This document shows, in pieces, positions 1 through 64,000 of a stretch of 64,000 nucleotides of DNA (within the stretch, counting starts at the first letter, position 1; each line of letters begins with the position of its first letter). This DNA comes from a virus (taxonomy: Duplodnaviria > Caudoviricetes). The DNA lies in IMG/VR virus record IMGVR_UViG_3300032138_000009, positions 17,209 to 81,208 of that record; one strand, written 5' to 3'. A program made the position numbers and the translations under genes. The notes beneath the pieces were generated by a model that worked only from the letters and a program-made list of their open reading frames with translations, did no database searches and was not told where the DNA came from.

Positions 1-633
1 GCTTTTGGTAAACAGACTTTGAACTCATTAACAACAGGTAACTACAATTTAGCCATAGGGAGAGGGGCTTTGACCGATTTAAATCAAGCTACAACTAATC
101 TACAATACAATATGGCTATAGGTCCATATGCAGGTCAACATTTACAAACTGGTTCTAACAATGTGTATGTAGGCCCATCTGCTGGACCTTCTGCTAGTAC
201 CTCTGAATCCAACAAACTTTATATTCATAATGCTGCTGGCACTCCACTTATCGGAGGAGACTTCTCGGCGGGCACCGTAACTATAGACGGTACACTAAGC
301 GCTACAGCGAAAAGCTTTAATATAGAGCATCCACTATATAAAGACAAGAGATTAGTGCATGGGTCTCTAGAGGGCCCTGAGCATGGTATATACATCAGGG
401 GCACTATAGAGGCAAAAGAATATGGTTGCGAAATAGAGCTTCCTGAGTACTGGGATGCTATGTGTGAGGATTACTCAGTACAACTCACGCCTCATGGACC
501 TTACACTGTCTACATTAAAGAGAAGCAGAAGGATAAAGTCATGATAGCGTGTACAAATAAAGATTATAAATTTGATTATTATGTTGTTGGTTCAAGGACC
601 GACGAAACATTAGAGGTGGTACAGGATGGTTAA
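1..633 (+). CDS. Tail fibre/adhesin protein, C-terminal part (5'-truncated by the window edge)
   Basis: Frame is open from base 1 (AFGKQTLNSL...). N-x-AIG repeats, then the C-terminal KSFNIEHP..KRLVHGSLEGPE..YIRG motif typical of phage fibre C-termini. Confidence 0.75.
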   Translation, partial: AFGKQTLNSLTTGNYNLAIGRGALTDLNQATTNLQYNMAIGPYAGQHLQTGSNNVYVGPSAGPSASTSESNKLYIHNAAGTPLIGGDFSAGTVTIDGTLSATAKSFNIEHPLYKDKRLVHGSLEGPEHGIYIRGTIEAKEYGCEIELPEYWDAMCEDYSVQLTPHGPYTVYIKEKQKDKVMIACTNKDYKFDYYVVGSRTDETLEVVQDG

Positions 634-3600
634 TGTAACAATCACCCCATTAAGTGGTTCGCTTGCTTTAGATGGAAGTATAGGTACGAAGCCTACTCCA
701 TCTGCAACTACTATAGGATATGTATGGGCTTCGGGAACAAATAATGCTGGCCTTTGGTATACTGATGGAGCTGGAACAACTGCACAACTTAATGCCGCAG
801 CAGGAGGAGGAGATATAGGTGGTACAGTCTCCGATAACTATATTCCCATTGCTGATGGTGATGATACTCTTGCCAACTTTACTCCTGCATATGTAGAAGG
901 GTATAATATTATTATAGGTAGAACTGCACAAAACACAACCACAGATGCAGACGACAATACAATGCTAGGTCACAACGCAGGTTATGCATTAACAACTGGA
1001 GATAGGAATGTTTTTATAGGTAGAAATGCAGGAGACCAAACAACCACTGCTAATAGTAATGTAGCTATAGGAAGATATGCTATGGGTGGTGCAGGAGCTA
1101 CTGTAGCATATTCCGTTGCTATAGGTACTCAAGCTAATAATTCGATAGGAGGTACTTCGACTGGTGTAGGACATATGTCTAATTATGCAGCAGGTCAACA
1201 TAAGACTGCTGTTGGATATCAAGCTAATTTATATCCATCTGGAAATGATAATACAGCTGTAGGTCATCAGGCCCTTCTTGGTGCATCTGCTGGAACTGTC
1301 TCGGCTTATAGTAATGTAGCAATCGGTAAACAAAGTATGGCATCAGCTACTACAGCACATAGCAATGTGGTTGTAGGTAATCTAGCGGGTTATACTCTTA
1401 CAACAGGATATTACAATACTTATATAGGTAAGGACGCAGGAAGTGGTGCCACTACAAGTGCTCACAGTAATGTGGCTGTAGGATTTGATGCATTATCCTC
1501 GAATCATGGTGCAGGAAATGTAGCTATAGGTAGAGGAGCTTTACGTACTACTACAGATGCTAATCAGGTTGCTATAGGATATAGTTCTTTAGCATCTAAT
1601 ACAGCTGGAGAAAAGAACACGGCTGTTGGATATGATACACTTACAACAAACACCACAGGTAATTATAATACTGCTATGGGACATCAAGCGCTCGCATTAA
1701 ACGTTCATGGTGATTATAATACAGCGTTTGGATATAAGGCTTTATTAGCAGCAGCCACTGCTGATGGCACTGGTGGTAATACTGCTATAGGTGGCTATAT
1801 GACTTTAGGAAGTGTAACAGCAGGTATTCGTAATAATGCGATGGGTCATTCTGCTGGACACACACTAACTACAGGTAACTATAATGATTTTATAGGCTAC
1901 CAAGCAGCCTATTCTAATGTACATGGAGATTATAATGTAGCTATAGGAAGAGCTGCTTTATATTATAATACACCTGCTGATGGAGCAGGAAGAAACGTAG
2001 CAATAGGTTCTTGGGCTTCTTATGGTCCCGGCACGACTTTTGCGATGACTGGTACTACAGCTATAGGTTATGCTGCTGGATATTGGACTTCGGGTAACGC
2101 TAATGTTTGGATAGGAGAAGGAGCTGGTTATGGTGGTGAAGCTGTTGGTAATACATCTACTCAATCTGTATCTATAGGTGCTGAATCTTCTAAAGCTATA
2201 ACTACTGCTAATAATCACGTAGCCGTAGGATATGCCGCAGCTAATGATATCACGACTGGGGCTGATGGAGTTTATATAGGAAAAACAGCTGGACAAAAAT
2301 TAACAACCCAGAATTATAATGTTGTTATAGGGGCAGATGCAATGAATGCAGCTACAGGAGTTTCTGATTCAGTTGTTATAGGTAGACAAGCTATGGGTGG
2401 AGCTGCTGCTACAGGAGATGACAATGTTATAATGGGATATAGAGCAGCTTATGATTTAACTACTGGATATAGTAATGTAATAATGGGTCATTCTTCTGCT
2501 GAAAATATAACAGAAGGGCATAAAAATATTATTGCTGGACATTCAGCAGGTGGTGCAATAACTACTGCTCATAGTAATGTAGCCATAGGATATCAAGCTT
2601 TAGACTCAACCACAGTAGGTTCAGAAAACGTAGCAATAGGTGCTTACGCTGGACAAGCTTTGGTTGGAACAACTAGTAGTGTTTATGGAGGTTTTAGTGT
2701 TTTTGTTGGACATACAGCAGGATATCAAATGACAGGTAATGTCAGCTATGGTGGTAACACAATGGTAGGACATGCTGCTGGTTATAGTGCTACTGGAGCT
2801 GATAGGTCCACAGGTATTGGTGCTTCAGCTATGTATTATGCTGATGGTGCAAAATATAATACAGCTGTTGGAAGAGTAGCTGGAGCTTATGCAAAAGGAA
2901 CAGGTAGTACTCATGTAGGAGATTCCTCTGGATATAGAGTTAGTGGTAATTATAATACTTCTGTTGGTTATGAAGCTTTATCAGGTGCTTCGTCAGGAAC
3001 AGGTTATGGAACAGCAAAAGAGAATGTAGCTATAGGAAGGCAAGCACTAGCGAGTGTAACTTCAGCCAACAGAAATACAGTAGCAGGATATACAGCAGGT
3101 TTCTCTATGACAGATGGTCATAACAACAATATATTTGGTTATCAAGCAGGTTACGCTATAACAACTGGCTTCGGTAACGTTCTAAGTGGATACCAGACAG
3201 GTAAAGCTTTAACTGATGGAGTATACAACACCATGACTGGAGTTCAGGCTGGTTTATATGAAACAGGTGATTATAACGTAATGATGGGACATCGCGCTGG
3301 AGAAGGAGGTTCGGGAGACCCTGATACTCTACGCAGTGTTTTTATCGGATATCTTTCAGGATATAGACAATCAGGAGCTAGTTATAACGTAGCTGTAGGA
3401 ACTTATTCCGCAGCAGGTGCTGACTTCTCTGGTGGGTCTAATGTTATGATGGGATATTCAGCAGGGCAGAACGCCACTACAGCTAATGCAAACGTATTTT
3501 TAGGATATTATGCAGGTTCTAGTGGAACTACAGCACAACATAATGTAGTCATAGGAAATCAAGCAGGTCAAGAATTAACTACAGGTACACAAAACGCATT

Positions 3601-6394
3601 TGTAGGAAGTAATTCAGGTAGATATATAACCATAGGCCATAATAACATAGGAATGGGATACGGTGCACTTAATGCACTTGTAGAAGGAGACAAGAATATA
3701 GCAATTGGTTCCTTTGCTGCAAATGCTACAGTATCCGCAGATGGTGTGGGAAACAACATAGCTATAGGTTATCAAGCTATGACTACAAATACCACAGGTG
3801 TAGATAACGTAGTAATAGGTGGTAATGCCTTAGATTCCAACACTGGTGGTAAAAATGTTATTATTGGTACAAATGCAGCTCAAGGTGCAACTACTATGGA
3901 CGCTTCAACGATTATAGGTCATCAAGCAGCAGGTGGTGGCGCCCCAACAGGAGATTATAATACGATTGTTGGATATCAAGCTGGATATGCATTAAATGGT
4001 GCAGTAGAAGCCAATGTGTTCTTGGGACATAGAGCTGGTTATACTAATACTACTGGAGGTAGTAATACATACATAGGTTATACTGCTGGACATTCAGCTA
4101 CTATAGGAGAAAAGAACGTAGCTATAGGACATAGTGCATTATATACTAATGTTGATGGAGATAAAAATATAGCTATAGGTTGGCAAGCTCTGTATTCACT
4201 GGAACCAGCAGGAGATGCAGGTGAAAATACTGCTGTGGGTCATCAAGCAGGTCGTTCTGTAACTACAGGAACAGGTAACGTATTTTTAGGACACAAGGCT
4301 GGTTATAACACAGACCACGACACTGAATCCAACAAATTAGTTATAGCTAATTCAAATACTACAACTCCATTAATTGATGGAGACTTCTCAAGTGCTTCTG
4401 TCACTATAAACGGTAACTTATCTTCTCATCATCTATCACCAGTAGCAGATGATACATATACCTTAGGAACTCCTGCCAAACAATGGCAAGAGTTGCATAT
4501 AAGTGATATAATATATAATAAAGGTTATATTCACATGGCTGATAGCACAGGTTTAGCAGGTACAAATCGAATATATGCTTCTGGTGCTAACTTATACTGG
4601 AACACTTCAAAATTAAATGACCAATCTTCTACAGCAGTGGAAACAGGTACCGTTTGGGAAGGACCAAGCAGTACTACTTATCCATTAGCTTTCGTAGAGG
4701 ACCAAGGAGGTAGATTACTAAGAACTGAAAGTGCTGCTAACTTCCCAGCTTATCTTTCCTATAATACTACAACTGCTTTAATGACTGTACGTAATACATC
4801 TTTCTATACAATGAAATTAGGAGGTAGTGCTGCAATGGGTTCTATCGTTACAGGAGGAGACACTTCAAATTCAGATACAGCTTTAGCTACTAGTAGTTTC
4901 GTTATGGATAATGCAGGAAGTACCAGTCCGGGTGGTTCTGATACTCAAATTCAATTCAATAATGGGGGTGCCTTTGGTGGTGTAAGTGGATTTACTACAA
5001 CTGATGATGGTTCTGACGTTACCTTAACAAGCGCTACAGCTAGTAAACCTGTATTTACAATAGAAAACACTAACGCAGATAATACTCCACCGGGATTAAC
5101 ATTTTATAAAAATACAGCAAGCCCAGCTTCTGGAGACCAAGCAGGTAGTATAAAGTTTGACAGTGAAGAAGCAACAAGCGGCGATAGAAAAACATACTGG
5201 GAAATACAATCTCGTATTAATGACCCTACTAACACAACACCTAACGGTCAATTAAATTTCTATGGACTTGATGGGGACAGTCCCGGTTTTATTCATCAGT
5301 TCCAATTTATAAACAGTCAATTCTCTGTTCTTGATAGCAATGGAGTAGGACCAACAATGTCTTGTACTGGAACAAATGGTGGACAATTTAAAACAGCTGG
5401 TTCAAAGATGAGGCTACAAGCCAAGTCAGATTCTACTGGTGAAATCCACATGATGGCTAATTATGTAGGTATTAACACAACTTCACCTACTAACCTGTTA
5501 TGTGTATCAGGTAATGCTAGCCCAATGAGATTATATGGAACTAGTACTGGTAAAGTAGAGTTCGATGTATCTACTTCTGGAGACTTCACTATAGATTCTG
5601 ATGATGATATAAGATTAGATGCAGGTGGTCAAGATATAGTATTAAAGGGTGCTGGTAGTGAATTTGGTAGATTAACCAACAGTTCTCAAGATTTTATTAT
5701 ACAGAACACTCAGAATGATAAAGATATAATATTTAAAACTGTAGATAATACTTCCACAACAACTGTAATGACTATTGATGGTTCTGAATCAAGAGTAGGC
5801 ATAGGCACAACTGCACCTAACAATACTTTAGAAGTAGCTGGGGTTATTCGTGGTACCAATTATATATGGCAAAAACAAGATGGTACACCCGGAGTATTGT
5901 TTGGGAATGGTGGAGATGCAGATATTTACTATGATGGCACTAATATGATTTTTAACGCAGCTCGTGTTGGTAGTGGTAAAGAATCACACATAACTACTGT
6001 ACATGCTAGTGGAGCTTCGTTTCAAAAAGACTTAGGAGAATCTTTATTTATACGTGCAATTCATGGTGGTTTTGACCAAAATGCAATCTTAGCAGCAGCA
6101 CCTAATATTCAATATGTAGCACCAGCTGGTCCAAGTGCTCCCGGTACCTCCGCCATTCCAACCGAACTACCACTTGCTGAAGCTGGTAATGAAGGTTTAG
6201 AAATAACAGTTATGCAAACATGGGCAGCGGACCCTACGGCGGCCTTACAGGTCCAAGCATCAACTGGTAGTCCGGATGTTATTTATGAAGGGGGAAGTAA
6301 TACTGCCTCAGCAAATGTATCAGTAGCTGCTTATCGAGGAGCAAATAAAACTTTCATTCAGGTTGCGGAGGCTATTTGGGTGGTGAAAGGATGA
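626..6394 (+). CDS. Large tail fibre/adhesin (1922 aa) with many NVAIG-type repeats (YadA-head-like beta-roll)
   Basis: Dozens of N(V/T)A(I/V)G..A repeats; PGGSDTQIQFNNGG and VGIGTTAP fibre motifs; located in the structural module. Confidence 0.8.
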   Translation: MVNVTITPLSGSLALDGSIGTKPTPSATTIGYVWASGTNNAGLWYTDGAGTTAQLNAAAGGGDIGGTVSDNYIPIADGDDTLANFTPAYVEGYNIIIGRTAQNTTTDADDNTMLGHNAGYALTTGDRNVFIGRNAGDQTTTANSNVAIGRYAMGGAGATVAYSVAIGTQANNSIGGTSTGVGHMSNYAAGQHKTAVGYQANLYPSGNDNTAVGHQALLGASAGTVSAYSNVAIGKQSMASATTAHSNVVVGNLAGYTLTTGYYNTYIGKDAGSGATTSAHSNVAVGFDALSSNHGAGNVAIGRGALRTTTDANQVAIGYSSLASNTAGEKNTAVGYDTLTTNTTGNYNTAMGHQALALNVHGDYNTAFGYKALLAAATADGTGGNTAIGGYMTLGSVTAGIRNNAMGHSAGHTLTTGNYNDFIGYQAAYSNVHGDYNVAIGRAALYYNTPADGAGRNVAIGSWASYGPGTTFAMTGTTAIGYAAGYWTSGNANVWIGEGAGYGGEAVGNTSTQSVSIGAESSKAITTANNHVAVGYAAANDITTGADGVYIGKTAGQKLTTQNYNVVIGADAMNAATGVSDSVVIGRQAMGGAAATGDDNVIMGYRAAYDLTTGYSNVIMGHSSAENITEGHKNIIAGHSAGGAITTAHSNVAIGYQALDSTTVGSENVAIGAYAGQALVGTTSSVYGGFSVFVGHTAGYQMTGNVSYGGNTMVGHAAGYSATGADRSTGIGASAMYYADGAKYNTAVGRVAGAYAKGTGSTHVGDSSGYRVSGNYNTSVGYEALSGASSGTGYGTAKENVAIGRQALASVTSANRNTVAGYTAGFSMTDGHNNNIFGYQAGYAITTGFGNVLSGYQTGKALTDGVYNTMTGVQAGLYETGDYNVMMGHRAGEGGSGDPDTLRSVFIGYLSGYRQSGASYNVAVGTYSAAGADFSGGSNVMMGYSAGQNATTANANVFLGYYAGSSGTTAQHNVVIGNQAGQELTTGTQNAFVGSNSGRYITIGHNNIGMGYGALNALVEGDKNIAIGSFAANATVSADGVGNNIAIGYQAMTTNTTGVDNVVIGGNALDSNTGGKNVIIGTNAAQGATTMDASTIIGHQAAGGGAPTGDYNTIVGYQAGYALNGAVEANVFLGHRAGYTNTTGGSNTYIGYTAGHSATIGEKNVAIGHSALYTNVDGDKNIAIGWQALYSLEPAGDAGENTAVGHQAGRSVTTGTGNVFLGHKAGYNTDHDTESNKLVIANSNTTTPLIDGDFSSASVTINGNLSSHHLSPVADDTYTLGTPAKQWQELHISDIIYNKGYIHMADSTGLAGTNRIYASGANLYWNTSKLNDQSSTAVETGTVWEGPSSTTYPLAFVEDQGGRLLRTESAANFPAYLSYNTTTALMTVRNTSFYTMKLGGSAAMGSIVTGGDTSNSDTALATSSFVMDNAGSTSPGGSDTQIQFNNGGAFGGVSGFTTTDDGSDVTLTSATASKPVFTIENTNADNTPPGLTFYKNTASPASGDQAGSIKFDSEEATSGDRKTYWEIQSRINDPTNTTPNGQLNFYGLDGDSPGFIHQFQFINSQFSVLDSNGVGPTMSCTGTNGGQFKTAGSKMRLQAKSDSTGEIHMMANYVGINTTSPTNLLCVSGNASPMRLYGTSTGKVEFDVSTSGDFTIDSDDDIRLDAGGQDIVLKGAGSEFGRLTNSSQDFIIQNTQNDKDIIFKTVDNTSTTTVMTIDGSESRVGIGTTAPNNTLEVAGVIRGTNYIWQKQDGTPGVLFGNGGDADIYYDGTNMIFNAARVGSGKESHITTVHASGASFQKDLGESLFIRAIHGGFDQNAILAAAPNIQYVAPAGPSAPGTSAIPTELPLAEAGNEGLEITVMQTWAADPTAALQVQASTGSPDVIYEGGSNTASANVSVAAYRGANKTFIQVAEAIWVVKG

Positions 6395-6397
6395 GGA

Positions 6398-6411
6398 AAG
6401 CTTTAAATATG
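6398..6411 (+). promoter_or_regulatory. Archaeal BRE/TATA-like promoter (GAAAGCTTTAAATA)
   Basis: Purine-rich BRE followed by TTTAAATA, upstream of the ORF at 6432; the same motif recurs on the - strand near 43232, 46007, 53817 and 56127. Confidence 0.6.
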
Positions 6412-6431
6412 ATAACGGGAGTAAAGTATAT

Positions 6432-6641
6432 ATGAAGGTGCAGGAGCGTGACGAGCTTTTAGTCCGTATGGATGAGCGTGTAAAAACCGTATTCAACCGT
6501 ATGGAAAAGTTTGAAACGCTTTTCACTAATCATTTGCACCACCATCAGATGTGGGAAGATGAAATTAAGCAGTCCATGTGGAGATGGATAGCTATGTTAG
6601 TTGCTCTCGCTGGTGGTACAGGCGCTATGGGGATGATGTAA
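6432..6641 (+). CDS. Small coiled-coil protein with C-terminal transmembrane helix (holin-like candidate)
   Basis: Heptad-like N-terminus; WIAMLVALAGGTGAMGMM hydrophobic tail. Confidence 0.55.
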   Translation: MKVQERDELLVRMDERVKTVFNRMEKFETLFTNHLHHHQMWEDEIKQSMWRWIAMLVALAGGTGAMGMM

Positions 6642-7108
6642 TGGCAGTAAGTATATCATGGAATTCTACATTTAGAAATAGAGTCCGTTTGTTAGCGGGT
6701 ATAGAACAAGAAGAATTAGATAACTCTACAATAGATATATTAGCCAATATAGCTGCTGAATGGTTTAATGAAAACACTAGTGGTACTTTTACTCTTAATG
6801 ACGATAATACTTATGATAATGCTGTTATGTATTATACGTGTTATCTATCGTGCCTCGCCCAGAATGGTGTAGGCGTTGACAGGATTGCTATAGGTGACCT
6901 TCAAGTTTACTACGACACATCCGAATACGAGGTCTGGGAAACTTTAGCTAATCAAGCACTTATCATGAAGAAGAGCTTGAGTATTAAGCGAACTGAATAT
7001 AATGCTGCTCCTTACCTCGGAAAAGTTAACTGGCTCAAGAACGTTAAAGGGGTTGATGCCACTAAGAATATGTATCCGTCGGTAAAGGGAGTAGATTACA
7101 GTGCTTAG
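6641..7108 (+). CDS. Head-tail connector/adaptor (gp6/gp15-like)
   Basis: True start is probably ATG 6641 (TAATG coupling). Helical pattern 'VRLLAGI..EELD...I' and first position in the head-completion block. Confidence 0.6.
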   Translation: MAVSISWNSTFRNRVRLLAGIEQEELDNSTIDILANIAAEWFNENTSGTFTLNDDNTYDNAVMYYTCYLSCLAQNGVGVDRIAIGDLQVYYDTSEYEVWETLANQALIMKKSLSIKRTEYNAAPYLGKVNWLKNVKGVDATKNMYPSVKGVDYSA

Positions 7109-8087
7109 TAATCAAGGAGTTAGGCCCGGTCATGTTAATATGGCAAGAGTTTTACGTCAACTCAGGCATAGGTCTGGACAGAGTCGTATGGTAACTTATC
7201 ATCGACCTGCTATTTATGGTAAAGATAATTATGGGGTAGAAGGAGGTACTATTGTTACTCAAGAACTTTTATATCCTAATTTACCAGCTCTAATACGCCC
7301 TGCAATGACTGCCGACTTTAGATTAGAAAAAGCTGGCGCTAACATTATAGGTGTAGCACGAGTTTATACCCCTAATATGCAAACCATAAAGGGATATTCT
7401 AATTTTGACCAAACAATTACTAATCCTAACTTTGATGAAATAGAGGGCTGGGATAGGTTTATAGATAGCCAAAGAACTATATACCATGTTCCTACTAGCG
7501 GAACCTCTGGATGGACATCTGGGAGCGCAGATGTTACATTTGCATCTGATGGTCAACAAATCACAGCTACATTAGGCACTGATTATAATGGCACGTTTTA
7601 TTTAACTACGGGAGCTCAAAATACGCTAGAAGCTGACAGAATAAAGTTCCAAATAATGGCTAGTGGAGCAAGCAATATAGCGCTCAGTAACTTTAAGAGT
7701 TTTAATGGAGGCACTCAGGATACCAACTATCAAATTAAGTATACACCTGCTTCATTGAGCATACCTACAGGTAGTTGGTTAACTATAGATGTACCATTTG
7801 TCTCAGGAACAGTAGGCAGTGGAACTTCTATATATATGGACGGAACCCGTTATGCTGTAACAGTTACAACAGGCTCTAGTTTTGATTATGAAGCTAATTT
7901 CAGAGATTTTGAATTTAAGGTATCTGGAGCAGCTAGTGGTAATACTGTTATGGTTAGAAATATAAAGTTTTATAAATCTATATCATGGCACGTACATTCA
8001 TTAAAAGAATTAAATAGTGATTTTACTACTTATAATTGTGTGAGAACTCGTGGTAATCGTGATTCTCGTAGGAGGGCTTATTCATAA
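7101..8087 (+). CDS. Head closure/stopper-like protein with an inserted beta-sandwich domain
   Basis: Synteny after the adaptor; beta-rich N- and C-terminal parts flank a T/S/G-rich domain. Confidence 0.5.
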   Translation: MLSNQGVRPGHVNMARVLRQLRHRSGQSRMVTYHRPAIYGKDNYGVEGGTIVTQELLYPNLPALIRPAMTADFRLEKAGANIIGVARVYTPNMQTIKGYSNFDQTITNPNFDEIEGWDRFIDSQRTIYHVPTSGTSGWTSGSADVTFASDGQQITATLGTDYNGTFYLTTGAQNTLEADRIKFQIMASGASNIALSNFKSFNGGTQDTNYQIKYTPASLSIPTGSWLTIDVPFVSGTVGSGTSIYMDGTRYAVTVTTGSSFDYEANFRDFEFKVSGAASGNTVMVRNIKFYKSISWHVHSLKELNSDFTTYNCVRTRGNRDSRRRAYS

Positions 8088-8089
8088 AC

Positions 8090-8578
8090 ATGGCATCTGA
8101 CCACATTAATAACGTAGAGAGAACATTGATTGATAATTTAAGAACCGGGACTTATAGTGGAGGTACTGCTTGGTCTTCCTCAGATATAACAGTGTTCGGA
8201 CAATTTCCTGAACCAGAAGATATTAAATATCCTTGTATGGTAGTAGAAATGGTCGCTAATGGTGTTGATGAACAGTTCATGGGTATGAATGTAGATGGAA
8301 GTACTGGCGAACTTTATGGGATAGGGTTTAGAATTCATTTAGCAGTACAACGAGAAAGTTCTATCACAGTAGGCTCTACCCCTTATAAACAACGTAGACT
8401 ATTAAATTATTTGATGCTTCAAGCAGCTAATGTTCTTATGGATTGTGATTTTTCATCTTCGGGTACTGAAATAGACCAGCGTTCTTTTGGAGGGTTTACT
8501 GAAATCGGATATAATGCCTCTCTTGAGGTGTGGGCGGCTTCCACCACTATGTTACTAGTTTTCAAAAATACAAGATAG
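8090..8578 (+). CDS. Tail terminator/completion protein
   Basis: 162 aa; VFGQFP...YPCMVVE pattern typical of tail terminators; synteny. Confidence 0.6.
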   Translation: MASDHINNVERTLIDNLRTGTYSGGTAWSSSDITVFGQFPEPEDIKYPCMVVEMVANGVDEQFMGMNVDGSTGELYGIGFRIHLAVQRESSITVGSTPYKQRRLLNYLMLQAANVLMDCDFSSSGTEIDQRSFGGFTEIGYNASLEVWAASTTMLLVFKNTR

Positions 8579-8579
8579 T

Positions 8580-10769
8580 ATGACACTAGAAGAATATAAA
8601 GGTAAATATTCTGATACTGAAGCAGGTCAGGACGCATTTGCCACTACTGAGTTTGGTTTTGATATATGGATGCCCTTTGCTAAACAATGGAAACAATCTC
8701 TTACTGATGGTGCCATGACTGAGGGTTCTAATAAGTGGACCGTAGCTCCTAAATCAGTTGGAGCAGAGAGTGCAAATCAAGTGACAAAAGATTGGTCTCC
8801 AATGTTTGACTTATTTAGAGAAAATTTTGATGAAGCTTATAATGCATATCCTAAAACAGCTGCTAGAGTAGCAAGTTCAACAATGGGAAGAGAACTAGGA
8901 AAAATTTTATATGATGCGCAATTAATCCCACCCTCAATCAATAAACAATCAGGAGTGGGAAAATATATGGCAACCACAGGAGAAACTAAAGACTATTTAG
9001 TTATGGAATATTTGGAAAATAATAAAGGTAATACTAAAGATTGGAATGTTGATAATGTTAGTGGTCCAGCTAAATTTTTATCTTCAGGAGCCAAAAAAGG
9101 ATTTTCTGAGTTGAGTGCCCATAGTATTGATTTTTTAGCTGAAACCGACCAAGAAGCTGCTAATTTAGAATATATGTTAGCACGAATGTCTCATAGTTTA
9201 ACTAAGGACCAAAAAAAGGCAGGCTTTTTGGACAATATTCAAGGTATTGAAGTTACGACTGAATTAGGCACTAAATATTTTTCTGACGCATATAATGAGT
9301 TGAGTCATATGGAAAACCCACAAAAACAACTCGAAAAGGGTGCTAAAATTGCAGCTAAAAGAATTATGAAAGAATATAATAAAATAGGTGGTTCTCTTTC
9401 AAACGCATATGGAGAATTAAGTAAAGGTGCAAAGAAAAGGATAGGTCATGGAGGTAAAACTGGTGTTGAGACTGCGTCATATATAGGAGCTCAGTTGGTA
9501 GATAGGTTTTGGGAAGTTACTGAGAGGATGTTTAAACAGACAAACGGTGAACAAATAAAGGGAGGAGCATACTTATACCAAATACCTTTGAAAGGTTCAG
9601 AAATAATGGTTGGAAAAAAAAAGTTGTCACCCCTCATAGGTTTTATAAGAATAGAACCTGTTTTTAAAAAAAATAGTTTTAAAGCTGGTACGGCTCCAAA
9701 TTATGGTGATTTAATATTACAAAAAATAGCGACACAAGCTCTTGTAATAGATATAAGTAGTGTTAAAGGTAAGAGTGCTGATGAAATAGCTGCATTCTTG
9801 GAGACTCTACACGGAGATACAGCTAACCCAAATGTCTTAGGATTAGTGAATAATTGGTTGATGTCAGATGCTCATTTTAATTTAGGAATGTCGCTCGGGG
9901 AAGCTACCGCGCTAGGTAAAGATATGGATGCTCAGGTAGCTAACACAACTGTATTTACTAGTCAAAGGTTAGAGCATATAGGTTCATCATTGTGGGTGTA
10001 TACTCAGGGTGGTGTTGACCATTTATCACCTAAACCATTCGTACAAGCTGTTAAAACTCTTACTACTCCTGAGATTGCTGCAAGTTTAAAAGAGCAATTT
10101 GAAAACTTTTTAAACCCAAAGAAAGGAAAGGCCGGAAAGCAAATGGCTAAGAAATATGCAAAGTTTTACGAAGAAGCAATTAAAAGGTCGCAAGCCATAA
10201 CAAAAATATGGATTAAATCTATTAAACGACAATGGAGTAATTGGAGTGGAGTAAAGAATTCTATCTTTGGAAAATCATACGGATATACAGGTCCAAAATC
10301 TGGAAGAGGGGAGGGTGCCGCAGCTGCTTGGTTTATGAATTATAATAGAGACCCCGGTGGTTGGGCAGAGTTTAAAAGTAAAACAGGTCAAGGTAATATC
10401 CAATATATTTTGAAATTGTTAGGAGGTCAGGAATCTAGCGCAGGACAAATGCCCGGATATAAAAATGCAGTTCCAGTGCAGGGAACAGGAACACCTATGA
10501 TATTAGAAGGAGGACAACTGAGGCCAGCAACTCCTGAGGAAATTACAACAAAACGCGGGGACCAAGGTGTTCGTTGGGCTGACGAGTCTACTCTTGTTGA
10601 TGGACAAGTTGGTGTAGGTACTGATGTATTTCTTCACGGAGGAACACAGATGGGAGGAGGTATTCATAGACCTGAAGCTAGGGGAACTCTTAATCCTTTC
10701 TTAGTTACGAAAGGTCAATTGGAATCACCATTCTGGGGACTATCTGCAAAGGGAAAGAAGATTAAGTAA
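8580..10769 (+). CDS. Hypothetical virion-module protein (729 aa)
   Basis: Long, tightly coupled ORF; no recognised motif. Confidence 0.6.
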   Translation: MTLEEYKGKYSDTEAGQDAFATTEFGFDIWMPFAKQWKQSLTDGAMTEGSNKWTVAPKSVGAESANQVTKDWSPMFDLFRENFDEAYNAYPKTAARVASSTMGRELGKILYDAQLIPPSINKQSGVGKYMATTGETKDYLVMEYLENNKGNTKDWNVDNVSGPAKFLSSGAKKGFSELSAHSIDFLAETDQEAANLEYMLARMSHSLTKDQKKAGFLDNIQGIEVTTELGTKYFSDAYNELSHMENPQKQLEKGAKIAAKRIMKEYNKIGGSLSNAYGELSKGAKKRIGHGGKTGVETASYIGAQLVDRFWEVTERMFKQTNGEQIKGGAYLYQIPLKGSEIMVGKKKLSPLIGFIRIEPVFKKNSFKAGTAPNYGDLILQKIATQALVIDISSVKGKSADEIAAFLETLHGDTANPNVLGLVNNWLMSDAHFNLGMSLGEATALGKDMDAQVANTTVFTSQRLEHIGSSLWVYTQGGVDHLSPKPFVQAVKTLTTPEIAASLKEQFENFLNPKKGKAGKQMAKKYAKFYEEAIKRSQAITKIWIKSIKRQWSNWSGVKNSIFGKSYGYTGPKSGRGEGAAAAWFMNYNRDPGGWAEFKSKTGQGNIQYILKLLGGQESSAGQMPGYKNAVPVQGTGTPMILEGGQLRPATPEEITTKRGDQGVRWADESTLVDGQVGVGTDVFLHGGTQMGGGIHRPEARGTLNPFLVTKGQLESPFWGLSAKGKKIK

Positions 10770-10785
10770 ACTTTAACATAAGAGC

Positions 10786-10800
10786 ATAAGCTTTATATAG
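10786..10800 (+). promoter_or_regulatory. TATA-like promoter for the tail tube operon
   Basis: ATAAGCTTTATATAG in the intergenic gap; GAGGT SD before ATG 10870. Confidence 0.5.
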
Positions 10801-10869
10801 GACAAACCATTATTAATTACAGAATGAAATGGATTGTTGTCTAGACAAAAAAGTAAGAGGTATTAAAAA

Positions 10870-11592
10870 ATGGTATATTTCCTAGGAAGAGATGTAAGTG
10901 TTTACATCGGTACGGAATCAAACACAGCCGATAAGAATATCGCAGTCGCTAGTGGTGCAGCGGACGGAACTACAGATGTACAAATCAAAGTTACTGGAAC
11001 AAGCAACTACGACTATTTCGCATATTCTTTGGCAGAAGGTACAGCCACTTCAGGTTGGCCCGCAGCTGTTTCTGATGTTACTGGTGTAGATGTAAGTATA
11101 GGTGCTACTGATGAAGACATCACCTATATAGGTCAGAAAGGTACTGGAAAGGTAGAAATCAAAAGTGAGTACACCCTTTCATTAACCAGAAAAAAGAGTA
11201 ATAACACATGGGACACAATTTTCAATGGTCCAATATTAACAACGTCAGCAGAAGATGGAGCTGGTAAACATGGTGCACGCTGGGGTCTCGCAGGAGATTA
11301 TGGTAATAGCACAGATGCAGCGCCTTTGATAGCAAACGGATTAGCTAATCCTAAAGATTATAATAACTCAACAACTGTTCAAGCAGGATATAGATTATTA
11401 ATAGTTTTTAAGAGTGGAGCTACTGGTGAAATTATGGAATTCCCTAATTGTTTAATCCAGTCTCACACTGTTTCTATTAACGCAGATGGAACTTCAGAGG
11501 AAACTATGGAATTTATAACACAACAGCGAGCTCTACAAGGAGCTGATGGAGATACTTTTAATCTTACAGAAACTGTCTTGGCGGATTATTGA
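10870..11592 (+). CDS. Major tail (tube) protein, paralog 1
   Basis: Upstream of the chaperones and tape measure; shares YFLGRD.SVYI, DEDITY.G and SHTVS.NADGTSEETMEF motifs with the next gene. Confidence 0.7.
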   Translation: MVYFLGRDVSVYIGTESNTADKNIAVASGAADGTTDVQIKVTGTSNYDYFAYSLAEGTATSGWPAAVSDVTGVDVSIGATDEDITYIGQKGTGKVEIKSEYTLSLTRKKSNNTWDTIFNGPILTTSAEDGAGKHGARWGLAGDYGNSTDAAPLIANGLANPKDYNNSTTVQAGYRLLIVFKSGATGEIMEFPNCLIQSHTVSINADGTSEETMEFITQQRALQGADGDTFNLTETVLADY

Positions 11593-11603
11593 GGTAATTA
11601 AAT

Positions 11604-12197
11604 ATGGCATATTTTTTAGGAAGAGATTGTTCAGTTTATATTACAACTGAGGACACGCAAGCAGCAAGTTTTGCCGGATGTTCGATAGCTGGAGCTGTCG
11701 GCTTCAACGCAACTTCAGGAACAGCAGGAGTTCATAACTTCGCTGTACCTTTAGCAACTGGAACCGGTGGAACCGCACAAGCAGACTTAGTAGGAGTAGA
11801 TTTATCAATCGGCGCAGTCGATGAAGATATAACCTACGTAGGTAAAAGGCAAGTAACTAAAGCAGAAATCAAAAAGGAAACCACAGTATCATTAACACGA
11901 AAAAAGAGTGCCATCACATGGGACGCTATTTTCAATAATGGTGGTAGACAAGGATGTGCAAACGCATCAGAGATTTCGTCGCTACAAGAACCAACCATTG
12001 ACACAGGATATCGTATACATGTAGTTCTAAGTGGAACTACAGACGTATTCAGTGTGCGGGGTTGTTGCGTACAGTCACACACAGTTTCTGTTAACGCAGA
12101 TGGAACATCAGAAGAAACCATGGAGTTTATGACTTATATTACTCCTAAGGTAACTAACGCTGCTGTTGTAACTGCTTTAACTGCTGCTGAGTTGTAG
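11604..12197 (+). CDS. Major tail (tube) protein, paralog 2
   Basis: Clear paralog of 10870-11592. Confidence 0.7.
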   Translation: MAYFLGRDCSVYITTEDTQAASFAGCSIAGAVGFNATSGTAGVHNFAVPLATGTGGTAQADLVGVDLSIGAVDEDITYVGKRQVTKAEIKKETTVSLTRKKSAITWDAIFNNGGRQGCANASEISSLQEPTIDTGYRIHVVLSGTTDVFSVRGCCVQSHTVSVNADGTSEETMEFMTYITPKVTNAAVVTALTAAEL

Positions 12198-12261
12198 ATA
12201 TAAAACACGGAAGGGGCAGGCTTGAGCCTGCGCTCTTCTACCAAGAAAAGGTGATTTAAAA

Positions 12262-12651
12262 ATGACAGAAGAAGAAATAAAAGAAGAAGAAGAAACCACA
12301 GAGATGTGGTCAATGGATGACTTGATTGCACTTACTGATGAAGTACAACAAGCTGAAACAAATTTTAGAGGAAAAACAGTAAAATATCAATTTTGTGAAC
12401 TTGTAGAAAAAGAAGAACCAAAATTTAAACCTGTTGCGGACACTGCATCTGAAGAAGAAAAGATGGCAATGTATACGGAATTAGGCGGAAAAAGAATTTT
12501 ATCAATGCTCGAAAAGGCTAACGAGAAAAAACCAGATGGACCTTGTATAACAAAAGACCACTGGGGTCTACTCCCAACTACATTAAGATATCAAATATCT
12601 AATGAAATAATGGGTGTAGAGCAGGAGAGCCGAGAAAATTTTCCTCTCTGA
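12262..12651 (+). CDS. Tail assembly chaperone (gpG-like)
   Basis: Acidic 129 aa protein between tube and tape measure; ends just after an A_AAT_TTT slippery heptamer. Confidence 0.7.
   Translation: MTEEEIKEEEETTEMWSMDDLIALTDEVQQAETNFRGKTVKYQFCELVEKEEPKFKPVADTASEEEKMAMYTELGGKRILSMLEKANEKKPDGPCITKDHWGLLPTTLRYQISNEIMGVEQESRENFPL
12636..12642 (+). promoter_or_regulatory. Programmed -1 frameshift site A AAT TTT
   Basis: Canonical X XXY YYZ in the reading frame; the -1 frame is open into the ORF at 12651-12974. Confidence 0.7.
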
Positions 12652-12974
12652 TGACAAACTCGCTTGATGCGGTACAATTATATGTTCCTTTAATGAAGGA
12701 AACGAATATGACGTGGGAGGAAATTAAAAAGACCCCTCGTTTTGAATTAGAAGGTATTCTAGCAGCATGCCACGAGTATAGCCTCTTACATTCTATGGAT
12801 GGTTATGATGCTAAGGATATAAGTGATATGGCGAAGCATAGACCTAGTGTTCGCCAAGATTGGAATAGATACATGGCCCAAAAACGTAAATATGAATCGT
12901 TAAGTGGAATCCATGGTGATGAAAGTGATAAAGAAGCAGCAGTGGCTGAATTGAAATCTAAGATAGGAAATTGA
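12651..12974 (+). CDS. Tail assembly chaperone extension (gpT-like)
   Basis: In the -1 frame relative to the upstream ORF; immediately precedes the tape measure gene. Confidence 0.65.
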   Translation: MTNSLDAVQLYVPLMKETNMTWEEIKKTPRFELEGILAACHEYSLLHSMDGYDAKDISDMAKHRPSVRQDWNRYMAQKRKYESLSGIHGDESDKEAAVAELKSKIGN

Positions 12975-12978
12975 TAAA

Positions 12979-15900
12979 ATGGGTTTCGCAGGTCAAGTAT
13001 TTGCGGCAAGAGTAGCCGTTGGGTTAGCAATGCCTTCTCCTAAGGCTTTTTCACAGGCAGGGCAGGCAATAGGAGGTTTCGCCTCCAAGATGTATGCTAA
13101 TTTGAATAAAAGTAGTATATCATCAGCATCTAGAACCTTAGCTACTCAAAAAAAGAACCTTGCAGCAGCTAATAATGCTCTTAAAGACCATACTAAAAAA
13201 CAAGGTTCGATGGTTGAGGCTGGTACTAATGCTCAACTAGCACGTATTAAAAAGTTATATGGGGATGTAGGTAAGGCTGCTATGGCTAGTGCTGGTTCCA
13301 TGAAAGGCTTAAAGGCTACTATGGGAAGCACTAAAGCTGCTGGTAAACTTTTTGGAAACCTTAGTAAAGATATGAAAGATGCTGGCGATTATGCCAAGAT
13401 GATGAAAAACTTTTCTAAACTTTCAAAAGATGAGAGAGCTGAGGTTTTTGCTACATTCGAAGCTAGAAAAAAGGCTCATTCTCGTTTAATTAATACCAGC
13501 AAAAAACGAGAAGCGTTAGGAAAAGAAAAGGTCCAACAAATTAGAGATGAAATAGCTGTTTTACAATCTCAAGAAGATGAATTTAAAGGTTTTGATAAAG
13601 CTCGTAATAATGCAGATGATAAATATAACAGAAAGAAAAAGAAACATTTATCAAAGCAGAAAGAGGCCACCGAAGGTGTTACAAAAGCTCAAAAAGAACT
13701 TGAAACACAAGAAAAGTCTCAACTTCAAATCCAAGAACATCTCATCCGTTCTTCTAACGATATGGCAGTATCTATGAAATCGAATTTTGTAGACGCAGTA
13801 AGAGAATCTGTATCTGCACTTACAGCTTTATATTATAAACTTGAACAAAACAGTTCACAATTGATTGAATTTGAGCGGGAATTAATGAACGCTAACTCCG
13901 TTTTCCGCGTTACTAACGATGAACTATTTTCCGTTGGTAATCAAGTTGTACAATTTGGACAAGAATTCGGTATGGAAATGCAGAACGGTGCAACTGGGCT
14001 CTATCAACTTGCATCCGCAGGTTTAAGCGCGGCTGACGCAATGACAGTGTTAAACGATACACTCAAATTGTCTATGGCTGTACAGGGAGACCACAATACT
14101 ATTTCTAAACTCGTTACACAGACCTTGTTTGGTTTCGAAATGGAAATGAATCAGGCAGGATTAGTAGCAGATAAATTCGCCTATGCTATACAGAAGTCTC
14201 TTATTGAGTATCAAGATTTAGCAAGCGCTGTTAAGTTTGCTCTACCTTTCTTTACCTCTACAGGGCAATCTATAGACCAACTGTTAGGTGCTTTACAGGT
14301 CTTGACTAATAGAGCCTTAGAGGCTGGTATAGCAGGTCGTGGATTAAGGCAGGGCGTAGCAGAGCTTGCTGAGAGTATAGGAGATGCTACAGCTAACTTT
14401 AAGAAGTTTGGTGTAGAGGTTGTTGATGCTGAAGGTAATATGCTTCAATTAACAGAAATAGCAGCTAATTTCCATGAAGTATTAGATGAAGGAGTTATAA
14501 ATGATACTGAATTACTTACGTCTTTAATTCAAGATTTGAATGTGCGTGGTGCAACTGCGTTTGTTCACTTAGTTCAAGCATCTGATGAATTTACTGAAGC
14601 TGTGGAAGCAACAGCCAATGCTGGTGGAGAATTAGATGAGATGATTAAGATTCAGAATATGTCTATTTCTTCTCAAATTCAAATATTAAGAAATAATATA
14701 GCCATGATGTCTTTGTACCAAGATGCCGCTTATGAAGGAACTGGTTATATGAATGCCTTTCATGAGGGCGTTTCTAAAATGACAGAATCTCTGCAAGGTT
14801 TACTTGTGACAAACATAAATGGGACTTATGTATTGACTGAATTTGGTAAATCTCTTGAAACTTTTGCTATTAAAGGAGTTAAAGAGTTACAAGGAATATT
14901 AGACAATATATTACCTTTAGCAGAGAAATTCCTAGAAGTAACCAAGTTGGGTGTAGAAGTATTAAAAGTATACCTAATTCCAGTTAAATTGATAGTCAAG
15001 GCTCTCCAAATAATGGGACCACAGATGACTAAAGTAGTTATAGCTTTTCATTTATTTAATAAAATAGTACCTATTACAGCTGCTTTACAGTATAGTCTCA
15101 GTTTAGCTATGATGAATCATTCTAAAGTAACAGCAACTGATACGGCGAATATGTTGAATAATACTCTAGTAACTAATGCCCATAAAAATGCCACAATTAC
15201 CTCTTTAGTAGTTCAAAAACTAGTTAATACTGAAATGTGGAAAGGTATAGCTGTTAAGATATATGACTTAACTTTAGGTAAATTAAGATTAATTTTAGAA
15301 AATAGAATAATTGCTACAGATACTGTTGGATTGGCTGTAACTGATGCAAAAATAGCAGGTTGGTTTATTAGAGATAGGCTACAGTCAAAGAATATTTTAG
15401 GACTCATATGGGAAAATATATTAAATATTAAAAAGAACACGATTACTGCTATGTCTGCTGCTAAAGAAAGTTTATTGAATGCTCAGATGGCAATAAAATT
15501 GTGGCTTTCAAAAGCTGCTTATCCCCATCTTCAAGCTGAATATATGCTTGAATTCCGTAAGAATTTCTTACGCAAGATGTCCATTAAACAATTGATTTGG
15601 AAGAATATTTTAGCTATAAAAGAGAATATATTAACAAAAATAGGTAACGCTCAAATGGCTATAAAGGTTGCATTGTCAAAAATAGCATATGGAACCGACA
15701 TGAAACGTCTCCCTTTAGAGTTTAGAAAGAATTTCTTGGCTAAAATGTCTATCAAACAACTAATAATGAAAAATATTTTAGTCACAAAAGAGATTATTAT
15801 GGAAAAAGTTAGAAATGGAATAATGGCTATAAAACTTGCACTTTCTAAAGCAGCATATGGCACTGATATGAAACGTCTCCCACTAGAATTTAGAAAGAAT

Positions 15901-17469
15901 TTTTTAAGAAAGATGTCTATAACTCAATTAATACAAAAGATAGCGTTACAGACATATGAACATACAGTTATGAAAATCAAATTAGCACTTTCATATGTTA
16001 TATATGGTACTGATATGAAACAATTTTCATTAGAGTTTAGACAAAACTTTTTAAGAAAAATGACTATATCACAACTCATATCTAAAGCATTTTGGCAAGT
16101 TATAGAAAATGTGCAAACTAAAATAAGTAATGCGTATAAAACTATAGCTGCTGCATTGACTATGAAGAATATAAAAGCTCAATGGTCTGAAATATTCGCA
16201 AAGATAACAGGAAATAGCCTTTCTGTAGCAGAGAATATTCAAATGAAAGAAAATATTTTCTTGCGAATGTGGAAGAGTACTGAAACTATACGTGGAACAA
16301 TAGCTCAAGCATGGAATAATGTGGTTCACTTCCTTGGAAATACACTATTATTAAATGGTTGGATTCTATTAACCCAAACTATACCAACTAAAATATATGA
16401 TACATTAGTAACAACTTATAATTCGATAGCAAAATGGTGGAATACTTCTGTAGAAGGAGCTAATACACTAGCTAAAATAGGTAATCTCGCTGTTACCGCT
16501 GCCGCAGTAATAGTATTTATACTTTATGCATTAACGACTGGTATAGTTACAATAGCTACATGGGCATGGAATATAGCTTTATATGCCAATCCTGTGGGAC
16601 TTATTGTTTTAGGAGTTATAGCTCTCATAGTTGCATTTGTAATATTTGCAGTTAAGATAAATGAGCAGATAGATTTATGGTCTATATTTGGTATGATAGC
16701 TAGACACACTCTTGATATGATTTTATGGCCATTTAAGGTATTAGGTGGTATAATTATGGGTGTAGGAAATGCTGTATGGGCTGTTTTAGAAGGACCCTTA
16801 TTTAAATTAGGAATGTTCTTAAGTCATTTCTTCAAAATGTTAATGTACTATGTGAAATTAATAGGTAATTGGTTTATGGAAAAAATAATTAATCCAGTAG
16901 TTGCTGGATTTAAGTGGATATATGCAATTGTTAAAAAGTGGGTAATAGACCCAATCGTTGGTTTCTTTATCAAAACTAAAGAACTATTAGAAACACTTAA
17001 AAACCCTATATTTACTCTTGGTGAATGGTTAATGAAACATATTTTTGACCCTGTTATAAGTGCAGTCACAAAAATCTGGAAATTCATTAAGAAAATTGTA
17101 AAAGGAGTTAAGAAAGTGGGTGGTGCATTCTTAGGAAAGGTTATGGATTATCTTGGTTTTGCTGAAGGAGGGTATGTTAATCCAATGTCTGAAGGAGGCC
17201 GTACGAGAGCGCGTGGTCCTTATTTAGTAGGAGAAAAGGGTCCCGAATTATTCATGCCGCAAGGTCCGGGAAAAATAATTCCAAACAAAGACTTAAATAC
17301 TCAGCGCGTTAAGAATATGTTAAGCAAATTTGAAGGCGATGCTGGCGCGATTGCTGATAAAGCATTTCAACGTATTAGCTCTAATATTAGTGTAGACCGT
17401 TTAGAAGTGAGAAAGGCAAACATGCGAGGAAGTAGAATTGGAATAGATACCTTTGGAGGGAACATTTAA
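12979..17469 (+). CDS. Tape measure protein (TP901-like core)
   Basis: 1496 aa, helical; FERELMNANSV / G..GRGLRQ core; C-terminal FAEGG..GPYLVGEKGPELFMP motif. Confidence 0.9.
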   Translation: MGFAGQVFAARVAVGLAMPSPKAFSQAGQAIGGFASKMYANLNKSSISSASRTLATQKKNLAAANNALKDHTKKQGSMVEAGTNAQLARIKKLYGDVGKAAMASAGSMKGLKATMGSTKAAGKLFGNLSKDMKDAGDYAKMMKNFSKLSKDERAEVFATFEARKKAHSRLINTSKKREALGKEKVQQIRDEIAVLQSQEDEFKGFDKARNNADDKYNRKKKKHLSKQKEATEGVTKAQKELETQEKSQLQIQEHLIRSSNDMAVSMKSNFVDAVRESVSALTALYYKLEQNSSQLIEFERELMNANSVFRVTNDELFSVGNQVVQFGQEFGMEMQNGATGLYQLASAGLSAADAMTVLNDTLKLSMAVQGDHNTISKLVTQTLFGFEMEMNQAGLVADKFAYAIQKSLIEYQDLASAVKFALPFFTSTGQSIDQLLGALQVLTNRALEAGIAGRGLRQGVAELAESIGDATANFKKFGVEVVDAEGNMLQLTEIAANFHEVLDEGVINDTELLTSLIQDLNVRGATAFVHLVQASDEFTEAVEATANAGGELDEMIKIQNMSISSQIQILRNNIAMMSLYQDAAYEGTGYMNAFHEGVSKMTESLQGLLVTNINGTYVLTEFGKSLETFAIKGVKELQGILDNILPLAEKFLEVTKLGVEVLKVYLIPVKLIVKALQIMGPQMTKVVIAFHLFNKIVPITAALQYSLSLAMMNHSKVTATDTANMLNNTLVTNAHKNATITSLVVQKLVNTEMWKGIAVKIYDLTLGKLRLILENRIIATDTVGLAVTDAKIAGWFIRDRLQSKNILGLIWENILNIKKNTITAMSAAKESLLNAQMAIKLWLSKAAYPHLQAEYMLEFRKNFLRKMSIKQLIWKNILAIKENILTKIGNAQMAIKVALSKIAYGTDMKRLPLEFRKNFLAKMSIKQLIMKNILVTKEIIMEKVRNGIMAIKLALSKAAYGTDMKRLPLEFRKNFLRKMSITQLIQKIALQTYEHTVMKIKLALSYVIYGTDMKQFSLEFRQNFLRKMTISQLISKAFWQVIENVQTKISNAYKTIAAALTMKNIKAQWSEIFAKITGNSLSVAENIQMKENIFLRMWKSTETIRGTIAQAWNNVVHFLGNTLLLNGWILLTQTIPTKIYDTLVTTYNSIAKWWNTSVEGANTLAKIGNLAVTAAAVIVFILYALTTGIVTIATWAWNIALYANPVGLIVLGVIALIVAFVIFAVKINEQIDLWSIFGMIARHTLDMILWPFKVLGGIIMGVGNAVWAVLEGPLFKLGMFLSHFFKMLMYYVKLIGNWFMEKIINPVVAGFKWIYAIVKKWVIDPIVGFFIKTKELLETLKNPIFTLGEWLMKHIFDPVISAVTKIWKFIKKIVKGVKKVGGAFLGKVMDYLGFAEGGYVNPMSEGGRTRARGPYLVGEKGPELFMPQGPGKIIPNKDLNTQRVKNMLSKFEGDAGAIADKAFQRISSNISVDRLEVRKANMRGSRIGIDTFGGNI
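15487..16080 (+). repeat. Four imperfect tandem repeats within the tape measure gene (spacings 168, 168, 147 nt)
   Basis: Units start at 15487, 15655, 15823 and 15970: MAIKLALSK.AYGTDMKRLPLEFRKNFL.KMSI.QLI. Confidence 0.85.
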
Positions 17470-20400
17470 TGATACCAACTAAACGAAATCATTTTTATAC
17501 GAAAGAAATAATAAGTAACGCAGTGGGAGTGCGTCCACAATTTAAAGATTTATCTGTAGGCAATGCAGAAACTACTTTAACATTTAAAGCAGGATTAGGA
17601 GCTACACAGTGGGTAGTTTCAGGTAATATAAGTGAAACTCCTTTTCCCAATATGGGAGAATTAGTGGGTGGTTTTCTACAAACATATGTCACAGGTATGA
17701 GTCTATCTGGAACATCTACACTACCTTCTCTTTATTCTTATAAGATACAAAATGGATTTCCTATATCTGAAGGAGGATTTACTCTAGCTACAGGAACTAC
17801 TGATTTATTTGGTACTACTAGCAGTACTATTGGTGATGCTCTTTGGATTTCATCCGCTCAATTTGATACTGGAGAAGTATGGCTTGAAGAGACTTTCGAT
17901 GGTAGTAATAAATCTATGGGAAGTAAATTAGTATTACCCGGAGGAGGAAATGCCGCAATGACTATGGAAGATGCATACGTGAAACCTAAAGATGGAGCTG
18001 AAGCTATAACTTTTGGTGGAGATGCTTTCTTTGGTGGAGGGGGAAGTAATAGTGTAGAAACTAATTTAGGTAAATATTTCTCTATAGGAGGTCCTTCTGG
18101 TACATCTACAGAAGATAAAAGAATATATGTCCGTCCTAAATCTAAAAATAGAATACAAGGGCTTTGGACTGCACTTGATGACCACCGCGATGATAAACAA
18201 AAATGGCAAATATATGAACCTTACTGGAAATGGGACGCAATAAGACCTATTTTAAAATTCGGAAAAACTAACCCCGCTGATGGTACTTTACCTGACGGAG
18301 ATGCTACCCCACACAATACAATATTCAATAGAATTTGGAAGGATAATACAACTTTATCATCTTGGGATGTCCCTTGGGGAAATGTGATGGAAAGTACTAT
18401 GACTCTAGTTCCTTCGGAAGAAGGAGGAGAAGGACAATCTTTAAATGTTAAGTCTCATTGGTGGCGTACTCCAACTCCATCTAATAATTTTTGGAGTGTT
18501 ACTGCTAAAACTACAGCTGTTGATTACCAAAAGTCCCCTTATAACCCTGATGATTTTAGTACGCCAATTCAAACTTCTTGGGCATCAATATATGACATAC
18601 CTTACCCTATTCCACTAGATGCGGGCGGTCTTAGCGAAATCAATCAAGACCTTATCGGAAATAGAACTCATGGAGACCAGCGTACGGTATTACCTGAGAT
18701 TAATATAAATATGAAAATAGCTCAATTGTTATCTTCCCCTGCACTGAATATAAAAACAGCTAGTCAGGCAGGAACTAATGGAATTGCTTATGGATTTGTA
18801 GATGGTACTGATGGATATGACACACAAACTCTAAACACTTATGCTTACCATAATAAGACTTTTTGGCGTAGTGTGGTTGTTACCTTTTCAAATTATAAAC
18901 CAGAAGAGGTAAGTAATAGTTGTACAATGGATGAATTTATCAGATATGGATTAGATTATGCTTATGGAGTCAAGACTCCTGATGGTGGAGTAGCAGGGGT
19001 GGGAAACAAGGTATCTGTGGCAAATAGACAATTAGGTTCTAAGATAGTTACAGGATTGGTTTTTTCTGCCTTTTATGGAGCTTCAGGAGGTAGTGACAAT
19101 GGTACATATGATGACGCCAAGAATAAATTCATTGATAATAATTCTATTTATGCATATTCATTACCTGTGTGTGCTTTTGCCAGTGGAAACACTAGTAATA
19201 CAAAATTTGGTCTATGGGCTAATATAGCAGCTGGACCATCACCATACGTACCCCCATCGACGTTATTACATTGTCCTCTCATAGGAGAATTAACAGGTTC
19301 AAGTAGAGCTAATTATCCATATGTAAAAATACCCCGAAATGAATTTTTTAACGTAAAATTTGTTTTTGATGTTCAACAGCCATGGAGTAAAAATACTAAT
19401 TATGGATGGTATATGGAAGAAAATGTAGAACCAGCTATTAGCTATGCATCTAATTTAGAATCGGGAGTTCCAATCAGGGCTTATTTTGATAATTTAGGTA
19501 TTACTACTACCAGTGGTGCATCGTTGGCGGATATGGAAGTAGCAGAAATGTCAAAGAAAAAACCATACATTAATTTAGCTTTACCTGCTTTTGACGTAAG
19601 TAATAATAGTCCCCATTACTATATGAGTTGGATAGATAGACAAGGAGTAAATATGCAAACTTTATCTGACCGTGATGAAGTAAGAGGTACTCCTGAGCAT
19701 TTTCCTCGACATATGACTATATGGGTTAATAACTTTACGTTTGCTCCTATAGGTGATGGAACTCCTCCATCGTGGGCAAATTACCAATCTTGGTTTAGTG
19801 ATGACTATTGGGTTTCTGACGAGCAAATGTACCCTGTATTAAAAAGTGATGGTACAGTCTCGCAGTCGGGAAGTTGGTCAGGACCAAATCCTACCGCTAC
19901 TGAACTTCTTATAGATAGTATTAAATTTAAATATTGGAATGCTCCTATCACTCAAAACTCTGCTGGTGCAGGTATGACTAGTAGATTTTTCAAAGGAGAA
20001 TCACTGTCAATACCTAGCCCAGTAGCTAAAGTAACTGATGCAGCTGACGATTATGGTACTGGATTTTCACCAGATGGGGAACTCAAGCCAGTAATGCCCG
20101 GTCAATATCTTACTTTAGGATATAAAGATTGGGATTGGTTTAACATAGTAGGAGGTGCTGGTACTGGAGGTACAAGCACTGGAAGTAAATCAGCCTATAT
20201 GTTAGCAAATAATTTTTCTACGAAGGAATTCGACCAGATGCCAAGGGCTACTCCTACTGCTGCATGGATAAGTAATGGTGGGTATGATGGTGATGGTGCA
20301 GAATCTTATTTTACTGGGTATTCTATGTTTGCAGACGTACAAGGTTCTTATTCAACAGTATCAGGAACGGCTACACAAAGTAAATTCTCTAAGGTATTTG

Positions 20401-23270
20401 TAGCATCTGGTAATACTGTGGACCCTGAGACTACATTTGGTGGTAGTGGTGCATGGCCCGGATATGTCGACGGTGCATATATATGTATGGGATATGATGG
20501 TGATGGAGACTGGTTAAGTACTGATGGTCTTACTCAAAAAGGATTTATGAAATTAACTCTTTCTTCTGGTAATTCATCACCACATAATGATTTACCAGAA
20601 AGTGACACTTGGGGATATGCAGTACCTCGAGAAAACCCTTTAACTTCAGCTAAGATAATATCAGTAGCAGGAGAAGGAATAGCTGGTACTCATGAACAAG
20701 GTTTTACTTATAGTGCGGGGGGACATAATTTAATAGCAGTAGATGATATGGATATTTTCCAAGAAGATTTAGATGATGAATATATTATCTATAGAGCGGG
20801 TTGGTATCAAGATAGTGAAATCTTACGAGATGGACCTGATGTGATGGCACCCTTTACAGACGCTACTTGTGTAACTACAAATAATGCAAGCGGATTAACT
20901 CTTAATTCAGCTAATGGTAATATAGAAATAGGTATGGCTGTATCTGGTGCAGGTATACGTAATAATACTTGGGTAGTTAAAAGTGGTTCCACTACATCAT
21001 TTGGTCTAAGCCGTCAGGCAAAGGCTACAGCAGACCCCGTTACATTAACATTTAATAGAGCTTCTCGTACTGCTTTAGGCTATAAACATACTGTTAAATT
21101 ACTCAAAAAAGATATGTCTACTAATACAATATCTTTAAGAGTGACCAGTGGAAGTACTGATATATCGACAGGAATAACAAAAGCCGACGATGATATGACA
21201 GATTTATGTGTTGGTTCGAACTTATATAGTTTATATATTTCACCCAAAAGATATTGGATGGATATGATGTTTTCCCCACCGAATTGGGGTACAAGACAAT
21301 ATGAAAATTTCTGTTTTGTGGGAGAAACTCCTGCCACTGGAAGTATATCTACACAGCTGGGCAGTACATATAACGAAGCACAATACTCTTATGATTTAAC
21401 TAATATGGATACTAGAGGTATGGCCGCAGTCCCTACCCATCCATGGATTCTGGGAGTAGATGAAAAATCTTCTCTTATACTTAACCAAGACTATGGATAT
21501 GGTTCATATGATGAGGAGAAAAATGCAGGTGGAGAAGCAGCTGAGGTAGTACCAGTTTTAAATACTGAAACATATTTTGACCTCAGGAAGATGGTAGAAA
21601 CTGCTACGCCGGGACCACTTGAAGAAGTTAGTCTGGTTATAGGGTTAGAAGATGAAGTTAATGATAAGAGTGTTACCATAGTGGGAGATGATACTACATT
21701 AGACACATCTGGAAGTACCTATTATAGACCTCAGTATGTATGGGAATATTACGATGAACTACCTGAAATAAAAAAGTTCCGAATAGAACCTTCTTTTGAT
21801 GTATTGAGTCCCGATATCAATCTATATGAATTATCAAAACAACCTATAAATAATCTTAGATTTAAGTGGGATGAAAGTGCTGAGGATGTGTGGTATAGAC
21901 ATTTAATAATCAGTCCAAGTGGAGCTATTGAAAATAAATATCATAATTGTAGTTTCTGGGCACCTCTTAATGAGAGTGATGTTAATTGGTCCAATAAATG
22001 GCATAAATATTATACTACCAATTTATCAGGAATGACTGCTAAAAATTTAAAAGGACAGTCCTCAATATCAACCACTAAGGCAACTTATATAGCTTATTAT
22101 CAACCTGTTATTAACGGATTGTCTGGATATGCTACATGGAGAAATTCTAATGCACCCGGACTTTCTATGACAGATGATGGAGCGTGTGCAACTACGGGAA
22201 GTTATAAAGAACTAACAAACTCTATGTATTTTGATATGTCTACAGGTGCTGCTTCTACAGCAGGAGTTAATCCTTGGGCAGAAGCTTGGAGTTTAGTTAT
22301 ACATTGTAATCCAAATAATCAAGATGCAGCGGCTGCTACTAAAACTCAGGGTATGACTGTGTGTGGAGTTGCTCAGATGGCTGGAGCGATGAATTCTGGA
22401 ACTTCAACGCAGTCACTCGACTATCCACCTACTATCTTTCAAGGAAATACTACTCTAACCGCTTCTGGAGCTATGACTTGGGCAGCTTGGGCAACTACGC
22501 CGGGACAAGGTGGTTTTGATTTATTACACGTATATATAAAAGATAATAAAGTATTTTGTCAATATAATCACGAATATAAACTGTATGGTGACAATTCTTC
22601 CCCACGGCCTTTTGCTGCGGGTGCTAGATATGAAGGATTATTACTATCTTCGTCTACAAACTATGCTTTAGATGGAACGGAGAAACTATCTATAACCTTA
22701 ATATGGGATGAAAAATTAGGAGCTGATGTGGAAACTAGTTCTTCTGTACTTAACAACGAACAATTCAGGATGTATATTAACGGACAATTAGAAGATAGCA
22801 CCAGTACCACATTAGGCTCAGTTGGAATCCCACAGGGTACAGTGTTAGGCCCAATATCACCGGGAGGATTTGGAAGAAGTAATTATTCTAAATTTGTGAT
22901 TGGAGTATTTGACACTGCTCATGGGGGAATGTCAGGAGGAGTGGGTCCAAGTATAAGTAATATAGCAGCAGGAGTTGGTTCAGCTCCAAGTAGTATAACC
23001 GCTCCCGGCTATGATGATAGAATTAATGGATATCATGGAACGATAGAAGAAATCATATTATATCCTTATGCTTTAATACCAGTTCCTAATGCAGGAGAAT
23101 TTGAGCTAGTAACTAGAGGTATTCCTGACTATAGTTCAAGTGCTTTGACGGCATCAGAATTAAATTATAATGCTAGATTGTTCGTTTATGATTATACTAA
23201 TGTTAGAGGTAAGTCATCATCAGCAGTAGCGTCTTCACCTAATGTACAATGGAAGGTGACGGGTGTATGA
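17469..23270 (+). CDS. Very large tail-tip/structural protein (1933 aa), probable C-terminal LamG/concanavalin-like domain
   Basis: Follows the tape measure; beta-rich; MYINGQLE and YHGTIEEIILYP motifs resemble LamG. Confidence 0.6.
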   Translation: MIPTKRNHFYTKEIISNAVGVRPQFKDLSVGNAETTLTFKAGLGATQWVVSGNISETPFPNMGELVGGFLQTYVTGMSLSGTSTLPSLYSYKIQNGFPISEGGFTLATGTTDLFGTTSSTIGDALWISSAQFDTGEVWLEETFDGSNKSMGSKLVLPGGGNAAMTMEDAYVKPKDGAEAITFGGDAFFGGGGSNSVETNLGKYFSIGGPSGTSTEDKRIYVRPKSKNRIQGLWTALDDHRDDKQKWQIYEPYWKWDAIRPILKFGKTNPADGTLPDGDATPHNTIFNRIWKDNTTLSSWDVPWGNVMESTMTLVPSEEGGEGQSLNVKSHWWRTPTPSNNFWSVTAKTTAVDYQKSPYNPDDFSTPIQTSWASIYDIPYPIPLDAGGLSEINQDLIGNRTHGDQRTVLPEININMKIAQLLSSPALNIKTASQAGTNGIAYGFVDGTDGYDTQTLNTYAYHNKTFWRSVVVTFSNYKPEEVSNSCTMDEFIRYGLDYAYGVKTPDGGVAGVGNKVSVANRQLGSKIVTGLVFSAFYGASGGSDNGTYDDAKNKFIDNNSIYAYSLPVCAFASGNTSNTKFGLWANIAAGPSPYVPPSTLLHCPLIGELTGSSRANYPYVKIPRNEFFNVKFVFDVQQPWSKNTNYGWYMEENVEPAISYASNLESGVPIRAYFDNLGITTTSGASLADMEVAEMSKKKPYINLALPAFDVSNNSPHYYMSWIDRQGVNMQTLSDRDEVRGTPEHFPRHMTIWVNNFTFAPIGDGTPPSWANYQSWFSDDYWVSDEQMYPVLKSDGTVSQSGSWSGPNPTATELLIDSIKFKYWNAPITQNSAGAGMTSRFFKGESLSIPSPVAKVTDAADDYGTGFSPDGELKPVMPGQYLTLGYKDWDWFNIVGGAGTGGTSTGSKSAYMLANNFSTKEFDQMPRATPTAAWISNGGYDGDGAESYFTGYSMFADVQGSYSTVSGTATQSKFSKVFVASGNTVDPETTFGGSGAWPGYVDGAYICMGYDGDGDWLSTDGLTQKGFMKLTLSSGNSSPHNDLPESDTWGYAVPRENPLTSAKIISVAGEGIAGTHEQGFTYSAGGHNLIAVDDMDIFQEDLDDEYIIYRAGWYQDSEILRDGPDVMAPFTDATCVTTNNASGLTLNSANGNIEIGMAVSGAGIRNNTWVVKSGSTTSFGLSRQAKATADPVTLTFNRASRTALGYKHTVKLLKKDMSTNTISLRVTSGSTDISTGITKADDDMTDLCVGSNLYSLYISPKRYWMDMMFSPPNWGTRQYENFCFVGETPATGSISTQLGSTYNEAQYSYDLTNMDTRGMAAVPTHPWILGVDEKSSLILNQDYGYGSYDEEKNAGGEAAEVVPVLNTETYFDLRKMVETATPGPLEEVSLVIGLEDEVNDKSVTIVGDDTTLDTSGSTYYRPQYVWEYYDELPEIKKFRIEPSFDVLSPDINLYELSKQPINNLRFKWDESAEDVWYRHLIISPSGAIENKYHNCSFWAPLNESDVNWSNKWHKYYTTNLSGMTAKNLKGQSSISTTKATYIAYYQPVINGLSGYATWRNSNAPGLSMTDDGACATTGSYKELTNSMYFDMSTGAASTAGVNPWAEAWSLVIHCNPNNQDAAAATKTQGMTVCGVAQMAGAMNSGTSTQSLDYPPTIFQGNTTLTASGAMTWAAWATTPGQGGFDLLHVYIKDNKVFCQYNHEYKLYGDNSSPRPFAAGARYEGLLLSSSTNYALDGTEKLSITLIWDEKLGADVETSSSVLNNEQFRMYINGQLEDSTSTTLGSVGIPQGTVLGPISPGGFGRSNYSKFVIGVFDTAHGGMSGGVGPSISNIAAGVGSAPSSITAPGYDDRINGYHGTIEEIILYPYALIPVPNAGEFELVTRGIPDYSSSALTASELNYNARLFVYDYTNVRGKSSSAVASSPNVQWKVTGV

Positions 23271-26200
23271 GCTCCGCAAAATGGTATTCTGATAGTGATG
23301 CTTCTACTGCCGCTACTACAGCTACAGTAATGGATAAAAGATATGTTCAATTTACATTTAATGATAAAGATATCTCAGCACTTTATATAGACTGGGGTGA
23401 TGGTGAAGGTAGGAGTGTAGATACTGCTAATTATCAATGGATGCAATATCCTACACCAGTACAAGAGCCTATAGTATCCCATACATACACAGCTACAGGT
23501 AATTTCGATATATGTGTTCAGACTATAAACCAAAAAGGTATAGTCTCTAAATATTATGCTTCGGGCGGCTCTATCAGTGGTTCTGTTACCCCATTTGAAT
23601 ATAGGAAAAGTATAGAGCGAATGGTTGTTTCTGATGGTCCCGCAACTGCTATTATGAAGTGTGAAAATCGAACTGTAAAATCAGGTATAGATAACAGCAT
23701 ATTTGATGAGATAGGGTCAGGGCAAGTATATGCTCAAATTCCCCCTATACTTAATGCTACTGAGTATGGTTATTTACCAAGCAAGATTAAGCTAGCCATA
23801 ACTGCGGTACTGGTGGACTCTACTAGAAGTAGTAGTTCTGAAGGTTTGGATGTGATAAGTACTGATGGAGGTTCACGTCGAGTAGAAAAAATCTATATGG
23901 AGCTTGATACTGAAGATGCAGGAGATGGAACTTATGATGGACCTCAGAATATATTAACTCTTGCAACTGATATATCTGGTAATGCTGCTGCGATAGATGG
24001 AGCTGCTATATCTCAGATATTAAAGGTAGAATATAGAAACCCTAAAGTAGGTAGTTCATATCTCACTGATTATACGCGCAACGAAGTCTTTAATAGATTG
24101 AAGATATTTTTAACTGCATTTGATTATGCATCTGACGGTGGTACATTTCGTCCAATTACATATGTCTCTGCTGGTAGTCCAATTAAATCAGTAGATGATT
24201 TATATAGATATATAACTATGGATTTTTCACAAAGTAGAGCTAAAGCATCTAATGTGAGTAATTCAAAATATCGTTATGACAATGGGAAAGGGATTTTCGA
24301 CCTTGAAACATTCCAATGGAGTATAACTGGTACTAACTATTTTAATAATAATACAAGACAGACAAAAGAAACTAAGAGGATTGACTATACTTATATGCCT
24401 CGTCCTTTTGGATTGAGAGGTAATGATACATATGGTTCTACTGGAACTCAAGCACTTTATAATGGGAAGTGGGTGGAGAATACTACTGCAACTACAGCCT
24501 CTACTTCTTACATCGTGGACCAGTTTGCTTTGGATGACTTTGGTAGATTTTATGACCAATATCATTTAGTTAGAAATTCAATGCAGCCCTCTAGTTCTGC
24601 TGATGCTACTGGCACTACTGTCAGTTCATTAATAGATAATAAACCTTACGTCTTTAGAATAACTCCTCCAGTTAATTGGACTGGAGCCAACGATGATACA
24701 CAATCCGCTACAAAGATAGATGCACCGGGTATGGATACAGCAGATGGTAATTATACTGCGGATTATACTTCTGAGGCTTTTAATAATGCTTATGAGAATG
24801 AAGTTAGTTTTACAGGAATGAATGGTGCAAGTTTCAAAGATATAGATAATGCTTCGAGAAAGGCCAATGAATACTTCCTTTTACTTTTTCCTAAGAAGAC
24901 TAATAAGGTTTTCTTTAATATGACTAATTATGCTAATAAAATGATGTCTGATTGGGCTAATGCTACAGGTTTAACTATAGCAGGTGTTTATTATTTGGGT
25001 GTCGAAAAATCTGGAACTATTAATCAAGTAGCAGAATGGAAAGCTTTAGAATTTGAGGACACAACTAGCATTTCTAAAACATATGCTAATACCACTAATG
25101 GTAATAGTCTTTCTGGTTCATATGTTACCAAAGAAGAATCCTTTACCAAATCAGGATATATATCTTTTGATACACCTTCAGATTGGGACGCTATATCTTT
25201 AGATAATTTATGTGGAGGATACTATAATAGTACTGACCAAACAGCTACAGGTAGTTTGAGTATTAAAATTACTGGTACTATCTCTGGTAATGCTGATAAT
25301 GGTTTAGTTGGTAGATATTTAGTAGTTACTGGTTCAAGTATAAGTGACCAAATGACAGAGCATTTTAATATACCCCCAGATGTAGGAGCATTTAAATATA
25401 TAGCTTTCCCTAGTGGTACTAATAATATGCCTCTATGGTTAGGACAAGGACTTGGTTATGGTTGGGATGGTGATGATACTTTATATTTCCACTATGGAGA
25501 AAATAATGCTACTCACTATAATGTTGAAGGACTTACTGAAGATGACCCCATTAAGTGGATTATTAGACGTATTAATATTTATGATGTTATAGATGGCCCT
25601 TCTAAAGTTTATAAGGGTTCTACTGCTGCTGATTTACCTCCTGTAGATGCAGGGCCAACCGAAGCTGGTGCCGGTGTTACGTGGAATGGTACTTATATGA
25701 TAGCTACAACTGGTTCAGGAGTAGGTGCTGCTCTAGAAGCTGCGTGGAAAGATACAGATTTATATGCTTTAAAAATAGCTGTTAATGGAACTGGTGGTGC
25801 AGCAACAAAACCAAAAGCAGAAATGTGGAATGTTTTTGACGCTACAGAAGGACACACTGCTGTAATAAAAGAAATAGATGATAGTGCTTATAACCTTAAT
25901 TCTTTAGCTATTACTAGTTCTATAAGTATGTCGAGGGCAGGCAGTTACTATACCACTATTTCTAGAAAGGGTAAAGTCTTTATCGTAAGGACAGGAACTC
26001 CACTCCAAGAAATAGCTTTCTCAAGTGTAGCTCTAGGTGACACAACTACACCTTCATCCGCTTTCACTACTTCTTCAGTGCCTTCTAGCCTATATGGACA
26101 CCTCCATAAAATTAGAGAAATACAAAGTAATGATGTTAGGGTTTACTGGGATGAACAACAGAAAGATGGCACATATGTAAGAATATGGGGTGTGATTAAG

Positions 26201-26359
26201 GGTATTAATGAAACATATGCTACAGGTGGACCTAGAGCTATAACGTCTTATGATTTTAATTTAATGGTAGAAGAGATAGCTTTATTAGATATAGATGGCG
26301 ACTTAATGACTGATGTATTTCCTATAGGGGGTATACAAGATGCTAGAAGCTACTCCTAA
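23267..26359 (+). CDS. Tail-tip protein with N-terminal PKD-like domain
   Basis: ATGA overlap start at 23267; IDWGDG...SHTYTATGNFDI is a PKD signature. Confidence 0.6.
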   Translation: MSSAKWYSDSDASTAATTATVMDKRYVQFTFNDKDISALYIDWGDGEGRSVDTANYQWMQYPTPVQEPIVSHTYTATGNFDICVQTINQKGIVSKYYASGGSISGSVTPFEYRKSIERMVVSDGPATAIMKCENRTVKSGIDNSIFDEIGSGQVYAQIPPILNATEYGYLPSKIKLAITAVLVDSTRSSSSEGLDVISTDGGSRRVEKIYMELDTEDAGDGTYDGPQNILTLATDISGNAAAIDGAAISQILKVEYRNPKVGSSYLTDYTRNEVFNRLKIFLTAFDYASDGGTFRPITYVSAGSPIKSVDDLYRYITMDFSQSRAKASNVSNSKYRYDNGKGIFDLETFQWSITGTNYFNNNTRQTKETKRIDYTYMPRPFGLRGNDTYGSTGTQALYNGKWVENTTATTASTSYIVDQFALDDFGRFYDQYHLVRNSMQPSSSADATGTTVSSLIDNKPYVFRITPPVNWTGANDDTQSATKIDAPGMDTADGNYTADYTSEAFNNAYENEVSFTGMNGASFKDIDNASRKANEYFLLLFPKKTNKVFFNMTNYANKMMSDWANATGLTIAGVYYLGVEKSGTINQVAEWKALEFEDTTSISKTYANTTNGNSLSGSYVTKEESFTKSGYISFDTPSDWDAISLDNLCGGYYNSTDQTATGSLSIKITGTISGNADNGLVGRYLVVTGSSISDQMTEHFNIPPDVGAFKYIAFPSGTNNMPLWLGQGLGYGWDGDDTLYFHYGENNATHYNVEGLTEDDPIKWIIRRINIYDVIDGPSKVYKGSTAADLPPVDAGPTEAGAGVTWNGTYMIATTGSGVGAALEAAWKDTDLYALKIAVNGTGGAATKPKAEMWNVFDATEGHTAVIKEIDDSAYNLNSLAITSSISMSRAGSYYTTISRKGKVFIVRTGTPLQEIAFSSVALGDTTTPSSAFTTSSVPSSLYGHLHKIREIQSNDVRVYWDEQQKDGTYVRIWGVIKGINETYATGGPRAITSYDFNLMVEEIALLDIDGDLMTDVFPIGGIQDARSYS

Positions 26360-27386
26360 GATTTATATTGAAGGAAGAGAAGTCGACTACCTTCAAGGTG
26401 GATATAAAAATGATGGTAATCTCACTGCTGCATCTTTATCATTTACACTCCCCCTGACTTTTGCGGGTCTTAAAAAACTATGGAATAAAGAGGTAACTTT
26501 TTTTCTTAATGAGCACGATAGTGTTCCTGTATTTAGAGGATGGATACGAAGAGTGAAAGAAACCTTTTCAGAAGTAGAATTATATGCAGAAGACGCTTTA
26601 GGTTATATGTCAAAAGGTGGTGAAGAGACAGAGGCTAAGGTGAATTTAACTAACTTTGATAATTTGGATGGTTTAAATGCTGGAGCTTGTATACAGGAAC
26701 TCCTTTTAAAAATTAAATTGGATGGAAAGTTGAAGACAGATATAATAGGAGATACTGACCCAGTATTGCACACTTCATCTCCCTTCAGAGGTACTCTGGT
26801 AGCTTTAGATATTGTAAAAGCATTATTAGGTAGAGCTATAAATACTGATGGGGATTTACCTCGACCTAATATAGGTCGTATTGTTGACGATGGAGAATAT
26901 TCTCAATTTGTTATAGAACTGGAAAGTGATTTAGACACCGCAATACCTAAATTTATTTTCACAGAGAAATTTAATATTAAAGATATAGACATTACTAAGA
27001 AACGCATTCCTACTGTTATAATAGTTAATGGAGATAATACTAGTGGAAAATTTATTCATGATGGAGCTTTAACTGCTCTAGACCGTACATATCTTGAAGT
27101 GGAAAATAAGAGTTTAAAATCCCCAGCAGCCTGTAAAGAGTTTGGAGCTAGAGTATTTGAAGCTAATGCGAGAAATCAATATGAATATAAAATTGTTTTA
27201 ATAGGTGGAGGATATTTATTAGAAAATGACGTAATACAAGTTGCTACGGACGACCCTGAATTTAGTGGTATGTTTAGAATAATAGGAAAGAGTATTTCAT
27301 TTAGTCCTACTGATTATTCTATAGCTGTAATGATAAATAGAAAACCACCTACACTAGCTCAATATATTAGTAGTAGAGATGATTAA
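26340..27386 (+). CDS. Tail hub/baseplate-hub-like protein
   Basis: 348 aa; VFRGWIRRV...ELYAEDAL and FRIIGKSISF patterns of the gpD/XkdQ type. Confidence 0.55.
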   Translation: MLEATPKIYIEGREVDYLQGGYKNDGNLTAASLSFTLPLTFAGLKKLWNKEVTFFLNEHDSVPVFRGWIRRVKETFSEVELYAEDALGYMSKGGEETEAKVNLTNFDNLDGLNAGACIQELLLKIKLDGKLKTDIIGDTDPVLHTSSPFRGTLVALDIVKALLGRAINTDGDLPRPNIGRIVDDGEYSQFVIELESDLDTAIPKFIFTEKFNIKDIDITKKRIPTVIIVNGDNTSGKFIHDGALTALDRTYLEVENKSLKSPAACKEFGARVFEANARNQYEYKIVLIGGGYLLENDVIQVATDDPEFSGMFRIIGKSISFSPTDYSIAVMINRKPPTLAQYISSRDD

Positions 27387-27682
27387 GTTCGTGGATATCC
27401 AGTGTCCCATATTTGTGGACTTCCTGAACCTGAAACATTATTGATTCTATTAACTCCCCAATAATTTCCACGGTTGGCCATACCACCTTGAGATTCACCA
27501 CTAGAGGGATTCATTGTTCTGGCAGATATACTTCCACTAGGCATCCATCTATCTAATTGTTCTGTTGATGTACCTGCTATAGGACCTAGATAATGTACTC
27601 CATCTAACTTTCCGTCAGCTGTCATACCTGCGTTTCGGCCCATCTTGCGTCCATATCCAGTTATATCTGTTTCAAATGTCAT
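27383..27682 (-). CDS. Hypothetical protein (99 aa)
   Basis: G/S-rich ORF with a convergent stop overlapping the + strand stop. Confidence 0.5.
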   Translation of the reverse strand: MTFETDITGYGRKMGRNAGMTADGKLDGVHYLGPIAGTSTEQLDRWMPSGSISARTMNPSSGESQGGMANRGNYWGVNRINNVSGSGSPQIWDTGYPRT

Positions 27683-27684
27683 AA

Positions 27685-27846
27685 TTAATTATCGTGTAAA
27701 CACCAATAACTCCATGAATTTCCTTCTTTAACGATATCTACATATGTATCTGCACCTAATGTTAAAGAATTAGTAGCAGTAGATAGTGCATCTGCTGCAT
27801 CAGACATAGTAGCGTATCCAGTGCCTTTTAAAACTGTAGTTGCCAT
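27685..27846 (-). CDS. Small hypothetical protein (53 aa, MATTVLKG...), not in the ORF track
   Basis: AGGAG SD upstream; fills the gap between RNR and the next ORF. Confidence 0.55.
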   Translation of the reverse strand: MATTVLKGTGYATMSDAADALSTATNSLTLGADTYVDIVKEGNSWSYWCLHDN

Positions 27847-27857
27847 GTTTTATTCTC

Positions 27858-29732
27858 CTAAATCTCGCATTTGTCGCCGACACAAGCATACTCAGCTTTT
27901 CCTTGAGTATTGTCATTGAGCTCGTATTTAGACAATTGCTTATAGTCTATTCTGGGCAGCTTCTTTATAAGCCTTTCGTAGGTTCTAGCATCAATTTCCT
28001 CATAAGGAGCTAATTCATACTTCCCACCATCATAGGGTAAAAAGGATACTCCATTAATAATATCCCAATTTTGATAAACCCAGTTACCTACTTCAAACCA
28101 TTCATCATCTCTAACATATACAGTCATACTAGCATTATGTTCACACCAGTTATGTTGTAAGTTTTTATAGTGTTTAAGTTGGTCGAGGGCTGTTACATCT
28201 TTCCTAGTGAGACACCCATCTGGAGACTTAACAGGAAACTCCACTACCCATGTGGTAGCATCTTTTTTACTCTGACCATTCTCAGGATGACACTTCATAC
28301 CACTATCTTTCATTAATTTAAACAATGGGTCTCGGGCTGCTATACGATAGCGCCTAATATAATATTGAGACCAGCGTGGATGTACTCCTGATGCAGAATC
28401 TACGAGTTGTGAAACTGTGCCTGAAGGTTTAACACAAGTGGTTGCTACTGACACATTTACACCTAATAACTTGGCAGCCTTACGAGATATCCTCAGAACA
28501 CGGCTTTTAAGCGCCGATAGGGCCTCCGATGTCATTAGTGAGGGGTTATCCATCTGACCGGTTAAACTGACGCCTAGAAGCCGTTCTACGTCACAATTCC
28601 TTTTCCACGATTCTCTAAGATATGGAAAGTAAGTAAATGTGCTCTGTATAACACCTATCCATGTAGCAGTCTCAACCTTATCTAAAAGGGTGTCTAAATC
28701 ATCCTCTGCTCTAACTACCACTTCACTAAGATTGCAGAACTCCATATCCCTAAGCATTATTTCGCCACAAGGGTTAGTGCCTTGGATTAATGGAGCATAT
28801 CTGCGAGATGGAGCTTTCTTCTGTGCTGAGTCAAGATTAAATATACCTCTTTCCCCTGTGCCAGATAGAGCTAATGCTGCCCATTCTCTTAAGAACTCTC
28901 CTGCTGATGGTTTCTCTCTAAATATTGCACTGTTATTTGCCATAGCTCTCTTAATAGGGAAGGGCCATTCTTTTGCATGACGCATATCCTTATCATCTAA
29001 ATCACTCAGAGATATCTGTGAACTACGTCTAACACCACCTACTACTACTATTTCTGCTATCTGATTACATATGTCATGAGCTTCTAACGTAGTAAGTTTA
29101 CGTCCTTGTGCATTGTGCATTGTTTCTCTTATGAAGTCGTGTAACTTAACAAGAGGTTGTGGACCAGATGCTCTGCCACCCATTGTTCTAAGGCGAGCTC
29201 CTTCTGGTCTTATTTGTGAATAATCAAAATAAATATTCTGTCCATCATATAAGTTTTCCATAAGCATCTTTACTGAATCAGCCCAGCCAGCTTTGGAATC
29301 AAATATAGGAATAGTTTCTGAACCTTGAGCAGATTTTATTACTGGTATTTCTGGTAGCTTTTCTACTTCTTCTTTCTCAACTGAGAATCCAAAACCAGTA
29401 CCACACATTAAGATATAAAGACATTCTGAAAATGCTTCGACTGTGTTTATCTTTGCGAAAGCACAGTTATATATACATGTGTTATCAAATTTAGCAGCAG
29501 GCCCAGCAGCCCAAAGGAAACGCATAGAGGGCATTACCGCAAATTCTAACATATACTTCCTTATCTTATGAATAGTTTTCTCTGGTATATCTGGGTTTTT
29601 TGAAATTATAAAAGTTAAAAATCTTTCTATTGTTTCGGGCCAATTTTCTCTTCTCTTCTCTTCTCCCTTCCAGCGGGAGTATGTTCGTTTATATATAAAT
29701 TTTGATACTTCGTTTTTAAACATTTTTACCAC
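27858..29732 (-). CDS. nrdJ: Class II (adenosylcobalamin-dependent) ribonucleotide reductase
   Basis: GTNPCGEI, CNLSE and TCVKPSGTVSQL motifs; C-terminal CVGDKC redox pair; no beta-subunit gene in the window. Confidence 0.93.
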   Translation of the reverse strand: MVKMFKNEVSKFIYKRTYSRWKGEEKRRENWPETIERFLTFIISKNPDIPEKTIHKIRKYMLEFAVMPSMRFLWAAGPAAKFDNTCIYNCAFAKINTVEAFSECLYILMCGTGFGFSVEKEEVEKLPEIPVIKSAQGSETIPIFDSKAGWADSVKMLMENLYDGQNIYFDYSQIRPEGARLRTMGGRASGPQPLVKLHDFIRETMHNAQGRKLTTLEAHDICNQIAEIVVVGGVRRSSQISLSDLDDKDMRHAKEWPFPIKRAMANNSAIFREKPSAGEFLREWAALALSGTGERGIFNLDSAQKKAPSRRYAPLIQGTNPCGEIMLRDMEFCNLSEVVVRAEDDLDTLLDKVETATWIGVIQSTFTYFPYLRESWKRNCDVERLLGVSLTGQMDNPSLMTSEALSALKSRVLRISRKAAKLLGVNVSVATTCVKPSGTVSQLVDSASGVHPRWSQYYIRRYRIAARDPLFKLMKDSGMKCHPENGQSKKDATTWVVEFPVKSPDGCLTRKDVTALDQLKHYKNLQHNWCEHNASMTVYVRDDEWFEVGNWVYQNWDIINGVSFLPYDGGKYELAPYEEIDARTYERLIKKLPRIDYKQLSKYELNDNTQGKAEYACVGDKCEI

Positions 29733-29788
29733 TCCATTTGCGGTTCATTACTATAGGATTGACCCCCTATAAAAGGCTTTTTACAAAA

Positions 29789-29905
29789 CTATTTATAGTC
29801 TATTAAAACGCGGCATCCGCAAGTGCAATCTTCATCTTCATCACACTTACAGACTTGATTTGATGTTTCAAAACCTGCCGCAAAATTACTACTTAATTCA
29901 GGCAT
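29789..29905 (-). CDS. Cys-rich micro-protein (38 aa)
   Basis: MPELSS...CKCDEDEDCTCGC; TAATG-coupled to the upstream ORF. Confidence 0.45.
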   Translation of the reverse strand: MPELSSNFAAGFETSNQVCKCDEDEDCTCGCRVLIDYK

Positions 29906-30099
29906 TAGTCGTCTTGAGCGCCGAGCTTAGAACCTAGTTCTTTAACGGCTTCTAGGTATCTTACATTAGGAGTATGTTCCCATGAGTCTACGCTAGGTTT
30001 ATCTTTATCTTTAGCAGGTAAATCATTATAACTCAATAGTGGTTTATGTCCTTCTCCTAAAGATTCGTTAATTTTTGCTTGGCTAACGTCTAGTGCCAT
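29905..30099 (-). CDS. Small hypothetical protein (MALDVSQ...)
   Basis: Start revised to 30099 by TAATG coupling. Confidence 0.5.
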   Translation of the reverse strand: MALDVSQAKINESLGEGHKPLLSYNDLPAKDKDKPSVDSWEHTPNVRYLEAVKELGSKLGAQDD

Positions 30100-30221
30100 T
30101 ATTTCATCTCCGCAACACATGCTTTACAAAGAGATTTATTACTCCTTGGGGCGCAAGTGTGCATCAATGCTTCTTTCTTAGGTGCAGCTTTTTCTGCTTT
30201 TACTTTCTTTGATAGTGCCAT
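30099..30221 (-). CDS. Micro-protein (40 aa, K/A-rich, HTC...CKAC)
   Basis: AGGAG SD upstream; TAATG coupling downstream. Confidence 0.5.
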   Translation of the reverse strand: MALSKKVKAEKAAPKKEALMHTCAPRSNKSLCKACVAEMK

Positions 30222-30230
30222 ATTTACTCC

Positions 30231-30458
30231 TTAATTTACTGGTACGAAATTATTACTCTCATCCATGTATCCCATTTGTCCAGATTCATGAACGAACAGT
30301 TTTTTATCGCCCTTTGATTTTTCTTCAACTTTTTCTTCAACTTTTTCTTCCATAGTTTCCTCTTTTGGTTCTTCAGCAACGACTTCAACTTCTATGCCTT
30401 CGTCTTTAACTTCTTCAACCACTTCCTCTACGGTCTTTTTTGCTGATTTTTTTGCCAT
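30231..30458 (-). CDS. Acidic hypothetical protein
   Basis: E/K-rich, 75 aa. Confidence 0.55.
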   Translation of the reverse strand: MAKKSAKKTVEEVVEEVKDEGIEVEVVAEEPKEETMEEKVEEKVEEKSKGDKKLFVHESGQMGYMDESNNFVPVN

Positions 30459-30460
30459 AC

Positions 30461-30802
30461 TTAATCCTCTTCCTCAATCTTAGCGAACTCTTCACCAATG
30501 ATTGTTGATTTATGCATCTCAGTCTCAGCCCATGGGACTATAGTTCCTGAGAGTCCTGTAATGGAATCGGTGACTCCACTCCATGCGTATGTTGCTATAT
30601 CATTAGGGTCGTCCCCTGCTTTGATATCTGCGTTTGGGACAACAGTGTCCCAGTATCCAGAAAGGCCATTTGGACTGCATACAGCTCTAAATCCTACACA
30701 AACCCCTGTTGGGTCTACGTTAGGATATACTTCGTAGCGTGCTACGTATACATCTGCATAACATCCATCGTTTCCGGAACATTTTATAGTTATTACTGCC
30801 AT
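30461..30802 (-). CDS. Hypothetical protein (113 aa)
   Basis: ORF in the operon direction. Confidence 0.55.
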   Translation of the reverse strand: MAVITIKCSGNDGCYADVYVARYEVYPNVDPTGVCVGFRAVCSPNGLSGYWDTVVPNADIKAGDDPNDIATYAWSGVTDSITGLSGTIVPWAETEMHKSTIIGEEFAKIEEED

Positions 30803-30827
30803 ATTAATTACCTTTTTTATCTTTGCG

Positions 30828-30983
30828 TTAATATTTACGCTTTTTTACTCGCTTCTTTTTCGCTTTAGGCTTCACTTTTTTAGGGAGCTTACGCTTCTTC
30901 GGCGTCTCCTTCTCCCATTTTTTCGCCATCTTCGGCTTGTTCTTGTACATCCAAGCCCTCTGCTTCTGACTCTTGAACGGCAT
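30828..30983 (-). CDS. Highly basic 51-aa protein MPFKSQKQRAWMYKNKP..., overlapping the upstream gene
   Basis: AAGGAG SD; resembles a recurrent small phage protein type (MPFKS..QR.WM...P.MAK.WE..TP...LP). Confidence 0.65.
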   Translation of the reverse strand: MPFKSQKQRAWMYKNKPKMAKKWEKETPKKRKLPKKVKPKAKKKRVKKRKY

Positions 30984-31269
30984 CTTCTTCGTTCTCCTTT
31001 TGTAATTCTTCTATATATAATTGCCAATCTGGAATCATATCATTCTTATCAAGGAATGCTTGAAGAATTTCGTTGTTCTGTTGTAATGCTCCTTGCATTT
31101 CACCAACAGCTTTTTCTGCTTGTGTGAGTCTATCACCCAACATTCGAGTTTGGCCTACAAGCCAATTCATGTTTTCCATAGTCTGAGCTGGTCCAGAACC
31201 CTTTTCAAGTTCCTTTGCCCATGCTTCTACGTCGTTCATACGTTTCTCTAGTCTTTTTAGGTTTGCCAT
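30889..31269 (-). CDS. Coiled-coil protein with acidic tail
   Basis: Heptad pattern; the acidic tail is encoded over the basic ORF. Confidence 0.6.
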   Translation of the reverse strand: MANLKRLEKRMNDVEAWAKELEKGSGPAQTMENMNWLVGQTRMLGDRLTQAEKAVGEMQGALQQNNEILQAFLDKNDMIPDWQLYIEELQKENEEDAVQESEAEGLDVQEQAEDGEKMGEGDAEEA

Positions 31270-31289
31270 TTTTATTCACCTTTTTCATT

Positions 31290-32354
31290 TTATCCGCAAG
31301 AGCAATATTTCTCTTTGCAGACGTTTAACTCATGTAACTTATCACATGAGTACCTATTTATACCTTTCGCTCTAAGAGCATCTATTTTACTTCCTGCTTT
31401 ATCGGGGTCGTTATGATACCATCCCCAATTACCCGCAGGCTCATTATAGATACTTTTAAAGACAAAGGATATGTCCTTATCGGACCATCCAGCGTTGATT
31501 AACTCAAACGCTATGACCTTATTATCGTCGTGGCTGCTCTGTCCACGCTTTATATTACGCTCTATTAGCTCTATTATACACTCTCTAGGGGGCTTAATAT
31601 ATTCACTGGTTATTGGAGCATGTGTAATAGAGCTTGTAGCTTCTCTTATCTTATTAAGCATATAGTCGATACTGTTAGATACAGTATGTCTTATATCTCT
31701 TTCATCACAAAGGAACTCTACGAAGTTTCGTTGAGCCTTTCCACTTTTTTCAGGAGGAATTATTCTTCCAGTGTCTTCCATAGCGATTGCATAAAGTTCT
31801 TCTATACTCATTTTCATCACATCATCTACGGAAAATTGAGTGCACCATACACCAGTAGGGGTGCCCTCTATTTTAGATATATAAGCAGTATTTACTATAC
31901 GTCTCATACAAGATATACTATTGTTAATACAAATATCATCTAATGTATGTAAAAAGTATTTCTTTTTAAGATGTCTTAAGTATGTTTGTATAGCTTCCCT
32001 TTTTAAATGTCGTGGGATATCTACAGGAGTAACAAAGTCTATATTCATTTGAAATCCTTTTCCACCCGTAAGATATATTCTAGGAATAATCTTTAAAGGT
32101 TTACAATATCTACGTATAAATTTTCTTATATCCTTTAGACATTTATTCACATCCTTATTGTCATCAAAATCGAACCATATGGTATTAATGAGAGCAGATT
32201 CATAATCTGTCTTATCTGTACCGCTGTCTTCAAAGACATAAACACTAGCATAACAGTTCTTTTTACCGTTATACTTATCTATTTGTTCTTCGAGTCTTTC
32301 GACGTCGTGACATTTTGCGATTCTTGCTGGGATTCCGAATTCTCTAAAATACAT
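31290..32354 (-). CDS. Archaeo-eukaryotic primase, catalytic domain fused to a PriL-like Fe-S C-terminal domain
   Basis: WFDFD (motif I), TGGKGF (II), RRIVNT (III); C-terminal PPREC...YSC...C...C.C. Confidence 0.8.
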   Translation of the reverse strand: MYFREFGIPARIAKCHDVERLEEQIDKYNGKKNCYASVYVFEDSGTDKTDYESALINTIWFDFDDNKDVNKCLKDIRKFIRRYCKPLKIIPRIYLTGGKGFQMNIDFVTPVDIPRHLKREAIQTYLRHLKKKYFLHTLDDICINNSISCMRRIVNTAYISKIEGTPTGVWCTQFSVDDVMKMSIEELYAIAMEDTGRIIPPEKSGKAQRNFVEFLCDERDIRHTVSNSIDYMLNKIREATSSITHAPITSEYIKPPRECIIELIERNIKRGQSSHDDNKVIAFELINAGWSDKDISFVFKSIYNEPAGNWGWYHNDPDKAGSKIDALRAKGINRYSCDKLHELNVCKEKYCSCG

Positions 32355-32653
32355 ATATCATTCCTTGTTGGTTCTATTATAGCATCTCCTACTTTTTCTA
32401 ATACTTCAATCTTCTGAACCCAATCAGTAGGTATTGCTAGTATATCAATTCCATCTGTGTCAGACCAATGGTGTACCAGTATTAAAGCCTTTCGGTCTTT
32501 AACCACTAATTCACCTACTGTTTCACATACTGCTAAATGTTCTTCTGGGTTAGCACCATTTAGGGTATGTATTTTTATCTGTTCTGCTGCGTCATTCCAT
32601 GTGACTTTTACTATGGGGCCCACGCCCCCTATTCCGCTTGCTTCGTTATCCAT
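32279..32653 (-). CDS. Small beta-barrel (possibly Sm-like) phage protein
   Basis: VKVTWNDA...CETVGEL...IPTDWVQKIEVL pattern. Confidence 0.45.
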   Translation of the reverse strand: MDNEASGIGGVGPIVKVTWNDAAEQIKIHTLNGANPEEHLAVCETVGELVVKDRKALILVHHWSDTDGIDILAIPTDWVQKIEVLEKVGDAIIEPTRNDICILENSESQQESQNVTTSKDSKNK

Positions 32654-32988
32654 TCTTTCCATTCCTCGAATAATTGTGACACTATATCGTTATCTCCCCA
32701 CGTAACAAAATACTTTGCATTAGGTGGAGTATCATCAACGAATATTGGATTTTTAGGTCTATCAAATATTAATCTATCATAAGGTATTTGATTTATATAT
32801 AACCAATCTTCTGTCATCATTTTCATTTCCAGAGTATTATTTCTTTCACACCATATAGTTATATGATGTCCTTGTTCTACCAACCACTGCATGAACTCTG
32901 TAACATTTACTAGTGGTTGTGCGTGTTTCTTTAACAAATCATCTTCTTCTTTACAAATGACCCCATCTAAATTAAAGATGAAATTCAT
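32629..32988 (-). CDS. HAD-superfamily phosphatase-like protein with degenerate motif I
   Basis: FIFNLDGVIC (N in place of the first D); FVDD motif IV. Confidence 0.65.
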   Translation of the reverse strand: MNFIFNLDGVICKEEDDLLKKHAQPLVNVTEFMQWLVEQGHHITIWCERNNTLEMKMMTEDWLYINQIPYDRLIFDRPKNPIFVDDTPPNAKYFVTWGDNDIVSQLFEEWKEWITKQAE

Positions 32989-34550
32989 TTTTTCCTCGGC
33001 GTTCTCATACCACCTCTAGGTCGAGGTGCTTTCTTTGAACGAGGAACATGTCTTTTCTCCCATACTTTAGCTAAATCTAACCAACGCTGTTCAATAATAG
33101 GCCAATCATATTCTTTTTTAGCTTTAGTACGGGCTGCTTTACCAGCTTTTAATTTTTTATCAGCATTATGATAATAATAATCCAAAGCATCAGCAATAGC
33201 TACCGATGAACATATAGCTCGTTGAGGAGCTGCTCTTGCAGGAGTATCCCACCACATATCTTTATAAGGAAGTAATATACCTGCTTCACATATGTCTTCT
33301 TCTAGTAGTTTATCTCTGCCATTTATTTTCTCATCACCACCGGGCTTCCCTCCCAAAGGATATAAAGGAATGTCTGCTGTTTCAGGGTTATCTTCTTTAA
33401 TTATCTCCCATGCAGTAGTATAGTTAGTTACAGCGACAGGAACCCCGCAAGCCATTGCTTCTATAGTGGGTATACCGAAACCTTCTCCAGCTGTTGGTAG
33501 AACGAATACATCCATACAATTATAGAGATGTACCATACTATCCTCATCTAGTGATTCCCCTGCATCTAAGACTCCCATCAAAGGAGGAAGTAAATAATCT
33601 TCTATCCCATAATCAGCTGCAAAGGAAGGAAATTTCCACCCCATTGCATCATTCCAATCCATATGTAATATAAGTTTAGTATCTTCAGGTGTTAAGTCAT
33701 TCCTATCAACAAATTCCTTAAATCCCTTTATTAATTGGGGAATATTTTTTCTATGTTGATTTCTAGCTACACAACCTACGACGAAAGCTCCATCAGCTAT
33801 ATCTTTAAGAGGTTTTTTCCCGTATTTAGGTTCTAGTATGGGTTTGAAAAAATTACAATCTACTCCATGAGGTATATACCATGACTCTTCACATCTTTCA
33901 AACTCTTCTTCCATACAAAGTTGGCCATATCTAGACATACAAACTTTATAATCTATTTGGTCTAATAATTCTTGCCAGCTATGTATACAGGGCTGTCCAT
34001 CAAAAGGTATAGTAGCTGCCCATTTCCATGGTGGGCCTTCTGATACAGCTCTAAAAAGATTATTCATAGTATTCTTTCTTTCTTTTGCTGTTAACATTTT
34101 CCCAGTGTCAGGATTATATAATGGTATGGTGGCTTGTTTAGGTTGTTTAGTTTGTGCTACATGCATAAACATTTGAAAATCTAAATGTGTCCATATAATA
34201 TCTGGTTTAAAATTCTTTGTCCATTCATGAAAACTCTTTTCTCCAAACCTTTCTTGGCCGGGAAACATTATAGGTAAATTCTCCCATGCAACAGTTTCTT
34301 CAGTTTGTCCTAAAGGCCATTCAGTTTCATATTTAGAATGGGATGGATTTTGACATCCTCCATAACCTACATGATGACCTTCTTTTACTAAAAGTGCAGA
34401 TACGTTCTTAGTGTTGGTTCCAAATCCAGTAGGAGCCCAAGGGCTATCTGATACTGGCATTATTCTCAACTTACCTTTCTTAGGAGTATCGAACTTTATT
34501 TCCTTATTTGGTTCGGGCTTAAGGCCCACAGGCTTTTGTGGCTGTATCAT
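32985..34550 (-). CDS. GT-B fold glycosyltransferase (GT4 family)
   Basis: VFVLPTAGEGFGIPTIEAMACG (E-x7-E); VVGCVARNQHRKN. Confidence 0.9.
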   Translation of the reverse strand: MIQPQKPVGLKPEPNKEIKFDTPKKGKLRIMPVSDSPWAPTGFGTNTKNVSALLVKEGHHVGYGGCQNPSHSKYETEWPLGQTEETVAWENLPIMFPGQERFGEKSFHEWTKNFKPDIIWTHLDFQMFMHVAQTKQPKQATIPLYNPDTGKMLTAKERKNTMNNLFRAVSEGPPWKWAATIPFDGQPCIHSWQELLDQIDYKVCMSRYGQLCMEEEFERCEESWYIPHGVDCNFFKPILEPKYGKKPLKDIADGAFVVGCVARNQHRKNIPQLIKGFKEFVDRNDLTPEDTKLILHMDWNDAMGWKFPSFAADYGIEDYLLPPLMGVLDAGESLDEDSMVHLYNCMDVFVLPTAGEGFGIPTIEAMACGVPVAVTNYTTAWEIIKEDNPETADIPLYPLGGKPGGDEKINGRDKLLEEDICEAGILLPYKDMWWDTPARAAPQRAICSSVAIADALDYYYHNADKKLKAGKAARTKAKKEYDWPIIEQRWLDLAKVWEKRHVPRSKKAPRPRGGMRTPRKK

Positions 34551-34559
34551 TGTAAGACC

Positions 34560-34754
34560 TCACTGTTTAATAGCGATGATGTCTTTTTTATTAACAATAA
34601 CAGTTCCTTTATCTCCTGTAAGATATACAAAATTATCGTCGTCATTTGTTATCATTCCTCTTCCAACTTTCGTTCTCTCTTCTTCACGCCACACAACCTT
34701 AACTTCAGCTTCTTTAAGAAACGAAGAAAGCCTTTTACTATCATTTTCATCCAT
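34560..34754 (-). CDS. Sm/Lsm-like small protein (64 aa)
   Basis: N-terminal helix, then VKVVW...GRGMI...DNFVYL...TVIVNK.DIIAI five-strand pattern. Confidence 0.5.
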   Translation of the reverse strand: MDENDSKRLSSFLKEAEVKVVWREEERTKVGRGMITNDDDNFVYLTGDKGTVIVNKKDIIAIKQ

Positions 34755-34839
34755 TTTATCACTCTTTTTATTATTTGGAGCGACACACGTGCCGTCCTAG
34801 AGAATATATATTTAAACATAGTATATAAAGTTTTTGGCA

Positions 34840-37059
34840 TCACATCCACTCCATTAGGCTTTGTTGTTTTTTATCTACTAAGGTCAGTGGGGGTTTCTTT
34901 TTAACCCATTCTGATAATGAAAACTTCTGTAATAAAACACTTATGGTATCCCAATAGTAGAAAATATCAATTTCTTCTACATCCTTTACCAATTCTTTTA
35001 TTTTATATCCATCTTTAGTTCTCACATAATAAAAGGTTGTCCCCGCTGAAGGAGTCATTCCAATTGATTCACCTTGAGCTATTAGTTTTAGTATTAAATC
35101 AGTTTCAGACTTATAATCTTCCTTCTTCCTATGCATAGCTCTACGCATAATAAAATCAGAAAGTTCATATTCTTGTAAGTCATATAATTTATCTACAAAG
35201 TCACCATTAATAGTATTATTCATACGTCCATCTATTATTTTATCTAATACTTTAAGGTAGAACTTAGAACGACTTGTAGATTTAAAAGTACTTCCATGTT
35301 TGATTAAACTTCCATCTTCATTTCTAAGCACATAGTTTCCTATCTGCAACCACACACCCTCTTTATAGTAGTCTTTATCCATAGTTATATGCTCAGGCTC
35401 ACAACTACTAAAAGAATGTTTCATTAAAATTCTTAATCTTTTAACTAACCAATCAACATCCACATCAACATTAGTATTAATCCCATCAGTGTGTACATAT
35501 ACCACAGCATCTTCTCCATACCTAGCACGGATGACGTCGACACCCGCCAAGAGTAACCAACGGGCAACCGCTGTGATAGTGAGCCCCACACCCATATCAC
35601 CGTAAGAAATATAAGGATTAGCATTTGCACCATAGAAAGTATTCACCATGATTTTAAGAGCATTAGATTTACTCTTATCTTCTTTCGTGGAACCAAGTTT
35701 ATAAGGTTTTCGCATTTCCTTAAATTCAGCACACATATTATATAGACAGCTCTTCTCAGAGTGGTCTATTTTAAGCATTACTCTTTTACCCACCTTGTTG
35801 TCAGGTACATAAAGTATGCCATCTTTCTCTTCTAATATATCTGAGTAGTCATCATAGCCTACAATTCTAGAGGTATCTGGGCCCAAATTAAGCGCCATAG
35901 CTATAGAAGGATAGAAAGAACCAAAGTCTACCTTTATATTTCTCTCATGGTATCCAGCTTGATATAGTTCAATATGAGCAGCTTGATAGTTACCTTTATC
36001 AGCTTTATAAATCTCTGGGTGACGCTCTTTGTTTCTATCTAACGTTACTATACGTTGCTCAAATAAGCTCCTACCTTGTAAAATTTTAGTTATATAACTT
36101 GCTGGAGCATTGACATATGTTGCCAGTGGAACGCATAGTGTCTCTGCGACATACTGTATTTGGGGAAAGTAGTGATTATATAAAAACATGGTACAATCTA
36201 CATCAGATAAGACGTAGTCATTTATTTCTTCCATGCTATAATCGAGAAGGTCTTTGTTCCCAAAATCAAGCTCTAAGGGGTCTAACCCAAAGCTCTGAGA
36301 CACAGACTTTAGACCTCGGGGAATCCCTGATAGGGAATAGTCTAGTCTTGTCCAACGTAGTAAATCGAGGATTATGCGTCCTCCAGCGTTCATCTTTAAA
36401 TCTTTCTGGTCTTTAGGGTTTTCCCAACCCCAAACAGAATTATCTCTATTAAGAATTTTCTTATATCCTTTAAGCCCATGAAACCTAGCCCTATGTAATA
36501 TTTGTGGTATATCATAACCTACTAAGTTATAACCAACCAATATGTCAGGGTCATAGTCATTAATATATTCGGCAAACTTAAGTATAACATTCCTATCATC
36601 TTCACCATCCCATAACAACACATCACGCTCTCCAGTGGAAGTTACTATACCTATCGCTACGACAGGATACTTCTCTCCAAAAGGAAAGGAGCCATCTGGA
36701 GAATGAGTTTCTATATCGAATACGAGAGTTTTTAAAGGGTCCGTATTTGGATATTCTTTAAAGAACTCAGGATGTTCTATAAGTAGTCGTTCAAGCAGGG
36801 CTTCTCTTCCACCATCATAAAGCGCTTGTGGTGGAACTGTATCACTCATAGGTAAATACTCATGTTTAGTTAGTTTTACAGTTTTATCACTCGCAATAGT
36901 TCTATATTTAGAACCTTCTTCATTTTGTAAATAGTAATAAGGACTATAAGGACTCTTAACTGCTTCAGTTTTTCCATTCCTATATACTTTAACTTTAAGA
37001 GATTTATCCCTTAAGTCTATAGTTCTATGGTTAATCGTTGCTATCAGTGGTACTTTCAT
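34840..37059 (-). CDS. polB: Family B DNA polymerase
   Basis: Exo motifs FDIET, YNLVGYD, YVLSD; polymerase motifs DFGSFYPSI, KIMVNTFYG, YVHTDG. Confidence 0.93.
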   Translation of the reverse strand: MKVPLIATINHRTIDLRDKSLKVKVYRNGKTEAVKSPYSPYYYLQNEEGSKYRTIASDKTVKLTKHEYLPMSDTVPPQALYDGGREALLERLLIEHPEFFKEYPNTDPLKTLVFDIETHSPDGSFPFGEKYPVVAIGIVTSTGERDVLLWDGEDDRNVILKFAEYINDYDPDILVGYNLVGYDIPQILHRARFHGLKGYKKILNRDNSVWGWENPKDQKDLKMNAGGRIILDLLRWTRLDYSLSGIPRGLKSVSQSFGLDPLELDFGNKDLLDYSMEEINDYVLSDVDCTMFLYNHYFPQIQYVAETLCVPLATYVNAPASYITKILQGRSLFEQRIVTLDRNKERHPEIYKADKGNYQAAHIELYQAGYHERNIKVDFGSFYPSIAMALNLGPDTSRIVGYDDYSDILEEKDGILYVPDNKVGKRVMLKIDHSEKSCLYNMCAEFKEMRKPYKLGSTKEDKSKSNALKIMVNTFYGANANPYISYGDMGVGLTITAVARWLLLAGVDVIRARYGEDAVVYVHTDGINTNVDVDVDWLVKRLRILMKHSFSSCEPEHITMDKDYYKEGVWLQIGNYVLRNEDGSLIKHGSTFKSTSRSKFYLKVLDKIIDGRMNNTINGDFVDKLYDLQEYELSDFIMRRAMHRKKEDYKSETDLILKLIAQGESIGMTPSAGTTFYYVRTKDGYKIKELVKDVEEIDIFYYWDTISVLLQKFSLSEWVKKKPPLTLVDKKQQSLMEWM

Positions 37060-37119
37060 AATTTACCGTTTATCTCCTTCAACACTTTAAGTATTGACCT
37101 CAAAGTTGAGGCAGATGTA

Positions 37120-37389
37120 TCAATCTTCGTTGCTTTCGCCATCCTTTTCATTTCCTTCTTCTATATCCCATTCTTCTATCAACCATATAGCTTCTCTTAT
37201 TCCATTAGCTAAAGCTGTATGATACTTTTGGTCTATATTCATCTCATCATCCCAACTTGCTGATGCTATTTTAATCTCATCTTCTAGTTGTATAGCCATC
37301 ATCTTATGGTAATTTACTGCACTATACAATAAATCAATCCATTGTTCACGCTTTTTTTCACTATCCACTGATAATTGATTAGTTTTCAT
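37120..37389 (-). CDS. Hypothetical protein (89 aa)
   Basis: Helical ORF in the operon. Confidence 0.55.
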   Translation of the reverse strand: MKTNQLSVDSEKKREQWIDLLYSAVNYHKMMAIQLEDEIKIASASWDDEMNIDQKYHTALANGIREAIWLIEEWDIEEGNEKDGESNED

Positions 37390-37699
37390 TTCTATATAAT
37401 TCAGCTTCTTCTGGAGTCATTCTATTAAATAGTTTATCCATATTATTAGTCATTAGTTCTGAAATTTTAATGTCATATACATCACATAAGCGTTGTAGAT
37501 ACCATAAGACATCTCCGAGCTCATCTATAATAAGGTCAGTATTGTCTACTCTATCTCTTATTTCTTTCTTATATGCTCCACCAACTTCACCAGCTTCATT
37601 CATCAAACCTATCATTAGGTATTCTTTCTCTCTACGTTTAGGATACTTCGCTGTTCTGCGAGTAAAATCCTTATATGTTTCTTCTATTCCTTTTACCAT
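37379..37699 (-). CDS. mazG: MazG-like NTP pyrophosphohydrolase
   Basis: GLMNEAGEV..AYKK...DELGDVLWYL. Confidence 0.85.
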   Translation of the reverse strand: MVKGIEETYKDFTRRTAKYPKRREKEYLMIGLMNEAGEVGGAYKKEIRDRVDNTDLIIDELGDVLWYLQRLCDVYDIKISELMTNNMDKLFNRMTPEEAELYRNEN

Positions 37700-38013
37700 A
37701 TGTTTATCTCCTCTGGTATTCTTTTATTTCTTATCATCCACATTCTCTGAGCAGGTAAGTATCTATATACTAAATCTGCCTTCTTATCTGATTGTATAAC
37801 CCAAGGTTTTACTATCACTAAGTCATTCATACGAACCCACATACGTTTCTTTAGTCTGCCGGGTATACGTATCATTCTTGTTAGACCATCTTCACAAAGA
37901 GCTATAAGTCTAGAACCTCCTGACATTTCTTTTACTACCCCAAGTAGTTCATTATGTCTAGGTATTCTAGCTCTCTTTATAATGGGACTTGATTCTTTCG
38001 ATTTCTTCTTCAT
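37693..38013 (-). CDS. eif1a: Archaeal translation initiation factor 1A
   Basis: GVVKEMSGGSRL..LCEDG.TRMIRIPGRLKKRMWVR..DLVIVKPW..QSDKKADLVYRY; start probably ATG 38013. Confidence 0.9.
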   Translation of the reverse strand: MKKKSKESSPIIKRARIPRHNELLGVVKEMSGGSRLIALCEDGLTRMIRIPGRLKKRMWVRMNDLVIVKPWVIQSDKKADLVYRYLPAQRMWMIRNKRIPEEINIW

Positions 38014-39439
38014 TATAGTCTCCTTCTGCGTGCAGTAAGAACTCTTCAAAACTTTTTATCCTTGAGTCTTTATATGTCTTAAAGGGTTCATATGCATCTG
38101 TCTCTATATCTATCGCTGTCTTTGCTCTCTCACCCAGCTTAATGTCGTCGCCAGTAAACGGGTCAACAATTTTGATATCGCTACAAAAGCGCCCCCCGTA
38201 TTCCACAGCCACGGCAGGCCAGTTTTTTGCCATAAAGTCTTTTGTTTCTTCAATTAATTCACTCCAATTTATTTTTGCTACAGGTTCCTCAAAGAGAGGA
38301 CTCTTGTAATATAATTTCTTACCCTTATCTTCATCCATTTCTAGGAATCCAGTCATAAGTAGGGCTCCTAATATGGGTTCTATCTTAGTGAAAGGTAAGC
38401 CAGCAGCCTTAGCTGCTTTCTTTATCTCATTAGTAGACATACGAATAGTGTCGCCATCTGCAAACCCAAACCTATCTATCCTAGTGTTAGGAAATAATTT
38501 CAGTATGTCAGTACCATGACTAGGCATATGGAGACATTCAGACACAAAGGAATTAAGATAGATGCGTAAACCTAACCAATTATGTTTGGGGGTTACTAAA
38601 CCATATTGGGTTCCATCTTTCTCTACCCTAAGTATCTCGTCAGGATAAAACCTAGCCACAGCGTTTATAAGTTTCAATAGATATTGCACTTTAGACCTAG
38701 ATACAGGAAAAGCACTAGGTATAGCTTCAAATAAGAAAGGCGCACATGGATTTTTTATATGTAGTGCGTCTTCATCATCTCTCTCTATAACAGCCTTAAG
38801 CACATGTTCTTTTAACTTCTCTATCTCTTCATCAGACATAGTTGTTAGTTTAGTTTTAGGAACTGCACTATCCATTAGTTTATGCTTAAGCACTCTTTCA
38901 GTCTGCTCTACAGTAGGATTAGTATGCATTATCATACACCTTCTTTCTAATTCCGCATCGAAATAGGCTGCTCCTTTAGTATTCTCTACAGCTACACACA
39001 TAAATACATACTTAGCGTATATCTGTGTTTCTACAGTATCCCCTATAGTTACATCAGTTCGCTTTCTAAATGCACTCCTTCCATCACCCCATGTTTTAAC
39101 TACTTCTATTACTGCTTCTGGTAGTTTCTGAGCTTCAGGTATAGCTATAAATCTAGCTCTGTTTATCTTCTCAGCATCATACCATACCGCAGTTTCGGAA
39201 AGATGTTCCAATACATAGTAAAACTCTTCGGGCAACAAAGAAAAAATAGCATCCATAATAACAGTCTTTCCTGTTCCTGAGTAAGCCTTTATAACAAAGT
39301 TATTATCCTCTAAGAGATAGGAAAGGCATGAACTAAGGGCTAGTTCATCCTCTCCTAATATAGGATTTAAAGTGCCATCTTCTTTTCTAACATTATGAAA
39401 ATATCTAGTTAAGTCATACAACTCAAACTTTTTTGGCAT
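37967..39439 (-). CDS. AAA+ ATPase, divergent MCM-like helicase candidate with C-terminal winged helix
   Basis: Walker A AYSGTGKT; Walker B-like IAIPEAQKL; arginine finger ELERRC; sensor-2-like RSKVQYLLKLINAVAR. Confidence 0.6.
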   Translation of the reverse strand: MPKKFELYDLTRYFHNVRKEDGTLNPILGEDELALSSCLSYLLEDNNFVIKAYSGTGKTVIMDAIFSLLPEEFYYVLEHLSETAVWYDAEKINRARFIAIPEAQKLPEAVIEVVKTWGDGRSAFRKRTDVTIGDTVETQIYAKYVFMCVAVENTKGAAYFDAELERRCMIMHTNPTVEQTERVLKHKLMDSAVPKTKLTTMSDEEIEKLKEHVLKAVIERDDEDALHIKNPCAPFLFEAIPSAFPVSRSKVQYLLKLINAVARFYPDEILRVEKDGTQYGLVTPKHNWLGLRIYLNSFVSECLHMPSHGTDILKLFPNTRIDRFGFADGDTIRMSTNEIKKAAKAAGLPFTKIEPILGALLMTGFLEMDEDKGKKLYYKSPLFEEPVAKINWSELIEETKDFMAKNWPAVAVEYGGRFCSDIKIVDPFTGDDIKLGERAKTAIDIETDAYEPFKTYKDSRIKSFEEFLLHAEGDYNEEEIERIKSHYKES

Positions 39440-39629
39440 CCTCTTCCTCTTTGGCTTCGGCTATCTTTCTTTTCCTTCTATCATACCAACGGTCTCCAGC
39501 CAACCACATAGGTGGTTGTCTACCATATATATCCTCATACCATTGGAATATCCATTCCTCTATATCGTGTTCTGTGACTGCATAGTCAATCTCCGATAAT
39601 CTTTCTAATATATATTTATTTAATTTCAT
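39423..39629 (-). CDS. Hypothetical protein (68 aa)
   Basis: Coupled ORF. Confidence 0.5.
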   Translation of the reverse strand: MKLNKYILERLSEIDYAVTEHDIEEWIFQWYEDIYGRQPPMWLAGDRWYDRRKRKIAEAKEEEDAKKV

Positions 39630-39713
39630 TTCTAATCTTTCTCCATACTAGATATAAAAGTCCTACTAACGGCCCATCTATTATTGCTAAGAATAATAGC
39701 CATTCTGTTAAGG

Positions 39714-40403
39714 TCATATCCATTTTTCCCTTGCTCTCCGTAAGTCTAACACATTGTTATCAACTAAACGCACAGCAATACTTTTTAGTTCCTTGTCTTC
39801 TATACCACTAAAGTGGTCCTTCAATAAAAGGAACAAGTCTATTAGAGATATAGGTTCTCCATCTTTATCTTTAAGAAATTCTACTACTTCTTCAGGAACA
39901 ACCCATTTATATTCTTGTTCCTCAGAGTTTAATAGAGAGGGTCTATACTTCTCAGCCACGAAAGGTTTTTTATCTAGTATATTAATATTATACCCCTTTA
40001 CTGGCCTTCCAGTAGATGTTTTTATCTTACCTCTTTCAATTTCAAAAACTATATCTGTAGGGTTTTTATTATCATTTATTATATTAGTAAAAAGCTTTTG
40101 AAAAAGTGTGTGGGTGGCAAGAGTAACTGATAAATACGATACTTCTGTTATACCTCCACCACTGTAGTGGCTTTGGTCATGATAAACCCCGTAAGTAAAT
40201 TCGTTTATCTTAGCTACTCCTTGCACACAAAAAACACATTCACCTTCCTTTGCCCAACATTTTGTTCTCTTTCCACTCCCTTGATTCCAATGTTTTACTC
40301 TATGGATAGGAGATATAAAAGCGAATTGGACAAGAGTCTTCATCGACTCTTCTAACCATACTCTTTGACTTCTCTGTGACTGAATAAAATCGCTATAACT
40401 CAT
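39714..40403 (-). CDS. Putative ssDNA-binding protein (gp32-like Zn motif)
   Basis: H-W...C...CVFC spacing similar to the T4 gp32 Zn site; lies in the replication cluster. Confidence 0.45.
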   Translation of the reverse strand: MSYSDFIQSQRSQRVWLEESMKTLVQFAFISPIHRVKHWNQGSGKRTKCWAKEGECVFCVQGVAKINEFTYGVYHDQSHYSGGGITEVSYLSVTLATHTLFQKLFTNIINDNKNPTDIVFEIERGKIKTSTGRPVKGYNINILDKKPFVAEKYRPSLLNSEEQEYKWVVPEEVVEFLKDKDGEPISLIDLFLLLKDHFSGIEDKELKSIAVRLVDNNVLDLRRAREKWI

Positions 40404-40804
40404 TTAATGGTTATCTTTTTACCATCCAAACTTTTATCTTTCTGGATTTTAATATCTAATACACCATTATTTAAATTAGCTGTTACGTCATCAGGATTTA
40501 ACATAGTCTCAAATCTCTTTTCAAAACTATAATCTCTTCCTTCTGTCTCAGCCTTTACAGATACTTTAAACTTACTAACATTCAAATCTATATCTTTCTT
40601 TTGGACACCGGGCATATCTATGGTGAGGGTTATGTTATGTTTATTATCTTCCCAATCACCTATATCTTTCTCTTCTCGCATAGAAGGAACTTGTATGCCT
40701 GAAAAACGTGGACGACCTTCATACCATCCTCCAGTTTTTTCCATCATATCCATCCAAGTATCCATTATCTCTCCCAAAGCCTCATCTATAGGATTCTTTT
40801 TCAT
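40400..40804 (-). CDS. hsp20: Small heat-shock protein (Hsp20/alpha-crystallin)
   Basis: IDMPGVQKKDIDL...ANLNNGVLDIKI. Confidence 0.88.
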   Translation of the reverse strand: MKKNPIDEALGEIMDTWMDMMEKTGGWYEGRPRFSGIQVPSMREEKDIGDWEDNKHNITLTIDMPGVQKKDIDLNVSKFKVSVKAETEGRDYSFEKRFETMLNPDDVTANLNNGVLDIKIQKDKSLDGKKITIK

Positions 40805-40806
40805 AT

Positions 40807-41028
40807 CTAATCCTCTATCTTTGATACTTTTTGGTCTACTCTTTTCATCACACGGAAGTATGGCTTACTTGCACCTTCTTTCCAATATGAGTTTCTGAAC
40901 ATAACATACTCTTCACCAGCTTCATTCTTGCCTGTGTAGTATACGTTTCCGTTCTTATCTGTGTTCCGGAACAATCCGGCTACCAATTCTAGTTCTGTCT
41001 TTTTTCTTTCTTCTGACATACTTCTCAC
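40807..41028 (-). CDS. Small beta-rich protein (DUF736-like)
   Basis: VAGLFRNTDKNGNVYYTG...KPYFRV. Confidence 0.45.
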   Translation of the reverse strand: MRSMSEERKKTELELVAGLFRNTDKNGNVYYTGKNEAGEEYVMFRNSYWKEGASKPYFRVMKRVDQKVSKIED

Positions 41029-41234
41029 TCCATACCCAGAGTTACTGGGTTATTTAAAGCTTTCGCTTTCACTATCTTTCCAGTTTTAGCATCTACATAT
41101 GCTCCAAACTTCGACACCTGTATCTCTTCTACAGGTTCTATCTTACTTTTTTTGTAGTCTTTATGTCTGGGTGCAGGACAATCTATATCATCCTTAATAC
41201 TACCCATACATATACCACAGAGTCGCCTAGCCAT
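41025..41234 (-). CDS. Putative zinc-finger micro-protein
   Basis: CGIC...C....H. Confidence 0.5.
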   Translation of the reverse strand: MARRLCGICMGSIKDDIDCPAPRHKDYKKSKIEPVEEIQVSKFGAYVDAKTGKIVKAKALNNPVTLGME

Positions 41235-41505
41235 AGTGTCTGCTTACGTCTCCTTGTTGATTCATCTGCTGAATATTAATCTCTAACAATTTATCACCAT
41301 ACTTTTCCATTAGTTTATCTAAGGTAGAGGTGAAAATATCACTAACATCTATATTTCTATCTGGAACCAACTCCATATGGAAAGTTCCTATTCTCATAAC
41401 ATGTGTCATCTGAGTATCTTTCTTTGCAGTTTCTATCTTAGCTGCTATTAGTTCACTTGCCATATCTGCTATGGCTCCTGTATCATTAGAAGACGAATCG
41501 GTCAT
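41227..41505 (-). CDS. Hypothetical protein (92 aa)
   Basis: Coupled ORF. Confidence 0.5.
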   Translation of the reverse strand: MTDSSSNDTGAIADMASELIAAKIETAKKDTQMTHVMRIGTFHMELVPDRNIDVSDIFTSTLDKLMEKYGDKLLEINIQQMNQQGDVSRHYG

Positions 41506-41752
41506 CTACTAACTCCAGTTTTATTAATACCTTTCTTAGGTTTTTTATCATTCCTTGCGTCTCTCCTATATCATTAGATAGGTGACTTATCTTATCATCA
41601 AGAAACTCTATACGTTCTACGACATCTTCTATGTTCTTCATAAAAGGATACCAATTACTTTCTTCTTCGTATCTTTGAGTTCTTCTGATTATTCCGTCTG
41701 CCCACATTGTATGGCTTTCTTCCGTTTCTTTTTCCTCTTGTTTCGTTCTCAT
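41486..41752 (-). CDS. Coiled-coil hypothetical protein
   Basis: Heptad repeats. Confidence 0.5.
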   Translation of the reverse strand: MRTKQEEKETEESHTMWADGIIRRTQRYEEESNWYPFMKNIEDVVERIEFLDDKISHLSNDIGETQGMIKNLRKVLIKLELVDDRFVF

Positions 41753-42014
41753 ATTTATTCCTCTTTAATGTTTTCATTAATATCTTATTCTTGCGTGGGT
41801 TTATGTGATAGTCTTGACCTGTCCATGCGTCTTTGTAATATCTTACATATCCCATCCAATAATCTCTACAGTTTTCTTCAGTAGGTTCTAAACCTCTTAT
41901 CTTACACTTCTCCATAAGACGCTGAACCATCTTATTTGTCTTACCTTTAGCCCATATGCGTTCAAAGGCTTCCCATCTTTCATTACGTCGTGGTTGTTTA
42001 TTCTCTTCAGTCAT
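41655..42014 (-). CDS. Basic hypothetical protein (119 aa)
   Basis: ORF with a basic tail overlapping the next gene. Confidence 0.5.
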   Translation of the reverse strand: MTEENKQPRRNERWEAFERIWAKGKTNKMVQRLMEKCKIRGLEPTEENCRDYWMGYVRYYKDAWTGQDYHINPRKNKILMKTLKRNKYENETRGKRNGRKPYNVGRRNNQKNSKIRRRK

Positions 42015-42099
42015 CCTTTATACTCCCACAGTGAGGACAATTAAAGTTATGAGCTTTCTTCATACCTATATAGTCTCCACCACATCTTATACATCTCAT
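42007..42099 (-). CDS. Zinc-ribbon micro-protein (30 aa; CIRCG...CPHCG)
   Basis: ATGA coupling at both ends; C(P)xCG motifs. Confidence 0.6.
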   Translation of the reverse strand: MRCIRCGGDYIGMKKAHNFNCPHCGSIKDD

Positions 42100-42277
42100 A
42101 ACCAATACACTCCTATTATCATTCCAAAGCCTAAGCCAAATAGGAATCCAGATAACATATCTAATTGTTGATTAGTCATATAGACCAATCCCTAATTCTT
42201 CTTCAGCCATCTCTACAGCTATATCAAATAAATATTCACTCGTTAAGCATAACTCACGAGCCATAGCTAATACTTTT

Positions 42278-42481
42278 TCATTCATAGTGTTTCCTCACTT
42301 CTTTCTTTATAGTATCACGAACAGCATCTTCTATCTGTTGCCCGAAAAGATTTAAAAACATTTCGGCTTGTTTAGTTGTTATTAGTCTATCTCTTTCTCT
42401 TATTATATGCCTAACCATTGAAGGTGTTATTCTTATAACTATAAGTCTTTCTTCTATCATACTAATAACCTCGTATAACAT
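42278..42481 (-). CDS. Hypothetical protein
   Basis: ORF track; operon direction. Confidence 0.45.
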   Translation of the reverse strand: MLYEVISMIEERLIVIRITPSMVRHIIRERDRLITTKQAEMFLNLFGQQIEDAVRDTIKKEVRKHYE

Positions 42482-42569
42482 ACATAACAGTAAGGACTAC
42501 CATTAGTATCTTTGTATTTAACATAGTTTAGTGCTAACTTGCATCTGCACGTGTTACAATCTACTGTGT

Positions 42570-42911
42570 TCATCCAAACATACCATTAGCTGTATTATCT
42601 AAATCCATATTGATTTTATCGAGTGCGGCCATACGTTTCTCTACCTCACCCATTCTACCTTTAGCATTAGATAACATCATTTCAAAGACTTTAACTAAGG
42701 CTAATACAGACATCTCTTGCCATCTGTTAAGTTTATAATACTTATTAACCTTTTTTAAGTTTGGCCCTATCGCTGTTATTTCTAACTCATTAAATACCTT
42801 TACTAGAAGTTCCCACTCTTCTATCTCTTCTTCAGACATTAAATCTTTAAGAGATAAAACAGCATCTTCATCATTGTATTGGGCTAAGAACCCATCGAGT
42901 AACTCACCCAT
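42570..42911 (-). CDS. Hypothetical protein (113 aa)
   Basis: Helical ORF. Confidence 0.55.
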   Translation of the reverse strand: MGELLDGFLAQYNDEDAVLSLKDLMSEEEIEEWELLVKVFNELEITAIGPNLKKVNKYYKLNRWQEMSVLALVKVFEMMLSNAKGRMGEVEKRMAALDKINMDLDNTANGMFG

Positions 42912-42913
42912 AT

Positions 42914-43219
42914 TTAAATGACCATTCGGTCTATACGGTAAGCTCTAACATGTTGAGGGTATTGATTTGCATATTGTTTAAGGTTGTATCTATTATCTAC
43001 ACCCACAGCATATACCATACCTTCACTTGATACTCTTACATCTTCTACTAAGATATTTCTAACTGACTTACTATCACTATCATGTTTCCATGTAGTAAAA
43101 TCGAAAGCAGTTCTATTCTCAGGATTATACCTGAAGCTGACTTGTTTGTGGTTTCCTGTTCGCTGATAGTGTTCAGCCGCTTTGTAAACCATATCAAATA
43201 TTTTTGTTCTCATTGACAT
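42914..43219 (-). CDS. Stand-alone WYL-domain-like protein
   Basis: VSFRY...R.I...D....YAVGVD....VRAYRIDRM matches the WYL pattern. Confidence 0.6.
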   Translation of the reverse strand: MSMRTKIFDMVYKAAEHYQRTGNHKQVSFRYNPENRTAFDFTTWKHDSDSKSVRNILVEDVRVSSEGMVYAVGVDNRYNLKQYANQYPQHVRAYRIDRMVI

Positions 43220-43329
43220 AACCTAACAGTGTCTAAAGGGTATTTAAAGCTTTCCCCAACCCCCATATCACTGATTGAATCATATAGACCCTTAACTGGT
43301 CTATCCTTGAAATCTCTAATGGGATGATA

Positions 43330-43461
43330 TCACTCATAGTTCATAGTTTTTTCGTTATAGGTAAACTTTTTGGGCGTGCATACAACACACCTCCATTTAC
43401 CTTCAGCATCTATAACTATAGCTCTGCCATCGCATCTATCACATCTACTTCTTGTTAACAT
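43330..43461 (-). CDS. Zinc-finger micro-protein (43 aa; CDRC...CVVC)
   Basis: GAGGGG SD; two CxxC pairs. Confidence 0.6.
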   Translation of the reverse strand: MLTRSRCDRCDGRAIVIDAEGKWRCVVCTPKKFTYNEKTMNYE

Positions 43462-43469
43462 ATTCCCCC

Positions 43470-43736
43470 TCATGTAAACCATAAATAGTAACCTATTACA
43501 GTTAAACATATTAGGTTGCCTACAGTATATAATAGTATCTCTCTTATACTATAATCTTTCTTTTTAGTCATTACTTTCCTTTGAACTGCTTGAACACTCT
43601 TCACTTGGAAATGAGGTATAGCGTTCCAGCACTCATCACATAGATATGCTCTAATGTGTGGTTCCTCAGACATATAGTGTATCTTACATCTATTACAGTT
43701 ATGCCATAATGCTTTGTAGTATGTGGGTTTATCCAT
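43470..43736 (-). CDS. Zinc finger plus C-terminal TM protein
   Basis: CNRC...CDEC; hydrophobic C-terminus. Confidence 0.6.
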   Translation of the reverse strand: MDKPTYYKALWHNCNRCKIHYMSEEPHIRAYLCDECWNAIPHFQVKSVQAVQRKVMTKKKDYSIREILLYTVGNLICLTVIGYYLWFT

Positions 43737-43917
43737 AAAAATTATCCTTTGGTGCTTTATCTCTACCTAATCCTTTAGCATAACAGTCATCACATACATA
43801 TACTTTAAAACTCGATGACCATAAAGTTACTCTATGGCAGTATATACATTCTAATCTTTTACTTTCTTTCATTTGCTTACCCTCCATAGGTAATACTCTA
43901 TAACTAGGAATGTCCAT
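43729..43917 (-). CDS. Zinc-finger micro-protein (CIYC...CDDC)
   Basis: Two CxxC pairs; true start may be ~43872. Confidence 0.55.
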   Translation of the reverse strand: MDIPSYRVLPMEGKQMKESKRLECIYCHRVTLWSSSFKVYVCDDCYAKGLGRDKAPKDNFYG

Positions 43918-43978
43918 ATCACTCCAAAGAATATTATATCTAAATGGTTTGGGCTATCATATTCACTTAGTCTTTCAA

Positions 43979-44512
43979 TCATTTTATAATCTGTTCATAT
44001 ACTTTCTGTAAGTTCCATCTCAGTGGTGCTTTCAACCGTTCTATAGGGATAGCATGCTTATCAAACCAATCCCATTTAACACTCTTATGTTTATATTTTT
44101 TACTATATAAATATTTGGCTTGAGCTGGTGTTATAGCCCATGCTTTCTTGTTTCTAAATTCTTCTCTTCTGATACATATAAGCGATATACCGCCCTTCCT
44201 CACTAACTGCTCTCCTTCCTTTATCTGATGAGCAGCGATAGAACGGCCACTACCATACCATAGAGGAAAGCTAGTAAGGTTCCTACTAGTTTTAGCCTCA
44301 AGCATAATTGGTCTTCCTCTGTATACGCTAAAGAAGTCTGCTGGTTGTTTCTCTGCAACAGCAATCTTAACGAATCTGTTAATGTCATTTGTATCTTGTA
44401 TCCTAAACCACCATATATGTTTAGCACTTCTCAGCGACCTACGTATCTCATTCTCAAAATTTTTCCCTGTATCTCCCTTTCTCTTTCGTTTTACCATAGT
44501 TAGTAGCTCCAT
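43979..44512 (-). CDS. Holliday junction resolvase (Hjc/RecU-type PD-(D/E)XK)
   Basis: GKNFENEI...PADF...LEAKTS. Confidence 0.8.
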   Translation of the reverse strand: MELLTMVKRKRKGDTGKNFENEIRRSLRSAKHIWWFRIQDTNDINRFVKIAVAEKQPADFFSVYRGRPIMLEAKTSRNLTSFPLWYGSGRSIAAHQIKEGEQLVRKGGISLICIRREEFRNKKAWAITPAQAKYLYSKKYKHKSVKWDWFDKHAIPIERLKAPLRWNLQKVYEQIIK

Positions 44513-44592
44513 TGAGCCATTATAGGCTTAATATATATATCTATAGGGGCTATATATAGCTTGTGTAATAGAACATGCATAATAGAGCCTCT

Positions 44593-44715
44593 TCAAAAGA
44601 AGTCTAAGATATCCAATATTCCTACTGAACAGGTCGCACATTGTCCTGCATATAAATCTGCTTCTGCTAATGATATTCGTTTAGCACACATACGGCAGTA
44701 TCTATCTATCATCAT
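44593..44715 (-). CDS. Zinc-finger micro-protein (40 aa; CRMC...CATC)
   Basis: ATGA-coupled to the ligase stop. Confidence 0.6.
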   Translation of the reverse strand: MMIDRYCRMCAKRISLAEADLYAGQCATCSVGILDILDFF

Positions 44716-45542
44716 CTATATTCCTCTGGAAATTGCTCAAAGGTGCATTCTTCAGGAGTCTTATCATATCTCCACATCTTAAACTTAGGATGCCTTATAC
44801 TTCCTGAAGGATACCACCCATTACCTTTAGCAGTAAAGACTGTGCCTATCTGTGCTTCGGGTTTCTCAGTAAATAACTTACGTTGAGTATCAGTTAGACC
44901 CCCACATGTCACATATACTTCTTTGTCAGCTAACGTTCCTATAACTGCACCAACCTGTCCTTCATATTTAGTTCCTTTATCAGCAGGTCTGAAACCCACA
45001 CAAGTATAATCTACTTCTACTACTGTTTTCATTCTAGCCCAAGCATTCTTATCACTATAAAAACTACTACTATTCTTAAAGACTAGACCTTCATACCCTT
45101 CATCCATAACATACCTATTCCATGCAATTTTCCATTTAGGTGTTCTCCATGTTTTCAAAGGATATACAAATCCAAAATTATTTTCTCGTAATACATGTCT
45201 ATCTAAAGTATTTAATCTCTCAGCTAAAGGTTCTTCTGTTAAATCCTGTCCTTTATATTTCACACAGTCAAAGGCATAGAAGTGTCCATCACAGTCATGT
45301 CTATGCGCCCAATGACTATTCTTCATAAACTCACCAAGTATCATAGTCTCATCTTTCTCATATGTGTCCAGATGTCCTGATGCCTTTAGTTTCCCTGTTC
45401 GAGAATATATATTCCATTCTCCGTAAGACATAACCATACATCCCCACATACCATCCATCTTTAACTGAACTATGTCATACTCTTCAGGTATAGTCATACC
45501 GTCATAGTATCTCAACTCTTTAAACTTTGGCCTATCCATCAT
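44712..45542 (-). CDS. lig: Minimal ATP-dependent DNA ligase
   Basis: KMDG (motif I), YAFD, EGLVFK, RMK, SIRHPKF. Confidence 0.9.
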   Translation of the reverse strand: MMDRPKFKELRYYDGMTIPEEYDIVQLKMDGMWGCMVMSYGEWNIYSRTGKLKASGHLDTYEKDETMILGEFMKNSHWAHRHDCDGHFYAFDCVKYKGQDLTEEPLAERLNTLDRHVLRENNFGFVYPLKTWRTPKWKIAWNRYVMDEGYEGLVFKNSSSFYSDKNAWARMKTVVEVDYTCVGFRPADKGTKYEGQVGAVIGTLADKEVYVTCGGLTDTQRKLFTEKPEAQIGTVFTAKGNGWYPSGSIRHPKFKMWRYDKTPEECTFEQFPEEYR

Positions 45543-45718
45543 AGTTGGTCACGCATATAATCCCTAACCATCTTTATACTATCTCTTAAAGATTCATTAT
45601 CCGTAATCTCAGCTACTTCAAAATCTAAATCAGCTATAAACATAGACATTACTCTCGGTGTCATATAGTCCTTGAGTATTTTTAATATGTGTAATGCTTC
45701 TGTCCTACTTGTTACCAT
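45539..45718 (-). CDS. Small hypothetical protein (59 aa)
   Basis: ATGA-coupled to the ligase start. Confidence 0.5.
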   Translation of the reverse strand: MVTSRTEALHILKILKDYMTPRVMSMFIADLDFEVAEITDNESLRDSIKMVRDYMRDQL

Positions 45719-45793
45719 AGTTTCTCGGTCTCAATATCATCTTTTTCTTGCTACGCCCTAAGCGTTTATCCATCCATACTAATAGTTCTCTTA

Positions 45794-45973
45794 TCATTCT
45801 TCTTCCTCGTCTAAATCAGGTTTCCATATACCATTATCCACTATACCTTTAAGCCATTCATCTTGATATCTCAGTGGCATTTGATAATGTATTATCTCGG
45901 CTATCGTGCTGATAGCGAATTTCAGTGCTTCTATCTCTTCGTTCTTTATCTTTTGATACTCTTGTATTTTCAT
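45794..45973 (-). CDS. Small hypothetical protein
   Basis: AGGAG SD before ATG 45973; TATA at ~46007. Confidence 0.5.
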   Translation of the reverse strand: MKIQEYQKIKNEEIEALKFAISTIAEIIHYQMPLRYQDEWLKGIVDNGIWKPDLDEEEE

Positions 45974-46018
45974 TTTTGTTTCTCCTAATATCATAATATT
46001 TCATTTTATTTAAAGGTT

Positions 46019-46491
46019 GTGGTAGAGAGAGATATAACCCAAAACAAAACTAAGAGATGTTCTCACATCAACACATCTATATACTTATCTTAACTACCGC
46101 TTAGGCTGTTGTGCAGGGGTATATGTGCTATCAGTATACCACAGCCATCCTTGTTTATCACTCGCAATGAGCTTACTCCTTGATGCTTGAAAGGTATACC
46201 TGCGTTCTCGGTCTAAGTAAAGATGTGTGTTCTCATAACTGTGAACGTATATCTTTATCTCCTCACCAGCAGAACGCTTTGATAGGTCTCGCTTGACGTA
46301 AAGGTAGACGCATAATGATTAGCTAATCTCCTTTACTTGGTTCTCTTATAGGTATCACCATATTGATACCATACCTATCTCATAGTGTTTAGTCCTACTC
46401 ATCCTACTTATAGATAGAGGTAGGGGTGGCCTTGTGTTATCACTATGTATATCTCAGTGGCTTCTGGGCGTATGATTCAAGTCTCTACCAC
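46019..46491 (+). ncRNA. Candidate large structured non-coding RNA (strand inferred from G-U pairs)
   Basis: No ORF in the track; nested long-range helices of 10, 8 and 7 bp plus several local hairpins, found by eye. Confidence 0.55.
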
Positions 46492-46526
46492 TTTAGTGGG
46501 ATAGAAGCGGAAAAAGGAGGTAAAAT

Positions 46527-46580
46527 ATGAGCCAACAAAAAAATGTTGTATTCCACTTCTATCCTATCACTGTGTTTTGA
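46527..46580 (+). CDS. Possible 17-aa peptide MSQQKNVVFHFYPITVF
   Basis: Perfect AAGGAGGT SD at 46514-46521. Confidence 0.3.
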   Translation: MSQQKNVVFHFYPITVF

Positions 46581-46839
46581 GTTTATCGTATGCTATTCCC
46601 ATAGCATCTTGTATTTGTTTCTGTGTTCTTATACGGCCATCAGAAGTATATAGGTTCAGTCCGTTATCAGATATAACTTCGTTAATCTCTTCAGCAGACC
46701 ATTTCTTATCTCCATACTTCTCATGACATATAGCCTTGATGAGTTTCATGCGAGGCTTCCCTAACTTTCCTATTACATTCATGCCCATATAAACATCCAC
46801 ATCCATATCATTATGAAGAAACCAATAAGCATATACCAC
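46567..46839 (-). CDS. Hypothetical protein (90 aa)
   Basis: GAGG SD; typical composition. Confidence 0.5.
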   Translation of the reverse strand: MVYAYWFLHNDMDVDVYMGMNVIGKLGKPRMKLIKAICHEKYGDKKWSAEEINEVISDNGLNLYTSDGRIRTQKQIQDAMGIAYDKLKTQ

Positions 46840-46870
46840 ATAGCCTCTTCCATATGAGGCGGCCCTGTTA

Positions 46871-47239
46871 TTATTTCTTTGGCCGCCACGCTACCTCACT
46901 ACCCCATTCAGAACTATTCCTATCAGTCATATCTTCAGGAAAAGCCCCATACTTCTCAGCATACTTCATAGCGTATAGACTTTCTAAGTAGAAGGCTTCC
47001 CCTCTACTTATTCCACTATGCAGAACATTCATCCGCATATTATATCCACTCTTCATATGTCCAGAACCGTATCTTTGTTCGGGATTCTTTGTTATACCAT
47101 ATTTTAGTATCTTTCTATCGAAGTTCACGTCATATGCTACGTTGTCGTTATCTAATGCTTCCATTACATACATCTCGTAGACATAACAATGGCCCTCTGT
47201 CTTTAACTCACTTACTTTATCTGTTTGTTCAAAGTTCAT
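46871..47239 (-). CDS. GIY-YIG-like nuclease domain protein
   Basis: CYVY...LKYGITKNPEQRY...LE. Confidence 0.6.
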   Translation of the reverse strand: MNFEQTDKVSELKTEGHCYVYEMYVMEALDNDNVAYDVNFDRKILKYGITKNPEQRYGSGHMKSGYNMRMNVLHSGISRGEAFYLESLYAMKYAEKYGAFPEDMTDRNSSEWGSEVAWRPKK

Positions 47240-49365
47240 ATCTTAATCACCTTCCTAATAATCTTACTTATATTATTAGCCAACTGATTAGTATCATTTA
47301 CATATATATGGTTAGAGAACATACGTTCTTGATAGTGAGCACCACCGAACCCTACCTGTATAACAGACCATCCTTTAGCTTCAAGTCCCTTTACTACTTT
47401 AGCTGTATGTCTTATACCTGCTTCACCACCATATCCTATAGCCGCAGGCGAACCATCAGAAAATATAATCATTAATTTATTAGACATAGGATTATCAGTT
47501 TCTTGTTTTACCTTATCAGCCGCACCGAGTATAGCATTACCGTCTCTATTTTCATATCGAGCTTTCATACTTCCTATCGCAAAGGGTCTATCCTTTATAG
47601 TAGGACTATGATACAAAGTCATATTAGTAGAACGTGGGTCATTATGCCATCCGTCATGTCCGTCAGCCGTATGTCCCATAACCCATAGGTTAAGCATAGC
47701 ATTTTCTTGTAATGCTTCTTTAACTGCTATACAACTTTGTCTTGCATGCCCCATATAACTACCCATACTACCACTTTCATCTACCAACAGACATACATCT
47801 AAAGGTTTATCTTCCTTTATTATTGTCGTAGAGAATATATCCCTTCTATCCATAGGTATACGATGTAGCATACGCTTATCTATCTTTCCACGCTTTTGAT
47901 TACGTATGGTAAACTGCTCTCTATTACCATATAACTGTATCTTCTTCTTTAAAGAATTAGTTTGAGTCTTTATACTTTTAGAGTCTAACTTATATCTATC
48001 TACCTCGTAAGACGTAGGATTAGCAGTTCTCCAAGTTATCTTTCGTTCAGTTCGAGAAGGTGCTTCACTCTTTCCTAACTCAGTTTCACTATAATCACTA
48101 TCTTCTAAATCTTTCAGTGCTTTTATCAAGTCATCATCTAATTGACTATCCTTATCATCTTTATCAGGCTTATAGTCAGTAGCACCACATATCTTCTTGA
48201 ATGTAGAAGCGGATGCTCTATCACCTAATAACTTTTCCATAGCAGTCATCTTACCACGTCTCTTTTTGGCATCTCTTTCTATTTTCTTCTCTATCTCTTT
48301 CCAATCTTCTTCAGATAGGTCAGCATCACTGAGTTTATCTTTCATTTCCGCCATCTTTTCACCAGCTTCATGCTTTATATCTTCACCATGCTCTTCTGCC
48401 ATCTTATCAGCGACAGTGTTCATATACTTATACAAAGTTTCTATTGCCTTCAATACATTTTCTCTACTATCTAACGCATTTTTTAATGCTCGAGCAAAGA
48501 ATTGTATATGTTTAGCATGACGTTTCTTTCTATCTGCATTAATATTTTCTGGATATCTTATCAATGCGAGTAAGGTATTCATTAAATCTAAATAAGGATT
48601 AGAAGAAGCTTGTTCTAACGTATCTTTAACCTTTTCATTGAAATAGTATTCCTTCGTTGCTACTATATATTTTACGAAACCAGCACAATCTTTTCCTAAT
48701 TGTTTTTCTATATACTCATCCTCTACCGAGTTAGCGATAGAGTGTAATAATTCTGATTGATGGTTATCTAACCTATTGTTATAACTATAATCCTTTTCCC
48801 ATTTGGTTAGTGGTTTAGTATGGACTAAATGTAACTTTTCATGGATAGATAGGCCAGCACATACGTCTAACTTATCATCACCATTCTTTAATAGATTTCC
48901 ATCTATCACTATTCTTCCTGTTTTCATATTGGTATAACCTGTGGAAGCATTATTAAACTCAAGCGTATGATGAACAGTAGGGTCTACTACCTTACATAGA
49001 GAATCTAAATGACTCTTATGCTTAAGTATACGAGCCGCATTATTATCTTGTTGTCCAAACCAGCTACTACCTGTAGACCACATACCACTAAGAGATGAAC
49101 CTTGATGAGTATTCCATGTAGAGGTATTACCTCCCCACGTATAACCACTGCTTCTTCCCCATATGTCTCCTGTCGAAGATACTGATGGCGACGAGGATAT
49201 AGTAGTTTTAGCTACGTCTCCAGATGCAAACTCATCAGTAAACTCTATATGATTGTCACATATAGGACAGTTACCATCGTGGTCGGATTCTACGAACTTC
49301 GTGCAAGTATAACAATAATCCTCATCATACTCACCTGTCCAACTGTCTATACTTCTATATTCCAT
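47236..49365 (-). CDS. vWA-domain protein with N-terminal Zn ribbon and HExxH domain
   Basis: CYTC..CPIC; IHEKLH; MIDAS DESGSM; FSDG. Confidence 0.85.
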   Translation of the reverse strand: MEYRSIDSWTGEYDEDYCYTCTKFVESDHDGNCPICDNHIEFTDEFASGDVAKTTISSSPSVSSTGDIWGRSSGYTWGGNTSTWNTHQGSSLSGMWSTGSSWFGQQDNNAARILKHKSHLDSLCKVVDPTVHHTLEFNNASTGYTNMKTGRIVIDGNLLKNGDDKLDVCAGLSIHEKLHLVHTKPLTKWEKDYSYNNRLDNHQSELLHSIANSVEDEYIEKQLGKDCAGFVKYIVATKEYYFNEKVKDTLEQASSNPYLDLMNTLLALIRYPENINADRKKRHAKHIQFFARALKNALDSRENVLKAIETLYKYMNTVADKMAEEHGEDIKHEAGEKMAEMKDKLSDADLSEEDWKEIEKKIERDAKKRRGKMTAMEKLLGDRASASTFKKICGATDYKPDKDDKDSQLDDDLIKALKDLEDSDYSETELGKSEAPSRTERKITWRTANPTSYEVDRYKLDSKSIKTQTNSLKKKIQLYGNREQFTIRNQKRGKIDKRMLHRIPMDRRDIFSTTIIKEDKPLDVCLLVDESGSMGSYMGHARQSCIAVKEALQENAMLNLWVMGHTADGHDGWHNDPRSTNMTLYHSPTIKDRPFAIGSMKARYENRDGNAILGAADKVKQETDNPMSNKLMIIFSDGSPAAIGYGGEAGIRHTAKVVKGLEAKGWSVIQVGFGGAHYQERMFSNHIYVNDTNQLANNISKIIRKVIKI

Positions 49366-49741
49366 ATATATTATCCAACCACATATCTATTTCCGCAGTA
49401 GGCTCTACTATTTCAGCAGTAAGTTTATATTCAAAGCACTTCAAAGTTCTTTTAGCTGAACCTATAGCACACTGATATATAAATCTATCATCTTCACCTA
49501 CCATTCCTTCAATCATATAGAAGGCTTCGTTAGGAGTTATAGTCTTAGGTAGGTCTTTCTCTAACATATTATCATTTATTAGTCTACGCTTATATGCACC
49601 TATATGCCTACCTGTCACTTCCGCCATAGGATAAACCCTTTTGATAGCCTCAGCCACGTGCTTAGGCATAAGACCATGTTCTAATAATACTTTAGCTATC
49701 TTATGCCAATACATATGCTTTCTAACCTTAGCTCGAGCCAT
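49355..49741 (-). CDS. Possible HTH DNA-binding protein
   Basis: Helical N-terminus (IAKVLLEHGLMPKHVAEAI...HIGAYKRR). Confidence 0.4.
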   Translation of the reverse strand: MARAKVRKHMYWHKIAKVLLEHGLMPKHVAEAIKRVYPMAEVTGRHIGAYKRRLINDNMLEKDLPKTITPNEAFYMIEGMVGEDDRFIYQCAIGSAKRTLKCFEYKLTAEIVEPTAEIDMWLDNIYGI

Positions 49742-49745
49742 ATGT

Positions 49746-51098
49746 TTAGTCTCCCATTGACTGTATAGTTTGTATAACTCTTACTCTTTCAGTATCATCT
49801 CCACCTTGTATAGGATAGAATGGTAATACTGTATGCTTAAGTGCATCTAATAAAGACATACCATCTACTACTAACTCGGCTGAAGTTAAGCACATACGTG
49901 TTGAAACAGCTACGTTTAACTCTTCAGCTTTATATAAATCTCTAATCTTTTTAGAGAACTCAGTTATACGTCTTGCGTCATCCTCACTGATATGAGGGAC
50001 ACGCACTTGTAATAGTTCCTGCTCTTTCTTTTGAGGTAGGTAGTCTAATTCATATAAACCACCACAGAACCTATCCTTCCATGCTCTATCTAAATCATGC
50101 GCACAACCAAGATATTCTCTACCTATATTAGCAGTAGCATAGAAAAATGCACCACTATCTAAGTCTACTATATCAGCATCTTCACTTTCGTCTAATGCTA
50201 AATACTTCTGACCATCTAATACAGGCATAAGGATATTGGCTAAGTCTCCGGTTCTATCTCTCGTAATTTCATCGAGCATTATAAACCCTCCACTGTTATC
50301 AGTTATAGCTGAAACAAACCTACTTGGTTTAAACCATGTCCCTTCTTCTTTGCTAAACTTAGTATCACCTAATATCTTAGCTGAAGGATTCATCGTATCA
50401 CCGAAGTTAAACGAATAAAAAGGTTTATTGGTTATATCTGCGAGTATCTTACCGAGACTACTCTTACCACAACCACTTGGCCCTGTCACAAGTATGTTCC
50501 TACCTCTAAAGATATTCCTTAGCATAGTGTAGAATGTCATATCATCAGTGAATTTAAATTCTTCTGGGATAGACACTGAAGCTTTAAGCTTACCTATAAC
50601 ACTATCATCTATGATAGGCTCAGGTTCCTCTTCAGGTATAGCCTCTGCTACACCCATTCCAATCATCGCTTCAGACATATCATCCCAATCACTCATCAAA
50701 GTATCTTCAAATATATCATCTATACCAAATAACTCTCGATAATCATCTCTTACGCTATATGCGTCATGCTCTAAGGGTTCATCGGCCCTATCCTCTGCTA
50801 ACACGGGTGAATCTTCTTCACCTCTATACGTTTCACTCTCGTAACTCATATCTTTTCCTTTTGAAACCCCATCGGGGCTTAAACTTACATCGTCTTTAGA
50901 GTATTTAAAGGTTTCTGATGCCTTATACTCTTCCTTAATTTTCTCTATATCTTTCTCAAGACCAAGAATCATACTCTTGTATTCTTCCTTAGCCCATTCA
51001 GTCAAGTCATCAGACTCCATATGCTTAGTATATATCTCTATCTGTTCAACCTTTCGTTCTATATCATACCTCAACTTTACAAACATTTCACTACTCAC
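49746..51098 (-). CDS. MoxR-family AAA+ ATPase with acidic N-terminal extension
   Basis: GPSGCGKS, MLDEITR, ATAN, LDRAWKDRF; near the vWA gene. Confidence 0.88.
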   Translation of the reverse strand: MSSEMFVKLRYDIERKVEQIEIYTKHMESDDLTEWAKEEYKSMILGLEKDIEKIKEEYKASETFKYSKDDVSLSPDGVSKGKDMSYESETYRGEEDSPVLAEDRADEPLEHDAYSVRDDYRELFGIDDIFEDTLMSDWDDMSEAMIGMGVAEAIPEEEPEPIIDDSVIGKLKASVSIPEEFKFTDDMTFYTMLRNIFRGRNILVTGPSGCGKSSLGKILADITNKPFYSFNFGDTMNPSAKILGDTKFSKEEGTWFKPSRFVSAITDNSGGFIMLDEITRDRTGDLANILMPVLDGQKYLALDESEDADIVDLDSGAFFYATANIGREYLGCAHDLDRAWKDRFCGGLYELDYLPQKKEQELLQVRVPHISEDDARRITEFSKKIRDLYKAEELNVAVSTRMCLTSAELVVDGMSLLDALKHTVLPFYPIQGGDDTERVRVIQTIQSMGD

Positions 51099-51610
51099 TT
51101 TCTATCCTCCGGTTTACAATAGTCCCAACCAAAGAAGTCATATACCTTCTGTTCTGTATCACAATGATATATCTTATCTGTCTCAACAGATATAACTTTA
51201 TATCCGTCATCAGCCCATATACCTTCTTGGTTTAACTTATATCCTATCCTTTTAACTTGCGCCCTCTTTCTTATGTTATATCTTCGTGGCCCTGTGTTAT
51301 GCATAAGAGCAGAACCCCATTCACTACGTTTAGTATAGAATATATTTATCTTCATACCACTCTTTAGCTGATATATCTGTCTTTTTTCTCCTCCAGATAC
51401 CTGTATTACTCCTTTCCTCCAGAATAATTGGTCTATACGTGATGGGTCACCTTGCACTTGTATGTCTATATCTCCTATCTCTTCCTCTTTTCTTCTTAAG
51501 GAACCTACCACAGCTACTTTCTCAGTAGTATTCAACATCGCTATATGTGTTACCCACTGAACTGCTATCCTTTGTGCCGTATCATATGACACTCTTTCTC
51601 CACTACTCAT
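51095..51610 (-). CDS. Minimal DNA polymerase X-family protein (palm plus thumb)
   Basis: VVGSLRR....GDIDI; WGSALMHNTG; GYKLNQEG; TEQKVYDFFGWDYCKPEDR. Confidence 0.82.
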   Translation of the reverse strand: MSSGERVSYDTAQRIAVQWVTHIAMLNTTEKVAVVGSLRRKEEEIGDIDIQVQGDPSRIDQLFWRKGVIQVSGGEKRQIYQLKSGMKINIFYTKRSEWGSALMHNTGPRRYNIRKRAQVKRIGYKLNQEGIWADDGYKVISVETDKIYHCDTEQKVYDFFGWDYCKPEDRK

Positions 51611-51800
51611 CTTTCTTTCTCTTTTTTATCTTTACTCTTTTAACTGCTACCTTAGTCGGTGCTTCCTTATATGCTTGTTTGAAGTCTATAAACTGTCCTC
51701 CTTTCTCAGCACTCTTAGGTAGCGTATAACCCTCGTAAGGTTCTTTAGTTACTCTCTTTCTTTTCATACATCTTCTCCGCTTTGCATATCTCAGCTTCAT
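51603..51800 (-). CDS. Small basic hypothetical protein
   Basis: K/R-rich; start uncertain. Confidence 0.4.
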   Translation of the reverse strand: MKLRYAKRRRCMKRKRVTKEPYEGYTLPKSAEKGGQFIDFKQAYKEAPTKVAVKRVKIKKRKKDE

Positions 51801-51902
51801 CTACTTCTATCTTAGGTGTTAATTCTAAACCATACTTATCTATCTCTCCCATAAGCATCATAGCTATAAGCTGTTCAAATATATCACTCGCATCACTCAT
51901 AT

Positions 51903-52595
51903 CTAATGTGCTATATAGCTTACCTCACTCACTTTATCATTCCAACACGCACGACACTCTTTACATTCATTATTCTGTTTAGATGCAGGACATATATATC
52001 CTTCGCTATTCTCAAGCATATCTTTTGAATATACAGTAGATATATAATTATATCCACTTAACGTGCTACTATTAACATTAGGATTACTCACTCGTATAAT
52101 TAAGTTGGGTGCTATATCATTCGTTTGTGAATAAGACTTCACAAGTTTATACTCTTTTGTCGGTAGCCAAAATCGTATGTGTGGAGATGACCATGCTATA
52201 TGGTTCATATCCTTAAGCATAGCCTCTCCTTGTATATCACCACTGTCAAACCAACGAAAGTGTCCTGTATCTACTATATGTTTCTTATTGTGCATTAAGT
52301 ATATCATCGCATTTGTCCATTTATCTCTATCATCATTCCATTTACTATATCTATTCTCAAGAGCCTTTTGTGTTTGAGGGAATTGATACATACCTTTCAG
52401 TGCATAACACTTATTACATACACTACCTTCTACCTTAGCTAATTTACTTCCTATATTACATCTCTTAGCTGATATACTCCATGCGTATGTGGGCATCTTA
52501 CTTGGGTTAGACAATCCTCCTACTGTATTCTCAGCGTCTTTAATACTATTAAACTCAGTCCACCACATATCATTCACCATTCCAACATACTTCAC
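51903..52595 (-). CDS. Gp88-like phage protein (Cys motif, radical-SAM-related)
   Basis: GLSNPSKMP...C..G.KL...SVC..CYA; FRWFDSGD. Confidence 0.7.
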   Translation of the reverse strand: MKYVGMVNDMWWTEFNSIKDAENTVGGLSNPSKMPTYAWSISAKRCNIGSKLAKVEGSVCNKCYALKGMYQFPQTQKALENRYSKWNDDRDKWTNAMIYLMHNKKHIVDTGHFRWFDSGDIQGEAMLKDMNHIAWSSPHIRFWLPTKEYKLVKSYSQTNDIAPNLIIRVSNPNVNSSTLSGYNYISTVYSKDMLENSEGYICPASKQNNECKECRACWNDKVSEVSYIAH

Positions 52596-52649
52596 ATATC
52601 ACTCTATTAGCAAACATATCATCACCACATCCTAAACATATAAGTTCCA

Positions 52650-52922
52650 TTAACAATATCCTCTTATCTTTCTAACCACATTCTCATAGTCATAGTCCTC
52701 CATATATCTTAAGGAGGTTATAACTTTCTTTAGTGATTGACTAACACTATACATATTATCTTCTGTCTTAGGGTTTATATCTTTACATAATTGATATAGA
52801 AACTTATAGTCTACATCATCATAACCATTAACATATACCATAGGGAAATTCCTTTCACCTTGAATAGCTAACTTTATATCTTCTATCGTTAGGTCTTTAG
52901 GCATCTTCCATCTCCCATTCAT
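52650..52922 (-). CDS. Hypothetical protein
   Basis: ORF track. Confidence 0.5.
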   Translation of the reverse strand: MNGRWKMPKDLTIEDIKLAIQGERNFPMVYVNGYDDVDYKFLYQLCKDINPKTEDNMYSVSQSLKKVITSLRYMEDYDYENVVRKIRGYC

Positions 52923-53066
52923 ATATAGCTTGGTCTATCTCTGTATATGCTTGTGATAATGGCTTATCAGGTATAAGCATTTCATTACCATCCATATCAT
53001 AGAACTTTATCTCATATGAACTTATCTTTTGCTTGTATGGTATATCTCTTTCATGCTCGTATGTCA

Positions 53067-53180
53067 TTACCAACCTCTCATATCACAAAGGCATTTATTA
53101 TGCTCTATTGCGCAATCACATACTAAGCATACTTCTATTCCGAACTCATCTACTCTTATAGGGTCTATGTCTTTATTCAT
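53067..53180 (-). CDS. Zinc-binding micro-protein (37 aa; CLVCDC...CLC)
   Basis: Coupled to its neighbours; Cys pattern. Confidence 0.5.
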   Translation of the reverse strand: MNKDIDPIRVDEFGIEVCLVCDCAIEHNKCLCDMRGW

Positions 53181-53300
53181 CTATGACCTCATTATACATA
53201 TTAAAATCGGTATCTATACGACCACAACATTTACACTTAGGTAGTCCGGTATAACCATCTGCTTCATATAGCTCATTATATTCTTCTTTCGTTAGTATAT

Positions 53301-53510
53301 TCATATCTCTATCCCTATCTTTCCTAAGATTCTCTTTTGAAGCTCATCTCCATACGCATAACCTAAGTCATACGTATCTTTAAACTCGGCTGGTATAACT
53401 AACTCTTTACTATTAAAGAACAAAGCTCTATCTATACCTATCTTATACCATCGTAATGACTCAACTACTATATCATCACCTTCTACAATAAACTCTTTTG
53501 GCTTGGTCAT
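53301..53510 (-). CDS. Hypothetical protein
   Basis: ORF track. Confidence 0.5.
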   Translation of the reverse strand: MTKPKEFIVEGDDIVVESLRWYKIGIDRALFFNSKELVIPAEFKDTYDLGYAYGDELQKRILGKIGIEI

Positions 53511-53785
53511 AGGTCTACTCCACTACGGATTTGTTCCCATACGCCTTGCCTGTGTCCATTATATTCTTCTGGACTCATTGGCCTATCATTAATTAACTGA
53601 TGTGGCTTTGGTTCTGCACTGAAATATACTTCAGTAGTCTTTATACGTCTTAATTTATGGGAATAATCAATAGTATGAACTCTATTGTTTACTACTACTC
53701 CATTCATTAAGGCATATATTTGTTCTGGGCTTAACATAGAGAGCTTACTCTCTATATCACTAAGTTTCAAATTGGCTTGACTCAT
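53507..53785 (-). CDS. Hypothetical protein, first gene after the TATA at ~53817
   Basis: GAAACCTTTAAATAC promoter on the - strand. Confidence 0.55.
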   Translation of the reverse strand: MSQANLKLSDIESKLSMLSPEQIYALMNGVVVNNRVHTIDYSHKLRRIKTTEVYFSAEPKPHQLINDRPMSPEEYNGHRQGVWEQIRSGVDL

Positions 53786-53962
53786 TTTTTAACCTTACTT
53801 TAAGATGCTTTGAAAGTATTTAAAGGTTTCGGCGGAAATCGGGGTGCAAACATATAACTTCGTGCTTAGTTGTAAGCGTATTAAATCCCGCTAATCATCT
53901 TTGAATTATAGCGATAGATTTATATACAACCTACTTCACTATATTATACTATATTAAGATAA

Positions 53963-54370
53963 GGCTCTATTATGATATATAATACATAGCTTAATAGATA
54001 ACATAATAGTTGCTTAATAGAGCATATTAGTATCTTAATAGAGCATTGGTTAGTAGAGCTTATTATAATATAGCATAACAATAGTATTACTCCACTTCTT
54101 TTCTTCACACATATAAAAAAGAAAAGGCTCTATACTGAACTGGTTTGGAGGATGAGCTTTAAAGCTTTCGAACCAACCTTATGTTCTCACAGCGTTATAC
54201 CGATGCGTAGGCTCTATTGGGCTTGCTAAATCTCTCACCCCCTTATATCCTTCGAGCAACGCATTGTTTTATATAGGCTCTATTGAGCATTTTTCTCACG
54301 TGGCCCTATCGACGGTGATTAATAGAGCATATTATAAATTGCATTCTTTAGAGTTTATATGTTTAGAGCT
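53963..54370. repeat. Cluster of ~8 (A)ATAGAGC motifs in both orientations in AT-rich non-coding DNA
   Basis: Copies near 53963, 54014, 54035, 54051, 54125, 54208, 54274, 54319. Confidence 0.7.
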
Positions 54371-54376
54371 TATACC

Positions 54377-54481
54377 CCAAACTTTGGGCGGCAAATTTCT
54401 AAAAAGAGTGAGCGGAAGATATAACGGACTATATAAGGGCCCTCGAGCTTTATATACTGTTTTGACCCATACCTTTATATA
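54377..54481 (+). promoter_or_regulatory. Early-type promoter cassette (+ strand copy)
   Basis: Matches the - strand copies at 56.1-59.0 kb: GTGAGCGG...TATATA...CTTATATAC...GACCCATACCTTTATAT. Confidence 0.7.
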
Positions 54482-54537
54482 GGTTGAAACCATGTGTAAT
54501 ATACCGGAAACGGTCAAAAAAAAGGAGGAAAAAATAT

Positions 54538-54894
54538 ATGCCTGCATCGACAGATACGCAAAAGGGAACCGCTATGGATTACCTTTCAGCCCCTCGAGAT
54601 AGTGGAATTGTTAAGAGTCTTATGAGTCTTATCGGTTATACTACTTCGAAAGGCGAAAGATTACCTGCCGGAGTCAAAATTGACACCCTCGTAGCTCTAA
54701 ATGAATTATTGTCTGTAAAAGATAATGAAGAATTTACATCTATGTTAGCGACTCGAGTAGTAGAGCTTCAAGCATCCCGTAGAACTGCGACCCTAAAAGT
54801 CAAAGCGACACCGGAGTCTATTATAGACGCTGTTAAAAGTGGTAAGATTAATCTTGCTGAATTGACAGAAGCTTTAAGTAGCCTCGAAAGTTAA
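54538..54894 (+). CDS. Hypothetical protein (118 aa), lone + strand gene in the early region
   Basis: AGGAGG SD before ATG 54538. Confidence 0.7.
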   Translation: MPASTDTQKGTAMDYLSAPRDSGIVKSLMSLIGYTTSKGERLPAGVKIDTLVALNELLSVKDNEEFTSMLATRVVELQASRRTATLKVKATPESIIDAVKSGKINLAELTEALSSLES

Positions 54895-54913
54895 AGGCGT
54901 TAAAATGTTCACA

Positions 54914-54945
54914 GGGGAGAGAGAGTAAAAGAGTCTCCCCATTTT
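54914..54945 (+). terminator. Hairpin GGGGAGA/TCTCCCC followed by a short T-run
   Basis: 7-bp GC stem directly after the stop codon. Confidence 0.5.
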
Positions 54946-55559
54946 ACGTTTACGGGGGATACCCTGTATTAGTGAGTGACTGAATAAACCTATCCCAATG
55001 GGTTAAAGTATTCGAAGTTGCCCCAACGTGCAAGTGCATGAGGGGATACTTAGAAGTGAGCCGAAAAAAATAACTACTAATTGTAGTTGGGTTTTGGCTT
55101 TGAGGGTATACAAGAAATCCCTTCTCACACTTACGTTTATATAGCTATATAATAGGCGTGAACATATAAAAATCATTCGCACGTTAGCATAGAAAGAGAA
55201 GACATAAGTATAGACCCATCCCTCTTGGAGATACATTAAGTCCCTTGTTAGGAGTATATTATTTAAAGTGCCGTAGGACGCCCTTTCTCAAACTTAATTA
55301 GATAACTCACCGTATATGTTGAATCATACCACTATTACTTTCTCATTCTCTCTAAGATGTATCGTCATGATTTCAATTATATGTGCGGGTTCTCACCTGA
55401 ATGGAAACGTTTTGTCAGAATCCCACGCCACCTTATAATGACAAATGTTCTAAACAGGAGGGTGTTAAAGTGGGACGCCCAATCCCTTATATAGGGACGC
55501 CCTCCGAAGTGAACAATTTTTTTTTCGCCAAACCTTGGGGAGTTTAGGCCCCCCTAAAT

Positions 55560-55763
55560 TTAATATTCACCGTCGTCGTGGACATCATAATTATCTATCT
55601 CGTGCATTTTACAAGTGCAATTACCATATATCCATTCACAACTTTCTGCGTGTTGCATTTCTTCTGAAGTAGCTCCCGATTCTTCATAATGAAAATCGAA
55701 AGACCCACCTTCATATTCATATTTAAATTCTTCTCGGCGAGGCATTTTACCACCCCATCTCAC
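55560..55763 (-). CDS. Acidic small protein with an H/C metal-binding motif
   Basis: HAESCEWIYGNCTCKMH. Confidence 0.5.
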   Translation of the reverse strand: MRWGGKMPRREEFKYEYEGGSFDFHYEESGATSEEMQHAESCEWIYGNCTCKMHEIDNYDVHDDGEY

Positions 55764-55889
55764 AATTACAGTCAGAACAAACTTGTTTTTGTCCTACGCC
55801 ATAACCTCTTAATGTGGTTGCGATTGCGTCGCCACAATCTTCACATAAATCTTCTTCTTCATATCCTAATTGGATTAACTGTTCAGTGT

Positions 55890-56102
55890 TCATTTTTTTA
55901 TCTCCTTTGCTATTTTTTTATCTAAACCTAATTCTCGGCATCTCAGTGCTTCACCTATCGGTGTAAAACTGTGTCCTTTCATTTTTGGTTTACCTGTTGG
56001 TCTTTTCCTAACATCATAAAACCTCTCAGGTAGAGGGGTGTTAGATGGGTTTTTACGGGATTGCTCCCATGCTCTTAACATTTCTTTTAGTGTTTCACTC
56101 AT
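55890..56102 (-). CDS. Basic hypothetical protein
   Basis: Directly after a cassette promoter. Confidence 0.55.
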   Translation of the reverse strand: MSETLKEMLRAWEQSRKNPSNTPLPERFYDVRKRPTGKPKMKGHSFTPIGEALRCRELGLDKKIAKEIKK

Positions 56103-56230
56103 AGTAATATCTCTTTAACGAGAGAGTATTTAAAGGTTTCTCTCAAAAAGGTATATAAGTATCGAGGGGGTATATATACTGCGATATAGAACCCGCTCGA
56201 CATTTTTGGGGCCCAAACTTTGAAATTAAA

Positions 56231-56363
56231 AAACCTCGCTGGCCTAAGAGCGCCACATTAATGACTGAGCTTAGACCTTGAGGTGGTGTGTTTATACATT
56301 TGGCACACACCGAGCCAGCGGGCAAGACCACCTAACGCGTTGAGGTGGACACCCTTGAGGTTT
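56231..56363. ncRNA. Candidate multibranch structured RNA (~130 nt)
   Basis: AAACCTC/GAGGTTT closing stem with internal CGCTGGC/GCCAGCG, GGTGTGT/ACACACC, CTAAG/CTTAG and CCACCT/AGGTGG stems. Confidence 0.45.
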
Positions 56364-56365
56364 GC

Positions 56366-56521
56366 TTATAATTCTAATCCGCACGCATCATAAAAACGGG
56401 CTCGGTCAAAATTACTGTTAGAGTCATAACAAAAATCTGCCATGTCTCTTATTAAAACGCCATCGGCTTTATGTTCTTTAAGAATATCTGCCATAGCTTT
56501 AAAATGTTTACGGCTTAACAT
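56366..56521 (-). CDS. Small phage protein (51 aa; MLSRKHF...NFDRARFYDAC)
   Basis: Recurrent phage small-protein pattern RKHF..A..L...N..FDR.RF..AC. Confidence 0.6.
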   Translation of the reverse strand: MLSRKHFKAMADILKEHKADGVLIRDMADFCYDSNSNFDRARFYDACGLEL

Positions 56522-56658
56522 AATTGTTTCCCCCGTGCTACCTTAACCAAAAGTTTTTGGTTTGGTCTCGTGTGGGCATAAAATACCTCAAATTCGCACG
56601 TTCCACCATTTAAGGCGTATTCGTGCCACATGCTCATAGTTTTCGATTCATTACTCAT
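56515..56658 (-). CDS. Small hypothetical protein (47 aa)
   Basis: GAGG SD after a cassette promoter. Confidence 0.5.
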   Translation of the reverse strand: MSNESKTMSMWHEYALNGGTCEFEVFYAHTRPNQKLLVKVARGKQLC

Positions 56659-56958
56659 GTTTTTCCTCTATATTTAACATGGCGAGCGAGCATATAAAGG
56701 TATGGGTCATTTTAGTATATAAGTCTCCTCCACCCTTATATATAGCGATATAGAACCCGCTCACGTTTTTTGCCGTCCGCAGCTCCCAAACCTTGGCGCC
56801 TTATATACCCCTACTTAGCGTAGGGGTCATTGGCTTCATTTAATAAAACTGCATCTCTACAGTTTGTTAAAACTTCGTCATAATATTCTAAGTCCCTTTC
56901 TGACATACCTTTATTTTTTTCTAAGGCATATCTTAAAGCACCGATACCGGTTATAACT

Positions 56959-57204
56959 TCACTTCTTAGCATCTTCAACCTCCTTTATTATTTTATCCAT
57001 TTCGATAACTTCACTTAAAACGTGTTTAGCAAAATGATTCCAATCATTTTTATTATGGGTGCCATTAGCTAAAGATGCCCATGCACCTATTAAGCTTTTA
57101 ACATTCCAATCCCAAATTCGAGCTTGGATTTTTTCTTGTTCGGTGGAATAAGATAATGCTTCTTTTTCTTCTCGAACTAATCTTTTAAATTGACTTTTAA
57201 ACAT
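56959..57204 (-). CDS. Hypothetical protein
   Basis: ORF track. Confidence 0.5.
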   Translation of the reverse strand: MFKSQFKRLVREEKEALSYSTEQEKIQARIWDWNVKSLIGAWASLANGTHNKNDWNHFAKHVLSEVIEMDKIIKEVEDAKK

Positions 57205-57205
57205 T

Positions 57206-57448
57206 TTACCAAAATCCTCTTGGGCTTCCTATAAATCTGTCAGCTTCCCAAAGCTCAACATCAATCTTATGACGGCTTACAGGATAACGTCTTATTCTTA
57301 TTGAATGGTTATCTGTGTCATATTCACGGTTATCTACTGCTCGACGCACTTCTTTAGCGTGTGCCTCGTCTTTACAGTCTATCCAATCAGGCATAACGTG
57401 ACCATCGGATAATCTAATTAAATGTGTTAATAGTTTTATTTTATACAT
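57206..57448 (-). CDS. Hypothetical protein
   Basis: GAGG SD after a cassette promoter. Confidence 0.55.
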   Translation of the reverse strand: MYKIKLLTHLIRLSDGHVMPDWIDCKDEAHAKEVRRAVDNREYDTDNHSIRIRRYPVSRHKIDVELWEADRFIGSPRGFW

Positions 57449-57640
57449 ATTTTCCTCTATATATAACGTAGCGAGAGAGTATATAAAGCTTTGTTTCTAA
57501 ATAGTATATAAACCTCCTCCTGCCTTATATACCCTCCTTTAGGTTCCGCTCAACATTTTTGAAAATTGTTTGTGCTCAGATGGAATAAATTGAAATTTTA
57601 GGCCCCAAACCTTGAAACCGAAAGGTTTATATATGAATAC

Positions 57641-57716
57641 TGGCAGTCTGAGGGGGATTCGAACCCCCGTCCTTAGGTCGAAAGCCTAAGATGCTGGGCC
57701 ACTACACTATCAGACC
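57641..57716 (-). tRNA. trnE: tRNA-Glu (anticodon TTC), CCA encoded
   Basis: GGTCTGA/TCAGACT acceptor stem, TTAGG-CTTTCGA-CCTAA anticodon arm, GGGGG-TTCGAAT-CCCCC T-arm, 3' GCCA. Confidence 0.93.
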
Positions 57717-58074
57717 AGTATAATAAGGTTGTTGGCTGGGGTGCTCCAGAACCCCTCACACTAACCACAGGTTTCCAACTGCGTGCCTCCGGTGGGCCCA
57801 AGTCAAATACACCCTAGACACGCGTGCCTCTTGATATATTTGCTTTTTTGTGCTTCGCTCTCCGTTGTCAAACGGCCAACGTTATTTTTCTTCGGATTAT
57901 ACCCGAATATTTAAAACGACTAGAAAGTTTCACACCTGAAGGGTAAGATTCTAGAAGTCTATCCTTCGTGTTCTTTGACTAGATGTTAGAAAATTAATAG
58001 AATGTGACTAAAAAATAGTATACATTACTTAATATATAAATGCTCATTGCTAAGCTAAAAATGATTAAATCCAT

Positions 58075-58218
58075 TTAAATTTTACCTCCATTTATTTCCA
58101 TTATTTTTTCTGCGATTAATTGTTCCTGTATCGGCCTTTCTCCATTTTTAAAATAAGCCAATTCCATGCCTATGCATAGAAGGAAATCTGTCCAATTTAG
58201 TTGATTGTGTTCACTCAT
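58075..58218 (-). CDS. Small hypothetical protein (MSEHNQL...)
   Basis: GGAG SD after a cassette promoter; the track ORF is extended 5' through the promoter. Confidence 0.45.
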   Translation of the reverse strand: MSEHNQLNWTDFLLCIGMELAYFKNGERPIQEQLIAEKIMEINGGKI

Positions 58219-59266
58219 ATCTTTTACTCCTATTATTAACGTAGCGACAAAGTATATAAAGGTATGGGTCATTTTAGTATATAAGGGTCGAGGGGGTATA
58301 TATAGGGGCATATACGTCCCGCTCACCCTTTTTGGGGCGCCAAACCTTGGATAGAGGGGGGGGTATAGAGGGGTCGCCCCCCTATATGGGCGTGTGCTGT
58401 ATATGCTATATGCTTATGCGTATTGCCTTGATGCTATAGACATTACGACTAATACATCTGACAAATATGTTTGATATGAATCCATTGTTTTACCTCTAAT
58501 ATACCATAGCGAGCGAGCATATAAAGGTATGGTTGAAGTGGGAACCGGGGTTGAAAATGAGTGCCACCCCCTCCAAACCTTGGGACTTTTTTAAAAAAAA
58601 TGGGGAGGGGGGGATTTATTTTTTTAAATCCTTTGCTTGAAAGATGAAATTTTTTGCATCGTATTCTTCGATTCTTTTTTTATCTTTTTTAATTTGTTTA
58701 TCCAAAAGGTCTTCGATTTTTTTTAGTCCCTCGAGGGTCATGGATACTGTGCCCACTTCCTTTAATAACATGTTTAACCCCTGTTCCATGTTGAATTACG
58801 GGTCGGGGTGTCCATGCGGGATGTCTGTGCCCATATGTGCTGTGCCACTGTGCGGGCTATTACTGCCTTGTTGTGGTTATCTACTTGCTGTTGTGTTATT
58901 GTGGTGTTCATTTCTTTTACCTCTATATTACACATGGCGTGCAAGTATATAAGCTTATGGGTTAAACAAGTATATAAGCTACCTCTATGTTTATATACTA
59001 AGATATAGAAACCGGTCATCATTTATGCATCTCTTTTGTCTCTTCTCTGAAAACACCCCCCGTCTAAAAAATCAAGGCCCCCACCACGCCACAACGAGGG
59101 GTAGGGGTTCAAACAAATCGAGCTAAATTTTGAAACCTATATAAAGCAATACTAGTGGTTATACTATATCTATATAGGGTCTTTATTAAGCTCTATAAAT
59201 CACACCAACAACAACCTTTAAATATACCCAGCGTATTACCACTACAGTACTCAAAATGGAGAAACG

Positions 59267-59509
59267 ATGAACGAAAAAAAGCAAGCAGAAACAGAGACCC
59301 CCTGTGGTCAAGATTGTGAATGCGATGTAGAGCCTGATGGCTTTCATGGCAAGTCATACGCAGCCTTTTTGGCTGATACAGAGAAGTGTCAATGTAAGGA
59401 AGTAAAGACTTACGGCATGGTATGTGTAACGTGTGGGAAACCCTACGAAATGAAAACAATATTTACAGTGAACGGTAGTGCGGGAGAATGGAACAATGAC
59501 AGAAAGTGA
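59267..59509 (+). CDS. Cys-rich small protein
   Basis: CGQDCEC, CQC, CVTCG. Confidence 0.55.
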   Translation: MNEKKQAETETPCGQDCECDVEPDGFHGKSYAAFLADTEKCQCKEVKTYGMVCVTCGKPYEMKTIFTVNGSAGEWNNDRK

Positions 59510-60482
59510 GGATGGCGTGACATGGGAACCCAGTCATATGCGGTTATCGCCTTCTAAGATAAACACTTACATGAAGTGCCCCCGCGAATTTTACTACAAG
59601 TATATCGCTAAGATACCTGAGAAGAAAACAATTCATTTATTCCGTGGAACCTTAGTGCACCAAGTTTTAGAAGACCTTTTCAAGAAGAAATTCAAATCCC
59701 TGTCAGTATGGGAAAAGGGAGCCCCAGAACAATGGGTCCAAGAAGAGTTCGAAAAAGGTTGGGAAGACAAGGTAGCCAAACATAAATGGTTGTGGGAAAT
59801 ACACACCAAGGAAGAGATGGATAATATGTATCTCGAGACTGAAGATATACTCCAGAATTTTGTAAAGAGTGTTAACAAGAAGTTGACTGAGATGGTTAAG
59901 TGGAAGATATATAAAAACAAATATCAGGCTTGGAACTCAGTAGCTCCGAAGTATGCTGAGAAGTGGGTTAAGTCTAAAGACTACGCAGTAATAGGCATTG
60001 TTGATGCAGTGTGTAATGATTTCGATGGTGGTACAACTTTGCTGGACTACAAGACCAGTAAGCGCTATGGTGCATACCTCCCAGAGGATTATTATCGCCA
60101 GCTGATTATCTATGCATTCTTGTACACATTAGAGATGGGCGAAATGCCGAAATTTGTGGGCGTTAATTACCTTCGCTTTGATGATACCTTCTTTGTGAAA
60201 GTTACACAGAGCGTGCTTGATGAAGCCAAGGACTTAATTAAGATGGTACACAATTGTTTAAAAGAGCGTGAGGAATATGAGGAACGCTATGAACAAATTC
60301 CCCAAAATCTCTGTAAGTGGTGTTCGTTTAATAAACAACACAACGGTGGACCATGTGATGTAGAGATACCTAAGTGGAAGCCTAAATACAAGAAAAGTAA
60401 AGAGACATACGCAGACATTGATACGAAAGCGAAAGGACTAATACAACTTGATGCACAGACCCAATTTCCAGAGTTTGACTAA
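59496..60482 (+). CDS. Cas4/AddB-like PD-(D/E)XK exonuclease with Fe-S cysteines
   Basis: LSPSKINTYMKCP; GTLVH; GIVD; LDYKTS; QL.IYA; CKWC..C. Confidence 0.88.
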   Translation: MTESEDGVTWEPSHMRLSPSKINTYMKCPREFYYKYIAKIPEKKTIHLFRGTLVHQVLEDLFKKKFKSLSVWEKGAPEQWVQEEFEKGWEDKVAKHKWLWEIHTKEEMDNMYLETEDILQNFVKSVNKKLTEMVKWKIYKNKYQAWNSVAPKYAEKWVKSKDYAVIGIVDAVCNDFDGGTTLLDYKTSKRYGAYLPEDYYRQLIIYAFLYTLEMGEMPKFVGVNYLRFDDTFFVKVTQSVLDEAKDLIKMVHNCLKEREEYEERYEQIPQNLCKWCSFNKQHNGGPCDVEIPKWKPKYKKSKETYADIDTKAKGLIQLDAQTQFPEFD

Positions 60483-60520
60483 GAGTAATCTTTATATATA
60501 TCCTCTGTATAGAAATATAC

Positions 60521-61483
60521 ATGGCGCGCGATGATTATGGTGCTATCAATGTTATATCTGAGGAAGAAAGAGAGATTCTCGGCATTGGTGGGGCTAAAAG
60601 ACCTGACGATGACGATGAGGAGAAGTTATTCGAGACTATTGGCAAAGCTGCTGATAAGATAGGAGAAACGAAAGTGGGTAAAAAGATAGGAACTATAATC
60701 ACTATAATTTTATTAGCGCTTCTTAGTGGGGGGGCCAACATGTCTATTATTCATGATTATATGAATGGAGATGATGATGGCCCACTCGGGGGCTGTCTAC
60801 AACACGACGCTACAAATTACAATCCAGATGCCACCTTTGATGATGGCAGCTGTAACTTTTTAATCATAGTGTATGGTTGTACTAATTCTCAAGCTGAAAA
60901 TTATCAACCCAATGCTACGCATGATGATGGACGTTGTGTAGTTATAAATGACAACCCTAATGGTACTAATGGTTCTAACGAAACTGCGGCCATATATGGT
61001 TGTACAGACACAGAAGCTAATAATTATGATGATAAAGCTACGGAAGATGATGGTTCATGCGATTACGAAGATGAATATGAAGAAGAACATGGTAACCATA
61101 CCTCTGTGCATTTCTATCCCGGTTGGTATAACGAAGAGACAGATAATATGTCTGTTTTCTGGGTAGACCCCAATGCTGATGGTATATCCGTATTAACAGA
61201 TATAGATACGGATTGTTTTGATTATAGTACTTCTGTATTAGTTTATGTAGACGTATGGCACGAAGAGTCTGGTAATTATAACTGGACAGATTTATATTTA
61301 ACAGTCAATGGTGAAGATTGGGATTATCACTGGCTTAACTTTACTTTCGAAGAACTTAACGAAACAGAAGGTACGTGGTCCATGTGGGTAGCATTACTCG
61401 TATGGGACGAGGAGTTAGAAGATTATACATATCAACAACAGTTTGATATTCCAATGATAAGAGTGGAGGCAACAGATGAGTAA
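60521..61483 (+). CDS. Membrane-anchored protein with three GC...A.NY...AT.DDG.C repeats
   Basis: TM segment IGTIITIILLALL; repeats of a type common in marine MG-II and Bacteroidota surface proteins. Confidence 0.75.
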   Translation: MARDDYGAINVISEEEREILGIGGAKRPDDDDEEKLFETIGKAADKIGETKVGKKIGTIITIILLALLSGGANMSIIHDYMNGDDDGPLGGCLQHDATNYNPDATFDDGSCNFLIIVYGCTNSQAENYQPNATHDDGRCVVINDNPNGTNGSNETAAIYGCTDTEANNYDDKATEDDGSCDYEDEYEEEHGNHTSVHFYPGWYNEETDNMSVFWVDPNADGISVLTDIDTDCFDYSTSVLVYVDVWHEESGNYNWTDLYLTVNGEDWDYHWLNFTFEELNETEGTWSMWVALLVWDEELEDYTYQQQFDIPMIRVEATDE

Positions 61484-61799
61484 TCATAAAAAAGACGCAG
61501 CAAACCCTGACGGGAATTTCGCTAACTTCATGATGATGTTAGTAGCAGCACCTGTCGTAATGGCATGGGTAGGACTATCTATATTCTTAGTAACGATGGC
61601 ATTCCGTCATCCAGAGATAGTAGAAGATATAGAATCTTATAAGTCAGTACTACTAATCATAGGGTCACCTGCATTAGTTATTATATATAAGGTATTAGAG
61701 TTATGGACTGCTCAACAGAACAGTCAGATAGAACAAACAAGAAAAGGTACTTTCCGTAATGGAGATGACCATGAACACGAAGAGGAAATAAAAAAATGA
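61476..61799 (+). CDS. Two-TM membrane protein (holin-like candidate)
   Basis: Two hydrophobic segments and a charged C-terminus. Confidence 0.6.
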   Translation: MSNHKKDAANPDGNFANFMMMLVAAPVVMAWVGLSIFLVTMAFRHPEIVEDIESYKSVLLIIGSPALVIIYKVLELWTAQQNSQIEQTRKGTFRNGDDHEHEEEIKK

Positions 61800-61972
61800 A
61801 CGACTACGAAGGAGAAATAGTTCTGCAAGATATAGAGAAGATGAAGGCACAGATAAGCGGGCTTGAAGTTAAGATAGCAGCTCTAGGAGTCTTAGCATCA
61901 TATATCCCTGAGGATGTAACAAATAAACACATCCCTAAAGGATGTTGCAGAGAAAAAGAAGAGGAAGAATAA
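61796..61972 (+). CDS. Small coiled-coil protein (58 aa)
   Basis: ATGA coupling. Confidence 0.5.
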   Translation: MNDYEGEIVLQDIEKMKAQISGLEVKIAALGVLASYIPEDVTNKHIPKGCCREKEEEE

Positions 61973-61974
61973 GC

Positions 61975-62097
61975 ATGGCTTATAAAAGAGGGAAGCTTAA
62001 AAAGAATGGTGTTCCCCGTAAAAAGCCCTCAAAGCGTAAAACTAAGAAGGGTGAATATAGGGACGGTAAAGGTAAGCTTCAAAAAAAGAGGAAATAA
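61975..62097 (+). CDS. Very basic micro-protein (40 aa)
   Basis: MAYKRGKLKK...KKRK; fills the gap between ORFs. Confidence 0.5.
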   Translation: MAYKRGKLKKNGVPRKKPSKRKTKKGEYRDGKGKLQKKRK

Positions 62098-62099
62098 AG

Positions 62100-62351
62100 A
62101 TGGCAGAAAATCAAAATAAGAAATACAATATTGATAAAACTCTTACAATGAGAAAAAGTGGTTCTGGAGAGAAAGTTTTTAGTCACGTAGGTGGCAAGAC
62201 ACATGCTTTAGAAAAACACCCTATAAGTAAGGAAACAGCTTTACATCAAATTAGAGATGTAACTGAATCTGAGATAGCTAGTAGGGAACATCATAAACAT
62301 CACATTGGAAAGAGACAACACAGTAAGACTCCCCACGGAGACCACACATAG
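62100..62351 (+). CDS. Basic His-rich protein
   Basis: EHHKHHIGKRQHSKTPHGDH. Confidence 0.55.
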   Translation: MAENQNKKYNIDKTLTMRKSGSGEKVFSHVGGKTHALEKHPISKETALHQIRDVTESEIASREHHKHHIGKRQHSKTPHGDHT

Positions 62352-62359
62352 GAGAAACT

Positions 62360-62545
62360 ATGACAGAAGAAGAAGAAACTAAAGAAACATGTTGCGACTG
62401 TTGTTGCACTAAAACAATTTTAGCTAAAATAGATAAACAGAATTTTATAAATATGAATTATCAAAATGAGAATGATAATGGATTTAATTCTACTCTATCT
62501 AAGCTAAATGATATACTCGAACTGCTACAGAAAAGCGATAAGTAA
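62360..62545 (+). CDS. Small protein with a CCDCCC motif
   Basis: GGAG SD; TAATG coupling. Confidence 0.5.
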   Translation: MTEEEETKETCCDCCCTKTILAKIDKQNFINMNYQNENDNGFNSTLSKLNDILELLQKSDK

Positions 62546-62814
62546 TGGCACCACGCAAGAAAACAGCAGCTAAGAAGAAACAAGCAGCCGCCCGTAAAAA
62601 GAAGGGTGGTTCTAATGTAGGAAAGTATAAGAAGGGTATAGCATTTGCTGGACCTTCTGGAGGCGCGCCAGCCGGAAGCTTTCCTATTAACACGCGTAAG
62701 AGAGCTAAGTCAGCTCTCAAGTTAGCCCACAATGCTCCACGTCCCGCAGGGATAAGAGCAGCAGTTTATAGAAAATACCCCTCATTGAAGCCTAAGAAGA
62801 AGGGTAAGAAGTAA
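62545..62814 (+). CDS. Basic protein (89 aa), possible DNA-condensing/core protein
   Basis: K/R/A-rich; FPINTRKRAKSAL motif. Confidence 0.6.
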   Translation: MAPRKKTAAKKKQAAARKKKGGSNVGKYKKGIAFAGPSGGAPAGSFPINTRKRAKSALKLAHNAPRPAGIRAAVYRKYPSLKPKKKGKK

Positions 62815-62915
62815 ACTTTATATAGGTAGAGTTTCTATCTGTTTATTGGGCTCTCATCACAGGGCCACGGCTCCACAGGATACTTTACGCAAGTGCCACC
62901 GTGGGAGCCCCAAAC

Positions 62916-63392
62916 ATGGAGACAAACATGGTAAACAACACAACAAACGAAACAGCAACTAACGAGACCGCTGAGAATACGAATATGACCAACGGTAACG
63001 TTACTGCGGATGAAGTAAGCGAATCTGGAATGTTAGATGGTATACTGGATGCATTAGTAGACTCACCCGAGCTTATGCTCGCGCTTGGAGTCATAGGAGC
63101 ACTTGTTGCTTATATTGCATACACTCAACCAACTGTAAAAGCGTTAATATACAAATTTGGAGGTTCTTATCTAAAGAACCACGAAGCTGAGATAACGAAG
63201 TTATTGGATGTACATTTAACGACAGCCCAGTTGAAAGCTTACGAGAAGCTAGATGAAGTAGCTCAAAAGCATGTAAAAGATGCAATGCTCAGAAATGTAA
63301 TACTGTCTGTATGGGACCAGAACGATGATAAATTCGTTGCCGCGGTCAAAGCAGAAACAAAGGAAGCTTTAGCTAGCGCTAAGACTCTTTGA
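62916..63392 (+). CDS. Single-TM membrane protein with an N/T/E-rich N-terminus
   Basis: ATG 62916; LMLALGVIGALVAYIAY. Confidence 0.65.
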   Translation: METNMVNNTTNETATNETAENTNMTNGNVTADEVSESGMLDGILDALVDSPELMLALGVIGALVAYIAYTQPTVKALIYKFGGSYLKNHEAEITKLLDVHLTTAQLKAYEKLDEVAQKHVKDAMLRNVILSVWDQNDDKFVAAVKAETKEALASAKTL

Positions 63393-63733
63393 ACGAACAC
63401 GAGTACGAGCAGCGGTTAAGCCAGCGGGTAGGAGAAGGAGAATATGAACGTCATAAAGAACTTGTACGCCTGTTGGCTCGCAATCTTGCTCTTGAAGATA
63501 TTTTGTGGGAAGAAATTTCTCTACATATTCGGGATGTTAACTTACGAACAGAGCTCTTGCGCCAAAGAAATTCAATCGTTCGTGACATACATACGGAATT
63601 CAGAGCATTAAATATAGAGATTCCAACTATTGTCGAACAGAAGACAGAAGGATTTGCTAAATTTTTGGAGGACTTAGGTGAGCCAAGCGATAAAGAACGA
63701 GGGAAAGAAACTACAGACAGCACTGACAGGTAA
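63389..63733 (+). CDS. Terminase small subunit candidate
   Basis: Helical 114 aa protein directly upstream of and overlapping TerL. Confidence 0.55.
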   Translation: MNEHEYEQRLSQRVGEGEYERHKELVRLLARNLALEDILWEEISLHIRDVNLRTELLRQRNSIVRDIHTEFRALNIEIPTIVEQKTEGFAKFLEDLGEPSDKERGKETTDSTDR

Positions 63734-64000
63734 GAACGTATATGATACACGTTCTCTTGAAGAATTATTTGAATCTGTAAGAAACGACGAATCTAAAATG
63801 AAGATGCTCGTAAGAGCGTTTTGTGAGTCTTATTTAATAGACAATAAACAAAGACCATTAAAATTAAGACCCCTACAAGAAGCTATTATAGTTAAGTCAT
63901 TAACTCACCCTAAAGATATGAGGCAACGTAAATTAGCAATATTAGCTCCACGAGGGTGTGGTAAATCATACGCTCTCTCTGTAGCGGTTGTTATATATAT
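63678..64000 (+). CDS. terL: Terminase large subunit, N-terminal part (runs off the window)
   Basis: GGAGG SD and GTG at 63678; LRPLQEAII (Q motif); LAILAPRGCGKS Walker A. Confidence 0.8.
   Translation, partial: MSQAIKNEGKKLQTALTGKNVYDTRSLEELFESVRNDESKMKMLVRAFCESYLIDNKQRPLKLRPLQEAIIVKSLTHPKDMRQRKLAILAPRGCGKSYALSVAVVIY

Follow-up and report, generated by a model that had tools for sequence, protein, structure and literature searches.

A conserved multi-helix RNA fold of an undescribed family in a gene-free gap of marine, probably archaeal, viruses

What does a virus keep in a 572-nt stretch of its genome that appears to encode no protein? We asked this of the window analyzed here, a stretch of 64,000 nt from an 81-kb IMG/VR virus record, in which minus-strand genes predominate from ~27 kb to ~54 kb and the interval 45995-46566 is the largest gene-free gap of that region. 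The minus strand of the gap, i.e., the gene strand, has no ORF of at least 30 aa, the plus strand has only a 38-aa and a 34-aa ORF, and no frame is open across the related versions of the locus, in agreement with an earlier note that had described the gap as ORF-free and had proposed that it holds a large structured RNA, antisense to the surrounding operon. We show that the gap holds a conserved multi-helix RNA fold of an undescribed family, which most likely belongs to the minus strand; the transcript itself, its ends and its strand are all predicted from sequence comparison.

Gene context and relatives of the element

In the direction of transcription, the gap is preceded on the minus strand by a CbbQ-type AAA ATPase, a 709-aa VWA/CobT-like protein and two small ORFs, and followed, also on the minus strand, by a small ORF, a 59-aa ORF, an ATP-dependent DNA ligase and RecU. 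The 709-aa protein contains a VWA domain (a weak Pfam match of 26.4 bits) and gives faint CobT_C matches, and it is paired with a CbbQ/MoxR-type ATPase, as in CobS-CobT; neither a TROVE domain nor a PDB relative was found for it. The first gene after the RNA (45794-45973, minus) is listed as a 66-aa ORF, whose first ATG falls within conserved promoter-proximal sequence. It probably starts at the second ATG (45973), with an AGGAG Shine-Dalgarno sequence 8 nt upstream, and would then encode 59 aa with no family match. Family searches with the flanking small proteins gave no match either.

Additional genes bear on the identity of the host. The virus encodes aIF-1A of the archaeal/eukaryal type (37693-38013, minus; NF003084, 109.7 bits vs an NCBIfam cut-off of 91), as well as PolB, PolX, a ribonucleotide reductase and the CobS/CobT-like pair. 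The PolB relatives in our search were all at most 23% identical, and a pattern scan with aIF-1A for the host found no close cellular relative. This gene content fits magrovirus gene sets (PMC10160649, PMC11706807). The host is probably an archaeon, and the virus probably a member of a magrovirus-like marine clade.

A scan of the whole window against Rfam at gathering thresholds returned a manA RNA and one tRNA only, both elsewhere than the gap. The tRNA-Glu(UUC) at 57641-57716 (minus) is the sole tRNA in the 64-kb window, lies 11 kb from the element and sits within a second large gene-free gap (57449-58074, 626 nt). The manA RNA (RF01745) is located at 54951-55133 (plus; 72.6 bits vs a cut-off of 55.2). 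Cyanophages and Photobacterium are known carriers of manA, which here occurs in a virus with genes of archaeal type.

Related contigs were gathered via homologues of the ligase, and the same gap was present in all those that extended far enough upstream. Another 40 loci came from a pattern scan of metagenome contigs, and a scan of viral contigs gave four further records with the element, which were repeats of known versions or one new version; the viral matches L058 and L059 were dismissed as chance. This yielded 30 distinct full elements of 194-687 nt, which together with L143 and L144 (among six loci, L143-L148) make ~32 versions from marine virus contigs. The version in the window is referred to as WIN, and its sense coordinate, s, equals 46492 minus the window coordinate. 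Each complete viral genome has one copy of the element, and no extra copies of the stalk or of a module (both described below) were found in the window or in four whole genomes. The position of the element is constant in all versions, between the CobT/VWA gene block and the promoter of the block comprising the small ORF and the DNA ligase. The gene that precedes it is not fixed, since in L004 and L143-L148 the 122-aa and 90-aa genes are absent, and a small hydrophobic ORF (…EAEWY…MIWMWM…) ends at the upstream hairpin, H0, instead.

Nucleotide identity in the gap reaches 75-90% in blocks, above the expectation from the neighboring proteins: in L008, the gap is 84% identical over 264 nt, with 64% amino-acid identity in the ligase. 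Even between viruses whose ligases are only 55-57% identical, the stalk motifs are the same, the sequences kept being …UGGUAGAGAC…CAUACGCCC… and …GUUUNGGG.UAUAUCUCUCUCUACC. A protein-coding gene or pseudogene was considered and rejected: the best frame has at least two stops in 29 of the 30 versions, the internal ORFs are 20-69 aa at longest and unconserved, and the elements range in length from 194 to 687 nt, where a gene should show a conserved open frame and indels in multiples of three. Beyond these contigs, blastn against 50,697 phage records gave no match, and a search of 185,579 species genomes with the stalk pattern gave 77 matches, all of which are considered chance because none carries both stalk ends.

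A near-invariant stalk and a crown of modules

The 5' and 3' ends of the 473-nt stretch at 46019-46491 (minus) pair into a near-invariant basal stalk that consists of three helices, P1, P2 and P3. P1 sets the ends of the domain: its 5' strand (GUGGUAGAGA, 46482-46491) pairs with its 3' strand (UCUCUACCAC, 46019-46028), i.e., s1-10 with s464-473, and a promoter motif follows directly after. This helix (GTGGTAGAGA/TCTCTACCAC) is kept in 30 of 30 versions, with 295 of 300 cells Watson-Crick; 22 versions have G-C at the end pair and 6 have U-A, and at the second pair U-A occurs in 27 and U·G in 2. P2 is formed by CCCAGAA (46462-46468) and UUUUGGG (46038-46044), and its strands covary. One of its positions is U-A in 12 versions, C-G in 9 and A-U in 10, with zero mismatches, and another is A-U in 27, G-C in 3 and U-A in 1; overall, 93.5% of its cells are paired, vs 81.7% with shuffled partners (0/2000). 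P3 joins CUGAG (46453-46457) to CUUAG (46050-46054) and has a compensatory middle pair, which is mostly G-C, G·U in WIN, L017 and L025, and A-U in L004, L027, L039 and L049. Since the compensatory changes in P1-P3 span inserts of 194-687 nt, the element is one fold and not a string of units.

The complementary arms listed in the earlier note are all found in the sequence (I7, 46019-28/46482-91; I12, 46029-36/46448-55; I22, 46051-57/46342-48; I20, 46298-04/46330-36; and I2, a 14-18-bp stem). Of the three long-range pairs that were proposed from them, the outermost is P1. The other two, GAGATATA/TATATCTC and TAAGAGA/TCTCTTA, did not hold up, as they show no covariation and cross or compete with the covarying P2 and P3, which had been missed. 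The stalk also includes a 3-nt bulge with a 5x2 internal loop on the far side, and in some versions a 4-bp GAUA/UAUC helix that is absent from WIN. A bulge-helix-bulge motif, which consists of two 3-nt bulges on opposite strands around a 4-bp helix, was rejected on these grounds, i.e., the internal loop opposite the bulge and the failure of WIN to keep the helix.

On this stalk sits a crown of separately folding modules, namely P4, a three-way junction, P6, P7 and a 3' part, which in WIN follow one another nearly linker-free as five domains, the 3' part being the less certain. The P4 domain (46381-46447) is closed by CAUAGUG (46441-47) and CACUAUG (46381-87) around a variable inner hairpin; its helix is invariant in the WIN-like group and is replaced by AUAAGUG/CACUUAU in L015, L019 and L050. 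The three-way-junction module (46275-46383) comprises P5 (46373-79/46281-87), P5a (46364-70/46351-57) and P5b (46330-36/46298-04), with conserved junction strands, ...GAACCAAG and GUCAAGCGA, and a conserved loop, CUAAUCAUUAUG. P6 (46202-46277) is closed by GCGUUCU (46271-77) and AGAACGC (46202-08), has a conserved internal loop (GCUGGUGAGGAG / UUAGACCG) and encloses a 14-bp stem-loop at 46219-46256; its GCGUU/AACGC becomes GUGUU/AACAC in L017, and the module was found in 17 distinct versions with a covarying inner stem. In P7 (46133-46200; GGUAUACC, 46193-200, with GGUAUACU, 46133-40), the inner two pairs covary as CC/GG, GA/UC and UA/UA (columns 421/529 and 422/528). The 3' crown region (46055-46132), modeled from single-sequence folds, is the most variable part of the alignment (A2). 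All of these domains are given on the minus strand.

The junction module was examined with a covariance model (R1) that scores WIN at 122.6 bits and matches once per element and once per whole genome. In the alignment fitted to this model, 89.4% of the cells are paired, and compensatory changes occur in 20 of the 26 pairs (94 cells). The covariation score is 0.371 vs 0.155 for shuffles, with 0/500 shuffles reaching the observed value, and pairing falls to 26-48% when the partners are slid; a plain MAFFT seed gave a matching picture. Several of the internal stems in the earlier note fared well in these comparisons: GCGTTCT/AGAACGC, GTAAAGG/CCTTTAC, GGTATCA/TGATACC and CATAGTG/CACTATG are all backed by compensatory changes. 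The combination of GGCTGT/ACAGCC with GGTATA/TATACC, in contrast, is genome-specific and unconserved, and it competes with the covarying P7. The note's broader proposal of a large, multi-domain structured viral RNA is borne out by conserved and covarying helices in both stalk and crown across ~32 versions, with ends exactly at 46019 and 46491.

These data bear directly on the alternative that the pairings arose by chance in a decayed gene or junk spacer. A lone inverted repeat of 10 bp would not be unusual by chance in 570 nt (~0.15 expected, by our estimate). However, conservation, covariation and a fixed position in ~32 versions, together with the absence of an open frame, already refute this explanation, the probability of which we regard as negligible.

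The crown is as variable as the stalk is constant. It ranges from two hairpins in the 194-nt element, which lies at 3884-4077 of L014 (minus), to many modules in that of 687 nt, drawing on a shared pool of roughly ten module types whose order differs between versions. Its stems vary with compensatory changes, and its junction strands and several of its loops are fixed. An example is a pair of Tara contigs, L143 and L144, which have an identical ligase protein, a downstream flank matching at 1499 of 1500 nt and VWA genes that are 98% identical. Their crowns are 374 nt (L143, 2673-3046) and 474 nt (L144, 2573-3046) long and differ by the replacement of entire modules, and by hairpin stems that are exchanged in a fully compensatory manner with their loops constant. 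This pattern fits the swapping of modules by recombination, which the invariant flanks may favor, the pattern itself being no proof of diversifying selection. Many metagenome contigs end at the element, as expected of a strain-variable site.

Could the locus then be an element that acts as DNA, e.g., an origin of replication, an inverted repeat bound by protein or a hot spot of recombination, with hairpins that are cruciform or incidental? Its single copy per genome, the invariant P1 arms flanking a recombining segment and the many contigs that break inside or next to it would all be compatible with such a role. Against it, at least seven helices have compensatory changes whose G·U intermediates occur on one strand, which points to selection on RNA, and the region lacks iterons or direct repeats. 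As for an origin, the GC skew follows transcription, with turning points at ~27 kb and ~58 kb and no switch at 46 kb. We thus view a DNA-level element as very improbable. Part of the conservation of the stalk could nevertheless be at the DNA level, as the invariant 3' stalk adjoins a promoter.

Strand and transcriptional setting

An RNA fold can in principle be read from either strand, and folding energy does not decide between them. The folding z-score of WIN is -2.35 on the plus strand and -3.5 on the minus strand, more than expected by chance, and short relatives gave -5.1 and -3.1. Both strands are thus strongly negative; the minus-strand minimum free energy is lower in 9 of 11 versions, and the plus strand folds better in the three shortest.

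Wobble pairs are more informative, given that a G·U pair on one strand is an A·C mismatch on the other. When read on the minus strand, the ratio of G·U to A·C is 45:10 in the junction module (21:4 in a MAFFT-only alignment), 23:5 in P2 and 49:22 in the upstream hairpin H0, and the variable positions of the stalk all vary via G·U and none via A·C. In addition, all 32 instances of the R1 model lie in the minus orientation of the element, and the neighboring genes and the promoter motif just 3' of the RNA share that orientation. Given the ~2-5-fold excess of G·U over A·C on the minus strand in every supported helix, we consider it very likely that the RNA lies on this strand, in the sense orientation of the operon, and not antisense to it as originally suggested.

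One stem gives the opposite signal. The 14-bp stem at 46219-46256 had been noted for three G·U pairs that form only on the plus strand. These pairs are real and fall within GAUAUAC...ACACAUC, in which the minus strand has three A·C instead. This sequence is invariant in the relatives, and since it never varies, we take it to be a specific motif and not simply a helix; its signal is outweighed by that of the other helices.

The gap also contains the hairpin H0 (46495-46566, minus; arms 46551-64/46499-12), which extends from the stop codon of the 90-aa gene to 3 nt before P1. Its stem of 13-14 bp covaries (AGAAG/CUUCU, AGGGG/CCCCU, AGGAG/CUCCU) and includes a near-invariant U·G wobble on the minus strand, which is U-A in two versions. 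Its loop combines a U-run (U5-U7 in most relatives) with invariant CUCA and ACCUC. A U-run such as this could terminate archaeal transcription, in this case before the RNA. On the plus strand, the same loop presents a conserved GAGGT, a spacer and then ATGAG, resembling a ribosome-binding site and start codon. The mini-ORF that would follow is 7-21 codons long and, as its frame differs from one relative to another, does not encode a conserved peptide.

A plus-strand RNA antisense to the operon, or transcription of both strands as in antisense-RNA control systems, would account for the unchanging plus-strand G·U motif, for this start-like sequence in the H0 loop and for plus-strand z-scores that are as good, or better in short versions. 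The excess of G·U over A·C on the minus strand in P2, H0 and the junction module speaks against it, as do the near-invariant U·G of H0, which would become a C·A mismatch on the plus strand, and the shifting frame of the mini-ORF. Moreover, no plus-strand promoter was found, in line with the earlier note, and the oriented motif described next points the opposite way; were transcription to start ~26 nt beyond a reversed TATA, P1 would be lost from the transcript. On balance, we consider a plus-strand RNA quite unlikely, and the minus strand is used in what follows.

The element ends 0-2 nt before a promoter-like motif of the TATA type, AACCTTTAAATAA (46006-46018, minus), which is invariant in the relatives. 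An oriented form, AA(C/G)CTTTAAATA, occurs 21-33 nt before a gene start at 41050, 43240, 46006 and 53816 (minus) and recurs at 50901 and 56126 (minus) and at 59213 (plus); it is probably the BRE/TATA promoter of the virus's middle genes. Because the same oriented motif precedes other gene starts, we read AACCTTTAAATAA as a TATA-type promoter of the next transcription unit. If that unit begins at its own promoter directly after P1, its mRNA would omit the RNA. Searches for a promoter or terminator belonging to the RNA itself found neither: TATA-like stretches in the H0 loop and inside the 90-aa gene were considered as its own promoter and rejected, both being too poorly conserved.

This setting raises the possibility of a cis-acting boundary element at the 3' end of the upstream mRNA, one that blocks 3' exonucleases or limits read-through into the next promoter. 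In such a scheme, closure of P1 could also place the ACCUCC loop of H0 by the Shine-Dalgarno sequence of the next gene, thereby damping translation on read-through transcripts. The fixed site between two transcription units, which runs from the upstream stop codon to 0-2 nt before the TATA-type promoter, is in keeping with a boundary, as are the lack of an RNA-specific promoter or terminator and the constant presence of the anti-Shine-Dalgarno-like ACCUC in the H0 loop. Yet a boundary or stabilizer would not need 200-690 nt of fixed-loop junctions, and most mRNA of the next gene, with a promoter of its own, would not include the RNA. The H0 loop is also mismatched to the spacing of the downstream start region, and a genome search for a target in trans of this anti-start-site loop gave no match beyond chance, other start sites included. 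We therefore hold a boundary role to be unlikely, if still worth keeping in mind.

Known RNAs and a possible role

To place the stalked RNA among described families, the region 45900-46700 and the 194-nt version were scanned against Rfam 15 (cmscan, permissive filters, E<=10). All that was returned was noise of at most 18 bits, compared with cut-offs of 35-86. The families within the scan included RNase P, SRP, tmRNA, group I/II introns, GOLLD, ROOL, OLE, HEARO and raiA, as well as IMES-1 to 4, manA, Y RNA, 6S, hammerhead and other ribozymes, and C/D and H/ACA RNAs. The earlier note's view that the RNA is not RNase P, SRP, tmRNA or an intron thus agrees with the absence of any Rfam family beyond noise at E=10. 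Literature searches by topic and by motif string found nothing relevant on the element, and no published large structured ncRNA was found for viruses of archaea.

Several small motifs were also tried. A cluster of C/D box sRNAs, which would require RUGAUGA and CUGA boxes with a guide spacing of ~12 nt, was rejected: WIN has no exact UGAUGA, the CUGAUGAG of its relatives is a strand of an ordinary helix, and the Rfam C/D models gave no match. A hammerhead starting from CUGAUGAG could not be verified by hand, and the Rfam ribozyme models gave no match. GA-rich internal loops are common (e.g., GCUGGUGAGGAG/UUAGACCG and GGAUGAAAG), and by hand none could be placed in the canonical k-turn register of C-stem, 3-nt bulge, tandem sheared G·A/A·G and NC-stem.

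In size, the element is comparable to GOLLD and ROOL, as had been suggested. GOLLD (RF01998) and ROOL (RF03087) are large ornate RNAs, often borne by phages or prophages, that form RNA-only cages (PMC12286853). Like them, the element is virus-borne, several hundred nt long and multi-domain, has conserved and variable parts and has no known biochemical role. Its conserved loops on variable stems would also fit tertiary or quaternary contacts. Unlike them, it is wholly closed by a near-invariant stalk formed from its two ends and its host is probably archaeal, and it matches neither covariance model at E=10. GOLLD and ROOL typically adjoin tRNA genes, whereas the element does not. A second comparison is with manA, a ~190-nt marine/cyanophage motif that assembles into cages of 8 to 60 subunits via kissing loops (bioRxiv 10.64898/2026.07.01.735769). 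The element resembles it as a marine virus RNA with a conserved core and variable peripheral helices, and a true manA copy is present in the same virus; however, the manA model has no match in the gap, and size and architecture are unlike.

Two further likenesses concern the stalk. In Y RNAs bound by Ro60/Rsr, a basal stem formed by the ends serves as a protein handle beneath variable upper modules. Ro60 carries a VWA domain, and a VWA gene lies just upstream of the element. The resemblance goes no further, as the Y_RNA models gave no match; a Ro60-like partner was rejected given that the 709-aa neighbor has no TROVE domain. The pRNA of phi29-type phages, which is 120-174 nt long and encoded near the genome end, is likewise a virus-encoded RNA with a helix of its 5' and 3' ends, an apical domain and a structure that is kept while the sequence drifts. 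It differs in that it has no match to the element, for which no link to packaging genes was seen.

How might such an RNA work? Transcription of the upstream CobS/CobT-like operon may read through into the element, and the transcript would then be trimmed to a stable RNA species. The invariant stalk could be a handle recognized by its sequence, whether by a conserved protein of the virus or host or by a processing enzyme, and the conserved loops and junctions of the crown could make tertiary, RNA-RNA or protein contacts. Its action would then be in trans, as an RNA or RNP, and not that of a switch controlling a single gene. As to function, our best guess is a stable RNA that offers a handle for protein binding. 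To the reading as a whole, i.e., a structured ncRNA of an undescribed family, on the minus strand, in a clade of marine and probably archaeal viruses, we assign a probability of roughly 60%. This is lower than our confidence in the strand because it also takes in the ideas that the RNA is processed to a stable form, that its stalk is a handle and that it acts in trans.

A bolder and rather doubtful idea is that the element is an archaeal-virus counterpart of the RNA-only assemblies formed by ROOL, GOLLD and manA. Such a 'handle-and-crown' RNA would dock its stalk on a conserved partner, and its recombination-swapped crown modules would keep fixed loops (CUAAUCAUUAUG, UAUGG, GAAA) because these loops assemble into a multimeric particle of RNA or RNP, or else capture host factors, as the virus infects uncultured marine archaea.

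What is new here is the family and its architecture and not a proven mechanism, as the category of large ornate viral RNAs already exists. The family is well defined, with ~32 versions, a minimal form of 194 nt, clear ends and a fold backed by covariation. Viruses of marine archaea are abundant but uncultured, and this element is amenable to synthesis, probing and imaging without a host. The question it poses is what reads the unchanging stalk and what the recombining modules bind. Together with the true manA in the same genome, it suggests a heavy investment in structured RNA by such viruses.
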